Source of the DNA: Acidimicrobiia bacterium
GTDB taxonomy: Bacteria; Actinomycetota; Acidimicrobiia; Spongiisociales; ZC4RG35
Assembly: GCA_965215185.1 (NCBI GenBank)
Contig: OZ244034.1
Coordinates: forward strand, 928,001 to 992,000
Reading direction: 5' to 3'
DNA: 64,000 nucleotides
Positions 1-64,000 of this stretch are shown piece by piece; within the stretch, counting starts at the first letter, position 1, and each line of letters opens with the position of its first letter. The notes under the pieces are model-generated. The model searched no databases and was not told the DNA's origin. It saw only the letters and a list, made by a program, of their open reading frames with translations. A program made the position numbers and the translations under genes.

Positions 1-3000
1 CCACGCTGGCACACCAAGCCGAGGAATGTCCCGGGCTCGCAGTTCTTCCGGTTCTATCCCGATGGCGGTGGCGAATCCCGATACTCCTACCGCGGCCCTG
101 GCAACACCTACCAAATTCTCGATGCGACCCGGCAAGCCCTCAGTGTGGTGAGATCGGTAGCGCCCCTCACACGCGCCGACGGCCACGATTTCCGGGTGCT
201 CGAGGACGGGAACTACATGTTGATGGCCTACCAGGACGCCGAACGTGACCTGTCCCATCTCACTTTTAACGATAGGGCGGGCCTGCTCTACGGGACTGAT
301 GTGTATGTGGAGGACTCGGCCATCCAGATCGTCACCCCGGGCGGGGCGGCGACGTTCAACTGGAACTCGTGGGACCACATGCCGCTGGAGGACTGCACGC
401 AGCACTTTTTCCCGCCCAATGACGGCGACTATGCGCATCTGAACTCGATCCAGATGGTGGACGGGCTCATCATCGCGTCGATGCGGGGGTGTTCAAGAAT
501 CCTGGCCATCGACGCCGACACCGGTGATGTGGTGTGGAGGGTGGGGCTGTCCAATCTGAGCGACGAGGAGTGGAGCGAGCGCGACATCGGGCCGCCGCCG
601 CTGGATATCGTAGGCGATGAGGAGGGGCAGTTCTGCGGACAGCACGGGTCGTCGCTTCTGCCCAACGGCAACCTGATCCTCTACGACAACGGCGTGCAGT
701 GCACCAGGAACCCTTGGACGCTTCAGAACCTTCTCCGAGCCAACGAAGAGTACAGCCGCGCCCTGGAGTACGCCCTGGATCTGGAGAACGGCGAGGCGGT
801 GTTCGTGCGGGACCATTCGCTGCACGGAACCGAGGACGAGGTAGGTTATCGCGGCGGGAACGTCGAGCCCTTGAGCAATGGCCATTGGCTGGTCAGCTGG
901 GGTGCTGCCCGCCCACGGAACTCTCCCACCCCGCCACCGACCGATGTGTTCACCCAGGTCGATCCAGACACCGGCGAGGAGTGGCTGTCTGTGGATGGAC
1001 TCCCTAGCTTCACGCGGGGCACTGTCATGCGCCCGGAGTTTCTGGCGGAGGCTCCTGCGGCGTTGGAGGCGCGGGTTTTGGCTGGCAGTTATACGTCGGT
1101 GATTCATTCGGGTGTGGGCGATGCTCCGCGGGTGGCGGTGGCGTTCAACCGGCCGGTAGCGGATTTTGCGGCCTCTACTGCGTCGTTGAGCGTTGTGGGT
1201 GCGACGGTGACGTCGGTGGCGCCTCTTTTGGTGGCGGGCGAGCCGGCCAATGCGTATTTGGTGACGTTGGCTCCTGAGGGTGTGGCTGCGATCACTGTGT
1301 CTGTGGTCGCTGGTAGGGGGTGCGACGTTGGCGGTATTTGCGCGGCTGACGGCACGATGTTGTCGAAGGTGCCCGCGGTGTTGGTGGTCGGTCCGCCGGT
1401 GACGGTGTCGTTTGGTGCCGCCTCGTTTAGCGTGGGCGAGGGCGCGACGCTGGAGGTGCCGGTGGTGTTGAGCAGAGCTCATGGCGGTGGGTTGGAGATT
1501 GAGGTGCTGGTCGTGGCGTCGGGTGTGAGTGCTTCTGGTGATGATTTTTCGGTGGCGGCTAGTGTCAGTTTCGCGGCTGGTGAGACCCGCAAGACGGTGT
1601 TGTTCGACGCTGCGGATGATGATTTGGTGGAGGGTTCGGAGACGGTGGAGTTGAGCTTCGGCGCGTTGGCGTCGGGGTTTTTGGCGGGTTCGACTGCTTT
1701 GACGACGGTCACGATCGGGGATGCCGACGCGGGCGCGTTCGAGTTCGGGGTTGTGAGCAGCGAGGTTTCTGAGGGTGGTGAGACTGTGTTGACGTTCGCG
1801 ATTACCAATGGTGTGACGTTCGCCGTGGATCAGGTTGTCAGCATTGTGGTGGGCGGGTCGGCCACCGCGGGCGACGATTTCGTGTTGGTGGATTCTCAGA
1901 ACCGGCCGCTGTCGGCGCCGTATTCGGTGACGTTGGCGGCGGGGGCGAGTTCGGTCACTGCTGTTTTGCGGGTGGTGAACGATTTGGTTGAAGAGTTGGC
2001 TGAGACGGTCTCGGTGAGCGCCACGCTGGTGTCGACTGGCACGCGTATCGGTTCGCGCACTGTCACCATTCCTGCCAGCGACTTGAACGTGCCGGAGGTC
2101 ACGATCACATCAGCGGGGACTGTGACCGAGGGCACCGACGCGGGGTTCATGCTGAGGCGCACCGCCACGCTGGGGACCCCGTTGACCCAGGCGCTGTCGG
2201 TGCGGGTCGGGGTGACGGCAACGGGTGGGGTCCTGAGCGGCGCTCGGGTGTCGACGGTGACGTTTCTGGCTGGTGACAGCACCGCTGAGCTGCTGGTGGC
2301 GACCACTAATGACGCGGTCGTGGAGGACGCGGCGACGGTGACCACCCTGGTGCGCGCCGACACTGCTAGTCAGCCGAGGTATGTGACCGGCTCGCCGAAC
2401 CGCGCCACGGTCACGGTGCGAGACGACGACGAGGCGAGCTTTGCCGTGTCGGCGGGCGCCGACGCGGTCGTGGAGGGCACCGAGGTGACGGTGACGGTGG
2501 CCACGGGCGGGGTCACGTTCGCGCAAGCCCAGACTCTGTCGGTGAATGTGGCGGGCAGCGCCACCCTCGGCGACGATTTCGTGTTGACCGACTCCAATGG
2601 CGATGGGTTGGTTGCGCCCTATGAGTTGACGTTGGCGGCTGGTGCCGGTTTGGTGAGTCTGAGGATCGCAGCGGCGGTTGATGTGGTGGAGGACGACGGA
2701 GAGACTGTGGTGCTGGTGGTCCTGCACGACGGAGGGTCCATCGGGACGGTGTCGGTCACGGTGACCGACACCAACGACCCGCCGGCGGTGAGCGGCGGCA
2801 GCCGGTTCCTGTTCGCGGAGAACACCATGACGGACGTGGCCGTGTTCACCGCCACCGACGCCGAGGGCGACCCGGTCACCTGGTCGGTCGACGGCTCCGA
2901 CGCCGCTTTGTTCCAGATGGTCGGCGGGACGCTGCGGTTCCGCGCGCCGCCGGATTTCGAGACACCAGCAGATGTCGGCACCAACAATATTTACGATGTC

Positions 3001-5280
3001 ACAGTGCTGGCCTCTGACAGTGAAGGCTCCACCAGCCACAACGTGACTGTGACCGTCACCGACGTCGACGAGGCCGCCACCATCAACAGCGTGCCCGGGT
3101 CTTTCGTGTACAGCTACGAAGAGAACGCCACCACGATGGTGGCTACTTTCACCGCGAACGATCCCGAGCGGGCCACCATCAGATGGACGCTGGGCGGCGC
3201 CGACGCCGCCGTCTTTGCGATAAGCGACCGCGGTGTGCTCACCTTTGTCCGTCCACCCGATTTCGAGCACCCGGTCGACGACAACCAGTATCTGGTGCAG
3301 GTGCAGGCTCGTGCCGGCGCCAACGACCCGGTCTTTGAGGACGTGACCGTCAATGTCTCCAATGTGGACGAGCCGGGCGTGGTGGTGCTGTCGTCGCCGC
3401 AGCCGCAGGTCGACACAGCCCTTGACGCCGAGGTCGCTGATCCCGACAGTGTGCTGGTGGTGCAGACATGGACCTGGCAACGCAAGCTGGGCGGAGGCCC
3501 CTGGGAGAACATCACAGGAGCCACGACCCGAAGCTACACACCAGCGGCCGCCGATGTGGGATATGACCTGCAAGTCGAGGCCACCTACCTCGACCGCGTC
3601 GGTACCGGCACCGACACCGCCGCTGTGGAACCCCCCTACCGCACCCGCGCCGCGCCCAGCACCAACAGCCCGCCGGACTTCGGCGACAGCCCCGGCGACG
3701 ACCCCCTCGGGCGCTCTGTCGCGGAGAACTCGGCTCCGGGCGCGGCTGTCGGCGCGGCGGTCAGAGCCACCGACACCGACCCCGGCGATGCCGCCCGACT
3801 GGCGTACACGCTGTCGGGCGCCGATGCGGGCCTGTATGACATCGACGGTTCCACAGGCCAGATCCGCGTCGGTTCAGGCACGCTGTTGGACTATGAGACC
3901 GCGGTCAGGTCTCACTCTGTCACGGTCACCGCCACCGACCCCTCAGGTGACAGCGACGACATCTCTGTCACCATCGAGATAACCGACGTGAACGAAGCGC
4001 CCATCGCCGGACACGACACCGCCACAGCTGCCGAGGACGGCCGGGTGGTCATCGCAGTGCTGCCCAATGACACCGACCCAGACGGCGACACACTCACTGT
4101 GGCGCTGCGCGACACCCCCCGGCACGGACGCGTCACAGTGCAACCCGACAAGACCCTCGCCTACACGCCCACAAGCGACTTCAACGGCAAAGACATCTTC
4201 ACCTACACAGCCTCCGACGGTCGCCTCCGCAACGAGGCGACCGTGACCGTGACCGTCAACCCGGTCAACGACCAGCCCAAGTTCCCAACAACCTCAACGA
4301 CACGCACCATCGCCGAAGGGGCCCCAGCCGCAACACCGGTGGGCCACCCGGTGACAGCCACCGACGTCGACGGTGATCCGCTCGAATACGGACTCTTCGA
4401 AATCGACGCTCCGTTGTTCACCATCGACCCGGACACGGGCCAGATCAGGGTGGCAGAAGGCACTGTCATAGACCGGTCGGCCCAGTCCAGGTACAGGCTA
4501 CGAGTCGAAGCGACCGACCCGGACGGCGCCAGAGTCAGCACCGCCGTCACCGTGACCGTGACCGCCCGAGGCACCACAACCACGACCACCACCACCACCG
4601 GAGGAGGCGGCGGAGGTGGAGGTGGAGGTGGAGGTTTAGATGAGGGAGGGGGTGATGATGAGCTGCCGCCCACAGCCTCTGAACTGTTCGAAGACATCGA
4701 CCCGGGAGCATGGTACGAACAAGCCGTGACGTGGATGATCCTTCACAAAGTCACCTCCGGATGTTCCACCACTATGTTCTGTCCCGACGCCAACCTCACC
4801 CGCCAACAATTCGTCACGTTCCTCTGGAGAGCAGCCGGCCGACCCACCCCCACCTACCAAGGATCAGAAGCCTTCACCGACGTAGAAGAAGGGGTCTACT
4901 CGGACCAGGCCATCGGCTGGGCGGTCTCCAACGAAATCACCGTGGGATGCACCCCAGGCGCCTTTAGTGATCCTGACTGGGAGTTTTGCCCAACGGATCA
5001 CGTCACCAGGGGACAAATGGCCACCCTCCTCTACCGGCACGTAGAAGCCGACTATGTTGGCACAACCCTCCCATACACCGACGTGCAACCAGACCGATAC
5101 TACGCGGAAAGCATCACCTGGCTCACCGACTTCCAAATAGTCCCCGGATGCGGACCAACCCTGTTTTGCCCCAACCGAGACGCCACCCGCGCCGAAGCCG
5201 CCCATTTCATCAACGGAATAGCCATCCGACCCCACACCTGGGGACCAGAAAACACCAGCTTCATACCCCAACCAAACTAA
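1..5280 (+). CDS. 5'-partial large surface protein: aryl-sulfate sulfotransferase-like domain, Calx-beta, cadherin/Ig-like repeats, Thr/Gly linker, C-terminal SLH domains
   Basis: Frame is open from base 1. Motifs: HDF, DYAHLNSI, FCGQH, YDNG (ASST-like); DDDLVEGSETV (Calx-beta); PDFETP/LDYET (cadherin); FTDV..G/VTRGQMA (SLH). Confidence 0.85.
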   Translation, partial: PRWHTKPRNVPGSQFFRFYPDGGGESRYSYRGPGNTYQILDATRQALSVVRSVAPLTRADGHDFRVLEDGNYMLMAYQDAERDLSHLTFNDRAGLLYGTDVYVEDSAIQIVTPGGAATFNWNSWDHMPLEDCTQHFFPPNDGDYAHLNSIQMVDGLIIASMRGCSRILAIDADTGDVVWRVGLSNLSDEEWSERDIGPPPLDIVGDEEGQFCGQHGSSLLPNGNLILYDNGVQCTRNPWTLQNLLRANEEYSRALEYALDLENGEAVFVRDHSLHGTEDEVGYRGGNVEPLSNGHWLVSWGAARPRNSPTPPPTDVFTQVDPDTGEEWLSVDGLPSFTRGTVMRPEFLAEAPAALEARVLAGSYTSVIHSGVGDAPRVAVAFNRPVADFAASTASLSVVGATVTSVAPLLVAGEPANAYLVTLAPEGVAAITVSVVAGRGCDVGGICAADGTMLSKVPAVLVVGPPVTVSFGAASFSVGEGATLEVPVVLSRAHGGGLEIEVLVVASGVSASGDDFSVAASVSFAAGETRKTVLFDAADDDLVEGSETVELSFGALASGFLAGSTALTTVTIGDADAGAFEFGVVSSEVSEGGETVLTFAITNGVTFAVDQVVSIVVGGSATAGDDFVLVDSQNRPLSAPYSVTLAAGASSVTAVLRVVNDLVEELAETVSVSATLVSTGTRIGSRTVTIPASDLNVPEVTITSAGTVTEGTDAGFMLRRTATLGTPLTQALSVRVGVTATGGVLSGARVSTVTFLAGDSTAELLVATTNDAVVEDAATVTTLVRADTASQPRYVTGSPNRATVTVRDDDEASFAVSAGADAVVEGTEVTVTVATGGVTFAQAQTLSVNVAGSATLGDDFVLTDSNGDGLVAPYELTLAAGAGLVSLRIAAAVDVVEDDGETVVLVVLHDGGSIGTVSVTVTDTNDPPAVSGGSRFLFAENTMTDVAVFTATDAEGDPVTWSVDGSDAALFQMVGGTLRFRAPPDFETPADVGTNNIYDVTVLASDSEGSTSHNVTVTVTDVDEAATINSVPGSFVYSYEENATTMVATFTANDPERATIRWTLGGADAAVFAISDRGVLTFVRPPDFEHPVDDNQYLVQVQARAGANDPVFEDVTVNVSNVDEPGVVVLSSPQPQVDTALDAEVADPDSVLVVQTWTWQRKLGGGPWENITGATTRSYTPAAADVGYDLQVEATYLDRVGTGTDTAAVEPPYRTRAAPSTNSPPDFGDSPGDDPLGRSVAENSAPGAAVGAAVRATDTDPGDAARLAYTLSGADAGLYDIDGSTGQIRVGSGTLLDYETAVRSHSVTVTATDPSGDSDDISVTIEITDVNEAPIAGHDTATAAEDGRVVIAVLPNDTDPDGDTLTVALRDTPRHGRVTVQPDKTLAYTPTSDFNGKDIFTYTASDGRLRNEATVTVTVNPVNDQPKFPTTSTTRTIAEGAPAATPVGHPVTATDVDGDPLEYGLFEIDAPLFTIDPDTGQIRVAEGTVIDRSAQSRYRLRVEATDPDGARVSTAVTVTVTARGTTTTTTTTTGGGGGGGGGGGGLDEGGGDDELPPTASELFEDIDPGAWYEQAVTWMILHKVTSGCSTTMFCPDANLTRQQFVTFLWRAAGRPTPTYQGSEAFTDVEEGVYSDQAIGWAVSNEITVGCTPGAFSDPDWEFCPTDHVTRGQMATLLYRHVEADYVGTTLPYTDVQPDRYYAESITWLTDFQIVPGCGPTLFCPNRDATRAEAAHFINGIAIRPHTWGPENTSFIPQPN

Positions 5281-5315
5281 AACTGAACAGCTCCCAGGAT
5301 TCCCGGTCCCCGTCA

Positions 5316-5341
5316 GCCTCTACTAAACGCGGCGCGATTCA
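5316..5341 (-). mobile_element. Orphan IS3-family (IS6110-like) terminal inverted repeat
   Basis: Minus strand TGAATCGCGCCGCGTTTAGTAGAGGC resembles the IR at 15580-15605. Confidence 0.6.
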
Positions 5342-5489
5342 ATGTGGTTGAGGGGGAACATTGTTTGTGTTCTCTTCTTGGCAAGGTTTAGCCGAACGCG
5401 AAGGATCCCCAAGCATTGCTCTTACGCCCGTACCGGTGCCCGCCACCAACGAATGAGGGGGCGAAGCTCGACCGTCTAGCTGTCGCTGG

Positions 5490-8400
5490 TCACCCAGCCC
5501 AGCGCACCCCGTCTGGCAGCTGCGGCCAGCAGACGATGGTGTCGTCGCTCTTGATGGCGCAGGTGCGATACTCGCCTAACGCAAGGGCTTTGTAGGTGCC
5601 TGCGGGCGGGTCGATCTGCCTGTTGCCGTTTTGTCCCCAGCAGGCGATGGTGTCGTCGGTCGCGATAGCGCAGGTGTGCTCGGCGCCCGCGGTGAGGGCT
5701 TTGTAGGTGCCTGCGGGCGGGTCGCTCTGCCCGCTGTCGTTGTATCCCCAGCAGGCGATGGTGTCGTCGGTCGCGATGGCGCAACTGTGGTTGTAGCCCA
5801 ACGCGAGGGCTTTGTAGGTGCCTGCGGGCGGGTCGCTCTGCCCGCTGTCGTTGTTGCCCCAGCAGGTGATGGTGTCGTCGGTCGCGATGGCGCAACTGTG
5901 CTGGGCGTGGAGAGCAAGTGTCTTGTAGGTGCCTGTGGGCGGGTCGCTCTGCCCGCTGTTGTTTAGCCCCCAGCAGGCGATGGTGTCGTCGGTCTTGATG
6001 GCGCAGGTGTGGTCTGTGCCCGTGGCGAGGGCTTTGTAGGTGCCTGTGGGCAGGTCGCTCTGCCCGTATAGGTTGTATCCCCAGCAGGCGATGGTGTCGT
6101 CGGTCGCGATGGCGCAGGTGTGCTCGTAGCCCGTGGTGAGGGCTTTGTAGGTGCCTGTGGGCGCGTCGGTCTGCCCGTATTGGTTGTATCCCCAGCAGGC
6201 GATGGTGTCGTCGGTCTTGATGGCGCAGGTGTGGTCGTAGCCCGTGGTGAGGGCTTTGTAGGTGCCTGCGGGGCCGTCCGTCTCTCCATACTCGTCGTAT
6301 CCCCAGCAGGCGATGGTGTCGTCGGTCTTGATGGCGCAGGTGTGGTCGTAGCCCGTGGTGAGGGCCTCGTAGGTGCCTGCTAGCGGGTCGGTCTGCCCGA
6401 GGTAGTGGTATCCCCAGCAGGCGACGGTGTCGTCCGTCGCGATGGCACAGGTGTTGTCCAGGTTCATGGTGAGGGCTTTGTAGGTGCCTGCGGGCGCGTC
6501 GCTCTGCCCGCTGTCGTTGCTGCCCCAGCAGGCGACGGTGTCGTCCGTCGCGATGGCACAACTGCGATGGGTGTCGACAGCGAGTGTCTTGTAGGTGCCT
6601 ACGGGCGGGTCGCTCTGCCCCCTGCTGTTGTATCCCCAGCAGGCGATGGTGTCGTCGGTTGCGATGGCACAGGTGTGATAGGAGCCCGCGTCGACGGCTT
6701 TGAAGGTGCCCGCGGGCGCTCTGGTCGCTCCGCGTCTCAGGTAGTTCACTCCCCAGCAGGCGATGGTGTCGTCGGATCTGATGGCGCAAGTGTGAACTTC
6801 GCCGGCGGCCAGGGCCTCGAAGGTGCCCCCCGGCGGCGACACCGACGGGGGGTATCCCCAGCAGGCGATGGTGCCGTCGGTTGCGATGGCGCACGTGTGC
6901 TCCCAGCCGATATCGAGAGCTTTGAAGGTGCCCGCGGGCGGGTCGCTCTGCCCGAAGGCGTCGTATCCCCAGCAGGCGATGGTGCCGTCGGTTGCGATGG
7001 CGCAGGCGTGACGGGATCCGGCGGTGAGGGTCTGGTAGGCACCCGCTGGCGGGTCGCTTTGTTCAATGTCGTTGCTGCCCCAGCAGGCGATGGTGTCGTC
7101 GCTCTTGATGGCGCACGTGTATCTGGCTCCCGCGTCGAGCAGCTTGTAGGTCTCCGCCGGGGGGTCGCCCCTGCCGTCGCCGTTGTTGCCCCAGCAGGTG
7201 ATCGTGTCGTCGGTTGCGATGGCGCAGGTGTGGTAAAAGGCGGCGGCGAGGGCCTTGTAGGTTCCACTCCGCGCGGCGACGGCCGACGTTGTCTCAATCG
7301 AAGGCTGTGACCACTGGGAGTAGCCTTCGCTGTTGTGGGCTCGGACACGGACGGTGTATTGGGTGTCGGCGCTCAGGGCGGTCAGGGTGGCGCTGTTGGT
7401 GATGTGGGTTGATGTCTGCCAGGGGTGGGTGCCGACCGCGGGTCGATGGCGCAGTTCGTAGGAGTCGATGTCGGGGCCGGTGTTGGCCGGCGGGTCCCAA
7501 AACCACTGCAGGCTGTCGGGGCCTCGCTGGGTCAGCGCCGGCGGGTCCAGCTGGGCTGGGGGCTCGGCGGAGTCGATGACAGTGACGAGGATGGTCTGGG
7601 TCTGCGAACGCTCCCTGGTACCGGTGCCGCTGCTTGCCGATACCTCGAACTCGTACTGGTTGTCGGAGCCGCTGTCGGCCGGGCGCTCGTAGTCGGGGGA
7701 CAGCACGAATCGCAGCTCGCCGGAGTTGGCAACGGTGAAATGCCGGGCGTCGGCTCCCCTAGAGATGAGGTATCGGGTGATTGAGTCCGACGGGTCGGGG
7801 TCGTTGGCTGTGACATAGCCGACAAGGGTCGTGTTCTCCTGCACGGTGTGCTGGCCCGAACTCGTGAAAGCCGGCGGATTATTGACCTCCCGGTCAGAGC
7901 CGCCGCCGCCTCCTCCTCCGCTTCCGCTTCCGCCGCTTCCGCCTCCTCCGCTTCCGCCGCCTCCTCCGCTTCCGCTTCCGCCTCCGCCTCCGCCGGAGTC
8001 TTCTTCTCCGCCGCTGGCGCCGGGGCTTTCTTCCGAGGGTTCCAATTCCAAGGCGCGTGCGAGGAACGTGGCCATCTCTGCTCTGGTAACAGCTTGGTCC
8101 GGGCAGAACATGGTGTCTTCGCATCCTTTGGTGATACCCGAAGCGGCGAGCTTGGCGACACTTGCCGCGTACCAAGCGTCGGAAGGCACGTCGCTGAAAC
8201 CAGGGTCGGGTCCTTCATCCAGACCGAAAGCCCGCGACAGGAAGGCAGCCATCTCGGCGCGGGTCGTAGTCCGATCGGGGCAGAAGACACTGCCGTCCCC
8301 GCATCCCTTGGTGACGCCAAGTACTGCCAGGCGCTCAACGAAAGCTACGTGAGGATGCGCCGCGTCCACGTCCCCAAAGCGCCTTGACGCAGCCGGCCAG

Positions 8401-8717
8401 GGGTCCGCTCCGTCCAGGACGCGAACAGTCCACACCGCCACCGTCGCGCGATCTATGTCATCCCCGGGGCAGAACCCCTCATCGCACTCAGTGCCCACAA
8501 ACACCCCGGCGGCGGCAAGAGTGCTGACCGGCTCCGCGTAGTAGGTGTCCGGGGGAACATCCGAATACGGCGCACCGTCCTGCGCCACGGCCACCGACGT
8601 TGCTGCCCCCAGTACCGCAGCCACCATGGCCACAACAGCCAACCCCCAAACCACCCCAACACGAACGCCACTCAACCACAACCGCACTAAAACGAACCCC
8701 CACCGAGGCCGACACAA
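5490..8717 (-). CDS. Secreted SLH-domain protein with Gly/Ser linker, cadherin, FN3 and 16 RCC1-like repeats (start uncertain)
   Basis: Signal-like N-terminus, three SLH motifs (TTRAEMA), PDYERP cadherin motif, FN3 (YTVRVRAHN), repeats of TYKAL...HTCAIxxDDTIACWG. Confidence 0.88.
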   Translation of the reverse strand: MCRPRWGFVLVRLWLSGVRVGVVWGLAVVAMVAAVLGAATSVAVAQDGAPYSDVPPDTYYAEPVSTLAAAGVFVGTECDEGFCPGDDIDRATVAVWTVRVLDGADPWPAASRRFGDVDAAHPHVAFVERLAVLGVTKGCGDGSVFCPDRTTTRAEMAAFLSRAFGLDEGPDPGFSDVPSDAWYAASVAKLAASGITKGCEDTMFCPDQAVTRAEMATFLARALELEPSEESPGASGGEEDSGGGGGGSGSGGGGGSGGGGSGGSGSGGGGGGGSDREVNNPPAFTSSGQHTVQENTTLVGYVTANDPDPSDSITRYLISRGADARHFTVANSGELRFVLSPDYERPADSGSDNQYEFEVSASSGTGTRERSQTQTILVTVIDSAEPPAQLDPPALTQRGPDSLQWFWDPPANTGPDIDSYELRHRPAVGTHPWQTSTHITNSATLTALSADTQYTVRVRAHNSEGYSQWSQPSIETTSAVAARSGTYKALAAAFYHTCAIATDDTITCWGNNGDGRGDPPAETYKLLDAGARYTCAIKSDDTIACWGSNDIEQSDPPAGAYQTLTAGSRHACAIATDGTIACWGYDAFGQSDPPAGTFKALDIGWEHTCAIATDGTIACWGYPPSVSPPGGTFEALAAGEVHTCAIRSDDTIACWGVNYLRRGATRAPAGTFKAVDAGSYHTCAIATDDTIACWGYNSRGQSDPPVGTYKTLAVDTHRSCAIATDDTVACWGSNDSGQSDAPAGTYKALTMNLDNTCAIATDDTVACWGYHYLGQTDPLAGTYEALTTGYDHTCAIKTDDTIACWGYDEYGETDGPAGTYKALTTGYDHTCAIKTDDTIACWGYNQYGQTDAPTGTYKALTTGYEHTCAIATDDTIACWGYNLYGQSDLPTGTYKALATGTDHTCAIKTDDTIACWGLNNSGQSDPPTGTYKTLALHAQHSCAIATDDTITCWGNNDSGQSDPPAGTYKALALGYNHSCAIATDDTIACWGYNDSGQSDPPAGTYKALTAGAEHTCAIATDDTIACWGQNGNRQIDPPAGTYKALALGEYRTCAIKSDDTIVCWPQLPDGVRWAG
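5520..7265 (-). repeat. Intragenic tandem repeat, about 111 bp (37 aa) x16
   Basis: Recurrent cagcaggcgatggtgtcgtcgg core on the + strand. Confidence 0.9.
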
Positions 8718-8874
8718 TTACTACAGATACAACTCATTTATAGAGCAGAAGTTAGCACTTTATACTCGGCGCTCTCATTTTTACCTCACAATCGCCTTAT
8801 AAATGTAACACAGCGGGGCAGCGTCCCATTGACGTGGTGGGAATGATCCTTACCGCAGGATTGGATGGTATCTC

Positions 8875-11277
8875 GTGAGGACCGTCATGCGTCGGCTGGC
8901 AAGACTGGTGTGCTGGGTTCTGCTGTGTTTCGTGTTAGCAGAAGGCGGTGCTGCGGCGGGGACTGCTGTTGGTGCAAGAGTGGCTTTATTCGCGGTTCCT
9001 TCAATGAACGTATGCGATCGCACACCAGCAGTTCGCGACACGATCGTCGCCGCGGTCGCCGGAATCGACGATTGCCAGGATGTGACCGAGGCGCACCTCT
9101 CCGGAATCGGAAGGTCTCTCATCCTGAGACGCATGGGCATCACGGCTCTTAGGGTTGGAGACTTCGACGGTCTGACCTCTCTGAGGAGATTGACGTTGCG
9201 AGACAACTCCCTAACTGTTCTACCGGCGGGAATATTCGACGGATTGGCGGCTTTGGACACACTGAGTTTGCTGAACAACCAACTTACCCATCTGCCGGAC
9301 GGGGTGTTCGCCGACCTTGTCGCTCTGATGACACTGGATTTGGAATACAACGATCTGGTTTCGCTGCCGCCGGGATTGTTCACCGGTCTCGACCTTGAGT
9401 TCCTGGGTCTGGAGGGCAACCAACTCACCTCGCTGGGACCAGAAGGGCAGGGAGTGTTCAGCGGTTTGAGAGTGGAAACTCTGGACCTGAGCGGGAATCG
9501 CTTCGAAACCGTGCCCGCGGGAGCGTTCGAGGGCACCGACCTGCACCTACTGGACTTGAGCGAGAATCAGTTGTGTGAACTGCCGGCGGGGATCTTTGAG
9601 GGGCACACCAGGCTTGCGTACCTGTGGCTGGACCAGAATCCAGGCGCCGCCTTTACCTTAACCGTGGTGTTGGAGCAGATCCCCGACACCAACAACGTTG
9701 TGGTCAGGATTGCCGAGGGTGCACCATTTGCCATGACCACTGCAATAGGCGTGACGGGAGGGACCCTGCCCCCCCTAGTGAACTCGGTCACGATCCCGCT
9801 AGGGCACACAACAAGCAACGAAATCACTATCACTCCCACTGAGACCAAGACCACGGTCACCCTGGGCGCTCCGCCGCCGGTTCCCGATTCGCCATTGTTC
9901 TACGGCGTGTCGAGCGCGGTAGGTGTCCCATTGATACTCAACAGCGACGGGCCGAACTTCGACAGCCGACGTTTGGCCCGCTCGATCGCGGAGAACCCGG
10001 TACCGGGAACAGCCGTCGGCTCACCGGTGACGGCAGACTCTCCCGGAGGAGACCCGCTCACTTACATGCTCTCCGGCCCGGGCCTGAATTTCTTTACCAT
10101 CGACCCTTCCACGGGTCAGATCCGGGTGAGGTCCGGCGCGGCGCTCGACCATGAGAGAAAACGCTGCCGCTCGGTAACGGTCACCGCTAGCGACTCCTCC
10201 CTCGCCCAAGAAGCGGTGATAGTCACCATCATGGTCGAAGACCAAGACGACCATGGAACAGTGACGCTCTCGACGGCAGAGCCACAAGTCGGTGAGAGCC
10301 TGACAGCCACCCTCACCGACGATGACGGCGTCGCCAACGCGGATTGGCTGTGGGAACGATCCCTCAACAGCGTCGGTAACTGGACACCGATCGACAACGC
10401 GAGTAGAAGCTACTACACGCCAACAGCAGCCGACAAAGGCCACTATCTGCGGGCTGCTGTCACCTACACCGACAATTACAGCTCAGCAGCTACCGCGCAA
10501 GCAGCCACCAACACACCCGTACGCGAGCCGCCTCCCCCTCCGCCACCTCCGCCACCTCCGCCACCTAAGAACCGTGGAGGCGGTGGAGGCGGTGGAGGCG
10601 GTGGAGGCGGTGGAGGCGGTGGAGGCGGTGGAGGTTTTGATGATGGGGGAGGTGATGAACTACCGGCCAAAGCTTCGGAACTGTTCGAGGACATCGACGC
10701 CGGGGTGTGGTACGAGTCGGCGGTATCGTGGATGATCCTTCACGATGTCACCTCAGGCTGTGCCCCAACCCTGTTTTGCCCCGACGCCAACCTCACCCGC
10801 CAGCAATTCGTTACTTTCCTCTGGAGAGCAGCCGGCCGACCCACCCCCACCTACCAAGGATCAGAAGCCTTCACCGACGTAGAAGAAGGGGTCTACTCGG
10901 ACCAGGCCATCGGCTGGGCAGTCTCCAACGAAATCACTGTGGGATGCACCCCAGGTGCTTTTAGTGATCCTGACTGGAAGTTTTGCCCAACGGATCACGT
11001 CACCAGAGGACAAATAGCCACCCTCCTATATCGACACGTACAAGCCGATTACATAGGAAAAGTCCCCTCCCACACCGACATTGTTCTTGATGAATATTAC
11101 GCGGTCAGCGTGTCCTGGCTCACCGACTTCCAAGTGGTTCCCGGATGCGGACCGACCCTGTTCTGCCCTAACCGAAAGGCCACCCGCGCCGAAGCAGCCT
11201 TATTCATCAACGGAGTAGCCATCCGACCCCACATCTGGGGAGAAGGAAACACCAGCTTCATACCCCAACCCCAATAA
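8875..11277 (+). CDS. Secreted leucine-rich-repeat protein with cadherin/Ig domains, poly-Pro/poly-Gly linker and C-terminal SLH domains
   Basis: LxxLxLxxNxLxxLPxGxF repeats of eukaryote-like LRR type; C-terminus nearly identical to that of the 1-5280 gene. Confidence 0.88.
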   Translation: MRTVMRRLARLVCWVLLCFVLAEGGAAAGTAVGARVALFAVPSMNVCDRTPAVRDTIVAAVAGIDDCQDVTEAHLSGIGRSLILRRMGITALRVGDFDGLTSLRRLTLRDNSLTVLPAGIFDGLAALDTLSLLNNQLTHLPDGVFADLVALMTLDLEYNDLVSLPPGLFTGLDLEFLGLEGNQLTSLGPEGQGVFSGLRVETLDLSGNRFETVPAGAFEGTDLHLLDLSENQLCELPAGIFEGHTRLAYLWLDQNPGAAFTLTVVLEQIPDTNNVVVRIAEGAPFAMTTAIGVTGGTLPPLVNSVTIPLGHTTSNEITITPTETKTTVTLGAPPPVPDSPLFYGVSSAVGVPLILNSDGPNFDSRRLARSIAENPVPGTAVGSPVTADSPGGDPLTYMLSGPGLNFFTIDPSTGQIRVRSGAALDHERKRCRSVTVTASDSSLAQEAVIVTIMVEDQDDHGTVTLSTAEPQVGESLTATLTDDDGVANADWLWERSLNSVGNWTPIDNASRSYYTPTAADKGHYLRAAVTYTDNYSSAATAQAATNTPVREPPPPPPPPPPPPPKNRGGGGGGGGGGGGGGGGGGGGFDDGGGDELPAKASELFEDIDAGVWYESAVSWMILHDVTSGCAPTLFCPDANLTRQQFVTFLWRAAGRPTPTYQGSEAFTDVEEGVYSDQAIGWAVSNEITVGCTPGAFSDPDWKFCPTDHVTRGQIATLLYRHVQADYIGKVPSHTDIVLDEYYAVSVSWLTDFQVVPGCGPTLFCPNRKATRAEAALFINGVAIRPHIWGEGNTSFIPQPQ
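10576..10629 (+). repeat. In-frame 9-bp microsatellite (GGAGGCGGT)x6 encoding the poly-Gly linker
   Basis: Directly visible; preceded by (CCTCCGCCA)n poly-Pro codons. Confidence 0.9.
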
Positions 11278-11305
11278 CCCAGCAGGTGATACCCCACTTT
11301 CATAG

Positions 11306-11355
11306 TGAACCGCCCCAGATGGTATGACTGACCCGAAAGGAGGGTCTTCATGCCG
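11306..11355 (+). mobile_element. IS3-family left-end remnant
   Basis: TGAACCGCCCC IR start followed by AAGGAGG and an ATG, then truncated. Confidence 0.45.
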
Positions 11356-11385
11356 TGTGTTGAGGTATCGGGTTCTGGGTGTTGG

Positions 11386-13830
11386 TTATGTGGGTGGTGT
11401 TGTTTGGGGGGTGGTGGGTTTGGGAGTGCGGTAGCCGATGTGGGGTACGGTGATGATGTATTTGGGGTTGTTGGCTTGGTCGTTGAGTTTGCGGCGTAGG
11501 TTTTTGATGGCGGTGCGTAGGGGTCGGGCGTCTCCGGTTTTTGTTGTGCCCCAGATTCTTTTTAGGAGTTGGTCGTGGGTTAGGGCGATGCCTGGGTTGG
11601 TTGACAGTTCGGCTAGTAGACGGTATTCGGTGGGGGTGAGGTCTACGGGGTGTCCGGCGATGGTGACGGCGCGTTGTGGGTAGTCGACGTGTAGGTCGCC
11701 CGATGTGTAGGTGTCTGATGGGGCGGCCTGTTTGCGTAGTGCGGCTTTGACTCTGGCGGCGAGTTCGGTGGGTGAGAACGGTTTGACTATGTAGTCGACG
11801 GCTCCCATCTCGAAGGCTCTGGTGATCACCTGGTTTTGGTCGTAGGCGGACAAGAAGATGATGGGGATGTCCTGGACGGAAAAGATGTCTCTCATCAGTT
11901 CGATTCCGTCGGTGCCGGGCAGCATCAGATCCAGTAGCACCACGTCGGGGTTGGTTTCTTTGATCAGTGGGATGGCCTGCTGGGGGTCGCCGGTCACGAC
12001 GGGCTGGTAGCCGGCGGCGGTGAGCGCGTCTCGGACGAGTTTGAGCGTTCTGGGGTCGTCGTCGATGGCGAGAACCCGGGTGTTCGTCTGGCGAGAGGAT
12101 GCCGGGGTATGTTTGGTGATTGGTCTGGTGGGGTGCTGGTCGGATGTTGGAAGGGTGAAGGTGAAACGGCTGCCCAAGCCTGGCCCGTCGCTCTCGACCC
12201 AGATGCGACCACCGTGGGCTTCCACGATCCCTTTGCAGATGGCGAGGCCTAGGCCCAGGTCGCGGCTGTGGTCAGATCCCTCTGGGTGGGAGAACTTGCG
12301 GAACAGGTGCGCTAGCCGTTCGGCGGGCACACCCTTGCCGCTGTCGGTGATGGAGACGGCGACATGGACACCCTCGTGGGTGGCGTCGACGCGGATCACC
12401 GATGTCTCGTGGGAGTTGCGCTCGGCGTTGGAGAGGAGGTTGTTGACCACCTGGACTATGCGCCGCCTGTCCGCCATTGCTGGCGGCAGGTCCGGTGCGC
12501 AGTTGATGCGGATGTTGTCACGGCCGCCTGCGCTCAAGAAGGTGTTGCGAGCTCCGTCCAACAGTCTGGGGACGTCGAGTGGTTCGAGGTTGACCGACAG
12601 CGTGCCTGTCTCGATGCGTACAATGTCGATGAGGTCTGCGATCAGGTCGCGCATATAGTCGGCTTGTTCGTTGATGATCCGGTGGTATTGGATGATCTCG
12701 GCGGGATCCAGCGAGGACTGGGCTTCCAGCAGGGTGGTAGCGGAACCCTTGATGCTGGTCAGCGGTGTGCGCAGTTCGTGGCTGACGATGCCCAAGAACT
12801 CGGCGCGCAGCCTCTCCAGTTCCTGCAGCGGTGTCATGTCCTGCACGGTCATGACCACCGAATCCATCTCACCCGTATCGGTGCGGATGGGTGTGGCGTT
12901 GACTACTGCGGTGACGCTGCGACCATCTGGGCCCTCAATGATGATCTCCTCGGCTCGTACCGTCTCGTTTGAGGTGAGAGCCCTGGCCAGAGGGAGAGCC
13001 TTGTTGGGGATTTGTTGGCCGTCGGCGCTTCGGTAAGTCGCGGTGTCCAGCAGTTCCTGCACCGACCCGCCCGGCAGGAGCAGATCGCGGGCGATACGCT
13101 GCGCCTCCCGATTAGCCGACGTCAGCGCCCTGGTGTCGGCGTTGAACACCAGCACACCCACCGGAGCCGTGTTCACCAACGTCTCCAGGTAGGCTCTGGC
13201 CCGCTGCTCGTCCCGGTATGTGCGGGCATTGGAGATCACCAAAGCAGCCTGGGACGCGAACATCACCAGCGACTCCTCGTCATCGGCGGAGAACCCCTCC
13301 CCGTCATCGGTGCCGGGTTTGGGTGCCATGGGATCGATGAGGGGCTCTTGGTCCACATCGCCCGCGGTGGGCTCCTCTTCCTTGTCGGCGAGGTAGATGA
13401 CGCCGAGGCGCTTGCCCCGGTAGCGGATCGGCGCTGACAAGAAAGGCATGATCGCACTGATGGGAAACGGCGGGCGGAACAGGGGAAGACCCTGAGCGCG
13501 AGTGTGACTCTGGAAGTCCCGCAGCCGCAAGGGCTCCTCGAAGTTGCATAGATACTTTTGGAACTTCATCCCGTCGGGCATCTTGAAGAACTGCTGAGCC
13601 TGATCAGGTGTCCCCCCCGAACTGACATAATCCACTATCCACCCGCGGTCGTCATAGAGCAGCATCATCCCGTAGCGGGTGCCCGTCAACGCCCGTGCGC
13701 TGTGCATCACCTCCTGCAACACCATCTCCAAATCCAGGCTCTCGTTGATACGCAAGCTGGCCTCGCTCAACCGCGACAGGCGCTCCCGCAACGCCGCCAC
13801 TTCTCCTCTCAACTCGTCAACCTGGTTCAC
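11386..13830 (-). CDS. Fused sensor kinase-response regulator (GAF-PAS-HisKA-HATPase-REC-OmpR winged helix)
   Basis: SHELRTPL H-box, NLLSNA N-box, GLGLAIC G-box, receiver AIDDD...LLDLMLP...KPF, C-terminal LTPTEYRLL...GYR. Confidence 0.92.
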   Translation of the reverse strand: MNQVDELRGEVAALRERLSRLSEASLRINESLDLEMVLQEVMHSARALTGTRYGMMLLYDDRGWIVDYVSSGGTPDQAQQFFKMPDGMKFQKYLCNFEEPLRLRDFQSHTRAQGLPLFRPPFPISAIMPFLSAPIRYRGKRLGVIYLADKEEEPTAGDVDQEPLIDPMAPKPGTDDGEGFSADDEESLVMFASQAALVISNARTYRDEQRARAYLETLVNTAPVGVLVFNADTRALTSANREAQRIARDLLLPGGSVQELLDTATYRSADGQQIPNKALPLARALTSNETVRAEEIIIEGPDGRSVTAVVNATPIRTDTGEMDSVVMTVQDMTPLQELERLRAEFLGIVSHELRTPLTSIKGSATTLLEAQSSLDPAEIIQYHRIINEQADYMRDLIADLIDIVRIETGTLSVNLEPLDVPRLLDGARNTFLSAGGRDNIRINCAPDLPPAMADRRRIVQVVNNLLSNAERNSHETSVIRVDATHEGVHVAVSITDSGKGVPAERLAHLFRKFSHPEGSDHSRDLGLGLAICKGIVEAHGGRIWVESDGPGLGSRFTFTLPTSDQHPTRPITKHTPASSRQTNTRVLAIDDDPRTLKLVRDALTAAGYQPVVTGDPQQAIPLIKETNPDVVLLDLMLPGTDGIELMRDIFSVQDIPIIFLSAYDQNQVITRAFEMGAVDYIVKPFSPTELAARVKAALRKQAAPSDTYTSGDLHVDYPQRAVTIAGHPVDLTPTEYRLLAELSTNPGIALTHDQLLKRIWGTTKTGDARPLRTAIKNLRRKLNDQANNPKYIITVPHIGYRTPKPTTPQTTPPT

Positions 13831-14217
13831 TCGGCCACCTCAAACAGGTTCGCCAACGCTGCTCCGTCGACACGTTTCCCAATCCACCGTTGTCTGTCAA
13901 TGCTCACACTTCGTTTCTAGTCTATACCACCCAAAACTCACAACCACCTCATACCAAAAGGCTCGGTCGTTCGCTCCAACCGAGCAGGCGTTCCAACCCA
14001 TCTCACCGAAACCGGCGCCCTCTGCACAGCAGACGGCCGGACGCTAACCACGAGCCTGGGCCATAGCATCCCCGGCCCCCGCAAGCACGACCGCCCCAAA
14101 CCCAGCAGGGGACTCCGAACTGGTGGCCGGGTTCTTAGGGGCCTCTGGGATTGATCCGTGCCGGGTGAGGTTGTTCCGTTTGAATGGACCCAGTCCCGTG
14201 TCAAACATTCTCATGGC

Positions 14218-15605
<1,388 letters not shown>

Positions 15606-15885
15606 ACTCCTGGCATGCGAACCGACCAGAAAATCAATTGGTTGAAGACTTGAAAAGATTAGGCACCATCTTGACAGCGCGTTCACGGGCATGGCTGTCG
15701 AAGCTGACAGCATGTGTCGGCCAAGCAGCCAACGACACCCCAAGGCGAGATCACCCCGGAGCCCTCTCCTCCAAAGGACAAAACCGTGCTACCTCGCCGG
15801 GCGAAACCAGCTTCCGCGGGCTACCAACCGAGGAAACGGAGACCGGACACTCCGAACCCGAACCACCAGACAACGGAATCACCCC

Positions 15886-15991
15886 GATGCTCCTATGTTT
15901 GTCATCAGAGCACTCAAACCTCGCATCTCAGACCGCATCCGGACCCACCTCCAACCACCCAAAGTCCACCTTCATTTGACAGAGGAGCTCA
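15886..15991. mobile_element. IS110 remnants: A-type right end (minus, ~15886-15904) and C-type 3' end (plus, ~15903-15991)
   Basis: Minus strand TGACAAACATAGGAGCATC; IRALKPRISDRIRTHLQPPK matches the C-terminus of 56066-57094; end TTTGACAGAGGAGCTCA. Confidence 0.8.
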
Positions 15992-16145
15992 CCTAGGTGC
16001 CGACGCTGAGCGCTATCTGGAGGCTGCCTTTATCGGGTAGGCTCCCGATAGCGTTTGCCTAGTAGGTAAACAGAAGGCGCCGAGCGCGCTCCGCGCTTCG
16101 GCCTGTGGGCGAATCCAAAGACCACGAGGGCGACGAAGAGGTACA

Positions 16146-17096
16146 GTGACCACGACAGGCACCGATGTTCTTGATGTAAGAGCGGCGGCGCGCCGAAATA
16201 GGCGGCGCCGCCTCGTTTCCTACGTCATCCATCTGTTTCTGGGGACACTGCTCTTTCTGCTGTTCTGGCAGTTGTTGGCCGCGCCCTTCTCGCCCCTTTT
16301 CTCTCTCATTCCGACGCCGATCGCCGCTGTCACCCACTTCGGGGAGAACCTCTTTTTCAGTGAGGCGATGATGGATCGGTTTGTTCACGCCTGTCCGGAC
16401 CTGTTGGATGAGTTGGAGTTTAAAAGGGGTAGGATGTCCGATCTTCCTGATCACTGTTTTGGGTACATTCTCCATCTGGTGCGGACCACCCGCAATATCC
16501 TGATCGCAGTTGCGCTGGGGACGTTCTTCGGCTTGGGGGTTGGACTGAGCAGTCTGCTCTTACCGTGGATTGCCGATGTGGTCACACCGGTAGCCGGTTT
16601 TTTTGGGACTACCCCTATTTTTATCGTGGCGCCTTTCTTCGTGATCTGGTTCGGGATCGAGTATCCCCTGTTGACCACCATCGGGGTTGTTGCCTTCTAC
16701 ACCACCCTTCTCATGTATTTCTTCACCCGCCGGGCGGCCGAAAATATACCGGTGGGGATCATTGAATCAGCCCTCACCCTGGGAGGAGACCGCCGCACTA
16801 TTTTCCGATGGGTTTATCTGCGGGGAACGATTCCGGAGATCGCGGGAGGTTTTCGGATCGCTTTGGGAGGAGCTTGGGGTTTGGGGACGCTGGTGGAGGT
16901 GCTGGGACCACAGATGGGAGGAGGATTTCTGATCCGCATGTGGAGCTACGTGATGGGCCACTCGGAGGGGCCGACCGCGGTGGTCTCTCTGATTCTTTTC
17001 TTCGGCGTGCTGGCTTTGGTAGTCGACGGGATCCTGGTACTGGTGATACGTTCCTTCACCAGTTGGTCCGAGGCCGGTCGCCGACTGGGTTTGTAG
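16146..17096 (+). CDS. ABC transporter permease, nitrate/sulfonate/taurine family
   Basis: Hydrophobic, with EAA-like loop IIESALTLGG. Confidence 0.85.
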   Translation: MTTTGTDVLDVRAAARRNRRRRLVSYVIHLFLGTLLFLLFWQLLAAPFSPLFSLIPTPIAAVTHFGENLFFSEAMMDRFVHACPDLLDELEFKRGRMSDLPDHCFGYILHLVRTTRNILIAVALGTFFGLGVGLSSLLLPWIADVVTPVAGFFGTTPIFIVAPFFVIWFGIEYPLLTTIGVVAFYTTLLMYFFTRRAAENIPVGIIESALTLGGDRRTIFRWVYLRGTIPEIAGGFRIALGGAWGLGTLVEVLGPQMGGGFLIRMWSYVMGHSEGPTAVVSLILFFGVLALVVDGILVLVIRSFTSWSEAGRRLGL

Positions 17097-17109
17097 GCAA
17101 GGAGAAACT

Positions 17110-17828
17110 ATGTCAACTGTTGTGAGCTTTGAGAACCTGTGGTGTGTGTTTGAGCACCGATCGGGGAATTTGGTGCATGCCCTCGAAGTTGTCGAATTTC
17201 ATGTGGAGCCGGGCGAGTGAGTGTGCGTGGTGGGGAGGTCCGAGCATGGCAAGACCACCCTGTTGAGGGTGTTGGCCGGTCTTCAGCCTCCTAACACCGG
17301 CGCGGTAAAGTTGGGAGACACGACGGTGATGGGGCCGGTTAGCGACCGGGCCATGGTTTTCCAGCAGGACACGGTGTTCCCCTGGTTGCGTGTCCGGGAT
17401 AACGTTGAGTTCGGTCTCAGGGCTACCAAGCTTCCCGAGGGCGATCGGAACGAGATCACCAATTATTGGTTATCGGCGGTTGGGTTGAGGAGTTCGCCGA
17501 TTCTTGGTCGCGGGAGTTGTCTGGGGGTATGAGAAAGCGGGTAGCTTTGGTGTCGCGATGGCGGTGGGTTCGGATGTTGTCTGAGGTTCTTTGGAACTTG
17601 TGGGTTGAGATCCAGAAGACCAGTATCTTCGTCACCCATGACATTGAGGAAGCACTGATTCTTGCCGACCGGGCGATCCTCCTGGCCGAATGCAAGCTGG
17701 TGAACGACATCGCGGTTACGCTCTCTCGTCCTCGCGACGAGGCTGTCCGGGCCAGCACCGAGGCGGTCGGTGTCTTCAAGATCCTGGCCCATTTGGGTAT
17801 AACCGAGGAGGAGGGGACGACGGTTTGA
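17110..17828 (+). pseudogene. ABC ATP-binding subunit (TauB/SsuB-like), disrupted
   Basis: In-frame TGA at 17218, altered Walker A GRSEHGKTT, frameshift near 17490, LSGGMRKRV and FVTHDIEEA present, Walker B region missing. Confidence 0.85.
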
Positions 17829-19015
17829 ATCAGCCTGGCCGCTTCCGAAGCCTTTATTGGATTGGATGGCTGATCTGGGCTGTCCTGATTCCGTGGTTGC
17901 TTATTCGGGTGCCTGAAAGCCTACCTTTCGTTACCTGGACACATGGTGAGGGTGCGATCAACGTCACATGGTCCTATATCGTTTCCGGGTTGGTGTTGTT
18001 CTGGGCCTGGCCGGTTGTGTCCCGCACGACCCGGGTCAAGGACCGGCTGATCAGGGCGGGACGGGGGATAGCGGCGGGGCCGCCGATGCTGTGGGCTGGT
18101 ATGCGCCGTAGCCCGCTTTTCTTCGTCTCTTGGGTGGTGTTGCTGGTGGCGTGGCAGGTGGCGTCTTATGTTGTGCCTCCGGGAACTCTCGAGCATCCCC
18201 TGGTTCCCGGATGGGACTACGTGTTCGGTGACACCTTCTTCGGAATGTCCAGGTTCTGGACCGTCCGCGTGTTAGACCTTGGGTTCGCGACCTTCAATCT
18301 CGACGGACTGGCGCCCCTTCCCATCTATGGTGGGGAGGCGACCTGGCCGGCCGTGTTCCTCGCAATCGCTTATCACTCCGGTACGACCCTTTTCAGGCTG
18401 TTGTGTGGCATGGTGGTCGGCATGACGTTCGGTCTCCTGACCGGTCTGGCCCTTCCCTACTGGCCGGCGGTGCGCAAGACCGCGTGGGCGCCCATGAACT
18501 TCCTGCGGATGATCCCCCTCCTAGTGGCGGTTCCCTGGTTGCAGTTGGTCGTGGGCTCCACCTTCTTTGGTATCACCATCTATATAGCCTTCGGAGTGTG
18601 GACGATCCTGGTGGTGGCCACCATGAATGCGGTCGCCAACGTGCCCGACCGGTACATCGAAAGTGCCCGTACCCTGGGCGCCTCCCGGCTGCACACCTAT
18701 TACAAAGTGATAGTGCCGGGGTCGATTCCAGAATTGCGCACCGCCATGCTGCTCTCCATGGGGGGGAGCTGGTCACTGGCGATCGCCGCCGAGTTCCTGG
18801 GTTTCTCCGCCGGGCTGGGGTACCTGGCCCACGCGGCGGTGCAGGAAACTAACACCGCCCGGCTGTTGATAGTGGCGTTTATCGTGGCTCTCTATTCTCT
18901 CACGACTTTCTTCTTGCTCAACGAGGGATTCAAGAAGGCGGTTAGTTGGATGCCACAACGAGCCACCGGCAAGACGGATATCAGAAAGATGGCCGGGGCG
19001 GCAGGAGGGGCCTGA
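17825..19015 (+). CDS. ABC transporter permease, nitrate/sulfonate/taurine family
   Basis: YIESARTLGAS EAA motif; TTG start overlaps the upstream stop. Confidence 0.85.
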   Translation: MNQPGRFRSLYWIGWLIWAVLIPWLLIRVPESLPFVTWTHGEGAINVTWSYIVSGLVLFWAWPVVSRTTRVKDRLIRAGRGIAAGPPMLWAGMRRSPLFFVSWVVLLVAWQVASYVVPPGTLEHPLVPGWDYVFGDTFFGMSRFWTVRVLDLGFATFNLDGLAPLPIYGGEATWPAVFLAIAYHSGTTLFRLLCGMVVGMTFGLLTGLALPYWPAVRKTAWAPMNFLRMIPLLVAVPWLQLVVGSTFFGITIYIAFGVWTILVVATMNAVANVPDRYIESARTLGASRLHTYYKVIVPGSIPELRTAMLLSMGGSWSLAIAAEFLGFSAGLGYLAHAAVQETNTARLLIVAFIVALYSLTTFFLLNEGFKKAVSWMPQRATGKTDIRKMAGAAGGA

Positions 19016-19273
19016 TCACCGAGCTCACCGGTCGAGGAAGCCCTTGCCCTACGAGATCTTGGGAGCATACCTCTCCACTCGTGCCGCGCGGGTCTTGGTT
19101 TTGATTGAGGACAGATGTCCAGATCTGACCGAAGCGCCCAAGGGCTTAGATTCCCGTCTCATCAGCCGCAAGCAGGTAAACCGGTTGCCGACAGATGTCC
19201 CTTGAACCGAATCAGCTATAGGACAGTATGTGGGGCGAACTGTCAAGACCGGTCACCTAGCTGGTGTTTTGCA

Positions 19274-19320
19274 GGGACTCACAATCTATTGGTTGCAGGT
19301 TCGAGTCCTGCCGGGGCCAC
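19274..19320 (+). mobile_element. tRNA 3'-half fragment (Ile2/Met CAT-like), att core
   Basis: GGGACTCACAATCTATTGGTT GCAGG TTCGAGT CCTGC CGGGGCCAC: T-arm intact, no 5' half; homologous to 57866-57909. Confidence 0.75.
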
Positions 19321-19798
19321 ACCGTTTCATCCGGTTTCGCGAAGTTTCAAACACCAATAAAAGCCCAAGCCAATAGCTATATATTGCACCATGGGGGAAG
19401 TCAAACACGCTCTTGTGGGGTTCCTTGACTTTCCAAGATGTTTCTGGTACAGCTAGTGCCCTGGCAGCGCCGACTCTTGGGCTGATCGCCGGTTCGTGGC
19501 AACGCCCCCTCAAACTAGTGGCCGGGACTTCCGCTCAAGATCTTGGGGGACTGCGGCTACGAAAAGACCGGACCTGGTGCTATCGACCTCCCCGGACGGA
19601 ATCCCGGTTACCCACCAGCACCTACCGGTAGGTCCTCGACGACGCGCCAAGGTGCGCCGAACCAGCGATGCTCGGAATCGTTCCCAGCCAGGTCCGGAAG
19701 GCTGAGACCGGATAGTGGGTTTGGTGTGTCCGACCAGACATCTGCAGTCGGTTCGATCCGATGCGGAGAGCATCCAATAGGGCCGGTGCCCTGCTGGA

Positions 19799-20746
19799 TC
19801 ACCGCCAGCGGTGATCCAGCACCATGTTCAACCCAGCCCCGGCGAGCAGGCCCATCGCCAGAAGATACAACCACAGCAGCAGGGTCAGAGCCCCACCCAG
19901 CAACCCGAACACCGCGTTCACACCGCTGGAGGCCAACTCGAGGTAGGAGCGGAAACCTGCCGACACAACCAGCCACCACACGGTTCCCACCACTGCTCCT
20001 GGCAACTCCCGTCGCCATGGCGCCCGCCTGCGGGACGCTATGTGGTAGACGGAGGTGGCCCACAAGACCACAACTGCGAACACCACAGGCCAGCGCAACC
20101 ACCCCCAGGCCGTGGTAAACGCGGAGCCGGCCCCCAGACGCTCGGCCACCTCCTCGCCGCCGCCCAGCAAGGGACCGACCACCACCAGCGCGGCCACCAG
20201 CGCGGCCACCAGAATCGTGGAAGCCGTCAGGCCCAAACCCAGAACCCGGGTGGACAGCCAGCTTCTGCGCTGTTCGTGGCCATATGCCACGTCCAGAGCG
20301 CGTACCACGGCGACGAAGCCCCGCGACGAGGCGTACATCGTCAAAACGATGCCAACCGTGATCAGTCCCGCATTCGACCGTTCGAAGAGCTCCGCGATGG
20401 TAGAGCGCAGCGTGTTGTCGGAGCCGAAGATCTCATGCACCTGGTTGAGTAGCCATTGCTCGGTGTCGGCAGCCGCGTCTTCGCCCATCACCACGTCAAG
20501 CGAACCAAGCGCGGCAGCGAATACCACCACAGCCGGGAACAGCCCGAGGAGCGCGAAGAAAGCGATCTCAGCCGACAGCCCACCCACCCGAGCCCTTGAC
20601 CAGTCGAGGCGAAGCTCCTCTGCGAACCGTACAACCTGACGTCCTGAGCTGCGGAGCTGCGGCTGTGTGAAACGGCCCATACCGGTCGATACTACGGTTG
20701 GCGACCGCGGACGGCTCGCCCATGAGGAGACCCCCCTAGACAGCAT
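19799..20746 (-). CDS. YihY/BrkB family membrane protein (start may be ~20680)
   Basis: SAEIAFFALLGLFP...ALDVAY...LLLWLYL pattern. Confidence 0.88.
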   Translation of the reverse strand: MLSRGVSSWASRPRSPTVVSTGMGRFTQPQLRSSGRQVVRFAEELRLDWSRARVGGLSAEIAFFALLGLFPAVVVFAAALGSLDVVMGEDAAADTEQWLLNQVHEIFGSDNTLRSTIAELFERSNAGLITVGIVLTMYASSRGFVAVVRALDVAYGHEQRRSWLSTRVLGLGLTASTILVAALVAALVVVGPLLGGGEEVAERLGAGSAFTTAWGWLRWPVVFAVVVLWATSVYHIASRRRAPWRRELPGAVVGTVWWLVVSAGFRSYLELASSGVNAVFGLLGGALTLLLWLYLLAMGLLAGAGLNMVLDHRWR

Positions 20747-20880
20747 GCGACTGGGGCTGATCGGGAACCTGTTGGCTCGGCTGGCAGGCTTCCGCGGCGA
20801 CCTCGCCTGTGCTTTCTCGCCGGGAGATCATCTACCGGCACCGGTTCGGCCGTGGCCCGGTTGACGAACCGGGACGCTAA

Positions 20881-23268
<2,388 letters not shown>

Positions 23269-23429
23269 GACCGTATGACATCCTCAGCGGGGCAGCCCTC
23301 CGTTACCCGGGGCTGACCGACCCCGGTAGCGGCGGCATCGGTTGGCGCGGGAAGTCGACCACCCGGATCCACTTGTGGTCTGCCAAAACGTGGCGGAGGC
23401 CGCCCCTGCCTGTAAGTCGGGTAGGGATC

Positions 23430-23600
23430 CGGTTATGCGGGCTTGGTGGCGTCGGATGCGTAGATTGTGGCCGTGGAGTGTTGGGGGCGGGTCGATGGGG
23501 TGGTAGACCTCTCGGGCGATGTGCCGTTTAAGACAGTGGATGATCTCTCGCCGGGTATTACCTTCGGTCTGGCGCCGTTGGTGTATTCGATCGTGCACTG
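23430..23600 (-). mobile_element. IS110 A-type transposase C-terminal remnant
   Basis: EGNTRREIIHCLKRHIAREVYH matches the C-terminus of 50496-51724. Confidence 0.8.
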
Positions 23601-23713
23601 GTCGTGGCGCACGCGGCCTCTAACAGTGGAGGAGTCGGCATCGATATGGCATCCTGTCCTTTGGGACCGGCTCTGTGTAGCGCTGGCGTCGAACCGCCTT
23701 GCAGCCTGTCTTT

Positions 23714-24793
23714 TCAGCCGGCGGCCAACAGAGTCTTCAGTTCATCGCAAAGACGGTCGGTGTCATCCTGATCCACTCCGATGTGTGTCACGATTCGTAT
23801 CCTCCGCTCGCCGAAGGCCCCAACCAAGAAACCTCGGGGAAGCAACCGGGTGACAAGTTCGGCCGCAGTGGGGCCGTCAGGGGATATGTCGAAGATCACG
23901 ATGTTGGTGTGTGCTGGCAGGACTCTTTCAACCAACCCCAGGTCTTTTAGCGTTGAGGCAATCTGAGCAGCCCGTCGATGATCGTCTGCCAGTCGTTCCA
24001 CGTTGTGGTCGAGGGCATACAGGCAAAGGGCCGCCATGAATCCGGATTGTCGCAAGCCTCCTCCGAGGAGCTGTCGAAAGCGCCAGGCTCGCTGGATGAA
24101 ATCCTCGGATCCGACGAGAAGGGCGCCAAAGGGACAGCCGAGGCCCTTGGTGAAACAGATCGTGACGGAATCGTACCCTTGTGCGTAATCCTTGGCCGAT
24201 ATCCCGGTCTTGACCACCGCGTTCAGCAGTCGAGCTCCATCCATGTGAGTCGCAACTGCGGCCTCGGCGGCGACTCTGGCGACATCCCTCAGACCCTCCA
24301 AAGGCCAAACCGCTCCACCCCCCATGTTGGCGGTTTGTTCAACAACCACGAGAGCGGTCTCTGGGATATACAGGTTGCCTTTGGGTCGGAGAGCGGCAGC
24401 AACCTGCTCGGGGCCGAACATGCCGTTGGCACCGTCCACCATATGGGTCTGCACTCCCGCCAGCAGCGCCGGGCCGCCGGCTTCGAAGGTGATTATGTGT
24501 GAGGACCTTTCGCATATCATTTCGTCGCCCGGGCGGCAATGCACCGCCACGGCGATCTCGTTGGCCATGGTTGCCGAGGGCATGAACAAGGCGTCTTCCT
24601 TGCCGAGTAGTTCGGCTACCCGGTTTAGCAGTTCGGTGGTGGTCGGGTCTTCACCCTTTTGCTCGTCGCCGAGGGGCGCGTCCACAGCCGCTTGGCGCAT
24701 CTCCCGGGAAGGTATCGATTTGGTGTCGCTGAAGAAGTCGGCGGTATCCGGCGGCAATGGGCCCGGCTTCTTTCCTCCGTATGTACCCGCCAT
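23714..24793 (-). CDS. ltaE: Low-specificity threonine aldolase family PLP enzyme, copy 1
   Basis: EDPT, PSATMAN, HMDGARL, CFTKGLG (PLP Lys), GGGLRQSG. Confidence 0.88.
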   Translation of the reverse strand: MAGTYGGKKPGPLPPDTADFFSDTKSIPSREMRQAAVDAPLGDEQKGEDPTTTELLNRVAELLGKEDALFMPSATMANEIAVAVHCRPGDEMICERSSHIITFEAGGPALLAGVQTHMVDGANGMFGPEQVAAALRPKGNLYIPETALVVVEQTANMGGGAVWPLEGLRDVARVAAEAAVATHMDGARLLNAVVKTGISAKDYAQGYDSVTICFTKGLGCPFGALLVGSEDFIQRAWRFRQLLGGGLRQSGFMAALCLYALDHNVERLADDHRRAAQIASTLKDLGLVERVLPAHTNIVIFDISPDGPTAAELVTRLLPRGFLVGAFGERRIRIVTHIGVDQDDTDRLCDELKTLLAAG

Positions 24794-24970
24794 TTCCTAT
24801 CCTCCTATTCGGAGTTGCCTTACCCGCATGATTTGCAATAGCAGGTTACCCCATTAGAAATCCCGGCACGGTTTGAACATGGATCACGCCGGACACGTCA
24901 CAGAAAAGGGGCTTATATACCTAAGTTGACAAAGTGTCTAGCGAAACGGTTCGGCTGCTTTGCTTTGCCG

Positions 24971-26893
24971 TCATTTCGCTTTTCGGCGCTGGCTGGACGG
25001 GGGCGTGTCGGGGTCTTCGTGCCGTACCTTTTGGTTGTTCAGATAGTACGGGTCCCACCCGCGGGGTGGTGTTCCGTCGGGGTATACCCATCGGAGACCG
25101 TCGAGCCTTTCGGCTATGCATTGGCTGGATTCCCGGATCGTTTCCAACGACCGGGCGAACCTTTCCGTGCTTGTATCTGTTTGCTGGGCATATTCAACTA
25201 TTTCTGTAACTAGGGCCTGGCAGGAGAGCATCGTTTCGAGGGTGGTTTCCCTAACGTTGGCTACTAGGGGCGGATCGAGGTGGTCTCCATTAGTGGGAGG
25301 GGAATACTCGGCGGTTTTCGGGGAGGTGGTCGGCTGGTAGCCCGGCGTTTCGTTCATCTCCGCCCGGGTTTTGTCTATTCCCTCTCGTAGATCAGCCATG
25401 CTTTTTTGGTGTTGGCGGAGCCGTTCAACAAGGGCGTCCCAGTATTCCCTCATATCGTCGCGTGTTACGCTGTCGGTTTCCCGAGGTCGGGGAGTGTAAC
25501 CATAGGCGGCCCGGCTCACCATCGAACTCGCCTTGCTCAACGCCTTGATGGTTCTTTCCACGCATACTTGTTCGTGGGGGAGGGGCTGGACTTGAACGGG
25601 TGGGGAGGTGATCCATGTTCCCGTCTGGGCGGCGTGATGTTCCCACGCCAGCGGATGGGCGGCGTTGTTCGCCCATGTCTGGGCGCCCACTATTCGTACT
25701 GGAATGACCAGTCCGGTGGCTTCCTCCACCACGTCCATGAGGCGTTTCCCCTCGGAGTGTCGAAGCAGGTGGGGCGTGTCGTCGCCTACGACAACCAAGT
25801 GAGACGACGACACGCCCTTCGGGATGTATTCAATAACGCCGGCGGGAAGGAGCTGCTCGGCGGCGCGGCGCACGGTTTCGGGGTCTGCTCGGAGGGAGAA
25901 CCATTGGGGGTCGGACCATCGGGGCAGCGCCAGTGTGCGCCGCAGGCGGTCCCGTCCCTCCGCGAAATGCCCCAACATCCAATCAAACAGTTCTCCCTCC
26001 CGGTCCTTGTTTCGCCTGACCTGCTGCGCTACCAGCCCCATCATGTCAACGGTGACGCATCCCAGTCGCCGTACCGTGTCCCTGGTGGGTTCACGGCGGA
26101 TGCGTTTCCAAAAGTGAAACAATTCCATGTGCTCCCTAGTGATGTTCCCACGGTCAAACTGGGCGGGAAGCAAATCGAACAGTTCCACGATGGTGGGTTC
26201 CCCGGCCGGGCGGTACGGAATGGAACACAGAACGAGACTGCCCATCAGGAAACAACGCAACGCGTCGAACAGTCGATCGTGGAGGGTTTTTAGGTGTTTT
26301 CGGTCGAAACCTTTGCGGGTATGGGCCGAAGCGTTCATTCCCCATAACACCATTTCGACCTTGTCCGCTCCCGGTTCAAGTACCCTAACCGCGGCGAAAC
26401 CGCGGGCGCTTTGCAAAGTGGACGGCCACCGCTCGTGGCCGAGGTCGACGCAATGCCGACAGGTTGCCTTTCCCTTCCCCTCATCGGCTATGCGATGTCG
26501 CCTCCGGGAGGGCTTGACAAGCCACCGGCCATGCGCAAAACATTCGTGTTCGAAAGTCCCAGCGACCCGCCGCAGGGACCACCATCGGTCCCAGTTGACC
26601 ATCCGCACTCGGACGTCCAAACCGGTTTGTTCAGAAACGACCCGGGCAAGCCAATCGCCTGTTCCCCACACCTGGCGGTCGTGGTGCGACAATCCCAGTT
26701 GTTTAGCGGCGTCGCGGTGGCTGTCAACCACGACCAGTACCCGCCATACTCCCGTTTCGTTGCCCGTTTCGCCGCAACTGCTCGGATGGTTAACAGTGTG
26801 GAACACCCGAACCGCGCCGGGCCATTCGACAGCGTTGTGCAATCCCTCCCAACCCGGCGATTGCGGGCCGTGGGGTTTCCCCGCCCTAATCAA
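24971..26893 (-). CDS. Hypothetical protein with two degenerate nucleotidyltransferase(MNT)-like segments and a HEPN-like helical segment
   Basis: 640-aa ORF with an internal repeat LVVV...VVxExTGLxxxVRxV...W...EH...GxW; fold assignment is inference. Confidence 0.55.
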   Translation of the reverse strand: MIRAGKPHGPQSPGWEGLHNAVEWPGAVRVFHTVNHPSSCGETGNETGVWRVLVVVDSHRDAAKQLGLSHHDRQVWGTGDWLARVVSEQTGLDVRVRMVNWDRWWSLRRVAGTFEHECFAHGRWLVKPSRRRHRIADEGKGKATCRHCVDLGHERWPSTLQSARGFAAVRVLEPGADKVEMVLWGMNASAHTRKGFDRKHLKTLHDRLFDALRCFLMGSLVLCSIPYRPAGEPTIVELFDLLPAQFDRGNITREHMELFHFWKRIRREPTRDTVRRLGCVTVDMMGLVAQQVRRNKDREGELFDWMLGHFAEGRDRLRRTLALPRWSDPQWFSLRADPETVRRAAEQLLPAGVIEYIPKGVSSSHLVVVGDDTPHLLRHSEGKRLMDVVEEATGLVIPVRIVGAQTWANNAAHPLAWEHHAAQTGTWITSPPVQVQPLPHEQVCVERTIKALSKASSMVSRAAYGYTPRPRETDSVTRDDMREYWDALVERLRQHQKSMADLREGIDKTRAEMNETPGYQPTTSPKTAEYSPPTNGDHLDPPLVANVRETTLETMLSCQALVTEIVEYAQQTDTSTERFARSLETIRESSQCIAERLDGLRWVYPDGTPPRGWDPYYLNNQKVRHEDPDTPPSSQRRKAK

Positions 26894-27062
26894 CCTTCCA
26901 AACCAGCGTTGAAAAACCCGCCAGTGTTGAATCGTGAAAGCGTCATTGTCTCCATCTTAGCAACCTGCCCCTGCGCCCGCCGTTTGCTTTGCGAGAGGAT
27001 GCGCGTGGCCGCAATTAGGGATGTTCCACTTGCACTCCTGTTTTGCTCTGTTGCGGTTCGGT

Positions 27063-27575
27063 TCATCGCCTGCGCTCTTCGTAGTATTTGAGGTTGCATT
27101 GACCTCCCCATGGGGCAACGCATCGGCAGTCGGCGTTGTATTCGATCCAGTATTCGAAATCGCCGCTGCGTAAAATGGCGAACTGGTGTTCATGCCCTGT
27201 GACCTTTCGGAGGCACTCGGCTACAGAGCCCGCGTCTTCTGTGCAATCCATGACCTCCGTCAACGCCTCGTCCGTGCCGAATCCCCACCCGCCGTTCACC
27301 AACTCGTCTAGCCACCGGCGAAGCAAAAACTGTTGAGAGATGGCCTCTTCTAGGGTTTTCCCGTCGGCCAGTTCCTCATGAACCATCTTTCTTTCGCTCC
27401 CGATCCACGTGTTGTGTTCCGTGGCTATGGCTTGACATCCCGCCATCCGCGCTTCTTCTAAAGTGCCATCGACGCCCTGTGCTATGAACCGTCGCGTCGG
27501 CCCGTCCACATAGTGGACAGCCCATCGGGTTTGGTTCGTGGACATGGACTGTTTCGCTGCCGACGAGTCAGGCAA
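27063..27575 (-). CDS. Hypothetical protein
   Basis: 170-aa ORF overlapping the upstream stop, operon-like. Confidence 0.55.
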   Translation of the reverse strand: MPDSSAAKQSMSTNQTRWAVHYVDGPTRRFIAQGVDGTLEEARMAGCQAIATEHNTWIGSERKMVHEELADGKTLEEAISQQFLLRRWLDELVNGGWGFGTDEALTEVMDCTEDAGSVAECLRKVTGHEHQFAILRSGDFEYWIEYNADCRCVAPWGGQCNLKYYEERRR

Positions 27576-28164
27576 ACCGCTGCGCCCGTTCTTGCGCTCC
27601 GTCCCACAACGCTCCGTGGTCCGCCATTATGTTCGCCAGGTCTTCCCGGAATCCGGCAAGGGAAAACCCTCCTTTAGAACCGTTCAATTCCAATGCCTCG
27701 TCTATGAGATCCTGGCACCTGCGACGCTCCGTGCTTGCGGTGTTCCGGTTGCACACTACGGCTAGTAGCACCTGCCCGGGACCGGCGATTTCCCGGCCCC
27801 GCCACCCGGTCTTGATAGAAGGCTCATAGCGCCTCAAGTCCATCTCGAATATCAGGTGGTCGGTGGTGGGGCACGCGTGGCGAAGGGATTCAGCAATTGT
27901 CTGCAGCGTGCCGGGAGCGGCGAGGGGGTGCATCGCTACTACGGTTTCGACGTCCCAGCAAACGCATCCGACATCGGCGGCGTCGGTGACCATCAAGTGA
28001 AGCCACTCGCTGGTAACAGATGGATTCGCCGCCATCGGTAAATGGGCTTCGTGCTCCCACACCAATTGTTGCAACGCCTCGGGCGGAGCGTTGGGGTTCC
28101 CACCGAGGCGTTCGATGAATACGTACAGGTCGGAATACGGCGTTTCCCACACGTCGTCTCGCAT
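27568..28164 (-). CDS. Hypothetical protein with LRV/HEAT-like repeats
   Basis: NPNAPPEALQQL, AANPSVT, VAMHPLAAPGTL repeats. Confidence 0.6.
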   Translation of the reverse strand: MRDDVWETPYSDLYVFIERLGGNPNAPPEALQQLVWEHEAHLPMAANPSVTSEWLHLMVTDAADVGCVCWDVETVVAMHPLAAPGTLQTIAESLRHACPTTDHLIFEMDLRRYEPSIKTGWRGREIAGPGQVLLAVVCNRNTASTERRRCQDLIDEALELNGSKGGFSLAGFREDLANIMADHGALWDGAQERAQRFA

Positions 28165-28508
28165 GCCGTTCCCGAGTTGACAGCCAGCCTCCGCCCCCTT
28201 TTGTCGCAGGAGGGAAATACACTTTGTGGTGATGGCTTCTTGGGTGCAGACGATCCGTTTGAAAGGGCATTGTTCCCGCTCGGCGTACCGCGTCATGACT
28301 CGGTACGGTATGCAAATCCTCTGCTGCAAGACACCAATCGGCTCCGCGGCTGGGCGATGCGGGCAAACACCGCAGAGCAGTATCGCCTAGATGCCCTGTC
28401 AACTTAGGTATATGAGTCCCACAGAAAACCCTTGCCATGGAGGGCACAAGAATGCCAAAAATGCAGGCAGAGGTACAGAACACCCACAGATGCCTTGAGC
28501 CCGTTCTG

Positions 28509-29588
28509 TCAAAGGGGAGTGAGAAGAGTCTCCAATGCTGCGCACAGGCGTTCGGTGTCATCCTGATCCACTCCGAGGTGGGTCACTATTCGTATCCGCC
28601 TCTCGCCGAAGGCGCCAACTGCGAAACCCCGGGAGAGCAACTCGGCGACCAGTTCGGCTGCAGTCGGGCCCTGTGGCGAAATGGTGAAGATCACGATGTT
28701 GGTGTCTGTGGGCAGAACGGCATCCACCCACTCCAGGCCTTCCAGGAATGATGCGATCTGAGAGGCGTGGCGATGATCGTCTGCCAGTCGCTCCACGTTG
28801 TGGTCGAGGGCATACAGGCAAAGGGCCGCCATGAATCCGGACTGTCGCAATCCCCCCCCGATGAGTTGTCTAAGGCGCCAGGCGCGCTGGATGAATTGCT
28901 CGGACCCGGCAAGTGCGGCCCCAAAGGGACTGCCGAGGCCTTTGGAGAAACAGAGCGTGACGGAGTCATAGCCCTCTGAGTAGTCCTTGGCTGATATCCC
29001 GGTCTTGACCACCGCGTTCATCAGCCGAGCTCCATCCAGGTGAGTCGCAACTGCGGCCTCGGCGGCTACTGCGGCCACTTCCCTCATTTGTTGCAGGGGC
29101 CAGACTGCGCCACCTCCCATGTTGGCGGTCTGCTCCACAGCCACCATGGCGCTTTCGGGGAGGTACAGGTTGCCTTTGGGTCGGAGAGCGGCAGCAACCT
29201 GCTCGGGGCCGAACATGCCGTTGGCGCCGTCCACCATATAGGTCTGCACTCCCGCCAGCAGCGCCGGGCCGCCGGCTTCGAAGGTGACTATGTGTGAGGA
29301 CCTTTCGCAAATGATTTCGTCGCCCGGCCGGCAATGCACCGCCACGGCGATCTCGTTGGCCATGGTTGCCGAGGGCATGAATAGGGCGTCTTCTTTGCCG
29401 AGCAGTTCGGCTACCCGGTTAAGGAGTTCGGTGGTGGTCGGGTCTTCACCCTTTTGCTCATCGCCGAGGGGCGCGTCCAGCGCTGCTTCCCGCATCTGGC
29501 GGGGAGGTATCGACTTGCCGTCACTGTAGAAATCGGCGGTGCCGGCGGGCAATGGGGTTGCCTTCGTTCCTCCGTAAGTGCCGACCAC
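28509..29588 (-). CDS. ltaE: Low-specificity threonine aldolase family PLP enzyme, copy 2
   Basis: Close paralog of 23714-24793 with CFSKGLG; start set by alignment. Confidence 0.88.
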   Translation of the reverse strand: MVGTYGGTKATPLPAGTADFYSDGKSIPPRQMREAALDAPLGDEQKGEDPTTTELLNRVAELLGKEDALFMPSATMANEIAVAVHCRPGDEIICERSSHIVTFEAGGPALLAGVQTYMVDGANGMFGPEQVAAALRPKGNLYLPESAMVAVEQTANMGGGAVWPLQQMREVAAVAAEAAVATHLDGARLMNAVVKTGISAKDYSEGYDSVTLCFSKGLGSPFGAALAGSEQFIQRAWRLRQLIGGGLRQSGFMAALCLYALDHNVERLADDHRHASQIASFLEGLEWVDAVLPTDTNIVIFTISPQGPTAAELVAELLSRGFAVGAFGERRIRIVTHLGVDQDDTERLCAALETLLTPL

Positions 29589-29867
29589 TTCTTGCCCGCC
29601 TTTCTCTGATAGGAGTCGTAACGGTTTATCTTGCAATAGGATCATACGGCCATTCCATGGTCGAGGTCCACACCCAAGTCGCTTATCGGGAAACCCTTGA
29701 CCCCCAAAGAGGGCAACCCGCACCAAATTCATGCTCCGACCCGTTCGCTGGTTCGCTGCCACCGATGCCGAATCGACGCATCAACAGGCTGGTAACCGGC
29801 CTCTTGGCGCGTCTGAATGGCACGCTTTTGGACCGTCGGCGCCTGAAGTCAAGCTCTCCACGGTCCC

Positions 29868-31226
29868 CTAGACAATCGGCCACCGTGATGGGAACCCGAC
29901 ACCAGTAACTCTTCGTATTCGTTTGCCGATCTCCTCGACCTGTTGTATCAGCCCCCACAGGTCATCCACGAACCGGGGTTTGCCCGCCTCCACCACCACC
30001 CTGCCTTCGACAATCACCGTATCCACTGATTCGCCGGTGCTCGAGTACACAAGATTTCGGACTGGATCTATTAAAGAACGCCACTCGGCGCGGCGGGTGT
30101 CGAAGAGAACCAAATCGCCCCTTCTTCCCACCTCTATGACGCCCAGCGAATTGCCAACCTGCAACGCAGCGGCGCCGGTTCGGGTCGCCAACTCGAGTGC
30201 TGTCTCCGCCGGGATAAGGCTCCTATCTCCCCGAACATCTTTGTAAACGGTTGCCGCCAGGTTCATACAACGCACCATGTCCGAGAAGTTGGAGCTGTTG
30301 ACGGAGTCTGTTCCCAGGGACACTGGTATACCGGCGTTCAATAACTCAGGAAGCCGTCCGCCTCTACCAGTGTTGCCTCCGGCCTTCATCACTGTGCTGG
30401 GACAAATCACCACCGCCGCGCCGGATCCGGCGATGATTTCTATTTCCCTATCGGTCAGGTCCATGCAATGAGAGAGCACCACGTTGGGACCGAGAATCCC
30501 CAGCTCCGCCAGTCGTTGGGTTGGCGCTGATCCCGGTGCTCGGGCGCCACCCGAGTGATGGAGTGTCATTGCGGTTCCGTAGTGGTCGGCGATCCTCTTG
30601 GCGCCGATCAGAAGCTCCGGGCTACAGAAGTCAAGCGAAAATGGCATGGCCCAGGCCCGCACCCGTCCCGAAAGACAACCGTCCAGTCCCGTGATAGAAG
30701 CCTCCAAACGTTTTAGCGCATCGGTGGTGTCATAGACCGCAAGATTCAACCCGTTCTCCAGATCCTGGACCTGCGCACCGATTACTACCCGGCATCCGGC
30801 TTCGTCGTAAGCAGCCAGGCACGCCTCCGGGTATTTGGTCGTGCCCGGATCCACGAAGGTCGTGGTACCCGTCCGAAGCAATTCCGCCAGACCGAGCAAG
30901 GTGGTCAGATATTCCTCCTCCTCGGTCATGACCGATTGCATGGCAAATACGTGTTGTAATCGGTTGGGAACGTCGTCGGGAAAGATGCCACGGACCGAAT
31001 GGGCGTAGCTGATGTGCATATGACCATTGACGAACCCGGGCGTCACAACCATGCCGGTGGCGTCGATTATCCGATCCGCCTCAATGTGGCGGAGATCGTC
31101 GGCTTTGCCAACGTGGGTTATCTGTCCAGCCCGCACCACAACCGAGCCGTCTTGGATAATCCTTCTTGTGTCATCGACCGTTATGAGGTATTGAGCTTTG
31201 TCGATCTTGATACTCGGGTTAGTCAC
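29868..31226 (-). CDS. Amidohydrolase family protein (MtaD/AtzA-like deaminase)
   Basis: PGFVNGHMH, GTTT, LSH, LGTD metal-binding motifs. Confidence 0.9.
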   Translation of the reverse strand: MTNPSIKIDKAQYLITVDDTRRIIQDGSVVVRAGQITHVGKADDLRHIEADRIIDATGMVVTPGFVNGHMHISYAHSVRGIFPDDVPNRLQHVFAMQSVMTEEEEYLTTLLGLAELLRTGTTTFVDPGTTKYPEACLAAYDEAGCRVVIGAQVQDLENGLNLAVYDTTDALKRLEASITGLDGCLSGRVRAWAMPFSLDFCSPELLIGAKRIADHYGTAMTLHHSGGARAPGSAPTQRLAELGILGPNVVLSHCMDLTDREIEIIAGSGAAVVICPSTVMKAGGNTGRGGRLPELLNAGIPVSLGTDSVNSSNFSDMVRCMNLAATVYKDVRGDRSLIPAETALELATRTGAAALQVGNSLGVIEVGRRGDLVLFDTRRAEWRSLIDPVRNLVYSSTGESVDTVIVEGRVVVEAGKPRFVDDLWGLIQQVEEIGKRIRRVTGVGFPSRWPIV

Positions 31227-31328
31227 CTTGGGCTCCTATCACTCTGGGCCGACAACCTATCTGAAGCCCAATGTGTGTTGGCGCCGGATGGATACGGCCC
31301 GCCATCAGTGTGTCGCCGTATCTCTTTT

Positions 31329-32681
31329 CTATGAGGTACTGGCTCCTTTCTTGGCCAACTCGCCAGTGTCCACCAGGTCTTGCGTCGCCAGATACTCGGG
31401 ATCCTCATAGCGGCTGAGAAGAAACGCCTTCGCAGACTCAGGGAGGTCGCTTCCGGTCAAATGGCAGCCAACGAGTTCGGCGGCGCCTGTGCAAATCATC
31501 ACCCCGTATCCCGACATCCCGGTCATGAGATAGAACCCCTCAGGGCCCGCCGGCCCGATCAGAGGGAGGTTCTCCGGAGTCTTCATGACGTACCCGCCAT
31601 CGACAACCGAGTAGGGCAGATGATCGCGGTACCGGGTCAGAGACGGCACCATGGTGGCCATTCCGCGCATGACCGCCTCGGGGAACATGAAGTCTGCTTC
31701 AGGCGCCGGCCAGGTTGGTCGATCTCGAACAACGGGCCGGTAGTTGCAGAGAGCTTCGAAAAACGGTGAATCGATGCCGCCTTCGGGCCGACCGAAGACC
31801 GGGGTCGTTATCTCACCCAGCAACTCATCGAACCCTTCCGCGGCCAGAGCGGATCTCTCTTCTTCGCTCCAGTCGATAGTTATAGGGTCGGTCCACAAGA
31901 GCATGGGAGCATCACGGGGAAACGCTCCTAGGTGATCTCTGAACGACACTTTGTGGTGAAGCGATGCGTGCATGGGTAGTTCAACTCCTACCAACCCCGC
32001 CAGTTGTTGCGACATTGGCCCGGCGGCGTTGACCACGGCTGGGGTGGAGATCCGCCCGCCCGACCTCAACATTGCGCTTGAGACGCCCCCTCCCACGATC
32101 TTGATATCAACTACCTCATCAACGATTACCTCCGCTCCGTGGTTGCTGGCCATTTCCAGCATCCAGGCCCCGAGCTGCTGGGCGCTGAACCATCCGCCTC
32201 GTCGGACGTACAGTCCACCGAGCGCTTCGCCGCTCAGATAGGGAAACCTGCCCAGGAGGGCTTCGGGATTCTGGTACACATCGAAGCCTGCCTTCTCTCT
32301 TGGGGCGCCGGCGTGCCGGTTGATTCGAACTGGGCCTGCGCCAAACCCCGAACTTGCCTGTGCCCCCCTCACTAAAGACGTCAACTGCTCAGGGTCACCG
32401 GTTACAAATAGGTATCCCCTCCGTGACATGTTGAAGAAGTCGTTCGATTGCTCCTTCATGACCTCCAGAATGTCAATGGAGCGGTTGGTCAAGTCAACCA
32501 TCGGCTTGTTGGGGAAGAAATTGCGATAGCACTCTGATGATTTGTCAGACGTGAGCGAAAGCGGTGGACGGGGGTCAACGACGATCACCTTTTCCACTCG
32601 CTGCCTCACTGCCAACTCAAAGCAAGTCGCGACACCCGCGATTCCGGCGCCAACCACGACCGCTCCTGCCTGCCGCGCCAT
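31329..32681 (-). CDS. FAD-dependent oxidoreductase (DAO/sarcosine oxidase beta-like)
   Basis: GAGIAG, VVNAAG, TPENLPLIG, GMSGYG. Confidence 0.9.
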   Translation of the reverse strand: MARQAGAVVVGAGIAGVATCFELAVRQRVEKVIVVDPRPPLSLTSDKSSECYRNFFPNKPMVDLTNRSIDILEVMKEQSNDFFNMSRRGYLFVTGDPEQLTSLVRGAQASSGFGAGPVRINRHAGAPREKAGFDVYQNPEALLGRFPYLSGEALGGLYVRRGGWFSAQQLGAWMLEMASNHGAEVIVDEVVDIKIVGGGVSSAMLRSGGRISTPAVVNAAGPMSQQLAGLVGVELPMHASLHHKVSFRDHLGAFPRDAPMLLWTDPITIDWSEEERSALAAEGFDELLGEITTPVFGRPEGGIDSPFFEALCNYRPVVRDRPTWPAPEADFMFPEAVMRGMATMVPSLTRYRDHLPYSVVDGGYVMKTPENLPLIGPAGPEGFYLMTGMSGYGVMICTGAAELVGCHLTGSDLPESAKAFLLSRYEDPEYLATQDLVDTGELAKKGASTS

Positions 32682-33198
32682 CTCAGTGCTCCAAGAAAGT
32701 CTCGGTTACGGCTGTCTGCGAAACTGAGGAGAGTTTTACTGGTCGATCGATCATTGGTCGGAACATCTATCTTGCCTTCCGAGACTTACCCGCTTGAACG
32801 ATAGTTGGCACCCTCCCCTGCAGGTGTCCGCAACTGCGGCCTTTGCCTGCACATCGGGTAGTCACTGTTGCCAGTCTTGGGGATGGGAAGGCCCGGGCGC
32901 CTCCCCATCGGGTATCTGGGAGCTGGGCGGCACTTTATCCGCTGGCGAGATTTGTTTGACCGCAACCCGCCCGGTGAACAAGTCCGGCGGGGAGGGACAC
33001 AATAGTTTTCCAAATCCTCAGCATTGGCGTCCTTGGCGAGGCAGCCATTGTGTGGCTCTTGCTATCGCTGGAGTTGCCCTGCTTTTGTGGGGTATCACCT
33101 CAGACGTCCACTAAAACGGGACCAACGCATCGCGATCAATTGCAGCAGCGATAAAGATCCCAATAAAGTAGTTGAAAAGAGATAAGAGGAGCAAGATC

Positions 33199-34815
33199 AT
33201 GAGCAGAGTCAAACGACAAAGCCGAAGGTGGATGGTGCTGGTAGCGGTGCTTGCGCTGATGCTGGCCGCGTGTGGGGGCGATGACGCCACCCCGACCACC
33301 GCCGCCCCGGCTACAACCGCCGCGCCGGCCACCACTGAGGCGCCGGCCACCACCGCCGCCCCAACCACGACCGCTGCCGAGGAGGCGCCGGAACCGGCAG
33401 GTGCCGCAATTGTGATCGGGTTGGGTACCGAGCCCGCATCACTCGACCCTCAAGCCGTTGACCAGTTCGCCATGTTCACCATCAATGACAACGTTTTCGA
33501 CAAGCTGGTGACGCGTAATGCCGCCGGCGACTTGGTGCCTGGTGTGGCCACTGACCTCGGCACCCCTGTGGACGACACGACCTGGCAATACACCGTGCAA
33601 GAAGGCGTCAGCTTCCACAACGGCGAGCCTCTCAATGCCGACGCGGTTGTACACAGCATCCTTCGGATAATCGATCCGGACTATCCGACACCGCTCAAGG
33701 ACAACCTTGGTACGGTGGTGGGTGCGGAGAAGGTAGATGAGTACACGGTGAACATTCTCACCAGCGGCCCTGATCCGCTGATCCCGACCAGGCTGACCTT
33801 GCTGTACCTGGTTCCGCCGCAAGCGTCTCAACGCGCGGACTTTGGCGAGAATCCGGTGGGTTCAGGTCCGTACAGGTTCGTTTCCTGGGACCGCGGCATT
33901 GCCGTCGAATTGGATGCGAATCCCGACTACCGGGGTGGTGTTTCGTCCGTTACGAGTGCGCGGTACACCTTCATTGAGGAATACGGGACGCGTCTAGCCG
34001 GCCTCTTAAACGATGAGATCGATCTCATGGTCGACTTGCTTCCTGAAGACGCTGGCAGGGTGGATCAATCCTGGAGGACTCCCACCGGGCTAAAGCAGTT
34101 CATCGTGTCACTAAACGCCCGCGCCGGCAGTCCCGTCGAGGACGTGCGCGTCCGGCAGGCTCTCAACTATGCGGTGGACAAGGAGGCAATCGCCGAGGGG
34201 CTGTTCTCGGGGATCGCCGAAGTCCTGCAAGGTCAGATGCTGAATCCCAACTGGTTCGGATTCAATCCCGACCTCGATCCGTATCCCTACGACCCCGACC
34301 GCGCCCGTGCGTTGCTTGAGGAAGCCGGCGCCACAGGGCTGGAAATCCAACTCGTCTCCCTAGTGGGCAATTCGCTGCTCGACCGCGAGACCACGGAAGC
34401 GGTTGCCGCATTCTGGGCTGAGGTGGGTGTGAATGCCGAGATATTCATACCCGAGTTCTCGGAGTACATTGACCGACTCATCGATCGCGAGAATCGTCCC
34501 GACGCCATCTTCGTGCCGCATGACAATATCCTGTTCGACGGTGACCGGACTCTGTCCGCCTACTACCACTCTCAGGGTTGCTGCGGTTCCATGGACCCGT
34601 CAGAAGCTGATGATTGGATTGTCGGAGCAAGAACGGAAATCGACCAGGCCGAACGGCTGCAGCTGTACCAAGCCGTCGGTCAGGCGGGACACGACGGGGT
34701 ATGGTACGTCTGGCTCGTCAGCATTCCCAATGTCGTCGCCGGGACAGACCGGATCGAGTGGTCTGCCCGCGCTGACGGTTTGATCCATCTGGTTGACATA
34801 GGAGTGTCTTCGTAG
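33199..34815 (+). CDS. ABC substrate-binding lipoprotein, family 5 (peptide/nickel)
   Basis: LAAC lipobox, Thr/Ala-rich linker, FHNGEP, GSGPY, VRQALNYAVD. Confidence 0.93.
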   Translation: MSRVKRQSRRWMVLVAVLALMLAACGGDDATPTTAAPATTAAPATTEAPATTAAPTTTAAEEAPEPAGAAIVIGLGTEPASLDPQAVDQFAMFTINDNVFDKLVTRNAAGDLVPGVATDLGTPVDDTTWQYTVQEGVSFHNGEPLNADAVVHSILRIIDPDYPTPLKDNLGTVVGAEKVDEYTVNILTSGPDPLIPTRLTLLYLVPPQASQRADFGENPVGSGPYRFVSWDRGIAVELDANPDYRGGVSSVTSARYTFIEEYGTRLAGLLNDEIDLMVDLLPEDAGRVDQSWRTPTGLKQFIVSLNARAGSPVEDVRVRQALNYAVDKEAIAEGLFSGIAEVLQGQMLNPNWFGFNPDLDPYPYDPDRARALLEEAGATGLEIQLVSLVGNSLLDRETTEAVAAFWAEVGVNAEIFIPEFSEYIDRLIDRENRPDAIFVPHDNILFDGDRTLSAYYHSQGCCGSMDPSEADDWIVGARTEIDQAERLQLYQAVGQAGHDGVWYVWLVSIPNVVAGTDRIEWSARADGLIHLVDIGVSS

Positions 34816-34827
34816 GACCACGACCCA

Positions 34828-34875
34828 TTCAACACCGGGCGTACCATCGGATCGGGTGGCGCGCCCGGTGTTGAA
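34828..34875 (+). terminator. Intercistronic stem-loop after the binding-protein gene (terminator or mRNA stabiliser)
   Basis: Perfect 14-bp stem TTCAACACCGGGCG/CGCCCGGTGTTGAA. Confidence 0.65.
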
Positions 34876-34896
34876 GCAAACTAGACGGGAGAAGCA

Positions 34897-35817
34897 ATGG
34901 GCCGGTACTTGCTAAAGCGCCTGTCCCAAGCGGTGCTCGTCGTGGTTTCGGTGATGGTGGTCGTGTTTGTGGTGACACGCCTCATCGGGGATCCGGTGGC
35001 GGTGATGCTGCCGCTGGAGGCCACGGAGGAGAATCGCTCAATTCTCGAAGCACAACTCGGTTTGGATAGACCGATCCTGGTTCAACTGGGCCATTACATG
35101 GTGGATGCCGTCCAGCTTGACCTCGGCGACTCCCTCTGGCAACGCCGCCCGGCGATCGACATCGTAATGGAACGGCTGCTCCCCACCATCGTTTTGGTTG
35201 CAGCCGGCTTTGGTCTGGGGGTTCTTTTTGGTGTTCTAATCGGAGTCGTGTCCGGGATGCGGCCCTGGGGATGGGTGGATCGAGCTGCCGTTACTCTCGG
35301 CTTGCTCGGAGTCTCGCTCCCACAGTTCTGGATCGGGTTGGTCTTTATCGTCTTCTTCAGTGTGGGGCTCGGTTGGTTCCCAACGTCCGGTTCGGGTGGA
35401 ATCGAGTACCTGGTGCTTCCGGCGGTCGTGCTCGCCTTACCGATCGTGGGACGCATCGCCTTGGTCACGAGATCTTCGATGATCGATGAATTGAACGCTC
35501 AGCACGTCAAGGACGCGGTTGCCCGAGGAGTATCTCGGGCCCGCATCGTGATGGCTCATGCTTTCAAGGGCGCCGGTATCGCCACCATCACCATCGCCGG
35601 CTGGGAGTTGATTGGCGCGCTGGCCGGGGGAGCGGTGGTGGTGGAGACGGTATACGCTTGGCCGGGGATCGGTTTTACCGCAATGCAGGCAATCGAGCGC
35701 CATGACATCATCCTCCTGCAAGCGGTGGTTTTCGTCATCGCGATCATGGTGGTCACGATCAACATCATCGTTGACGTCACCTATACGTTGCTCGATCCGC
35801 GAGTGAAGTTCGATTGA
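34897..35817 (+). CDS. Peptide/nickel ABC permease (DppB-like)
   Basis: GDP, LGLDRP, VVETVYAWPGIG, LDPRV. Confidence 0.92.
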   Translation: MGRYLLKRLSQAVLVVVSVMVVVFVVTRLIGDPVAVMLPLEATEENRSILEAQLGLDRPILVQLGHYMVDAVQLDLGDSLWQRRPAIDIVMERLLPTIVLVAAGFGLGVLFGVLIGVVSGMRPWGWVDRAAVTLGLLGVSLPQFWIGLVFIVFFSVGLGWFPTSGSGGIEYLVLPAVVLALPIVGRIALVTRSSMIDELNAQHVKDAVARGVSRARIVMAHAFKGAGIATITIAGWELIGALAGGAVVVETVYAWPGIGFTAMQAIERHDIILLQAVVFVIAIMVVTINIIVDVTYTLLDPRVKFD

Positions 35818-36761
35818 GCACCCTGAGTTCCGTCCCTCCCCCTGGTAGCGGTGCCGACCGCCCCCGATTGGCCGGTTGGCTCATAGGGATTCTCCGGGAT
35901 CCCACCGCCCTGTTCGGCATCCTCGTTCTGGCGCTGTTGGTCGCAGCCGCTCTCTTCGCTCCGATGATTGCCCCGTTGGACCCCAATAAACAGGATCTGG
36001 GCGCCCGGTTGCTTCCGCCCTTCTACGCGGAGGGCGGCTCTCTCGAACACGTCCTCGGCACGGATCAACTTGGCCGGGACGTGTTCTCCCGCCTCATCCA
36101 CGGCGCCAGGATATCCCTCACCATCCCCTTGGTAGCCGTGACCCTGGCGGGCGTCGTCGGGATTGCGGTCGGCCTGCTGGCCGGTTACCGGGGCGGACGG
36201 ACAGACTCGGTCATCATGCGCATTGTCGACACGCTGTTCTCTTTTCCCGGCCTCCTTTTGGCCCTGACCATTCTGGCGGTGGTGGGGCCAAGTTTCTGGA
36301 CTCTTGCCATCGTGCTGTCACTGCGGATCTGGATGGTATTCGCCCGAATGACCCGGGGACTCGTCCTGTCGGCGCGAGAGGCCGAATACGTGGAGGCGGC
36401 AGAGCTGATCGGCGCCTCACCGGTTCGCATAATGATCCGCCATATCGCTCCCAACCTCACGGCGCCGCTGCTGACCTTGGCAGTACTCGAGTCGGCCCAT
36501 GTGATTCTCTCCGAGGCCGCCCTCTCTTTCCTCGGGCTGGGAATCCAGCCACCACAGACTTCGTGGGGTCTGGAGGTGGCGATCGGTCGACAGTATGTCT
36601 TTTCCGCCCCCTGGTTGATAATCTTTCCCGGAGTCGCCATCGCGGTGGCGGTGTTGAGTATCAATCTTCTGGCCAGTTGGCTCAGGGTGGCGACCGATCC
36701 CACCGAAAGCGCCAAGCGGTTCGCAGCGGCGGCCGACGCCCCGGTTGGCTGGTCGGGATGA
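35814..36761 (+). CDS. Peptide/nickel ABC permease (DppC-like)
   Basis: LGTDQLGRD, EYVEAA, LSFLGLG. Confidence 0.92.
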   Translation: MSTLSSVPPPGSGADRPRLAGWLIGILRDPTALFGILVLALLVAAALFAPMIAPLDPNKQDLGARLLPPFYAEGGSLEHVLGTDQLGRDVFSRLIHGARISLTIPLVAVTLAGVVGIAVGLLAGYRGGRTDSVIMRIVDTLFSFPGLLLALTILAVVGPSFWTLAIVLSLRIWMVFARMTRGLVLSAREAEYVEAAELIGASPVRIMIRHIAPNLTAPLLTLAVLESAHVILSEAALSFLGLGIQPPQTSWGLEVAIGRQYVFSAPWLIIFPGVAIAVAVLSINLLASWLRVATDPTESAKRFAAAADAPVGWSG

Positions 36762-37768
36762 GCCGCCACCATCTCCTTGAGATTCGCAATCTCGAGGTGG
36801 TGTTCCCGGCTCGGGGAGGAACGGTCCAGGCTGTCCGAGAGGTCTCCTTCGCGGTAGATGCCGGCGAATCGTTGGGGATCGTCGGCGAGTCGGGGTCCGG
36901 CAAGAGCACCATTGCTCGGGCGGCCCTCGGGCTGATTGAGTTGCCGGGCAGGATTGTCGGCGGCGAGGTACTGTGGAAGGGTCAATCACTGCGGGACAAG
37001 AGGATCGCTCGGCGGATTCGCGGCCGGGAGATCAGTATGGTGTCCCAAGATCCTATGGCGTCGATGAACCCGATCCTCACGATTGGTACGCAGATGGCCG
37101 AGGTCATGACGCGACATCTCCATCTCGGCAGGAGGGAAGCCCTAACGAGAGCAGGGGACTTGTTGGAGAAGGTTGGGATTCCTGACCCCGGGCGCCGCCT
37201 CGGTCAATATCCGTTCGAGTTATCCGGCGGCATGCAGCAGCGAGTGGTCATTGCCACAGCGCTGTCATGTGGTCCCCTGATGCTGGTCGCTGACGAGCCG
37301 ACCACGGCTCTCGATGTGACCACCCAGGCGGAGATCCTCGCACTGATCTCCTCTCTCCAGAGAGACCTGAACCTGGCGTTGCTGCTGATCACCCACGACC
37401 TGGGGGTAGTGGCCGGGGCTTGTGACTTTCTCAAAGTACTGTACGCCGGCAAGATCGTCGAGTCGGGGACGGCCGATGAGTTGTTTCATAGCCCCCATCA
37501 TCCGTACACCGCTGCTCTCCTGGGCGCAACCCCTCGCCTCGATGTCAAGGCCGAACGTCTCATGGTAATTGACGGCCAGCCTCCAGATCTTCGCCATGTC
37601 AGCGCCGGTTGCAGCTTCGCTCCTCGCTGTCCCCACTCAACGACCCATTGTGAGACCGTGCCTCCGGTTCTGGAGCCGTCTTCGGAGGGCCGGGGGTTCG
37701 CCTGCTGGCATCCTTTGAATTATCGAAGAGATCTGACACCCGACCGCAGGAAGATCGGGCATGGCTAG
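36758..37768 (+). CDS. Peptide ABC ATPase (DppD-like)
   Basis: GESGSGKS, LSGGMQQR, ADEPTTALD, C-terminal CxFxxRC. Confidence 0.93.
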   Translation: MSRHHLLEIRNLEVVFPARGGTVQAVREVSFAVDAGESLGIVGESGSGKSTIARAALGLIELPGRIVGGEVLWKGQSLRDKRIARRIRGREISMVSQDPMASMNPILTIGTQMAEVMTRHLHLGRREALTRAGDLLEKVGIPDPGRRLGQYPFELSGGMQQRVVIATALSCGPLMLVADEPTTALDVTTQAEILALISSLQRDLNLALLLITHDLGVVAGACDFLKVLYAGKIVESGTADELFHSPHHPYTAALLGATPRLDVKAERLMVIDGQPPDLRHVSAGCSFAPRCPHSTTHCETVPPVLEPSSEGRGFACWHPLNYRRDLTPDRRKIGHG

Positions 37769-38738
37769 CCCACTGCTCGAAGTTCATGGCCTCACGGTCA
37801 CATACGACGTCGGTCGCCAGGGATTCTGGGGTCAACGCCGCACACATCTCAAGGCAGTTGACGACATCAGTTTCTCCATCCAGCGCGGTGAGACCTTCGG
37901 GCTCGTGGGGGAGTCGGGTTCGGGCAAGACCACTACCGGGCGCGCCATTCTCGGGAAAGTGCCCGTTATTTCCGGCCGCATCAGCTTCGCTGGGCGCGAC
38001 ATTACAGGTTTGCAGGGGCGGGAACTGCGATCCATTCGCCAGAACATGCAACTGATCCCTCAGAACCCGTACGGCAGCCTGAATCCCCGCATGAAAGTCC
38101 GAGAACTCATCGCCGAACCGCTGGTGGTGCACCGCCGGGTCAAGAGTGCCAAGCGAGCCACCGAACGAGTGGTTGAACTGCTGGAGTTGACAGGGATGAA
38201 CCCAGACGACATGCACAAATACCCGCATGCGTTCAGTGGCGGACAACGTCAAAGAGTCGCCATCGCCCGGGCCCTGGCTCTCAATCCCGATCTGATAATC
38301 GCCGATGAGCCGGTGTCGGCGTTGGACGTATCTATTCAGGCTCAGGTCGTCAACTTGCTGCACGATCTTCAAAAGCGCCTGAATCTGACCTACATCTTGA
38401 TCTCGCACGACCTGGCCGTTGTCCGTCACATCTCCCACCGCATCGGAATAATGTACGCGGGCAAGCTTGTCGAAGTGGCGAACGGTGAGAGGATCTATCG
38501 GACCCCGATCCATCCCTATACCGAAGCTCTTCTTTCTTCTGTTCCCATCCCGGATCCGAGGATCGAGCGGGGTCGGGCGGTGACAGTGATCCCGGGAGAG
38601 CCACCGGACCCGATACACCCCCCCACAGGTTGCCGTTTCCACCCGCGATGTCCTCTGGCCGAGGCGCGCTGCCGTGATGCGGCGCCTCCCCTGGAAGTCA
38701 AGACCCTTGAACACGAGGCGGCGTGTTGGTTGCGATAG
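37761..38738 (+). CDS. Peptide ABC ATPase (DppF-like)
   Basis: GESGSGKT, FSGGQRQR, DEPVSALD. Confidence 0.93.
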   Translation: MASPLLEVHGLTVTYDVGRQGFWGQRRTHLKAVDDISFSIQRGETFGLVGESGSGKTTTGRAILGKVPVISGRISFAGRDITGLQGRELRSIRQNMQLIPQNPYGSLNPRMKVRELIAEPLVVHRRVKSAKRATERVVELLELTGMNPDDMHKYPHAFSGGQRQRVAIARALALNPDLIIADEPVSALDVSIQAQVVNLLHDLQKRLNLTYILISHDLAVVRHISHRIGIMYAGKLVEVANGERIYRTPIHPYTEALLSSVPIPDPRIERGRAVTVIPGEPPDPIHPPTGCRFHPRCPLAEARCRDAAPPLEVKTLEHEAACWLR

Positions 38739-38805
38739 CCGCTGGGGTGCTTGGCGGCGGGCGTAGGGTCAATCGCAGTAGCGTTCAGCGCAACTCGGTT
38801 TTGCG

Positions 38806-40035
38806 ATGAGGCGGTTGGGCCCCTCCTACAACCGGCTCCTCTCCGCCTACACGATCTCCAATGTTGGCAACGGGGTTCTGATCGGGGCTCTCCCGTTGCT
38901 GGCGGCGAAAAGCACCCGGAACCCGCTGGCGATAAGTGGGCTCATGGTGGCCGCAGGGATTCCCTGGCTGCTGATCGGACCCCTCTCAGGAGCCATCGTG
39001 GATCGGTTTGAACGGCGGACAGTGATGGTTATGGCTGAAGCGGGCCGCGCGGCAGTCATGGGGGCCGCCACTGTATATGTGCTGATGGGCGGCAATTCGA
39101 TCGTCGCTTTCTATGCGCTGCTAGTTGTCATCGGGATAGGTGAGACCTTCTTCGATCCTGCCGGTCTTGCGTTGGTGCCTGGTCTGGTGGCGCCCGCCCA
39201 GCTGGACGCCGCCAACAGCCGGCTGTTTGGCGCCCAGACCTTGGCTCAACGGTTCGTTGGGCCGCCGCTCGCCGGGTGGCTCTTTGCTTTCACAGCTTGG
39301 GTGCCCCTTGGAATAGACGCAGTGAGCTTCTTGGTGACTGCACTGGTCATGCTGGGGCTTCCCAGAGGTTCGCCACCGACAGGGTGGGAACGTCCCTTCG
39401 CCGGGTTGCTGACTGAGACAGTCGAAGGTTTCCGGTGGGTGTGGCGGGATTCTGTGTTGCGCGCATTCGTCGTCGGTAGCGGGGCCCTTCACTTCGCAAC
39501 TGCGGCCGGCTTGTCGGTCTTCGTGTTGATTGCCCAGGACCGCTACAAACTGGCGGGTTTGGGCTTCGGGCTCATGCTTAGCGCGTATGCTCTCGGATAC
39601 TTCCTCGGATACCTCATCGCACCCTCTGTCGCCGCCAAGTATGCACGAGCGAGAATCTGCGTTGTTGCATTGCTTGGCGCAGCTATCGGATTGTCACTGG
39701 TGGCGCTGACGACACTTCCCCCGATCGGTGGGCTGGGATTGGCTCTGACCGGGTTTTCATCAGCTCAGGTGGATGTTGTGTCCATCTCCTATCGGCAGGC
39801 GGCGGTGCCTAACCGAATTCTTGGACGTGTGCTGGCGTGCTTTCTGTTCGTTGTCCATGGAGCGGTACCAGTCGGCGCCGTTGTGGGAGGATTGGTGGCT
39901 TCATGGGTCGGGATCAGATACACCTATCTGGCTTCCGCTCTCTCGGCGGCGGCCGTTGCTCCCGTCCTGTGGTTTGCCCTGAAAGGCGCGGAACTCGATC
40001 CTGGCAAAATCCGTCAGGAACCCCTGGACCCCTAG
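38806..40035 (+). CDS. MFS transporter
   Basis: About 12 hydrophobic segments; GAIVDRFERR motif A. Confidence 0.9.
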   Translation: MRRLGPSYNRLLSAYTISNVGNGVLIGALPLLAAKSTRNPLAISGLMVAAGIPWLLIGPLSGAIVDRFERRTVMVMAEAGRAAVMGAATVYVLMGGNSIVAFYALLVVIGIGETFFDPAGLALVPGLVAPAQLDAANSRLFGAQTLAQRFVGPPLAGWLFAFTAWVPLGIDAVSFLVTALVMLGLPRGSPPTGWERPFAGLLTETVEGFRWVWRDSVLRAFVVGSGALHFATAAGLSVFVLIAQDRYKLAGLGFGLMLSAYALGYFLGYLIAPSVAAKYARARICVVALLGAAIGLSLVALTTLPPIGGLGLALTGFSSAQVDVVSISYRQAAVPNRILGRVLACFLFVVHGAVPVGAVVGGLVASWVGIRYTYLASALSAAAVAPVLWFALKGAELDPGKIRQEPLDP

Positions 40036-40256
40036 CCTGGTCGATTCAGAGGCTAAAGAGGCGGGACCCCAGTTCCCGGCCCATGTCCATCCCTTTCATA
40101 TCTTGTATCTCCTCGTCTTTGTTTGGGATTGCCCAAGGTTGTAACCGAATGGGAACCTTTGGGCGGTGTAGCCGGCGCCCTTTTCCAGCCTTAAGGGGCG
40201 CTGTAGCGGCGGAGACCTTCGGAAAGGGACTCTGGGGTATCAACCGAGAACCACGA

Positions 40257-40273
40257 GCGGCCGTCACCTCCAC
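40257..40273 (+). repeat. 17-bp direct repeat copy 1 (putative att, tmRNA/tRNA 3'-end-like)
   Basis: GCGGCCGTCACCTCCAC vs GCGGACGTCACCTCCAC at 57550-57566. Confidence 0.55.
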
Positions 40274-40520
40274 CGGATTTGAGATGTTTCCCCAGGTCAG
40301 AGGCTTGGTGTCTTGGGGTTATCACTGTAGGTATTTTTTCTTGCTTGGTTGGTCTGGTTGTAGCGGATGGTTTGTTCTGCGCTCGCGGAGAACGGCCAGC
40401 GGGTTGGGTTTGTAAGAAATTGCTAGATGGATTCTACTTTAGGAGTCTGGACCGGGGTGGATTTGCACGTTGGAGGTGCTTCCGAACGGGCGGCGGATTG
40501 GTGTGGGGGTTGTACCGGTG

Positions 40521-41681
40521 TCAGATTGCTAAGTAGTCACCCCACTGTTGCATGACGGGAATCCTGTCATTGAATAGGCTGGTCCGGAGGTATGCGTCGT
40601 CTACTCCGTGAGCCAGGGCGTAATCTGCCACTGCGAATCTCACCTTGTGGTCGGCGGCCCAGTCCATGAAGGATGATCGCATCCCATGTACAGTGGCGTC
40701 TATTCCGTTGTCCCGGAGCAGTTTGAGGAGGCTGCCGGAGTGCATGACCTTTTCTCTGGGCGAGGGGAACACCAGTCCTGTGAGGTTTCCTGTGAGTTCT
40801 TTTGTGAGTTGGGCGGTTTCCTTGAGGACCTGCTTGGCTTGCTTGCTGAGCGGCACCAGATGCGATTGGTCACCCTTGGTGTTGTGGTCCGGTATGGTCC
40901 AAACAGCCTTTAGTAGGTCGATTTGGTCCCATGTGGCTTTTCGGACCTCGCCGCTGCGGGCTGCTGTCAGGGTGAGGAACTTCAGGGCGTTGACAGCTCT
41001 CGGGTAGGCCCCGGAGGCTTCAACGATTCTGATAGCGTCCCCGACCTGGCCGTGGGGAAGGGCTTTGTGGTGTTTCGTACTGTGTTTGATCTTTGGTAGG
41101 TAACTGACGGTTTTAGGGGTCGGGTCGGAATCGATGAAGCCGTTTCCTATCGCCCATTTCATGACGGCGCTGATCCGGTTCACTAGGTCTTGAGCTGTTG
41201 GATGTTTGGACACCCATATGCTGGCAAAGACTTCGAATAGGTCTTGGTGGGTGATATTGTCGATCGGCTTGTTCCCAATGTGGGGAAACACATGGTTTTC
41301 GAAGCTGTTTTCCCAGTCCTGGCGACTTCGGCTTCCCTCCCGCCAGAAGGGGGAGCGATACTCGATGTAGTCGGCGACTACTTTCCGAAAGATGGGCGGT
41401 CCCGCGGCTGCTGGGTCGCGGTCTTCTTGGACGGCCTGTTGGTAGGCGAGTGCCTTTCGGCGGGCTTCGGCCAGTGTGACTTTGGCGTAGCTGCCCAGCC
41501 CGCGGTTGGTGTATTTGCCGTTGATACGGAGGCGGACGCTCCACGTTTTTGATAGCAGGCCCGGGGTTTTGGTTTCTTTGACTAGGAGGCTCAAACCGTT
41601 ACCGCCCGGACCGTCTGAGTATCGGCCGGGTGGTAGGACGGTTCTTATGGACGTGTCAGCTATTCTTTTCGGTCTTGCCAT
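40521..41681 (-). CDS. P4-type tyrosine integrase, apparently intact
   Basis: Arm domain GLGSY..VTLAEAR; catalytic R(SGE), K, HGMR, LAH, AY. Confidence 0.92.
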   Translation of the reverse strand: MARPKRIADTSIRTVLPPGRYSDGPGGNGLSLLVKETKTPGLLSKTWSVRLRINGKYTNRGLGSYAKVTLAEARRKALAYQQAVQEDRDPAAAGPPIFRKVVADYIEYRSPFWREGSRSRQDWENSFENHVFPHIGNKPIDNITHQDLFEVFASIWVSKHPTAQDLVNRISAVMKWAIGNGFIDSDPTPKTVSYLPKIKHSTKHHKALPHGQVGDAIRIVEASGAYPRAVNALKFLTLTAARSGEVRKATWDQIDLLKAVWTIPDHNTKGDQSHLVPLSKQAKQVLKETAQLTKELTGNLTGLVFPSPREKVMHSGSLLKLLRDNGIDATVHGMRSSFMDWAADHKVRFAVADYALAHGVDDAYLRTSLFNDRIPVMQQWGDYLAI

Positions 41682-42396
41682 GGTTCTTGGTGAGGTTGCG
41701 CTGATTTCTGGGAGTGGGGGTCGAGGTCCTTGGTTGAGGGTTGAGGATTGGCTGAGTGGAATGGGTGGGCTGTGTGCATCGCCTATCCGAGGATGCCTCA
41801 ATGAGTGCTGATGTTATGCGGGTTGCAGTTGCGGGGTGTTCGTGTGACCGGTATGGTGGTCGACACTTTCACGGGGTTGGTGGTGGGGTGGTGCTGTCAA
41901 GGAGCTGTCCAAGTGCCCGGGTTGTGGGTGTGGTGTTGGCGGGTTCATGCCCGGCGCCGGAGGGAGTTCCGCCACGTGGAGGTCGGCGGCCGTCTGACAG
42001 TGTTGTTGTACCCAGCGGCGGCTAGTGTGCAGACAACTGCGGGAAGCGACACTTGGAGACCCGTTTCCGGTTCGAGGGGAGTGTGACCCGTGGCTTGGCG
42101 CGCGGTCTGGTCAATGGTGCCCGGGGTGATGTCTATCCGGTGGTTTCCGCCTCAGGATTAGTTTGGCATGGGTTCTGGTTGACGACTGGTCCGGGGTGTC
42201 ACAGGGTGCGCACAGTAGTTGCCAATGGTTCCCGCCTATACCGTGCCGCTTTCCAGCTTTGCCCTTCCCGAGCGTGTATGTCCTTGACCGGTTACATGTC
42301 GCCAGCAGGTTTCGCCCACGGGCTCACCATGCGAATATGGTGTTCTTGCTTCTCTGGGCACGGTCCATGGATCGCTTTGTCTGGGTGTTTACATGG

Positions 42397-43185
42397 TTAG
42401 TTGGGTTTTGTGGTTCTGGTCAGGTACACAGCCCATGCTTCCATGACTAGACGTCTTGCTTCTAGCATGTGGAACCGGGCACGGGCGGCTCCGGCTCTTC
42501 TGGGGGTGTACGCCCATAAATGTGTGTCGGTTTGTTGTGCCCATGTCGGGACACTGATGGCATCGACACTTGTGGGGGTGTGTTCCAATACCAGGTCGGC
42601 GACGTGGGTGGGCACCCCGGTCTTGGCGCACCAGTCACGAAACGAGGATCGCATACCGTGAGGGGTGCAGCCCACATTGTTCTCTTTGCACAGTTTTGAG
42701 AGGGTGCCGTCGGAGAGGTGCCGTCCGCTGCGGGAGGGGAACACCGGTCCGTTACCGCCGGTTTGCTCTCGGGCTTGATCCAATATGGCGAGGGCTGCTT
42801 GGCTGAGCGGAACCTGGTGGGGTGTCCCGGACTTCATTCGATCGGCTGGGATGGTCCAGGTTGCGGTGGCGTAATCGATTTCTTCCCACCGAGCCCCCCG
42901 GGCCTCACCGGGTCTGGTGGCGGTCAGAGTCTGGAACTTGAAAAGGGCGATGGTCGCCCAATGAGCTTTTGTTGAAGCTATGACCCGGAGAACCTCGGGT
43001 ACCTGACTGTGGCCCACCGATGGGTAGTGCTTGACCTTGGCCGGTCCGAGGGCGACGGAGACCAGTGGGGTTGGGTCGCTGTCACGATAGTTCTTGGCGA
43101 CCGCCTGTCCGATGACTGCTCGGATGTAGTAGAACAGATGCCGGGCGGTTTCCGGTTTGGTGTGCCATATGGGCTCCAAACACGC
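42397..43185 (-). pseudogene. P4-type integrase, N-terminally truncated by IS110 ends
   Basis: TATRPGEA, MKS, HGMRSSFRDW; homology stops at ~43185. Confidence 0.85.
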
Positions 43186-43233
43186 CTGTGAGTATGTAGG
43201 GGGTGCTCTCGATTTGACAACCATAGGAGCATC
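43186..43233 (+). mobile_element. 48-bp IS110 relic: B-like left end joined to A-type right end
   Basis: CTGTGAGTATGTAGGGGGTGC resembles the B left end; CTCGATTTGACAACCATAGGAGCATC is identical to the A right end. Confidence 0.7.
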
Positions 43234-43282
43234 GGTACGGTTCATAATTCTACCAACGTAATTACAACAGTGTCAACAGGCC

Positions 43283-44146
43283 CTAGCCGAGCTCGAACCA
43301 CGTCGGCTGGTGGTCCGATCCGGCCGCGTCATCGTCGATCCACGCCGACTTGACCAACGACGCCAGGCCAGGGGTCACGAATCCGTAGTCGAGCTTCAAG
43401 CCGACCTCGAACCCCTGGCTCTCGTCGTACCAGGTGATTCCCTCCTCGACAGGGTTGCCGGCCGCGGTCCACGTGTCCACCAGCCGGTCACCTGCGAGAG
43501 TACGGCCGTAGTAGTAGTCAGCCTCGCCGACGATGAGCGGGTACTCGGCCGACGTTGGAGTCAGGTTGAAGTCGCCCATCGCCACGAACTCAGCGGGCGC
43601 TGGGCTCTCGGCGATACCCAGCCATTCGATGCCGGTGACCGACACTCCGTCAAAGGGAACTCGAAACAGAAGCGGCAGCAGGTACTCGATCGCGGTTCGC
43701 CGTAGCCGGGGGTTGACCGCATCGAGATGGAGCGAGTAGCACCGAAGAGGCCCAGACGGGGCGTCGATGACTGCTTCAAGCGCGCCGAGTTGATATCCGT
43801 GGGCATTGATGACCCTGACTCTCGGCAACAGCAGATTCCGGCGCGACAGGATCGGCCAGCGGGAAAGGACCACGTTGCCGAACTGAAGTCGACGATGCTC
43901 GATTGGCCCACTGGCAGTTCTCGGGCTCGCGTCGAGATCGACGTTGGCTCCGTACACCCAGTGATGCTGAGTGAGCAACTCGCCCAGCTGGGCTGGTTGA
44001 TCTTTGTCAGGAACCGCGTCGACGTTGCGCACGACTTCCTGCAGTGCGATCACGTCGGCGCCACGGACCGCGTTGGCGATTCTCCCGAGGTCGAAGCGGC
44101 CGTCCTTTCCCTGTGAGTAGCGGATGTTGTATGACACGAACTTCAT
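43283..44146 (-). CDS. Endonuclease/exonuclease/phosphatase family protein
   Basis: SYNI, ALQEV, GDFN, LDY, SDH. Confidence 0.92.
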   Translation of the reverse strand: MKFVSYNIRYSQGKDGRFDLGRIANAVRGADVIALQEVVRNVDAVPDKDQPAQLGELLTQHHWVYGANVDLDASPRTASGPIEHRRLQFGNVVLSRWPILSRRNLLLPRVRVINAHGYQLGALEAVIDAPSGPLRCYSLHLDAVNPRLRRTAIEYLLPLLFRVPFDGVSVTGIEWLGIAESPAPAEFVAMGDFNLTPTSAEYPLIVGEADYYYGRTLAGDRLVDTWTAAGNPVEEGITWYDESQGFEVGLKLDYGFVTPGLASLVKSAWIDDDAAGSDHQPTWFELG

Positions 44147-44183
44147 CAGAGCGCCCTCGGAGGAGCCGGCAGGGCCGCGTCGG

Positions 44184-45317
44184 CTAGTTGATGGCCCATT
44201 GCTGGGGACGACGCGCTGAACTCACTGTCGCGCCCCCCTCCTCGCTGATCGGACGACGGGGCTTACCGACTATCGACGAGCCTTCCCGATCGGCTAGATG
44301 GCACGCAGCCCAATGGTTGGGGATGATCTCACGGAGCTCGGGCACCTCAGCACGGCAGCGGTCGACAACCAACGGGCAGCGCGTCGAGAACACGCACCCG
44401 GGCGGTGGCGCCGCGGGACTCGGAACCTCTCCGACGAGAGGGATGCGGGTCCGGCCGGACTCGATCATCGGATCTGGAACGGGAACCGCCGACAACAAGG
44501 CCTGCGTGTACGGGTGGAGCGTCGCCTCGAACAGAGACTCAGTCTCGGCGAGCTCGACGATGTGTCCGAGATACATCACCGCCACTCGGTCGGAGATGTG
44601 CTCCACCATCGAGAGGTCGTGGGCCACGAACAGGTAGGCGATTCCGAACTCGTCCTGAAGATCGGCCAGGAGGTTGATCGCCTGCGCTTGGATCGACACA
44701 TCGAGCGCAGAGATGGGCTCGTCGCAGACGATCAGGTCGGGGCTGAGGGCGAGCGCCCGGGCGATGTTGATGCGCTGGCGCTGACCCCCGGAGAACTCGT
44801 GGGGGTAGCGGGTGCGGTGAGCGGCCCGGAGGCCCACCAGGTCGAGAAGCTCGAGCACCCGGTCGAGGATCTGTTGCGGTGCCATCTCGGTGTGGACCCT
44901 CATCGGCTCGCCGATGATGCGGCCTACGGTGTGACGGGGATTCAGCGACGCGTACGAGTCTTGGAAGATCATCTGCATACGCGGTCGGAGCTTGCGCAGC
45001 TCCTTCTCGCCGAGGGTCGTGAGCTCGATGTCGCCCAGCCAGACCTGGCCGGAAGAAGGGCGATGGAGCTGCAGGACAGCCCGCCCGGTCGTGGACTTGC
45101 CGCACCCGCTCTCGCCGACCAGCCCGAGCGTCTCGCCCGCGAAGAGCTCGAAGCTCACACCATCGACCGCCTTGATCGGCATGTCGATCGACTTGCCCGG
45201 GAAGTACTTCGTCATGTTCACGACCCGGAGCACCGGCTCAGCAGGACTGCTGGCCGCGGCCACCGGCTCCGACCTGGCGACGGGCTCGACCGGCTCAGTG
45301 GAAGCGAGCTCAGTCAT
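44184..45317 (-). CDS. Peptide ABC ATPase (DppF-like)
   Basis: GESGCGKS, FSGGQRQR, DEPISALD. Confidence 0.93.
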   Translation of the reverse strand: MTELASTEPVEPVARSEPVAAASSPAEPVLRVVNMTKYFPGKSIDMPIKAVDGVSFELFAGETLGLVGESGCGKSTTGRAVLQLHRPSSGQVWLGDIELTTLGEKELRKLRPRMQMIFQDSYASLNPRHTVGRIIGEPMRVHTEMAPQQILDRVLELLDLVGLRAAHRTRYPHEFSGGQRQRINIARALALSPDLIVCDEPISALDVSIQAQAINLLADLQDEFGIAYLFVAHDLSMVEHISDRVAVMYLGHIVELAETESLFEATLHPYTQALLSAVPVPDPMIESGRTRIPLVGEVPSPAAPPPGCVFSTRCPLVVDRCRAEVPELREIIPNHWAACHLADREGSSIVGKPRRPISEEGGATVSSARRPQQWAIN

Positions 45318-46317
45318 GTCGGGGCGCTCCCGCCTCGACGTCGTAGAAACACGCGACGTGTCGGCCGCGGGTCGGCTCGAACAGCGGCGGCACCTCGCTT
45401 ATGCAGCGGTCGAACACATGGGGGCAGCGAGCCGCGAACGGGCAATGGGTTGGCTCGTCGATGAGATCGGGCGGCATACCGGGGATGCTGATCAACCGGT
45501 CGGCCCGGTTGGCCTTCTTGGGCAGAGCGTCTAGGAGCCCGATTGTGTACGGGTGCAGCGGCCGCTGGTATAGGCTGGCCACATCGGAGATCTCTACGAG
45601 CTGGCCGGCGTACATGACTGCTACTCGGTCGGCCAGACCAGCGACAACGCCGAGGTCGTGCGTGATCCAGATCAGGGCCAGCCCGAGCTCGTCGCGCAAG
45701 TCGTGCATAAGCTCCACGATTTGGGCCTGTATCGTCACGTCGAGCGCCGTCGTCGGCTCATCGGCAATCACCAGCTGGGGGTCGCAGGCCACTGCGACAG
45801 CGATCATGACGCGCTGTCGCATGCCTCCGGAGAACTCGTGAGGGTAGGCGTCGGCGCGTCCCACGGCGTCGGGTATCCCGACCCTCTCCAGCAGTTCGAT
45901 GGCGCGCTTGCGAGCCTGCCGCCTCGATAGACCGAGATGGGTGCGGATCACGTCGATGAGCTGGGTGGAGATTCGCACTGTTGGATTGAGGGAGCTCATG
46001 GGATCCTGGGAAACGAACCCGATCTCGGCCCCTCGAACCCGTCGCAGCCGGCGCTGGGACTCCTCAAGGAGGCTGATCGTTCCGTCCGCGGTTTCGAACG
46101 TCGCGGTGCCGTTGGATATCCGTGCCGGTGGCTCGGCGAGCAGCCGCAGCAGGGCGAGCATCGTGACAGACTTCCCGCTTCCGCTTTCGCCCACGATGGC
46201 CAGCGTCTCACCCTTGGCGACGGAGAGCGTCACTCCGTTGACCGCATGCACGGTTCCTTCCGGGATGTCGAACCGGACCTCAAGGTTCTTCACGTCGAGA
46301 AGTTTCGTTGTGTTCAC
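45310..46317 (-). CDS. Peptide ABC ATPase (DppD-like)
   Basis: GESGSGKS, FSGGMRQR, DEPTTALD; GTG start overlaps the dppC-like stop. Confidence 0.92.
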   Translation of the reverse strand: MNTTKLLDVKNLEVRFDIPEGTVHAVNGVTLSVAKGETLAIVGESGSGKSVTMLALLRLLAEPPARISNGTATFETADGTISLLEESQRRLRRVRGAEIGFVSQDPMSSLNPTVRISTQLIDVIRTHLGLSRRQARKRAIELLERVGIPDAVGRADAYPHEFSGGMRQRVMIAVAVACDPQLVIADEPTTALDVTIQAQIVELMHDLRDELGLALIWITHDLGVVAGLADRVAVMYAGQLVEISDVASLYQRPLHPYTIGLLDALPKKANRADRLISIPGMPPDLIDEPTHCPFAARCPHVFDRCISEVPPLFEPTRGRHVACFYDVEAGAPRHD

Positions 46318-47273
46318 TGTTTCACTCGTCGAGATCGGGGGTCGAGCGCGTCGCGCAACCAATCGCCGAACATGTTGAGCCCGAGCCCGGCAAGCAGAAT
46401 GGCGAAGCCCGGTGCGAGCGATATCCACGGACGGATCGCGAGCACGCCTCGACCGGCGTTGATCATGTTGCCCCAGCTCGGCGTGCTGGGCGGTACGGAC
46501 AGACCGAGGAATCCGAGGCCGGCCTCATAGAGGATCATGGCCGACATCTCGAACGTGGCCAGCGTGGCCAGCGGGCCGACAAGGTTGGGCAGCAGGTGCA
46601 GCCACAGGATCTGGCCCTCCGGTACGCCGACGTTCCTCGCTGCCTCGATGAACATGCTCTCCCGGAGCTTCAAGACCTCACCCCGCGTCACTCGGGCGAA
46701 CACCGGAATCGAAGTGAAACCGAAGATGAGGATCACGTTGATCAGGCTTCGCCCGACGACGGCGGCGAAGAAAACCACGAACAACAGGTAGGGCAGCGAC
46801 AGGATCAGGTTGATGAAGCCGACGATGGCGGCGTCGATCTTGCCGCCTCGGTACCCGGCGATAAGACCGATCGCCATCCCCAGCGTGATGGCGATTCCAA
46901 CGCCACCGAGAGCCACACCAAGCGAGACGCGGGTTCCGAAGATGATGCGGCTGAGAATGTCACGTCCGAGTGTGTCCGTGCCGACCAGGTAGTCGGTGGA
47001 GCCATCATAGGTCCAGAACGGCGGGGTATTGGCGTCACTCAGAGTCTGTTGGAGAGGATCATGGGGGGCGATCCACGGAGCGAACACCGCAACGATGAGC
47101 AACATGATGAAGACGAAGGCCCCGAACGTGCCGCCCTTGGACTGGCGAAGCAGCCTCAGGGCATCACGAATCCGGGCCCGGATTCGCAGGTCCTTCTCAA
47201 TATCGACTTGATGGCCGGTTTCGATCTCGCCGGCAGCAGAATCAGCGCCTGCCCGAGCGCTGTGATCAGTCAT
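46314..47273 (-). CDS. Peptide ABC permease (DppC-like)
   Basis: GTDTLGRD, FIEAA, LGFLGL. Confidence 0.92.
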   Translation of the reverse strand: MTDHSARAGADSAAGEIETGHQVDIEKDLRIRARIRDALRLLRQSKGGTFGAFVFIMLLIVAVFAPWIAPHDPLQQTLSDANTPPFWTYDGSTDYLVGTDTLGRDILSRIIFGTRVSLGVALGGVGIAITLGMAIGLIAGYRGGKIDAAIVGFINLILSLPYLLFVVFFAAVVGRSLINVILIFGFTSIPVFARVTRGEVLKLRESMFIEAARNVGVPEGQILWLHLLPNLVGPLATLATFEMSAMILYEAGLGFLGLSVPPSTPSWGNMINAGRGVLAIRPWISLAPGFAILLAGLGLNMFGDWLRDALDPRSRRVKQ

Positions 47274-48304
47274 GTGATCCCCTCTCCGTATGGCTTCGGC
47301 ATCGTCGCCGACGCATCGTCCGCAGTTCGTTTGCGCCGACGGTTCCCCGTCTGTCCCAGCTTGCCCACTCTGATTCGCGGGTCGGCGACTGTGTACAGCA
47401 CGTCAGCAAGAAGTGAGAAGAATATGACGAGGAGCGCGCCGAAGAAAGCTATTCCCTGCACAAGCTGGAAGTCGCGGTTGCTTACCGCCTCGGCCAACAA
47501 CCCTCCCGCTCCCGGCCAAGCAAAAACAGCTTCGATATACAGCGATCCACCCAGCAGCGCCCCGATCTGCAGGCTCATTACGCTGATGAGCGGGATGAGA
47601 GCGTTGCGCAGGATGTAGCGTCTGTAGATGACCAGCGCTCGGAGGCCTTTGCTGCGAGCGATGCGGACGTACTCCTCGTTGACGATCTCGAGCACTGACG
47701 ATCTCGTGAACCGCAGAAGCTGAGCCATCGGAAACAAGCCGAGCGCGACCGCCGGCAAGATGATCGACTTGTTAGGTATGGTGAAAAACCACATCGATAT
47801 CGTGCCGCGCCCGAACGACGGCAGCCACCTGAGCTGAACGGCGAACACCACGATGAAGACCAACGCCAGCCAGAAATTCGGAATCGTCTGGCCCAGCAGA
47901 CCGAGACCGCGCGCCGCACTATCCCAGCGGCCGCCCGCCTTGACACCCGCGAGGATGCCGAGCGGTACTCCGACCGCTACCGCTAAGGCCATCGCCGCGA
48001 GGCCGAGCTCGATCGTCGCCGGCATCCGGTCGAAGACCACTTCTCGTACCGGGACCTTGTAGCGAAGCGAACTACCGAAGTCGAGGCGGGCCGCGTCCGC
48101 CACGAAGTCGACAAACTGCTCAACAACGGTCTTGTCCAGGCCATACGCCTGCCGTGCCGCCTCTCTTTGCTCCTGGGTTGCCTCCCGGGGAACTAGCAGG
48201 TTGGTCGGGTCCCCTGACACTCGCAGCATCAAGAAGACGATCACCATCACGCCGAGCACCAGCAGCAGTGCCTGGCCTATGCGCCCGACTAGGTACCTCT
48301 TCAC
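47270..48304 (-). CDS. Peptide ABC permease (DppB-like)
   Basis: GDP, EYVRIARSKG, EAVFAWPG, DPRI. Confidence 0.92.
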   Translation of the reverse strand: MKRYLVGRIGQALLLVLGVMVIVFLMLRVSGDPTNLLVPREATQEQREAARQAYGLDKTVVEQFVDFVADAARLDFGSSLRYKVPVREVVFDRMPATIELGLAAMALAVAVGVPLGILAGVKAGGRWDSAARGLGLLGQTIPNFWLALVFIVVFAVQLRWLPSFGRGTISMWFFTIPNKSIILPAVALGLFPMAQLLRFTRSSVLEIVNEEYVRIARSKGLRALVIYRRYILRNALIPLISVMSLQIGALLGGSLYIEAVFAWPGAGGLLAEAVSNRDFQLVQGIAFFGALLVIFFSLLADVLYTVADPRIRVGKLGQTGNRRRKRTADDASATMPKPYGEGIT

Positions 48305-48405
48305 CGACTCTCTCCCTCTGCTCGGCCCTTTTCATCTTGATTGGTGGGACCGAGGCGCAACACCCCGGCCCCACCAATGGATGACAGCTCAGTAACCTGC
48401 GTCGA

Positions 48406-49944
48406 TCAGCCGGCCACCTCCAAGTCCCAAAGCCAGTACTCCTCGGCCGAACGCGGCTTGTAGTTGGCGACCCGATCACTCGTTGCTTCGAACGAGAACG
48501 GCACGTAGAGATAGATGAACGGTGGGTCGTCGTACATCTGCTGCTGCAATTGCCGGTACAGATCCGCACGAGCGTTGTCGTCGGGGGTCGCGAGTATCTC
48601 AAGGAGGAGGCTGTCAACCACCGGGTCGGACCATGCTGAGTAGCTCGCAGCTTGGCCGCCCATGGCCCCTTGCAGGCGGTCCCAGCCCTCGGGATTGGCG
48701 TTCGACCAACTGTCACCGAACAACGGCGGCAACTGCTTGTCCGCCTCCAGATCCCAGTACGCCCCGGACTCCATGATATCGAGCGACACGTTCACTCCTA
48801 CCTCGCCGAGCTGGGCCGCGACGGATTCGCACACCTGCTCGAAGTTGGTGTAGGCAGCTGACGGGCAGGCGAATCCGATGTCGAACCCCTCGGGATACCC
48901 GGCTTCGGCCAACAACTCCCGCGCCCGATCAGGGTCGTAGGAGAAGGGCGCGAGCGCATCGTTGTAACCGAAGTCGGCGGCCGTCATCAGCCCGGTGGCT
49001 CGGACGCCGTTGCCGTTGAACAGAGCGCCGATGACGCCATCGACGTCGACCGCATGGTTGAGGGCTTGGCGCACTCTGGGATCTTCGGTTGGTTGACCCA
49101 CACCGGAGGTGAGGTTGTTGAACGCGATGTAGTAGACCCGGTTGGTCGGATACTCAATGACGTTGACTCCGTCTACGCCCTCCAGCGATGCGGCTTCGTC
49201 GGGGCTGAGGCGGCTCACGATGTCGACTTCGCCCGTCTGGATCGCTGCGGCCCTGGTGGAGGACTCGGTGATCGGCCGGAAGATGATCCGGTCGAGCTTG
49301 GGGTAGCCCTTGCGCCAGTAGTTCGGGTTCCGGTCCAACACGATGCGGTCGCCCCGGACCCACTCGGTCAGCATGAACGGACCGGTGCCGATCGGCTCTT
49401 GGCCGAAGCCCGTCAGCCCGACCTCGGAGTAGTACTTGGGAGGAACGAAGAACCATATGGCGCCGGTGAGGCCGAGGAACAGTGCGTTGGGTTCCTGTGC
49501 GACTAGCTCGACGGTGTATTCGTCGATCTTGTTCACCTCGGCCGCTCGTTCGTAGTAGTTGAAGTAAGCGTTCTCCGGCTGCTTTTGCACTTCCCACGAG
49601 AACACCACGGCGTCCGCGTTGAACGGCTCGCCGTTGTGGAACATCACGTCCTCGCGCAGCTTGAACGTGTACCTGAGACCATCGTCGGACACTGTCCACG
49701 ACTCGGCGAGGGCCGGCTCGAACTCCAGGTCGTCGTTGATCCACACCAGCGGGTCGAATATCTGGTTGGACACGTTGCCCGCGTTTCGCTCGGCTGCGTT
49801 CGCACCGTCGAGCGCGTTGGGCTGCGTCGTGAGCGCGATCATCAGCTCGCCGCCCGGGGCTGTGCCACAAGCCGCCGCCATCAGAGCGAAGACGCCCACA
49901 AGCAAACACAATTTCCTCATTCTGGATATACGGTTATATGTCAT
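48406..49944 (-). CDS. ABC substrate-binding lipoprotein, family 5
   Basis: MAAAC lipobox, FHNGEP, GTGPF, VRQALN. Confidence 0.92.
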   Translation of the reverse strand: MTYNRISRMRKLCLLVGVFALMAAACGTAPGGELMIALTTQPNALDGANAAERNAGNVSNQIFDPLVWINDDLEFEPALAESWTVSDDGLRYTFKLREDVMFHNGEPFNADAVVFSWEVQKQPENAYFNYYERAAEVNKIDEYTVELVAQEPNALFLGLTGAIWFFVPPKYYSEVGLTGFGQEPIGTGPFMLTEWVRGDRIVLDRNPNYWRKGYPKLDRIIFRPITESSTRAAAIQTGEVDIVSRLSPDEAASLEGVDGVNVIEYPTNRVYYIAFNNLTSGVGQPTEDPRVRQALNHAVDVDGVIGALFNGNGVRATGLMTAADFGYNDALAPFSYDPDRARELLAEAGYPEGFDIGFACPSAAYTNFEQVCESVAAQLGEVGVNVSLDIMESGAYWDLEADKQLPPLFGDSWSNANPEGWDRLQGAMGGQAASYSAWSDPVVDSLLLEILATPDDNARADLYRQLQQQMYDDPPFIYLYVPFSFEATSDRVANYKPRSAEEYWLWDLEVAG

Positions 49945-50044
49945 GTTTTCGCCTCCTGGTTGTTGCTGAAACGCCCCGGGTATCCCGGAGTGTGTTTTAC
50001 TTGAGTCCAGCTCGCTGGACTCGCTTCTGTTAATCATGGTAGTT

Positions 50045-50180
50045 GGTCCGGAACTGGCTTCGAGGGTGCGGTGCCGTTGGCCATCGCGAACTTAGCTTTG
50101 GTGGTGTAACGGGTGGGGTCTCCCACTCCGGCAAGGATCTCGGCTGCGACCAGGGCACCGATGCCGTAAATGTGAGCCTG
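50045..50180 (-). mobile_element. IS110 C-type transposase internal fragment
   Basis: HIYGIGALVAAEILAGVGDPTRYTTKAKFAMANGTAP matches 56066-57094. Confidence 0.8.
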
Positions 50181-50478
50181 TATACATGTCTGTGTGAGGT
50201 GGGTTCTCTGAATCGCACCGATGCTCCTATTTTTGTCAAATTGATGCTTCTATGATCTCCAAATCGGGTTCGGGGGGTGGGTGGGCGTTTCGGTGGAGGG
50301 GTGGTTTCGGGGGTTGGTTGGTGGGTTTTCGAGGAGTCGGTAGAGCTGTCGGGCGATGTACCGTTTGAGACAGCGGCGGGTTTCGCGGGTGGTTTTGCCT
50401 TGGCTGGTGCGTTTGCCGATGTAGGCCCGGGTTTTGGGACAGTATCGGGAGCGGCTGATGGCGATGGTGTGGATGGCT

Positions 50479-51955
50479 TGATGCTCCTATGGTTGTCAAA
50501 TCGAGTTTTGGTGGGGTGTGAGGGTGGTGAGCCATTGGTGGTATTGGGTGGCGAGTTGATGGTTGTGGTAGATGCCTCGCTCGAGTTGTGAGAGGCGTAC
50601 TGGGTAGGTTTGTAGGGCTGTGGCGGCGTGGGTGAGGGTTGTTAGCGCGTTTTTGCGTAGACAGCGAAGATGGGCGCCGTTGGGAGTTTCGGGTGGATTG
50701 GTGAGCAGGTGGTAGATCTGGCGGGCGATGTGGCGTTTCAGGCAGCGGATGATCTCCCGGCGGTTTTTGCCTTCTGTTTGTCTTTTTTGGGCGTAGGCGA
50801 TGGTGGTCTGGTCGTAGCGCATGCGGGTGATGGCGATCCGCCACAGGGCATTGTTGGCTTGGCGGTTGCCGCCCCGGTTGAGCCGGTGGCGTATGGTCCG
50901 TCCCGACGACGCCTGGACGGGACTGGCGCCGCACAATGCTGCGAAGGACGCTTCCGATTGCATGCGTTCGGGGTTGTCACCGGCGGTGACCAACAGGGCA
51001 GCGGCGGTGTCGGCGCCGACTCTGGAGGCGGCTAACAGCGCCGGGTTGACCTGGGCGCAGAGATGGTTGATGTCGGTGGTGAGTTCTTCGATCTCGGCGG
51101 TGAGCGCCTGATATCGGCGGGCCAGGGAACGCAGCGCCTTTTTGGCGTAGGTGACGGTGATGGTGGCTGTTCGGGAACGGAAACCGGCGCAGGCCTTGAC
51201 GCGGGCTTTGGCCGGCAGTCTCTCTAGCTGGTGTTTGACCTGGTCGGGGGCGGTTACCACCAAAGCGTGCAGCTGGTTTATGGCCTGGGTGCGGGCTTTG
51301 GTCGCCGAACGGCGGGCCACCGAAAGCATCCGTATTGCTTCCACTCGACCGTTGCCGCTTTTGGGCACTGCGGTGGCCTGTCCGTTGAGAACCGCCCGTG
51401 CCGCTCCTTGGGCGTCGGTGGCGTCGGTCTTGCCCAACCGGCGGCGCAACTGCCGGTTGGGACGGTTCACCTCTGTCACCTGACACCGGCCTCGGTTAGA
51501 TAACGGGCCAGACCGGCGCCGTAACTGCCGGTGCCCTCTATACCGACCCGGACCACTCGACCGTGTGACCCCAACCAGTCGCCCAGTTGCTGATAACCGG
51601 CCGTGTCGGCCACGAAGGGGGCTGTTCCCAGGACCCGACCGGTGCTGTCCACCACCGCCGCCATGTGAACATCCCGGTGGGTGTCCACCCCACCGCACAC
51701 ATCTACCTGCTGACCTACTGACATGAACAATCCTCCTTGGATAGAATTCTGGCTAATCACCCAGACCCGGTGGCGGGTGGACAGACCACTCAGAATGAGG
51801 GAGAAGCAAAGCTCCTATCAGGTCACATCCGCCCACGGGTCGGGTGAACATCCCCCAGCCGGAAAACAGGCCGACAGATCAAGCCAAAGGCACAACGGCC
51901 AGGTTGAGTTTGGGTCAGACCTGCCCCGGCCTAGGGGCCCTTACAAGTATGAGTG
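50479..51955 (-). mobile_element. IS110 element A (recombinase 51724-50496, frameshift ~51480, C-terminal XRE-like HTH)
   Basis: GVDTH, GIEGTG, KTDATDA, SSG, HRLNRGGNR; CA core present at both junctions. Confidence 0.92.
51745..51935 (-). ncRNA. Predicted bridge RNA of IS110-A (ends approximate)
   Basis: Guides AACUCAACC (51910-51902), UGGCUUG (51886-51880), AUAGGAGC (51818-51811), UGAGUG (51792-51787) match the target flanks and element ends. Confidence 0.85.
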
Positions 51956-52859
51956 GTTGAGTTGGCGGTCGCCGCGTCGGTTCAGTCGGTGACGGGTGTG
52001 TTGTCCCGATGAGGCTTCGAGTGGTGCTACGCCGACTAGACGAGCGAAGGCGGCTTCGTTGCGGCAGCGGCGAGGATGAGACCAGGCAATGAACACTTGG
52101 GCGGCTGTGATAGGGCCGATCCCGGGTTGTTGGAGTAGCTGGGGAGCTACGGTTTGGACCAGTTCGGTGATAGTTGTTTTGAGTTCGGTTGCTTCGGTGG
52201 TGAGTGCGTGGATTCTCCGGGCTGCAGAACGCATCGCCTGTTTGGTGGCGGTGTGTTCGTTGGCCGGTGCTGATCTGAGTCGGAACTTGTGGCATTTGGT
52301 GACCAGGGCAGCAGTGCTCAGGTCACGCAGTTGGTCTCTGAGGTCAATGGGCGCGGTCACTAGGAGGGCTTTCAGTTCGTTGATCGCCGATGTTCTAGCT
52401 GTTATGGCACCACGGCGGGTAGTTTCCAGTACTCGTAGGGCTTCTCGTTCTCCCCTGGCCCGCGGTGTGGGAGGCCGGGAGCGGCCCAGCGCCTGGCGGG
52501 CGGCCCGGCGAGCGTCCAGTGCGTCGGTTTTGGCGCCGTCTCCGGTTGTTGGGTTGGGGTTGTTGAATTCTGTTACCCATTCACCTCGAGCGGCGAGATG
52601 GCTGGTCAGGCCTGCTTCATAGCTACCGGACCCTTCAACAGACCACACGCGACTGGCGGTCTGGGTGTGCTGGTCTGCCCATTTCAACAACCGGTCGTAT
52701 CCCACCCTGGTGGTCTCGAACATTGCGGATGCTTGTTCTCCGGTGGTGGCAGTGTCAACTACTGACGCGGTGACCCGATCACGGTCAGGATCGATTCCGA
52801 TCACATGCTCTACCGTTGTGGCCAACATCAGGACATCTCCCTTCTTCTTTGCGAACTGG

Positions 52860-53060
52860 GTTGTGCCCCGGCTGAGGCGCGATCCGCGAACGGCAGGACT
52901 GTGATGAGTCACACCCCTTTGGGGTGGACAGGCTTCTGATTAGGCCAGCGCGGTACGCCAGGTCGGCGCTGGTGGTCAATGTCGGACAGATCATAGGAAA
53001 GACACCAATCCGGGTCAGTCAAATTTAGGGTCACGACATCACTACCAGCACCGAGCCTGA
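52860..53060 (-). ncRNA. Predicted bridge RNA of IS110-B (ends approximate)
   Basis: Same scaffold as A (GACCC..guide..UG; UU..guide..AUCUGUC): AAAUUUGAC (53026-53018), UCCUAUG (52998-52992), AGAAGC (52937-52932), UCACAG (52904-52899). Confidence 0.8.
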
Positions 53061-53104
53061 GAACCTCCAAGAAGGGCACCCCCCCATATTCTCACAGTCA
53101 AATT

Positions 53105-53178
53105 GATGCTTTTATGATTTGGAAATCGCTTTTCGGGGGTGGGGGTTATTTGAGCTTTTTGGTGGGGGGTTTTCTAGT
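53105..53178 (-). mobile_element. Right end of a second B-type IS110 (B'), truncated by IS481
   Basis: LENPP...* followed by ATCATAAAAGCATC, like the B right end. Confidence 0.75.
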
Positions 53179-54110
53179 TGTCCTTCCCATGGACGTGGTT
53201 GACAGAATGCTTGGATGAGTGAGGGCCTCCTGGTTTGATTCGTGGGATAAGCAACAGTCCTCGAATCAAAAGGAGGCCCTCGTGAGAACCAACTGTAGAA
53301 AGTTGACACCGTTCGGGCGTAGGTTGTTGGTGGATCGGATCCTCGAGTTGGGTTGGCCGGCGGCTCGGGCCGCTGAATCGGTGGGAGTGTCTCGGCAGAC
53401 TGCCTATCGGTGGATGAGACGCTGGCGGGAGGAAGGAGAGGCCGGACTGGAGGATCGCTCCAGCAGGCCTCACCACAGTCCCAATCGGGTCTCTTCTGAG
53501 ATGGAAAAGCGGATCGTTTCGGATCGGATCACAGAGAAGGAAGGCCCCCATCTGATGGCCGGACGGCTGGGTGTACCGCGGTCGACCATCTACGGGGTGC
53601 TCGCCCGCCGGGGACTGTCCCGCCTCTCCGACTTGGACCGGACCACCGGCACACCGATCCGCTATGTGCGAGACTGCCCAGGTGAACTGGTCCACGTGGA
53701 CATCAAGAAACTGGGCAAAATACCTGATGGAGGCGGGTGGCGGGTCCTGGGCCGGTCTCGGGCTAATCCCCGTCAAAAGGTCGGATATGAGTATGTGCAC
53801 TCCATGGTCGATGACCACACCCCAATGGCCTACTCAGAAGCCCTCGACTCCCAGGACGGCCCAACCTGCGCCGGGTTCATGCTCCGCGCCGCCCACTGGT
53901 TCGCCACCTACGGGTATCGCATAGACCGAGTAATGACCGACAACGCCATGGCCTACCGCCGAAGCCGACCCTTCGCCGATGCCCTCGCCCAGATCGGCGC
54001 CGCTCACAAACTGATCCGACCCTACCGACCCCAAACCAACGGGAAAGTGGAACGCTTCCACCAAACCCTCCTCGGAGGATGGGCCTACAAACAACCCTAT
54101 ACCACCAACC
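53179..54110 (+). mobile_element. IS481-family element (transposase from GTG 53282), 3'-truncated by an IS110-A-type left end
   Basis: IR TGTCCTTCCCATGGACGTGGTTGACA; PGELVHVDIKKLG, TDNA, PQTNGKVERF; hairpin 53221-53281 covers the RBS. Confidence 0.9.
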
Positions 54111-54125
54111 ACTCATACTTGTAGG

Positions 54126-54215
54126 TGGAGTTCCCCCGTTATTAAGGACATCTATTCTGTGATCGTGAGGGGTGGTGTTGGTCTCTCGGGAAGGAGGTTT
54201 GAATGCCTGCTCCCT
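54126..54215 (+). mobile_element. IS3-family left-end remnant
   Basis: TGGAGTTCCCCCGTTATTAAGGACA IR-like, then GGAGG-ATG. Confidence 0.5.
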
Positions 54216-54262
54216 GCCAAGCCCAGAGATTGAACAGATTCTTTCGTGACTCGGTTGGGATA

Positions 54263-54430
54263 TCATTTGCCTAAGTAGCGGCTCCATTGTTCCATTATTT
54301 CGCGGCGTCGTTCCAGGAGGTCGGTTCGGGCGTTGGCCTTTTCTACCGCTTTTAGGATTTCGTGACCGAGGGCCTGTTCCGCCACTTCGCGGCTGATCCC
54401 TGTTTCACGACACCAATCCCGAAACGAGCT
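54263..54430 (-). pseudogene. P4-type integrase C-terminal remnant
   Basis: SSFRDWC...ALGH...ARTDLLERRR. Confidence 0.85.
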
Positions 54431-56065
54431 TACGCATGTGGCGGGCACCTCGTGGACGGACGGTTGATGTCCGATCTCACCGGGGGGAAGGTAGCGAGAG
54501 CCTTTTCGCTGTCAAGCGTTCCCCGACAATCCAGTTGGGCAACCCCGGCTACTACCGGCAAGACGAGAAGTTGCTGGTTTGGGATTTGAAAGGAGTGTGC
54601 CCTGGCTGACGAACCGCGGGTCGAGGAACGGCGGAATGGCCCGGCGGATCTAGGGAGGCAAAGGGGAAACGACACCGGAGAAGCCCACACACATCCTCTG
54701 CGGGGGGATAGGCGAAGTTGCCTACACAGGCGTATTCGTCAGAGAGAAGGTCCAGATTTTCTACCTCTACGGAGACAACTGCCTGATCTTCTGCGCAGCG
54801 ATAGCGCCCCGCAACTAGCCGACAGCCAACAACACCTACTCCATGTACCCGCCTGAATCGCGCCGGGTTTCAGTTTGTCCCAATCGGTGCCATGGAAAGG
54901 GTTTGCCCCTTCAGATGTGTAGGTAGCGGTTCCAGTGTTCCATTAGTTGGCGGCGTTGTTCTAGCAGGTCGGTTCGGGCGTAGGCTTTTTCTACAGCGTT
55001 TCGGATTTCGTGTCCGAGGGCCCGTTCGGCGACTTCCCGGTTTACGCCTGTTTCTCCGCACCAGTCTCGAAACGAGCTTCTCATCCCGTGTGGCACACAA
55101 CCCACCTGGTTCTCCTTGCAAAGTTTGCTCATAGTGGCATTGCTCATTGTCCGTCCGGTGGGGGATGGGAAGATCAAACCAGTGCTGGTTGATGTTTGGC
55201 GTGCGGTGAAGAGAACCTTTAGTGCCCCGGTGCTGAGCGGAACCCGGTGTTTTGTCCGGTTTTGGTGTGTTCTGGGGGGATTGTCCAGGTTGCTGTGGCA
55301 AGGTTAATCTCGTCCCATGTGGCGTTTCTGACCTCCCCGCTACGGGTGGCGGTGAGGGTGAGGAATGTGAAAGCGGCGATGGTAGCCCAGTGAGCGTCGG
55401 TGGTTTCGACAGTCCGTATTGCCGTGGCGACTTGGCTGTGGTGGAGGGCTTTCATGTGTTGGGGTCGTTGGGTGTTGGAGCCCAGGGCGGCGGTGATACG
55501 GTCGTCGGCTGGGTTGTTCTCTCGGAACCCCTGGGCGATGCACCATTTCATGACCGCGGCGATCCGTTGTTTGACGCGGCGGGCCGTTTCGGGTGTTGTG
55601 TGCCATATGGGGGTGAGGCAGGCCATGACATTGGCTGTGGTGATTTGGTCCACCCGTTTTTTCCCAAGGTGAGGATAGGCGTAGGTGTGGAGGGTTGACC
55701 GCCAGTGTTCTTCGGACCTGCCGCCAGGTTTCCATTTGGCGGCGTGAAGCTGGATTACTTGTTCGGTGGCCTGGCGAAAGGTGGGTGCTTTGCGGGGGCG
55801 GGGGTTGCGGCCTTCTGCGATGGCTTGGCGGTTTCGGAGAGCCCGCCGGCGGGCTTCGGCGAGGGTGACTGCTGGGTAGCTACCCAGGCCCAGGTTGGTG
55901 TATCTGCCGTTGATCTGGTTTCGTTGTGCCCAGGTTTTGGAGAGTCGCCCCTGGATTTTGGTTGGTTTGACCAACAGAGAAAGTCCATGGCCGCCTCGGC
56001 CGTCGCCATAGCGTCCGGGTTGGGTCACTGTTCTAACGAAAGATGCTGTGAGTGTTGGTGAGCTC

Positions 56066-57094
56066 CTATGTCAAAATCGGGGTTGGTTTTGGTGGTTGGA
56101 GGTGGGTCCAGATGCGGTCTGAGATTCGGCGTTTGAGGACGCGTATGGCGTCTCTGTGGGTCTTTCCTCGGGTGATGAGTTTCTGGTAGTAGCGGCGGCC
56201 TTCGCTGTCTGCGCGGGCGATCTGGGTCAAAGCGGCGGTGTGGATGGCCCGGTTTAGTTGGCGGTTCCCACCCCGGTTGAGTCGATGGCGTACTACTCGT
56301 CCGCTGCTGGCTTCGATGGGTGCGGTGCCGTTGGCCATGGCGAACTTGTCTTTGGTCGCATAGCGGTGTGGGTTGCCCACCTCCGAAAGGATGGTGGCAG
56401 CGACCAGTACACCCACCCCGTGAATGTCTAGTAGACGGGTTTCGGATTGGTCGACCAGTGTTTTGATCTCGGCGGTGAGTTGTTTGATCTCGGTGTCCAG
56501 TTGTCGCAGTCTTCGGATGCGTTGTTTGGCTACCCGCCCGTGGGGGGTGGTGTCCCGCCAACACAGTTTCATGGCCTGGTCGAGGGCTTTTCGGGTGGTG
56601 AGCCGGGGAATGTTCTGGTGGTAGCCTGGTCGGAGTTTCCCCAGGTCGGCGTGGAGCCGGTTGGCCTGGGCGGTGCGGTCTTCTACCAGTTCACGGCGGT
56701 ATGAGACCAGCACACGGAGGTCTTCGGTGTCCTCCCAAAACGTCGGCGGGGCGAGCGTGTTGTCTCGGAGAGCGACCCTGGCGATCACCCAAGCGTCGAC
56801 CTGGTCGGTTTTGGTCTGGGTACGGCCCCGGCGCCGGACCTGGGCGGTCAGCTGCGGTGGAACCTCCCGGATGTCCAGACCAGCGGCCATAGCGGCGACC
56901 GCGGCTGGGCGGCCGAACGTGCCGGACCCCTCGACCGCTACCCTGGCGGCGTTGGTGGTGTGAGCCCAATCTATGAGTTGACGGTGACCAGTAGGGGTGT
57001 TAGCGATGGTCCGGTACTCCAGGGCGGTGCCCAGGTGGTCTACCAAACAGGCAGAAAGGGTATCCTTGTGCGAGTCGATCCCGATAACGAACAT
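56066..57094 (-). CDS. IS110-family DEDD recombinase
   Basis: GIDSH, VEGSG, KTDQVDA, SSG, HRLNRGGNRQLN. Confidence 0.95.
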   Translation of the reverse strand: MFVIGIDSHKDTLSACLVDHLGTALEYRTIANTPTGHRQLIDWAHTTNAARVAVEGSGTFGRPAAVAAMAAGLDIREVPPQLTAQVRRRGRTQTKTDQVDAWVIARVALRDNTLAPPTFWEDTEDLRVLVSYRRELVEDRTAQANRLHADLGKLRPGYHQNIPRLTTRKALDQAMKLCWRDTTPHGRVAKQRIRRLRQLDTEIKQLTAEIKTLVDQSETRLLDIHGVGVLVAATILSEVGNPHRYATKDKFAMANGTAPIEASSGRVVRHRLNRGGNRQLNRAIHTAALTQIARADSEGRRYYQKLITRGKTHRDAIRVLKRRISDRIWTHLQPPKPTPILT

Positions 57095-57119
57095 GGTTCA
57101 ATCCTCCAATTTCGGGGGT

Positions 57120-57305
57120 TTGCGGGAGCGGCAGAAGGCTCGGCGAAGCGCATCCATGCGTCGAAACAACACCCCCACAGGGGGCAGATACAAGTCACGC
57201 TCCTATCAAGCGACAACACCGAGCGGGCAACCGGTGGGGAGACACTCACTAACTAAGCCACCACAATGGGGCAGGGTCGTTTGGAGTCATCCCCACCGGC
57301 ACTGC
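57120..57305 (-). ncRNA. Predicted bridge RNA of IS110-C (ends approximate)
   Basis: 10-bp stem CCGGUGGGGA/UCCCCACCGG encloses AAACGACC (57282-57275) and GUUAGUG (57253-57247); donor guides AUAGGAGC (57206-57199) and ACGCAUG (57161-57155). Confidence 0.85.
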
Positions 57306-57511
57306 CACACCCCAACATATAACACGCATGGTCGTTTCACCCCTGCTTCTCCCTGTCCGCCAATCCAGAGAAGGTCCGGTACCGCCGACTATTTCTAGTG
57401 TGGGTTACTTCGATAGTTATCAACATTGCAATGCGATTAGGTGCAACCCCGTGAGACTGTCTGGAACTACCTAGGACACCAATACCCTGTTGACCTGGGC
57501 AAATATGAACC

Positions 57512-57566
57512 ATATGGGACACTATGCGCCTATATGGGACACTAAACCCGCGGACGTCACCTCCAC
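57512..57566 (+). repeat. ATATGGGACACTA x2 (integrase arm-type sites) and 17-bp direct repeat copy 2
   Basis: 57512-57524 and 57532-57544 are identical; GCGGACGTCACCTCCAC at 57550-57566. Confidence 0.6.
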
Positions 57567-57865
57567 TGCACCCTCACCCGCCTGGAAACACCGTAGAAAA
57601 GCAGTGACAGCCTTCCCCTGACAGGACGGTGACTGTTTGGCGGTCTGCGACGAATGTGCCAGGCGGAATGTCTGAGTGCGGTAGAATACGTAATGTGCAG
57701 ATCGGAGTCCGAATTGCCTGTTTGGAGCAGAACAACCATGAACACCGCGCTCGGGGGGATTGGACCCGGCGGTCTGCCGTACCGTTCATCCTATCCCGGG
57801 AGAAGTGTGGGACGGATTGTGGGACGAATGGGCGAATTTGGCCATCTACCTGGTTAAAGACGGGG

Positions 57866-57909
57866 TCTCATAGTCCGTTGGTTGCAGGTTCGAGTCCTGC
57901 CGGGCCCAC
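57866..57909 (+). mobile_element. tRNA 3'-half fragment (CAT anticodon loop), att core
   Basis: TCTCATAGTCCGTTGGTT GCAGG TTCGAGT CCTGC CGGGCCCAC, preceded by TGTGGGACG x2. Confidence 0.78.
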
Positions 57910-58084
57910 ACCGTTCCACCTCGTTCCGTGGGGTTTCACGCATTGCTAAACGCCCAGGTCAGAGGCCCCATTTGCATTCACAGTGGCACTGACATCCCCC
58001 GCATATGGCGTTGCTGAATTCCCAAGTTGTTTCTGGTAGTTTCATCTCATTGTGGGGCAGCATGGAACAGAATAGGGGGCAGAA

Positions 58085-58237
58085 ATGCCGAAAATGACAG
58101 CAGTGGGTGTCCGCTCAGCCAAACCAGGTTCACATAGTGACGGCAACGGACTCATTCTGAGAGTCTCGCCTACCGGAGCAAAACGATGGATGTGGAGAGG
58201 GACAATCCAAGGAAAACGACGAGACTTGGGCCTCGGG
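58085..58237 (+). pseudogene. P4-type integrase N-terminal (arm-binding) remnant
   Basis: MPKMTAVGVRSAKPG..DGNGLILRV...KRW...GKRRDLGLG. Confidence 0.85.
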
Positions 58238-58379
58238 TTGTCAGCCCGTTGGCGACATTGGATGGGATGGCCGGGCGCGGAGTGGGGGTGGGTGGCTGTT
58301 CGCTGTCTAGTTAGTTTTCGTCGTTGTTGAAGTTGTTGGGTTGACGTAGGTTGTGCGCGATTAGCAGAGCGAGCAGTCT

Positions 58380-58929
58380 TGCCCCCTATCCCGGTGGCGT
58401 GAAACACAAGCACTTCGTAACCGCCGCTTTCCACCACTCCGCGGGTCCTTTTCGATGCACTCCGTCGTGTTGCCGAACATGGACGCGGTAACCAGGGGAC
58501 GCTCCTCGCCTGCCGGCGGCTGGTCCAGCTTGATCATGCCGGCGATTGCCCCGCCGCGTTGGAGAATATGGCGCGACTGATGGTGTTGATCCCGCCGACG
58601 TCGACGATGGACGGGACGAACACGATGTCCCTGGTGCCCGCGTAGGTGCTGACATCGCCGCCCGCCACCGTGGAAACCACCACCTTGGGCGCATCAACGG
58701 GCAGAACGCGCATTCCCGTCGTGGCAATGGAGGTACCGCCGGTGCCGCCCATCCCGATGATTCCGCCGAGCTTTCCCTCGTCGTGCAGCCGACGGACCGT
58801 TAGGCCATTTGCCATGGTCTGCATGGCCTCCTCTTTGTGGTCGCCAGAAGCGAAGTAGGAGATGTCGCCCCCTGCCGCCGCTGCGACCTCCTCTCTGGTG
58901 ACATCGGGCTCGAAATCGGGCGCGCCCAT
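58380..58929 (-). pseudogene. Tm-1-like ATP-binding (UPF0261) protein fragment, frameshifted
   Basis: GMGGTGGTS...PKVVVST...PSIVDVGGIN...FSNAA; GYEVLVFHATGIGG in another frame. Confidence 0.85.
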
Positions 58930-59169
58930 CGTCCTGAAGTATGCGGGTCAACTGCATATCATCTCCAGCCAGCCCGAGAGCAGCGTCCCCGCCAGTCAGG
59001 GATGAGACATACGCGTCCAGAATGCGAGACTGGGCTGGGTCACGCCGCCGTCCCACCCTCGTAAACTGATTAGTGTTCATTCCGTCGGTGGCCCTTTGGA
59101 CGCCTTTTCTCGAACATCGTTGACGGCAAGTCAAATATTCGAATACGCACACGAACTGAGAAAGTCGAC

Positions 59170-60021
59170 ATGCAACACAAACCGCTAAACGGAAAAGTCG
59201 CAATCGTTACCGGCGCCGGCAGCCCCATCGGCATGGGCCGCGCCATGACGTTTGCCCTGGTGCAGGCCGGGGCACGCGTCGCGATGCTGGACATCAACGA
59301 AGAGTGGCTGGAGCAGTCCGCAGGCGAGGTCCGAGCGGCCGGTGGGGACGAATGTGTCCTGGACTTGGTCTGCGATATCTCAGACCCCGAAAGCGTGGAG
59401 GACGCTGTCCGCAAGACGATAGCCGGGCTCGGTGGGCTCCACGTGCTGATCAACAACGCTGGAACGACCAACCTTGCGGACCTCGCCGGCGGCAATCTTC
59501 CCAAGTTCTGGGACATCGCTCCCGAGACATGGAGCAGGATCATCGCTGTCAATTCCAGCGGATCGTTCTTCATGGCCCGGGCGGCAGTGGGCCACATGCT
59601 CGACCAGGGATGGGGTCGGATAATAGGCGTCACGACCAGCGTCGACAGCATGTACCGGCCGGGCCTGTGCCCCTACGGTCCATCCAAGGCAAGCCACGAG
59701 GCGCTCGTCGCTCTCATGTCCCGTGAATTGGAGGGGACCGGAGTAACCGGCAACGTACTCGTCCCCGGCGGCCAGACCGACACCCACATCATTCCCGATG
59801 ACATCGCGGTGGGGCGGGCGATCCTCATGCGGCCGGAAGTGATGAACGGGCCCGCGGTGTGGCTCGCGTCCGAGGAGTCGGACGGGACCAACGGCATGCG
59901 CCTGATTGCCCACTACTGGGACGACAGCTTGCCCATAGAACAGCGGCTCGAAAAGGCCGCCGCGCCTGCCGCCTGGCCGCAACTTGGCAAGCAGGCTATA
60001 TTCGGGGGAGACGACTTGTGA
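59170..60021 (+). CDS. SDR family oxidoreductase
   Basis: VTGAGS.IGMG, INNAG, YGPSK. Confidence 0.92.
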   Translation: MQHKPLNGKVAIVTGAGSPIGMGRAMTFALVQAGARVAMLDINEEWLEQSAGEVRAAGGDECVLDLVCDISDPESVEDAVRKTIAGLGGLHVLINNAGTTNLADLAGGNLPKFWDIAPETWSRIIAVNSSGSFFMARAAVGHMLDQGWGRIIGVTTSVDSMYRPGLCPYGPSKASHEALVALMSRELEGTGVTGNVLVPGGQTDTHIIPDDIAVGRAILMRPEVMNGPAVWLASEESDGTNGMRLIAHYWDDSLPIEQRLEKAAAPAAWPQLGKQAIFGGDDL

Positions 60022-60198
60022 ATCGGTCGATCGCGAATACCGACGAAGCATTTTGACCCGCCCCCTTGTCGCCCCCATCCGCATATTCACGGCGCATTCT
60101 CACAACCTGCGCGGCGAGTGCCTGTAAGCTAACCATTGAAGCGAACATACGGTAACCCCGCGTTGGCCGCGGCACATAGGCGTACGAGGAGGCCAAAC

Positions 60199-60594
60199 TT
60201 GGCAACGAAGACTGATCTCAAGGTCCCGAAGGTGGTCCGCGGCACCCGGCCGCCAAGCGACACGGCACAGACTCCCGGCCTGGTCCGCCGTCCCGCAATC
60301 GACGGGTCATCGGTAGGCGCCAGCAAGATCTGGTTCGGCACCGTCACCTCAGAGCCCAATCACAAGGGTCCGCCCCACATGCACGGTGAGGCCGAGACCG
60401 CCGCGTACGTCATTTCCGGCCACGTCCGCGTCCACTATGGCGAGGACTTCAAGGAATGGGTAGAGGCCGGACCAGGCGACTATCTATTCGTGCCTGCCCA
60501 CATGTGGCACATCGAGGAAAATCCCTACGACGTACCGTCGGAACAGTTCCTGGCCCGCGGACCGGACAACATAGTTATAAACATGGAAGAGTAG
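60199..60594 (+). CDS. Cupin domain protein
   Basis: PHMHGEAE...GDYLFVPAHMWHIE; TTG start after AGGAGG. Confidence 0.88.
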   Translation: MATKTDLKVPKVVRGTRPPSDTAQTPGLVRRPAIDGSSVGASKIWFGTVTSEPNHKGPPHMHGEAETAAYVISGHVRVHYGEDFKEWVEAGPGDYLFVPAHMWHIEENPYDVPSEQFLARGPDNIVINMEE

Positions 60595-60817
60595 GGCCTC
60601 CGTCCTGCCGCGGTCCCATCTCTTTCGGGAGCCCCGGCACCACTCTCTCCTGTTTCCCACCGTTTCCTGATGTTTCAGGAAGTACCAAAAGTGCAGGTAG
60701 ATCACCGTTTTGCTCGGTCGTGTGAGCAGTAGGGGGCCAGCCCTGCTCCCGTTTCTCGACGTTTCAAGCTGTTCCTAGTCATCTCGTTTTCTGTGGGACG
60801 GAATTGGAGGGTGAGGG

Positions 60818-61012
60818 ATGCCGAAACTGACTGCTGCGGGTGTGCGCTCCGCCAATCCAGGATCACACCGCGACGGAAACGGACCTCATTCTGAGGGCCT
60901 TTCCCACGGGAGCAAACGGTGGGCATGGAGAGGAACCGTACGAGGAAGACGACGGGATTTTGGCCTTTGCTCTTATCCGACGGTTTCGCTCAATGGGGCC
61001 AGAACGAAGGCG
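60818..61012 (+). pseudogene. P4-type integrase N-terminal remnant
   Basis: MPKLTAAGVRSANPG...KRWAW...RRRDFGLCSYPTVSL. Confidence 0.8.
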
Positions 61013-61014
61013 TC

Positions 61015-61175
61015 GCCCCCCTGCTGCTCGGCGTCGATGCGGGAGAACTTCCGAAACAGGTGGGCAGTCTCTCCGTTGGGATGCCTCCGCCGTCGTCGGA
61101 GACGAAGACCGCCATGTGCAACTCCTGCCGTATGGCGTTCACCCGGATGGTGGACGACTCAGGCGAGTGCCTGGT
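61015..61175 (-). pseudogene. Histidine kinase HATPase fragment paralogous to 11386-13830
   Basis: ARHSPESSTIRVNA...AVFVSDDGGGIPTERLP/LFRKFSR. Confidence 0.7.
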
Positions 61176-61405
61176 CGTAGTCGCGACCGAGTTTGAGGGT
61201 CGGTCAGACCAAGGTCCTCAGAGCAATGGGTGCTACTATACGGTACCTATCCCATAAGGGTCTTTGCGAAAGAAGCCTTGATCCTCGGGAACTCTGGATA
61301 CCGTATCGACGGGTTCTGATGGCTCTCGGGTCTAGGACCAACTCGCCCGGCGAAGACGGCGACCGTTCACGAGAGTCCTGCGCTCTGCATTGAGGAGAGA
61401 CACCG

Positions 61406-62236
61406 GTGCCATACAGTTTTGAACCAGGCCAGATGTACAGGATGCCGACCCACTTCGGCCCGAGCTTAGGTCCCCGGCAGGGGGTAGATGGAAACCGGTA
61501 CACGAACACAAGCAGTCCCAACAAGACGATGTATTCGGTCAGATTTCGTACTGCGGCTGAAGCGTTGAACAAGTTACTTCCGCCCAGATTTGAACTCGAT
61601 GGTGAGCCGGTCGTCACCGTAACGGCGAGCTACATCACTAGCATTGAGTGGCTGGCGGGGCGCGGATACAACACGCTTGGGGTCACTTGTCCAGTTGTTT
61701 TTCGTGGTGAACGGACTAATACCTCGGGTTCTTTCCTCATGGTATTGTGGGAGAACTTAACCGACCCGATTATCACCGGCCGCGAGGAACTGGGATACCC
61801 GAAGATCTACGGGGAACTTCCTGAGCCGCGTCATTTGAACGGTACGATACTTTGTAGCGCGGGTTGGCTCGGACACCAGTTCATGTCGATGACGGTTCGT
61901 GAGCAAACCAAGTTGGGCAACGACGAGATGGCCGACTTAGCCATGGACCAACAGGGTACTCTTCTCTACAAGTACATGCCTCGGACCCACGACTGGGGGG
62001 AACATGATGTCGAGTACGTCACGTTTACGCCTCCTCCCGACCTGAGTCCCTATCTCAAAGAAGCCTGGACCGGGGAAGGGTCTGTGTCTTTTAATAAGTC
62101 GACGTGGGAGGACCTCCCGACGTTGTTCAACATTGTCAACGCGCTGGCGTCCTTGCCGATTCTTGAGACGCGATCCTCAAGAACTCTGATAACGGTTGGA
62201 GGCGCCGATTACAGTTCTCAACAGATCTTGGAATAG
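61406..62236 (+). CDS. Acetoacetate decarboxylase family protein
   Basis: MPTHFGP, LLPPRF, WLAGRGYN, GREELGYPK (Schiff-base Lys). Confidence 0.85.
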   Translation: MPYSFEPGQMYRMPTHFGPSLGPRQGVDGNRYTNTSSPNKTMYSVRFRTAAEALNKLLPPRFELDGEPVVTVTASYITSIEWLAGRGYNTLGVTCPVVFRGERTNTSGSFLMVLWENLTDPIITGREELGYPKIYGELPEPRHLNGTILCSAGWLGHQFMSMTVREQTKLGNDEMADLAMDQQGTLLYKYMPRTHDWGEHDVEYVTFTPPPDLSPYLKEAWTGEGSVSFNKSTWEDLPTLFNIVNALASLPILETRSSRTLITVGGADYSSQQILE

Positions 62237-62294
62237 CCGCTACCAGTTGCGGAACTGACACACCTTCAAACCCCGAGGCTCTCAGGGCTTGCTC

Positions 62295-62410
62295 GGCGCT
62301 TGTCTCAAAACGGTACTTCGCTCGACAACTCTGCCGACCCCTCGAAAACCCACCACCAACCACCCCAGAATCCGATTTGCAAGACATAGAAGCACAACCA
62401 TAGGAGCATC
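62295..62410 (+). mobile_element. IS110 B-type 3' remnant fused into an A-type right end
   Basis: Decayed CLKRYxARQL..LENPP; ...GACATAGAAGCA|CAACCATAGGAGCATC. Confidence 0.78.
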
Positions 62411-62419
62411 GATGAGCCA

Positions 62420-63289
62420 CTAAAGCGCTCTGAGTTTAGGATCCAGAAGGTCTCGAATGCGGTCACCGATCAGGTTAAAGGAAAGTACCACCAGGCCTAT
62501 CGCAGCTCCAGGGAATACGGAAATCCACCAGGCCGACCGGATCAGGTCACGCCCCTCGGCGACCATGCCACCCCACGTTGGCGTCGGTGGAGGAACACCG
62601 GCACCAAGAAAACTCAAGGTGCCTTCGACCGTGATAGCCCAACCGATCTGCAGGGTGGAAAGGACGATCACGCTGTTGAGCACGTTTGGCAGCAGGTGTG
62701 AAGCCATTATCCGCAGGGGTGATCCTCCCGCGACTCGCGCGAGCGCAATGAAGTCGCGCTCCTTCAAGCTAAGAACTTCCCCTCGTACCAGACGGGCATA
62801 GCGTGCCCATAGGATAAGCGCCATTACTGACACGACAACCGTAACACTTGGGCCGACAGTGACAGCAAAAACGAGGGCGATCAAGATTGCGGGAAAGGCA
62901 AGCCAACCATCGACCAGTCGCATGATCACCGTATCAACCCAACCTCCGAAGTAGCCGGCGATAGAACCGAGGGCCGTCCCGATAGACCCCGCGAGTAGGA
63001 CAGTGCCAGCGGCCACGGACATAGACACCTGAGCGCCCTTAATAATCCGACTTAGGATATCGCGGCCTAGGATATCAGTCCCCAGAGGAAACTCCCAGCT
63101 ACCTTCTTCTGAAAAGACCCATCCCTGACGGGCGTGCGCCAAGTTCAATTCGTCCGGTCCGTGGGGAGCGATGAAGTCCGCCAATAAGGCGGCCGCTACG
63201 GCCAACAAGACAACCAGAAGAGGAAACATGGGAAAGCTACGCCAGACTGTGCCCAATCCGATCCGTACCTTGCCAAAGAACTCAGACAC
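62420..63289 (-). CDS. Peptide ABC permease (DppC-like)
   Basis: LGTDILGRD, LSFLGAG, LDPK. Confidence 0.92.
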   Translation of the reverse strand: MSEFFGKVRIGLGTVWRSFPMFPLLVVLLAVAAALLADFIAPHGPDELNLAHARQGWVFSEEGSWEFPLGTDILGRDILSRIIKGAQVSMSVAAGTVLLAGSIGTALGSIAGYFGGWVDTVIMRLVDGWLAFPAILIALVFAVTVGPSVTVVVSVMALILWARYARLVRGEVLSLKERDFIALARVAGGSPLRIMASHLLPNVLNSVIVLSTLQIGWAITVEGTLSFLGAGVPPPTPTWGGMVAEGRDLIRSAWWISVFPGAAIGLVVLSFNLIGDRIRDLLDPKLRAL

Positions 63290-64000
63290 TAAGACGAATC
63301 CGCGGATCGATGACTGCATATGACAGGTCTACGAGAAGATTAGCAAAGACAATAAGCGCCGCCCACAAAATGACTACAGCCTGCAGCACGGGGAAGTCCC
63401 TCCATACAACTGCCTCAAAGGCAAGCCGACCCAAACCCGGCCACGCAAAGACGACTTCTGTCGTGACCGCAGCAGCTACGAGAACACCGTACATAAGTAC
63501 CACAAACGTTACGACCGGAATCAAGGCATTTCGGAAGGCGTGCCTCCACACAACCCTCATCTCGCTCGCACCCTTGATACGAGCAAGCTTGACGTACTCG
63601 CTGTCAAGCACTTCAAGCATGGCCGAGCGCATCAGTCGCGTGATCCCGGCTCCGGTAAATAGGCCCATCGTTGCTGCGGGAAGCAACAGATGCTGCCAGG
63701 TACCCGAACCCTGCGCTGGAAACACCTGCCATCTGACTGAGAACAGAATGATCGCTAGGATACCAGTGAAAAAGGGCGGAAGTGATTGACCCAGAACGGC
63801 TAGGCCCATTGCGGTACGATCTATGATCGTACCGCGCTTCACTGCCGCAAGGACACCGAGAGGAAGGCTGAATACGACCATGAAGAGGAGTGAAGCGCTG
63901 ACCAGCATGACCGAGTTCCCAAGGCGGTCCACAACGAGTTCAAGAACAGGTTGCTTGGTCCGTATCGATCTGCCAAAATCGCCCTGGATCACATTGCCTA
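63282..64000 (-). CDS. Peptide ABC permease (DppB-like), 5'-partial
   Basis: GDFGRS, EYVKLARIKG, EVVFAWPGLG, DPRI. Confidence 0.92.
   Translation of the reverse strand, partial: GNVIQGDFGRSIRTKQPVLELVVDRLGNSVMLVSASLLFMVVFSLPLGVLAAVKRGTIIDRTAMGLAVLGQSLPPFFTGILAIILFSVRWQVFPAQGSGTWQHLLLPAATMGLFTGAGITRLMRSAMLEVLDSEYVKLARIKGASEMRVVWRHAFRNALIPVVTFVVLMYGVLVAAAVTTEVVFAWPGLGRLAFEAVVWRDFPVLQAVVILWAALIVFANLLVDLSYAVIDPRIRLSV

Follow-up and report, generated by a model that had tools for sequence, protein, structure and literature searches.

The stretch of DNA analysed here (64,000 nucleotides, hereafter the window) carries IS-C, which is very probably a functional-looking and recently mobile IS110-family element with a bridge-RNA-guided DEDD/serine recombinase, inserted in codon 4 of a tyrosine integrase gene. 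We directly observed the anatomy of IS-C, the matches of its guides, the covariation between guides and flanks, the identity of its copies and the empty paralogous sites; by homology to IS621 we infer a circular form, a promoter, expression and catalysis. IS-C is a clear but ordinary IS110-family element, and knowledge of the family is unchanged by it. As a natural example of targeting by bridge RNA in an uncultured lineage of actinobacteria it is nevertheless a clean one: its copies are identical, the sites that it occupies match the guides, near-identical sites with an additional mismatch are unoccupied, and within one genus 14 different left guides are found on a near-constant scaffold. The features of IS-C and of the interrupted gene are collected in Table 1.

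Table 1. Positions, in the window, of IS-C, its predicted guides and the interrupted integrase gene.
Feature	Position	Strand	Remarks
IS-C, IS110-family insertion sequence	56059..57328	-	1270 bp including one copy of the CA core; joints read
Left copy of the CA core	57329..57330	-	bases 2-3 of integrase codon 4
Right copy of the CA core	56059..56060	-	from joint reading and copy alignment
Recombinase gene	56066..57094	-	342 aa, no stops; DEDD RuvC-like domain, coiled coil, Tnp domain with catalytic serine
Left-end non-coding region, predicted bridge RNA	57095..57328	-	outer stem, target-binding loop, donor-binding loop
Left target guide AAACGACCC	57274..57282	-	5′ side of loop 1; same sense as top strand of left flank
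Right target guide GUUAGUG	57247..57253	-	3′ side of loop 1; complementary to core and right flank
Putative handshake guide AG	57246-57245	-	follows right target guide; complementary to the CT preceding the core in the right end
Left donor guide AUAGGAGC(G)	57198..57206	-	5′ side of loop 2
Right donor guide ACGCAUG	57155..57161	-	3′ side of loop 2; GA next at 57154-57153
TTGACA in right end	56069..56074	-	17 nt upstream of left-end TATATG (57321-57316) if a circle or tandem junction is formed
Integrase start GTG AAA CGA C	57331..57340	-	codons 1-3 and first base of codon 4
Rest of P4-type tyrosine integrase	54911..56058	-	arm-binding N-terminal, central and catalytic domains (PF13356, PF22022 and PF00589) on two pieces
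Conserved region upstream of integrase	57341..57573	-	91-92% identical to the region upstream of the 0.897-Mb and 2.654-Mb paralogues

The boundaries of IS-C were read from its two joints, GTGAAACGAC-CA-TGCGTG on the left and GGAGCT-CA-CCAACACTC on the right, which have the CA dinucleotide (57330-57329 and 56060-56059) as their sole common dinucleotide. CA was present at both joints in 13 of the 13 full-length copies that were aligned, and a CC core was ruled out by the right flanks of the third genomic copy and of the related copy L037. When the 1270 bp were taken out, the sequence read GTG AAA CGA CCA CCA ACA CTC and the integrase frame was restored. An uninterrupted paralogue at genome positions 896,967-896,985 (GTGAGACGACCACCAACAC) crosses the joint unbroken and contains CA once. 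The joints and this empty paralogue agree with the original prediction, in which an intact element of the IS110 type, having CA as its core, was placed in integrase codon 4. The restored frame and the homology to a second integrase of the window, which had also been proposed, were borne out as well: the paralogue reads across the joint, and the integrase piece that follows IS-C, from its residue 8 on, aligned with 48% identity over 263 aa to the integrase at 40524-41681 from residue 12 on, a numbering to be expected with four codons lying upstream of the insertion. Contigs from two public sequencing runs joined 56058 to 57329 and skipped exactly 1270 bases, with 2 ambiguous letters; their source may be the empty paralogue instead of excision. 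In the public runs X5 and X19, a joint lacking the IS was not found, the uncovered parts of the sequence being uninformative.

The recombinase is intact as judged from its sequence, which upholds the original reading of the 342-aa protein: the frame has no stops, and D7, E55, D97, D100, S264 and G265 align to D11, E60, D102, D105, S241 and G242 of the IS621 recombinase. Matches were obtained to PF01548 (E 6.2e-31), PF02371 (E 1.8e-20) and, in two aligned stretches, the IS621 chain 8wt6_A (E 9e-20), and the protein scored 210.8 bits against a cut-off of 140 with the equivalog NF033542, 'IS110 family RNA-guided transposase'. The non-coding stretch lies upstream of the gene as a 234-nt leader (236 nt with the core), and only 5 nt separate the stop codon from the right-hand core. 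Terminal or subterminal inverted repeats linking the two ends of IS-C were looked for and none were found. Elements of the IS1111 family, in the part of PMC11187229 available to us, have a long non-coding region downstream of the gene together with subterminal inverted repeats, whereas in IS-C the region is upstream and such repeats are absent. As far as that part of the source defines the two groups, the upstream non-coding region and the lack of inverted repeats therefore place IS-C in the IS110 group, apart from IS1111.

The leader folded into a structure with two internal loops and a minimum free energy of −97.2 kcal/mol (z −3.17), a stability equalled by none of 200 shuffled sequences. 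A leader with two internal loops is also the model described for IS621 in the part of Durrant et al. 2024 (PMC11208160) at our disposal. In loop 1, AAACGACC (57282-57275) is identical to the left flank plus the first core base in 8 of 8 positions. The entire 9-nt left target guide agrees in 8 of 9 positions with the window site, where it covers the left 7 nt and the core, and likewise in 8 of 9 with the site of the copy at 1.647 Mb, where it covers the left 8 nt and the first core base. The complement of the right target guide is CACTAAC, which gives 6/7 matches to the window flank CACCAAC and 7/7 at the 1.647-Mb copy. The AG that follows this guide is a candidate for a handshake guide, a concept taken from the portion of PMC11208158 that we could consult. 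In loop 2, AUAGGAGC (57206-57199) is identical to ATAGGAGC in the right end (56069-56062; 8/8), and ACGCAUG is complementary to CATGCGT, the core plus left end (57330-57324; 7/7). The donor-guide matches of 8/8 and 7/7 that had been predicted were thus seen, but the left donor guide leaves the core uncovered: it ends one base before the core, and the core and the base preceding it are unpaired, with only G-U or G-T type contacts possible there. The right guides cover CA, and of the two core bases the left target guide pairs with just the first.

Conceivably, the leader could be a mere 5′ UTR or promoter region, the protein could pick the target, and the four guide matches could be coincidental. 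Taken singly the matches are not extreme, as they were reached by 25, 182, 68 and 139 of 5000 mononucleotide shuffles of the leader, and an Rfam scan of 55900-57500 at E values up to 1 detected no bridge-RNA family. All four matches together, however, were reached in none of the 5000 shuffles, and they are located on the predicted sides of the two internal loops. Since guides and flanks also vary together among relatives on a constant scaffold, as detailed below, we regard coincidence as scarcely credible, and the original view that all four guides can be read from the sequence is confirmed. A serC match in the same Rfam scan was discarded as chance (17.3 bits; gathering score, 35). An 8-nt complementarity between the RNA stretch GUGAGUGU, which spans the last bases of the right guide and part of the stem, and the flank ACACTCAC was similarly put down to chance, as 182 of 5000 shuffles reach 8; a complementarity of this type is missing at the third copy.

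The relationship between guides and flanks was further examined in a set of 21 copies that come from 10 genomes within the genus and represent 19 different guide/site pairs and 14 different left guides. Across these copies the target guides vary together with the flanks, and the scaffold is constant or nearly so. The left guide matched its own flank in 7.89 of 9 positions on average, as compared to 4.85 of 9 in 330 cross pairs, and the non-core part of the right guide matched its own flank in 3.87 of 5 positions, as compared to 1.47 of 5 in 176 cross pairs. The observed sum was not attained by any of 20,000 permutations in either test, a figure that overstates independence because the relatives are kin. 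The donor guides behaved in a comparable manner. The right donor guide covaries with the second core base (alignment columns 2 and 207): the pair is AU in 12 of 16 sequences and GC in the other 4, in step with a change of the core from CA to CG, and the left donor guide tracks a G-to-A change in the right end of the relatives. In the relatives with a CG core (L051, L052 and L059), the guide AUAGAAGCUCG is identical to the right end of these elements plus the core, so that there the core is covered.

With respect to the scaffold, 90.4% of the helix cells in 16 relatives were paired, as opposed to 44-56% when the partners were slid, the counts being derived from a projected constrained single-sequence fold. 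Structural covariation was modest: both partners had changed in six pairs, a number that was also reached in 77 of 500 shuffles. RNAalifold on the 16 leaders paired the 5′-terminal CATGCGT with the right donor guide and did not recover the outer stem of loop 2; we set this pairing aside as an RNA structure and read it as complementarity between guide and donor. A contig from an RNA library (X19) spans 57082-57265 with 3 other letters; it derives from a relative and does not prove that the leader is transcribed.

The genome holds three copies of IS-C that are 100% identical over 1272 bp, in contrast to the diverged flanks of the two integrase-borne copies described below, which speaks for recent movement. 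Two of them occupy the same codon-4 site in the same orientation in two integrase paralogues, one in the window and one at 2.65 Mb, while the third, at 1.647 Mb, resides in an unrelated, non-homologous locus with the flanks AAATGACC-CA-CTAAC and guide matches of 8/9 and 7/7. This answers the point, raised in the original prediction as a check, of whether other copies also hit integrase starts: two of the three identical copies do, and the third occupies an unrelated, guide-matching site. The third copy is in agreement with guide-directed targeting and not with a preference for integrases as such. An empty orthologue of its site was not found in 16 genomes of the same genus, and the uninterrupted form of this target is one that we infer.

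The identical position and orientation of the two integrase-borne copies could also be explained by a single insertion into an integrase start, followed by gene conversion or homologous recombination between the paralogues, in which case the two hits would not be evidence for targeting. Conversion could make use of the roughly 1.4 kb over which the paralogues are homologous, and in their flanks the first difference follows ~24 identical nt on either side. However, the flanks of the two copies are 87.5% (1189 bp) and 92.1% (228 bp) identical up to the ends of the homology, so that a difference would be expected every ~8-12 nt, and ~24 nt does not amount to a clear conversion tract. A single insertion would furthermore leave the third copy, at a non-homologous site with guides of 8/9 and 7/7, unexplained, and the covariation of guides and flanks in the relatives stands regardless. 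We therefore consider a single insertion quite unlikely and favour separate guide-directed insertions.

The distribution of empty sites was determined as well. Three near-identical integrase starts in the genome, each with one extra change (AGACGAC-CA-CCAAC, AAACGAC-CA-TCAAC and AAACGAC-CA-GCAAC), do not carry IS-C. In none of the 17 genomes of the genus did the 19-nt empty integrase start occur in its exact form; six integrase starts with one change were found unoccupied. In the whole genome, no unoccupied site with at most one mismatch to the 15-nt register was detected, where 0.15 would be expected by chance; for the 14-nt register there was one unoccupied site with at most one mismatch, at genome position 776,744.

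Two registers were distinguished for the left guide. Among the 21 copies, 8 pair through 7 flank bases plus the core; in the other 13 the pairing extends over 8 flank bases and takes in the first core base. The integrase sites use the former, and the register one base further out is used by the third copy and by 12 of the 18 related copies. The ideal target AAACGACCACTAAC put forward in the original prediction accordingly holds for one register, but not for the third copy and these 12 relatives. We tentatively raise the rather doubtful possibility that one bridge RNA inserts in two pairing registers and that the clade may prefer conserved 5′ ends or motifs of the recombinase genes of other elements. 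If the two registers are real, the left guide tolerates a slip of one base relative to the cleavage point, perhaps aided by a run of C, which would be relevant to off-target prediction for bridge editors. Together, a CA-core system and an apparently two-register left guide offer engineering leads on specificity rules. Should the clade home to recombinase genes (the integrase here, an IS481-type transposase elsewhere), this would represent a conflict between mobile elements.

The original prediction had further suggested that IS-C immobilises an island by knocking out its integrase. This idea fared poorly in the window, where the integrase has a separate 1-nt deletion near 55250 that shifts the frame between 55258 and 55249: in a tblastn search residues 6-271 and 275-386 fell in separate frames, and the alignment has one gap column, 809. 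No tRNA was found in the window or within 8 kb, and island borders or cargo were sought around the gene without any being definable. Its neighbours are IS110 and IS481 copies and integrase fragments, a graveyard of mobile elements. An integrase that is otherwise open, with no lesion besides IS-C, is interrupted only by the sister copy at 2.65 Mb, and the homology to that locus stops at the gene plus 228 bp. An intact 386-aa paralogue is located at 21 kb, and the genome contains about 20 integrase paralogues or fragments. For genome biology, the case is one of a mobile element disabling the integrase of another.

These data also bear on the idea that IS-C is a weapon of the host or of a mobile element, selected to disable island integrases, with integrase starts as an adaptive target. 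Two of the three IS-C copies are in integrase starts, the genome is rich in integrase paralogues or fragments, the sister integrase has no other lesion, and two related copies in one genome (L052 and L059) lie in a conserved motif inside an IS481-like transposase gene. Nevertheless, the third copy and the 16 other related copies examined do not have integrase-start flanks, and the window integrase has its independent frameshift and no definable island. In addition, conserved repeats of mobile elements are abundant safe targets, as they are for IS1111/IS110 relatives in the part of PMC11187229 that we had. We thus judge selection as a weapon to be unlikely and retain guide direction as the explanation; inactivation of the integrase is a consequence of it and not a demonstrated function. 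A literature search for IS110 elements interrupting island integrases returned nothing relevant, which does not show that the case is unpublished.

By homology to IS621, IS-C would leave as a circle in which its right end is joined to its left end (…ATAGGAGCT-CA-TGCGT…), and this junction would probably build the promoter for the leader RNA. In what is available of PMC11208160, the RE-LE junction of IS621 is reported to have a sigma-70 promoter. For IS-C, TTGACA and TATATG separated by 17 nt are probably the corresponding candidate; the second hexamer is weak, was read by eye and fails the rule of the promoter scan. A strict scan of 55900-57700, with IS-C integrated, gave 0 promoter-like sites, and the one minus-strand 'terminator' in a scan of this region is the inner hairpin of loop 2. 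The leader RNA would then form its two internal loops, of which loop 2 is predicted to hold the junction of the element itself via AUAGGAGC and ACGCAUG, and four recombinase subunits would swap strands at the CA core. In one integrase lineage the sequence of codons 1-4, AAACGAC-CA-CCAAC, fits the guides with one mismatch per side, and it is because of this fit that IS-C would have landed at the integrase start in the orientation dictated by the guides. Insertion at guide-fitting positions would have taken place in two diverged integrase paralogues and at one unrelated site.

Lastly, IS-C was compared to its characterized relatives. Sequence searches identified the ISCro4 transposase (PDB 9t56; E 3.2e-17) as a second solved relative besides IS621 of Escherichia coli (PDB 8wt6). 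As far as IS621 is described in the parts of PMC11208160 and PMC11208158 accessible to us, IS-C shares its domain order and catalytic residues. Its leader is also situated upstream of the gene, forms two internal loops and has guides where the IS621 model places them, both joints contain a 2-nt core, and a -35-like hexamer is present in the right end near the junction. The sequence relationship is nonetheless distant (E 9e-20), and the core is CA instead of CT. Other differences are that the left target guide of IS-C leaves the second core base unpaired, that the two left-guide registers are not predicted by the IS621 model, and that the left donor guide halts before the core, which is a departure in detail and not from the family. 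The natural target of IS-C is the coding start of an integrase, and its host belongs to an uncultured Acidimicrobiia lineage. The seekRNA-guided IS1111 family resembles IS-C in that RNA-guided DEDD transposases target conserved sequences or repeats of mobile elements; the excerpts of Siddiquee et al. 2024 (PMC11187229) that we used list IS4321/IS5075 at Tn21 inverted repeats, ISKpn4/ISPst6 at integron attC sites and ISPa11 at REP sequences. A final similarity to IS621 concerns the 2 nt after the right target guide, which in IS-C fit the donor and not the target, in the manner of the handshake guides in the available part of PMC11208158.

IS-C, an IS110-family insertion sequence, lies on the minus strand within codon 4 of an integrase gene. 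Read on that strand, the left joint, on the leader side (57340-57316), runs ...GGG GTG AAA CGA C-CA-TGCGTGTTATATG..., and the right joint (56071-56026) runs ...GACATAGGAGCT-CA-CCAACACTCACAGCATCTTTCGTTAGAACAGTG.... Since CA is the sole dinucleotide shared by both joints, IS-C (56059-57328) spans 1270 bp with the core counted once. Its ends were not linked by inverted repeats, whether terminal or subterminal. Removal of the element restored the frame GTG AAA CGA CCA CCA ACA CTC ACA..., as had been proposed, and three lines of evidence backed this reconstruction. Firstly, the genome also holds an uninterrupted integrase paralogue, whose sequence GTGAGACGACCACCAACACTCACAGCATCTTTCGTTAGAACAGTG supports the reconstructed start. 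Secondly, residue 8 of the integrase piece after IS-C aligned with residue 12 of the 40524-41681 integrase (48% identity, 263 aa), an offset that agrees with four integrase codons upstream of the element. Thirdly, position 56058 was joined to 57329 in contigs of two public sequencing runs, one from X1, whose shorter side has 25 letters, and one from X7, with 92, with exactly 1270 bases skipped and two ambiguous letters. The source of these contigs may be the empty paralogue or an orthologue of it; they demonstrate an empty form at the DNA level and are not evidence of excision.

The recombinase of IS-C matched PF01548 (6.2e-31) and PF02371 (1.8e-20), and its score for the 'IS110 family RNA-guided transposase' equivalog of NCBIfam was 210.8 bits (cut-off 140). 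Its closest solved relatives were IS621 (8wt6_A, E 9e-20; chain numbering native + 2) and then ISCro4 (9t56_A, 3.2e-17). Residues D7, E55, D97, D100, S264 and G265 aligned with D11, E60, D102, D105, S241 and G242 of IS621, which are essential according to Hiraizumi et al. (PMC11208158). The long non-coding region of IS-C lies upstream of the recombinase gene; Siddiquee et al. divide the IS110 group from IS1111 by inverted repeats and the position of this region (PMC11187229).

The 236-nt leader was predicted to fold at -97.2 kcal/mol (z -3.17; 0/200 shuffles equally stable) into an outer stem plus two internal loops, each enclosed by a stem and carrying a central hairpin, the same two-loop guide layout as described for the IS621 bridge RNA (PMC11208160). 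The region matched no Rfam family. All four guide matches of the original prediction held. The left target guide matched 8/8, with AAACGACC identical to the left flank together with the first base of the core, and the right target guide 6/7, GUUAGUG pairing with CACTAAC where the flank reads CACCAAC. On the donor side, AUAGGAGC was identical to the element's right end (8/8), and ACGCAUG was complementary at 7/7 positions to CATGCGT, which comprises the core and left end. Jointly, the four matches were reached by 0/5000 leader shuffles; singly, they were reached by 25, 182, 68 and 139 of 5000. An additional 8-nt pairing of RNA GUGAGUGU (57243-57250, the right guide end running into the loop-1 stem) with ACACTCAC in the right flank (56045-56052, 4-11 nt beyond the core) is probably due to chance, as 182/5000 shuffles reach 8 nt.

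Features of IS-C and the surrounding integrase locus (window coordinates)
Feature	Position	Strand	Remark
Left target guide AAACGACCC	57282-57274	minus	loop 1, 5' side
Right target guide GUUAGUG	57253-57247	minus	loop 1, 3' side
Left donor guide AUAGGAGCG	57206-57198	minus	loop 2
Right donor guide ACGCAUG	57161-57155	minus	loop 2
IS-C recombinase gene	56066-57094	minus	342-aa frame, no stops
Peptide ABC transporter operon	44-50 kb		
Other IS110-family copies	50236-53100		two or three, other clades, one with partial DEDD domain
IS481-type transposase	53219-54124		LZ_Tnp_IS481 + rve; directly downstream of integrase
Integrase 3' fragment	54263-54437		
Integrase 5' (N-terminal) fragment	58085-58330	plus	MPKMTAVGVRSAKPG...
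Metabolic genes	beyond 58.33 kb		

A DNA search detected relatives of IS-C in 10 of the 16 other same-genus genomes and in 0/44 genomes of other genera; a protein search (E <=1e-80) returned 8/16 same-genus genomes and 0/184 others of the family. The 21 copies with a readable left joint, comprising 10 full-length copies (84-94% identity) and distant ones (57-65% protein or DNA identity), were used to examine covariation; the right joint was unreadable in four of them. Both donor guides and the scaffold were almost invariant across the relatives, and both target guides varied. With 19 distinct guide/site pairs and 14 distinct left guides, the left guide matched its own site at 7.89/9 positions versus 4.85/9 in 330 cross pairs, and the non-core part of the right guide at 3.87/5 versus 1.47/5 in 176 cross pairs; in both cases 0/20,000 permutations reached the observed sum, figures that overstate independence because the element copies are kin. 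The donor side covaried as well. In the distant clade a CG core went with the right donor guide ACGCACG (AU in 12/16 sequences, GC in 4/16), and the right end ATAGAAGCT-CG with the left donor guide AUAGAAGCUCG (copies L051, L052 and L059). Scaffold helices were paired in 90.4% of cells, compared to 44-56% with slid partners, and compensatory change was modest (6 pairs, a count reached by 77/500 shuffles).

The left donor guide of the CA-core clade ends one base short of the core. The AG after the right target guide complements the CT before the right-end core, not the AC before the target core. The right donor guide is followed by a G that fits the C preceding the core in 21/21 target sites. 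The IS621 'handshake guides' show this arrangement (PMC11208158), and these bases are putative handshake guides. Every testable feature of the family was present in IS-C, which probably works like IS621; it departs from IS621 in details of core pairing and guide register. The family is already known and the element itself is a new member.

The 9-nt left guide can fit the flank in two ways, pairing either with seven flank bases and both core bases or with eight flank bases and the first core base. At the window site and at the sister copy in an integrase paralogue at 2.65 Mb, the former register gave 8/9 and the latter 4/9; at the third copy (1.647 Mb) these values were 4/9 and 8/9. We inferred the uninterrupted form of this third site, for which no empty orthologue was present in 16 same-genus genomes. 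Among the 21 copies, seven plus core was the better register in 8 and eight plus first core base in 13, with perfect 9/9 fits in both (L035 in the former; L020, L021, L032 and L037 in the latter). Both registers thus appear to be used, and while the 8/8 match of the left guide stood, the 14-nt 'ideal' target is one of two forms and not the sole one.

The three copies in the genome are identical over 1272 bp. Two of them occupy integrase starts, as anticipated, at the same codon-4 position and in the same orientation in paralogous integrases; the third is flanked by genes for an Abi_C-domain protein and a nucleotidyltransferase, with guide fits of 8/9 and 7/7. Conversion between the paralogous integrases is a possible source of their shared IS-C. 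Their flanks were 87.5% (1189 bp) and 92.1% (228 bp) identical with no homology further out, a pattern that indicates recent insertion and not duplication of a segment. Unoccupied sites within one mismatch of the 15-nt form were absent from the genome (0.15 expected by chance), and one unoccupied site lay within one mismatch of the 14-nt form (AAACGACCACAAAC, genome 776,744, one mismatch). No exact 19-nt integrase start was unoccupied in 17 genomes of the genus, and six with one change were (three in the IS-C genome, two in G009 and one in G002). Such an empty near-match is not proof that IS-C is unable to insert there.

Targets within other mobile elements (Tn21 ends, attC, REP) are known for the wider group (PMC11187229). 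A literature search returned no account of an IS110 element inserted at the start of an island integrase, supplements that possibly list the clade lying outside this search. IS-C is a well-documented natural example and offers two small leads, one on register use and one on targets in recombinase genes. Two distant copies, L052 and L059 (genome G012; around locus positions 1272 and 2520; 57% protein identity, CG core, identical flanks), lie inside an IS481/rve-type transposase gene and split its conserved ...RPYRPQTN / GKVERFHQTL... motif, so that another clade member occupies another element's recombinase gene.

A strict promoter scan found no promoter in integrated IS-C. Its right end carries a perfect TTGACA (56074-56069), and a circle or tandem junction would place this 17 nt upstream of TATATG (57321-57316) as a putative junction promoter; the -35 box of IS621 is also in the right end (PMC11208160). 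Because IS-C points the same way as the integrase, transcription from the integrase promoter could also run through into it. A 188-nt contig from the metatranscriptome X19 is confined to the leader (57082-57265). Its letters are those of a related element, and three of them are of the L018 type: 57252 inside the right target guide, 57254 beside it and 57242 a few bases off. This hints that leaders of the clade are abundant as RNA, with DNA carry-over into the RNA library as a possible alternative source.

The interrupted gene encodes a P4-type tyrosine integrase (PF13356, PF22022, PF00589), of which the 3.1-Mb genome holds about 20 paralogues or fragments. It carries an additional 1-nt deletion near 55250 (55249-55258; column 809, aligned to three paralogues), leaving it in two frames. 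This shifts the frame ahead of the catalytic domain, and the gene is dead twice over; precise loss of IS-C would therefore not restore it. No island could be delimited, and no tRNA was found in the window (ARAGORN) or within 8 kb. With this second lesion, no definable island and no tRNA, the idea that IS-C immobilised an island here found no support. Immobilisation by the sister copy is possible, the 2.65-Mb integrase having no stop or indel besides IS-C. A stop at about residue 175 interrupts the empty paralogue at 0.897 Mb, and the 21-kb paralogue is intact (386 aa).

The integrase locus is a pile of recombinase remnants, and the DEDD transposase domain has 24 matches in the genome. Segments 57851-58231 and 60649-61013 resemble (69% and 82% identity) the tRNA-Met/integrase-start junction at genome 858,714-859,174. 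The genome region from 859 kb to 989 kb contains at least nine integrase paralogues or fragments and may represent a long series of islands accreted in tandem from a seed at tRNA-Met.
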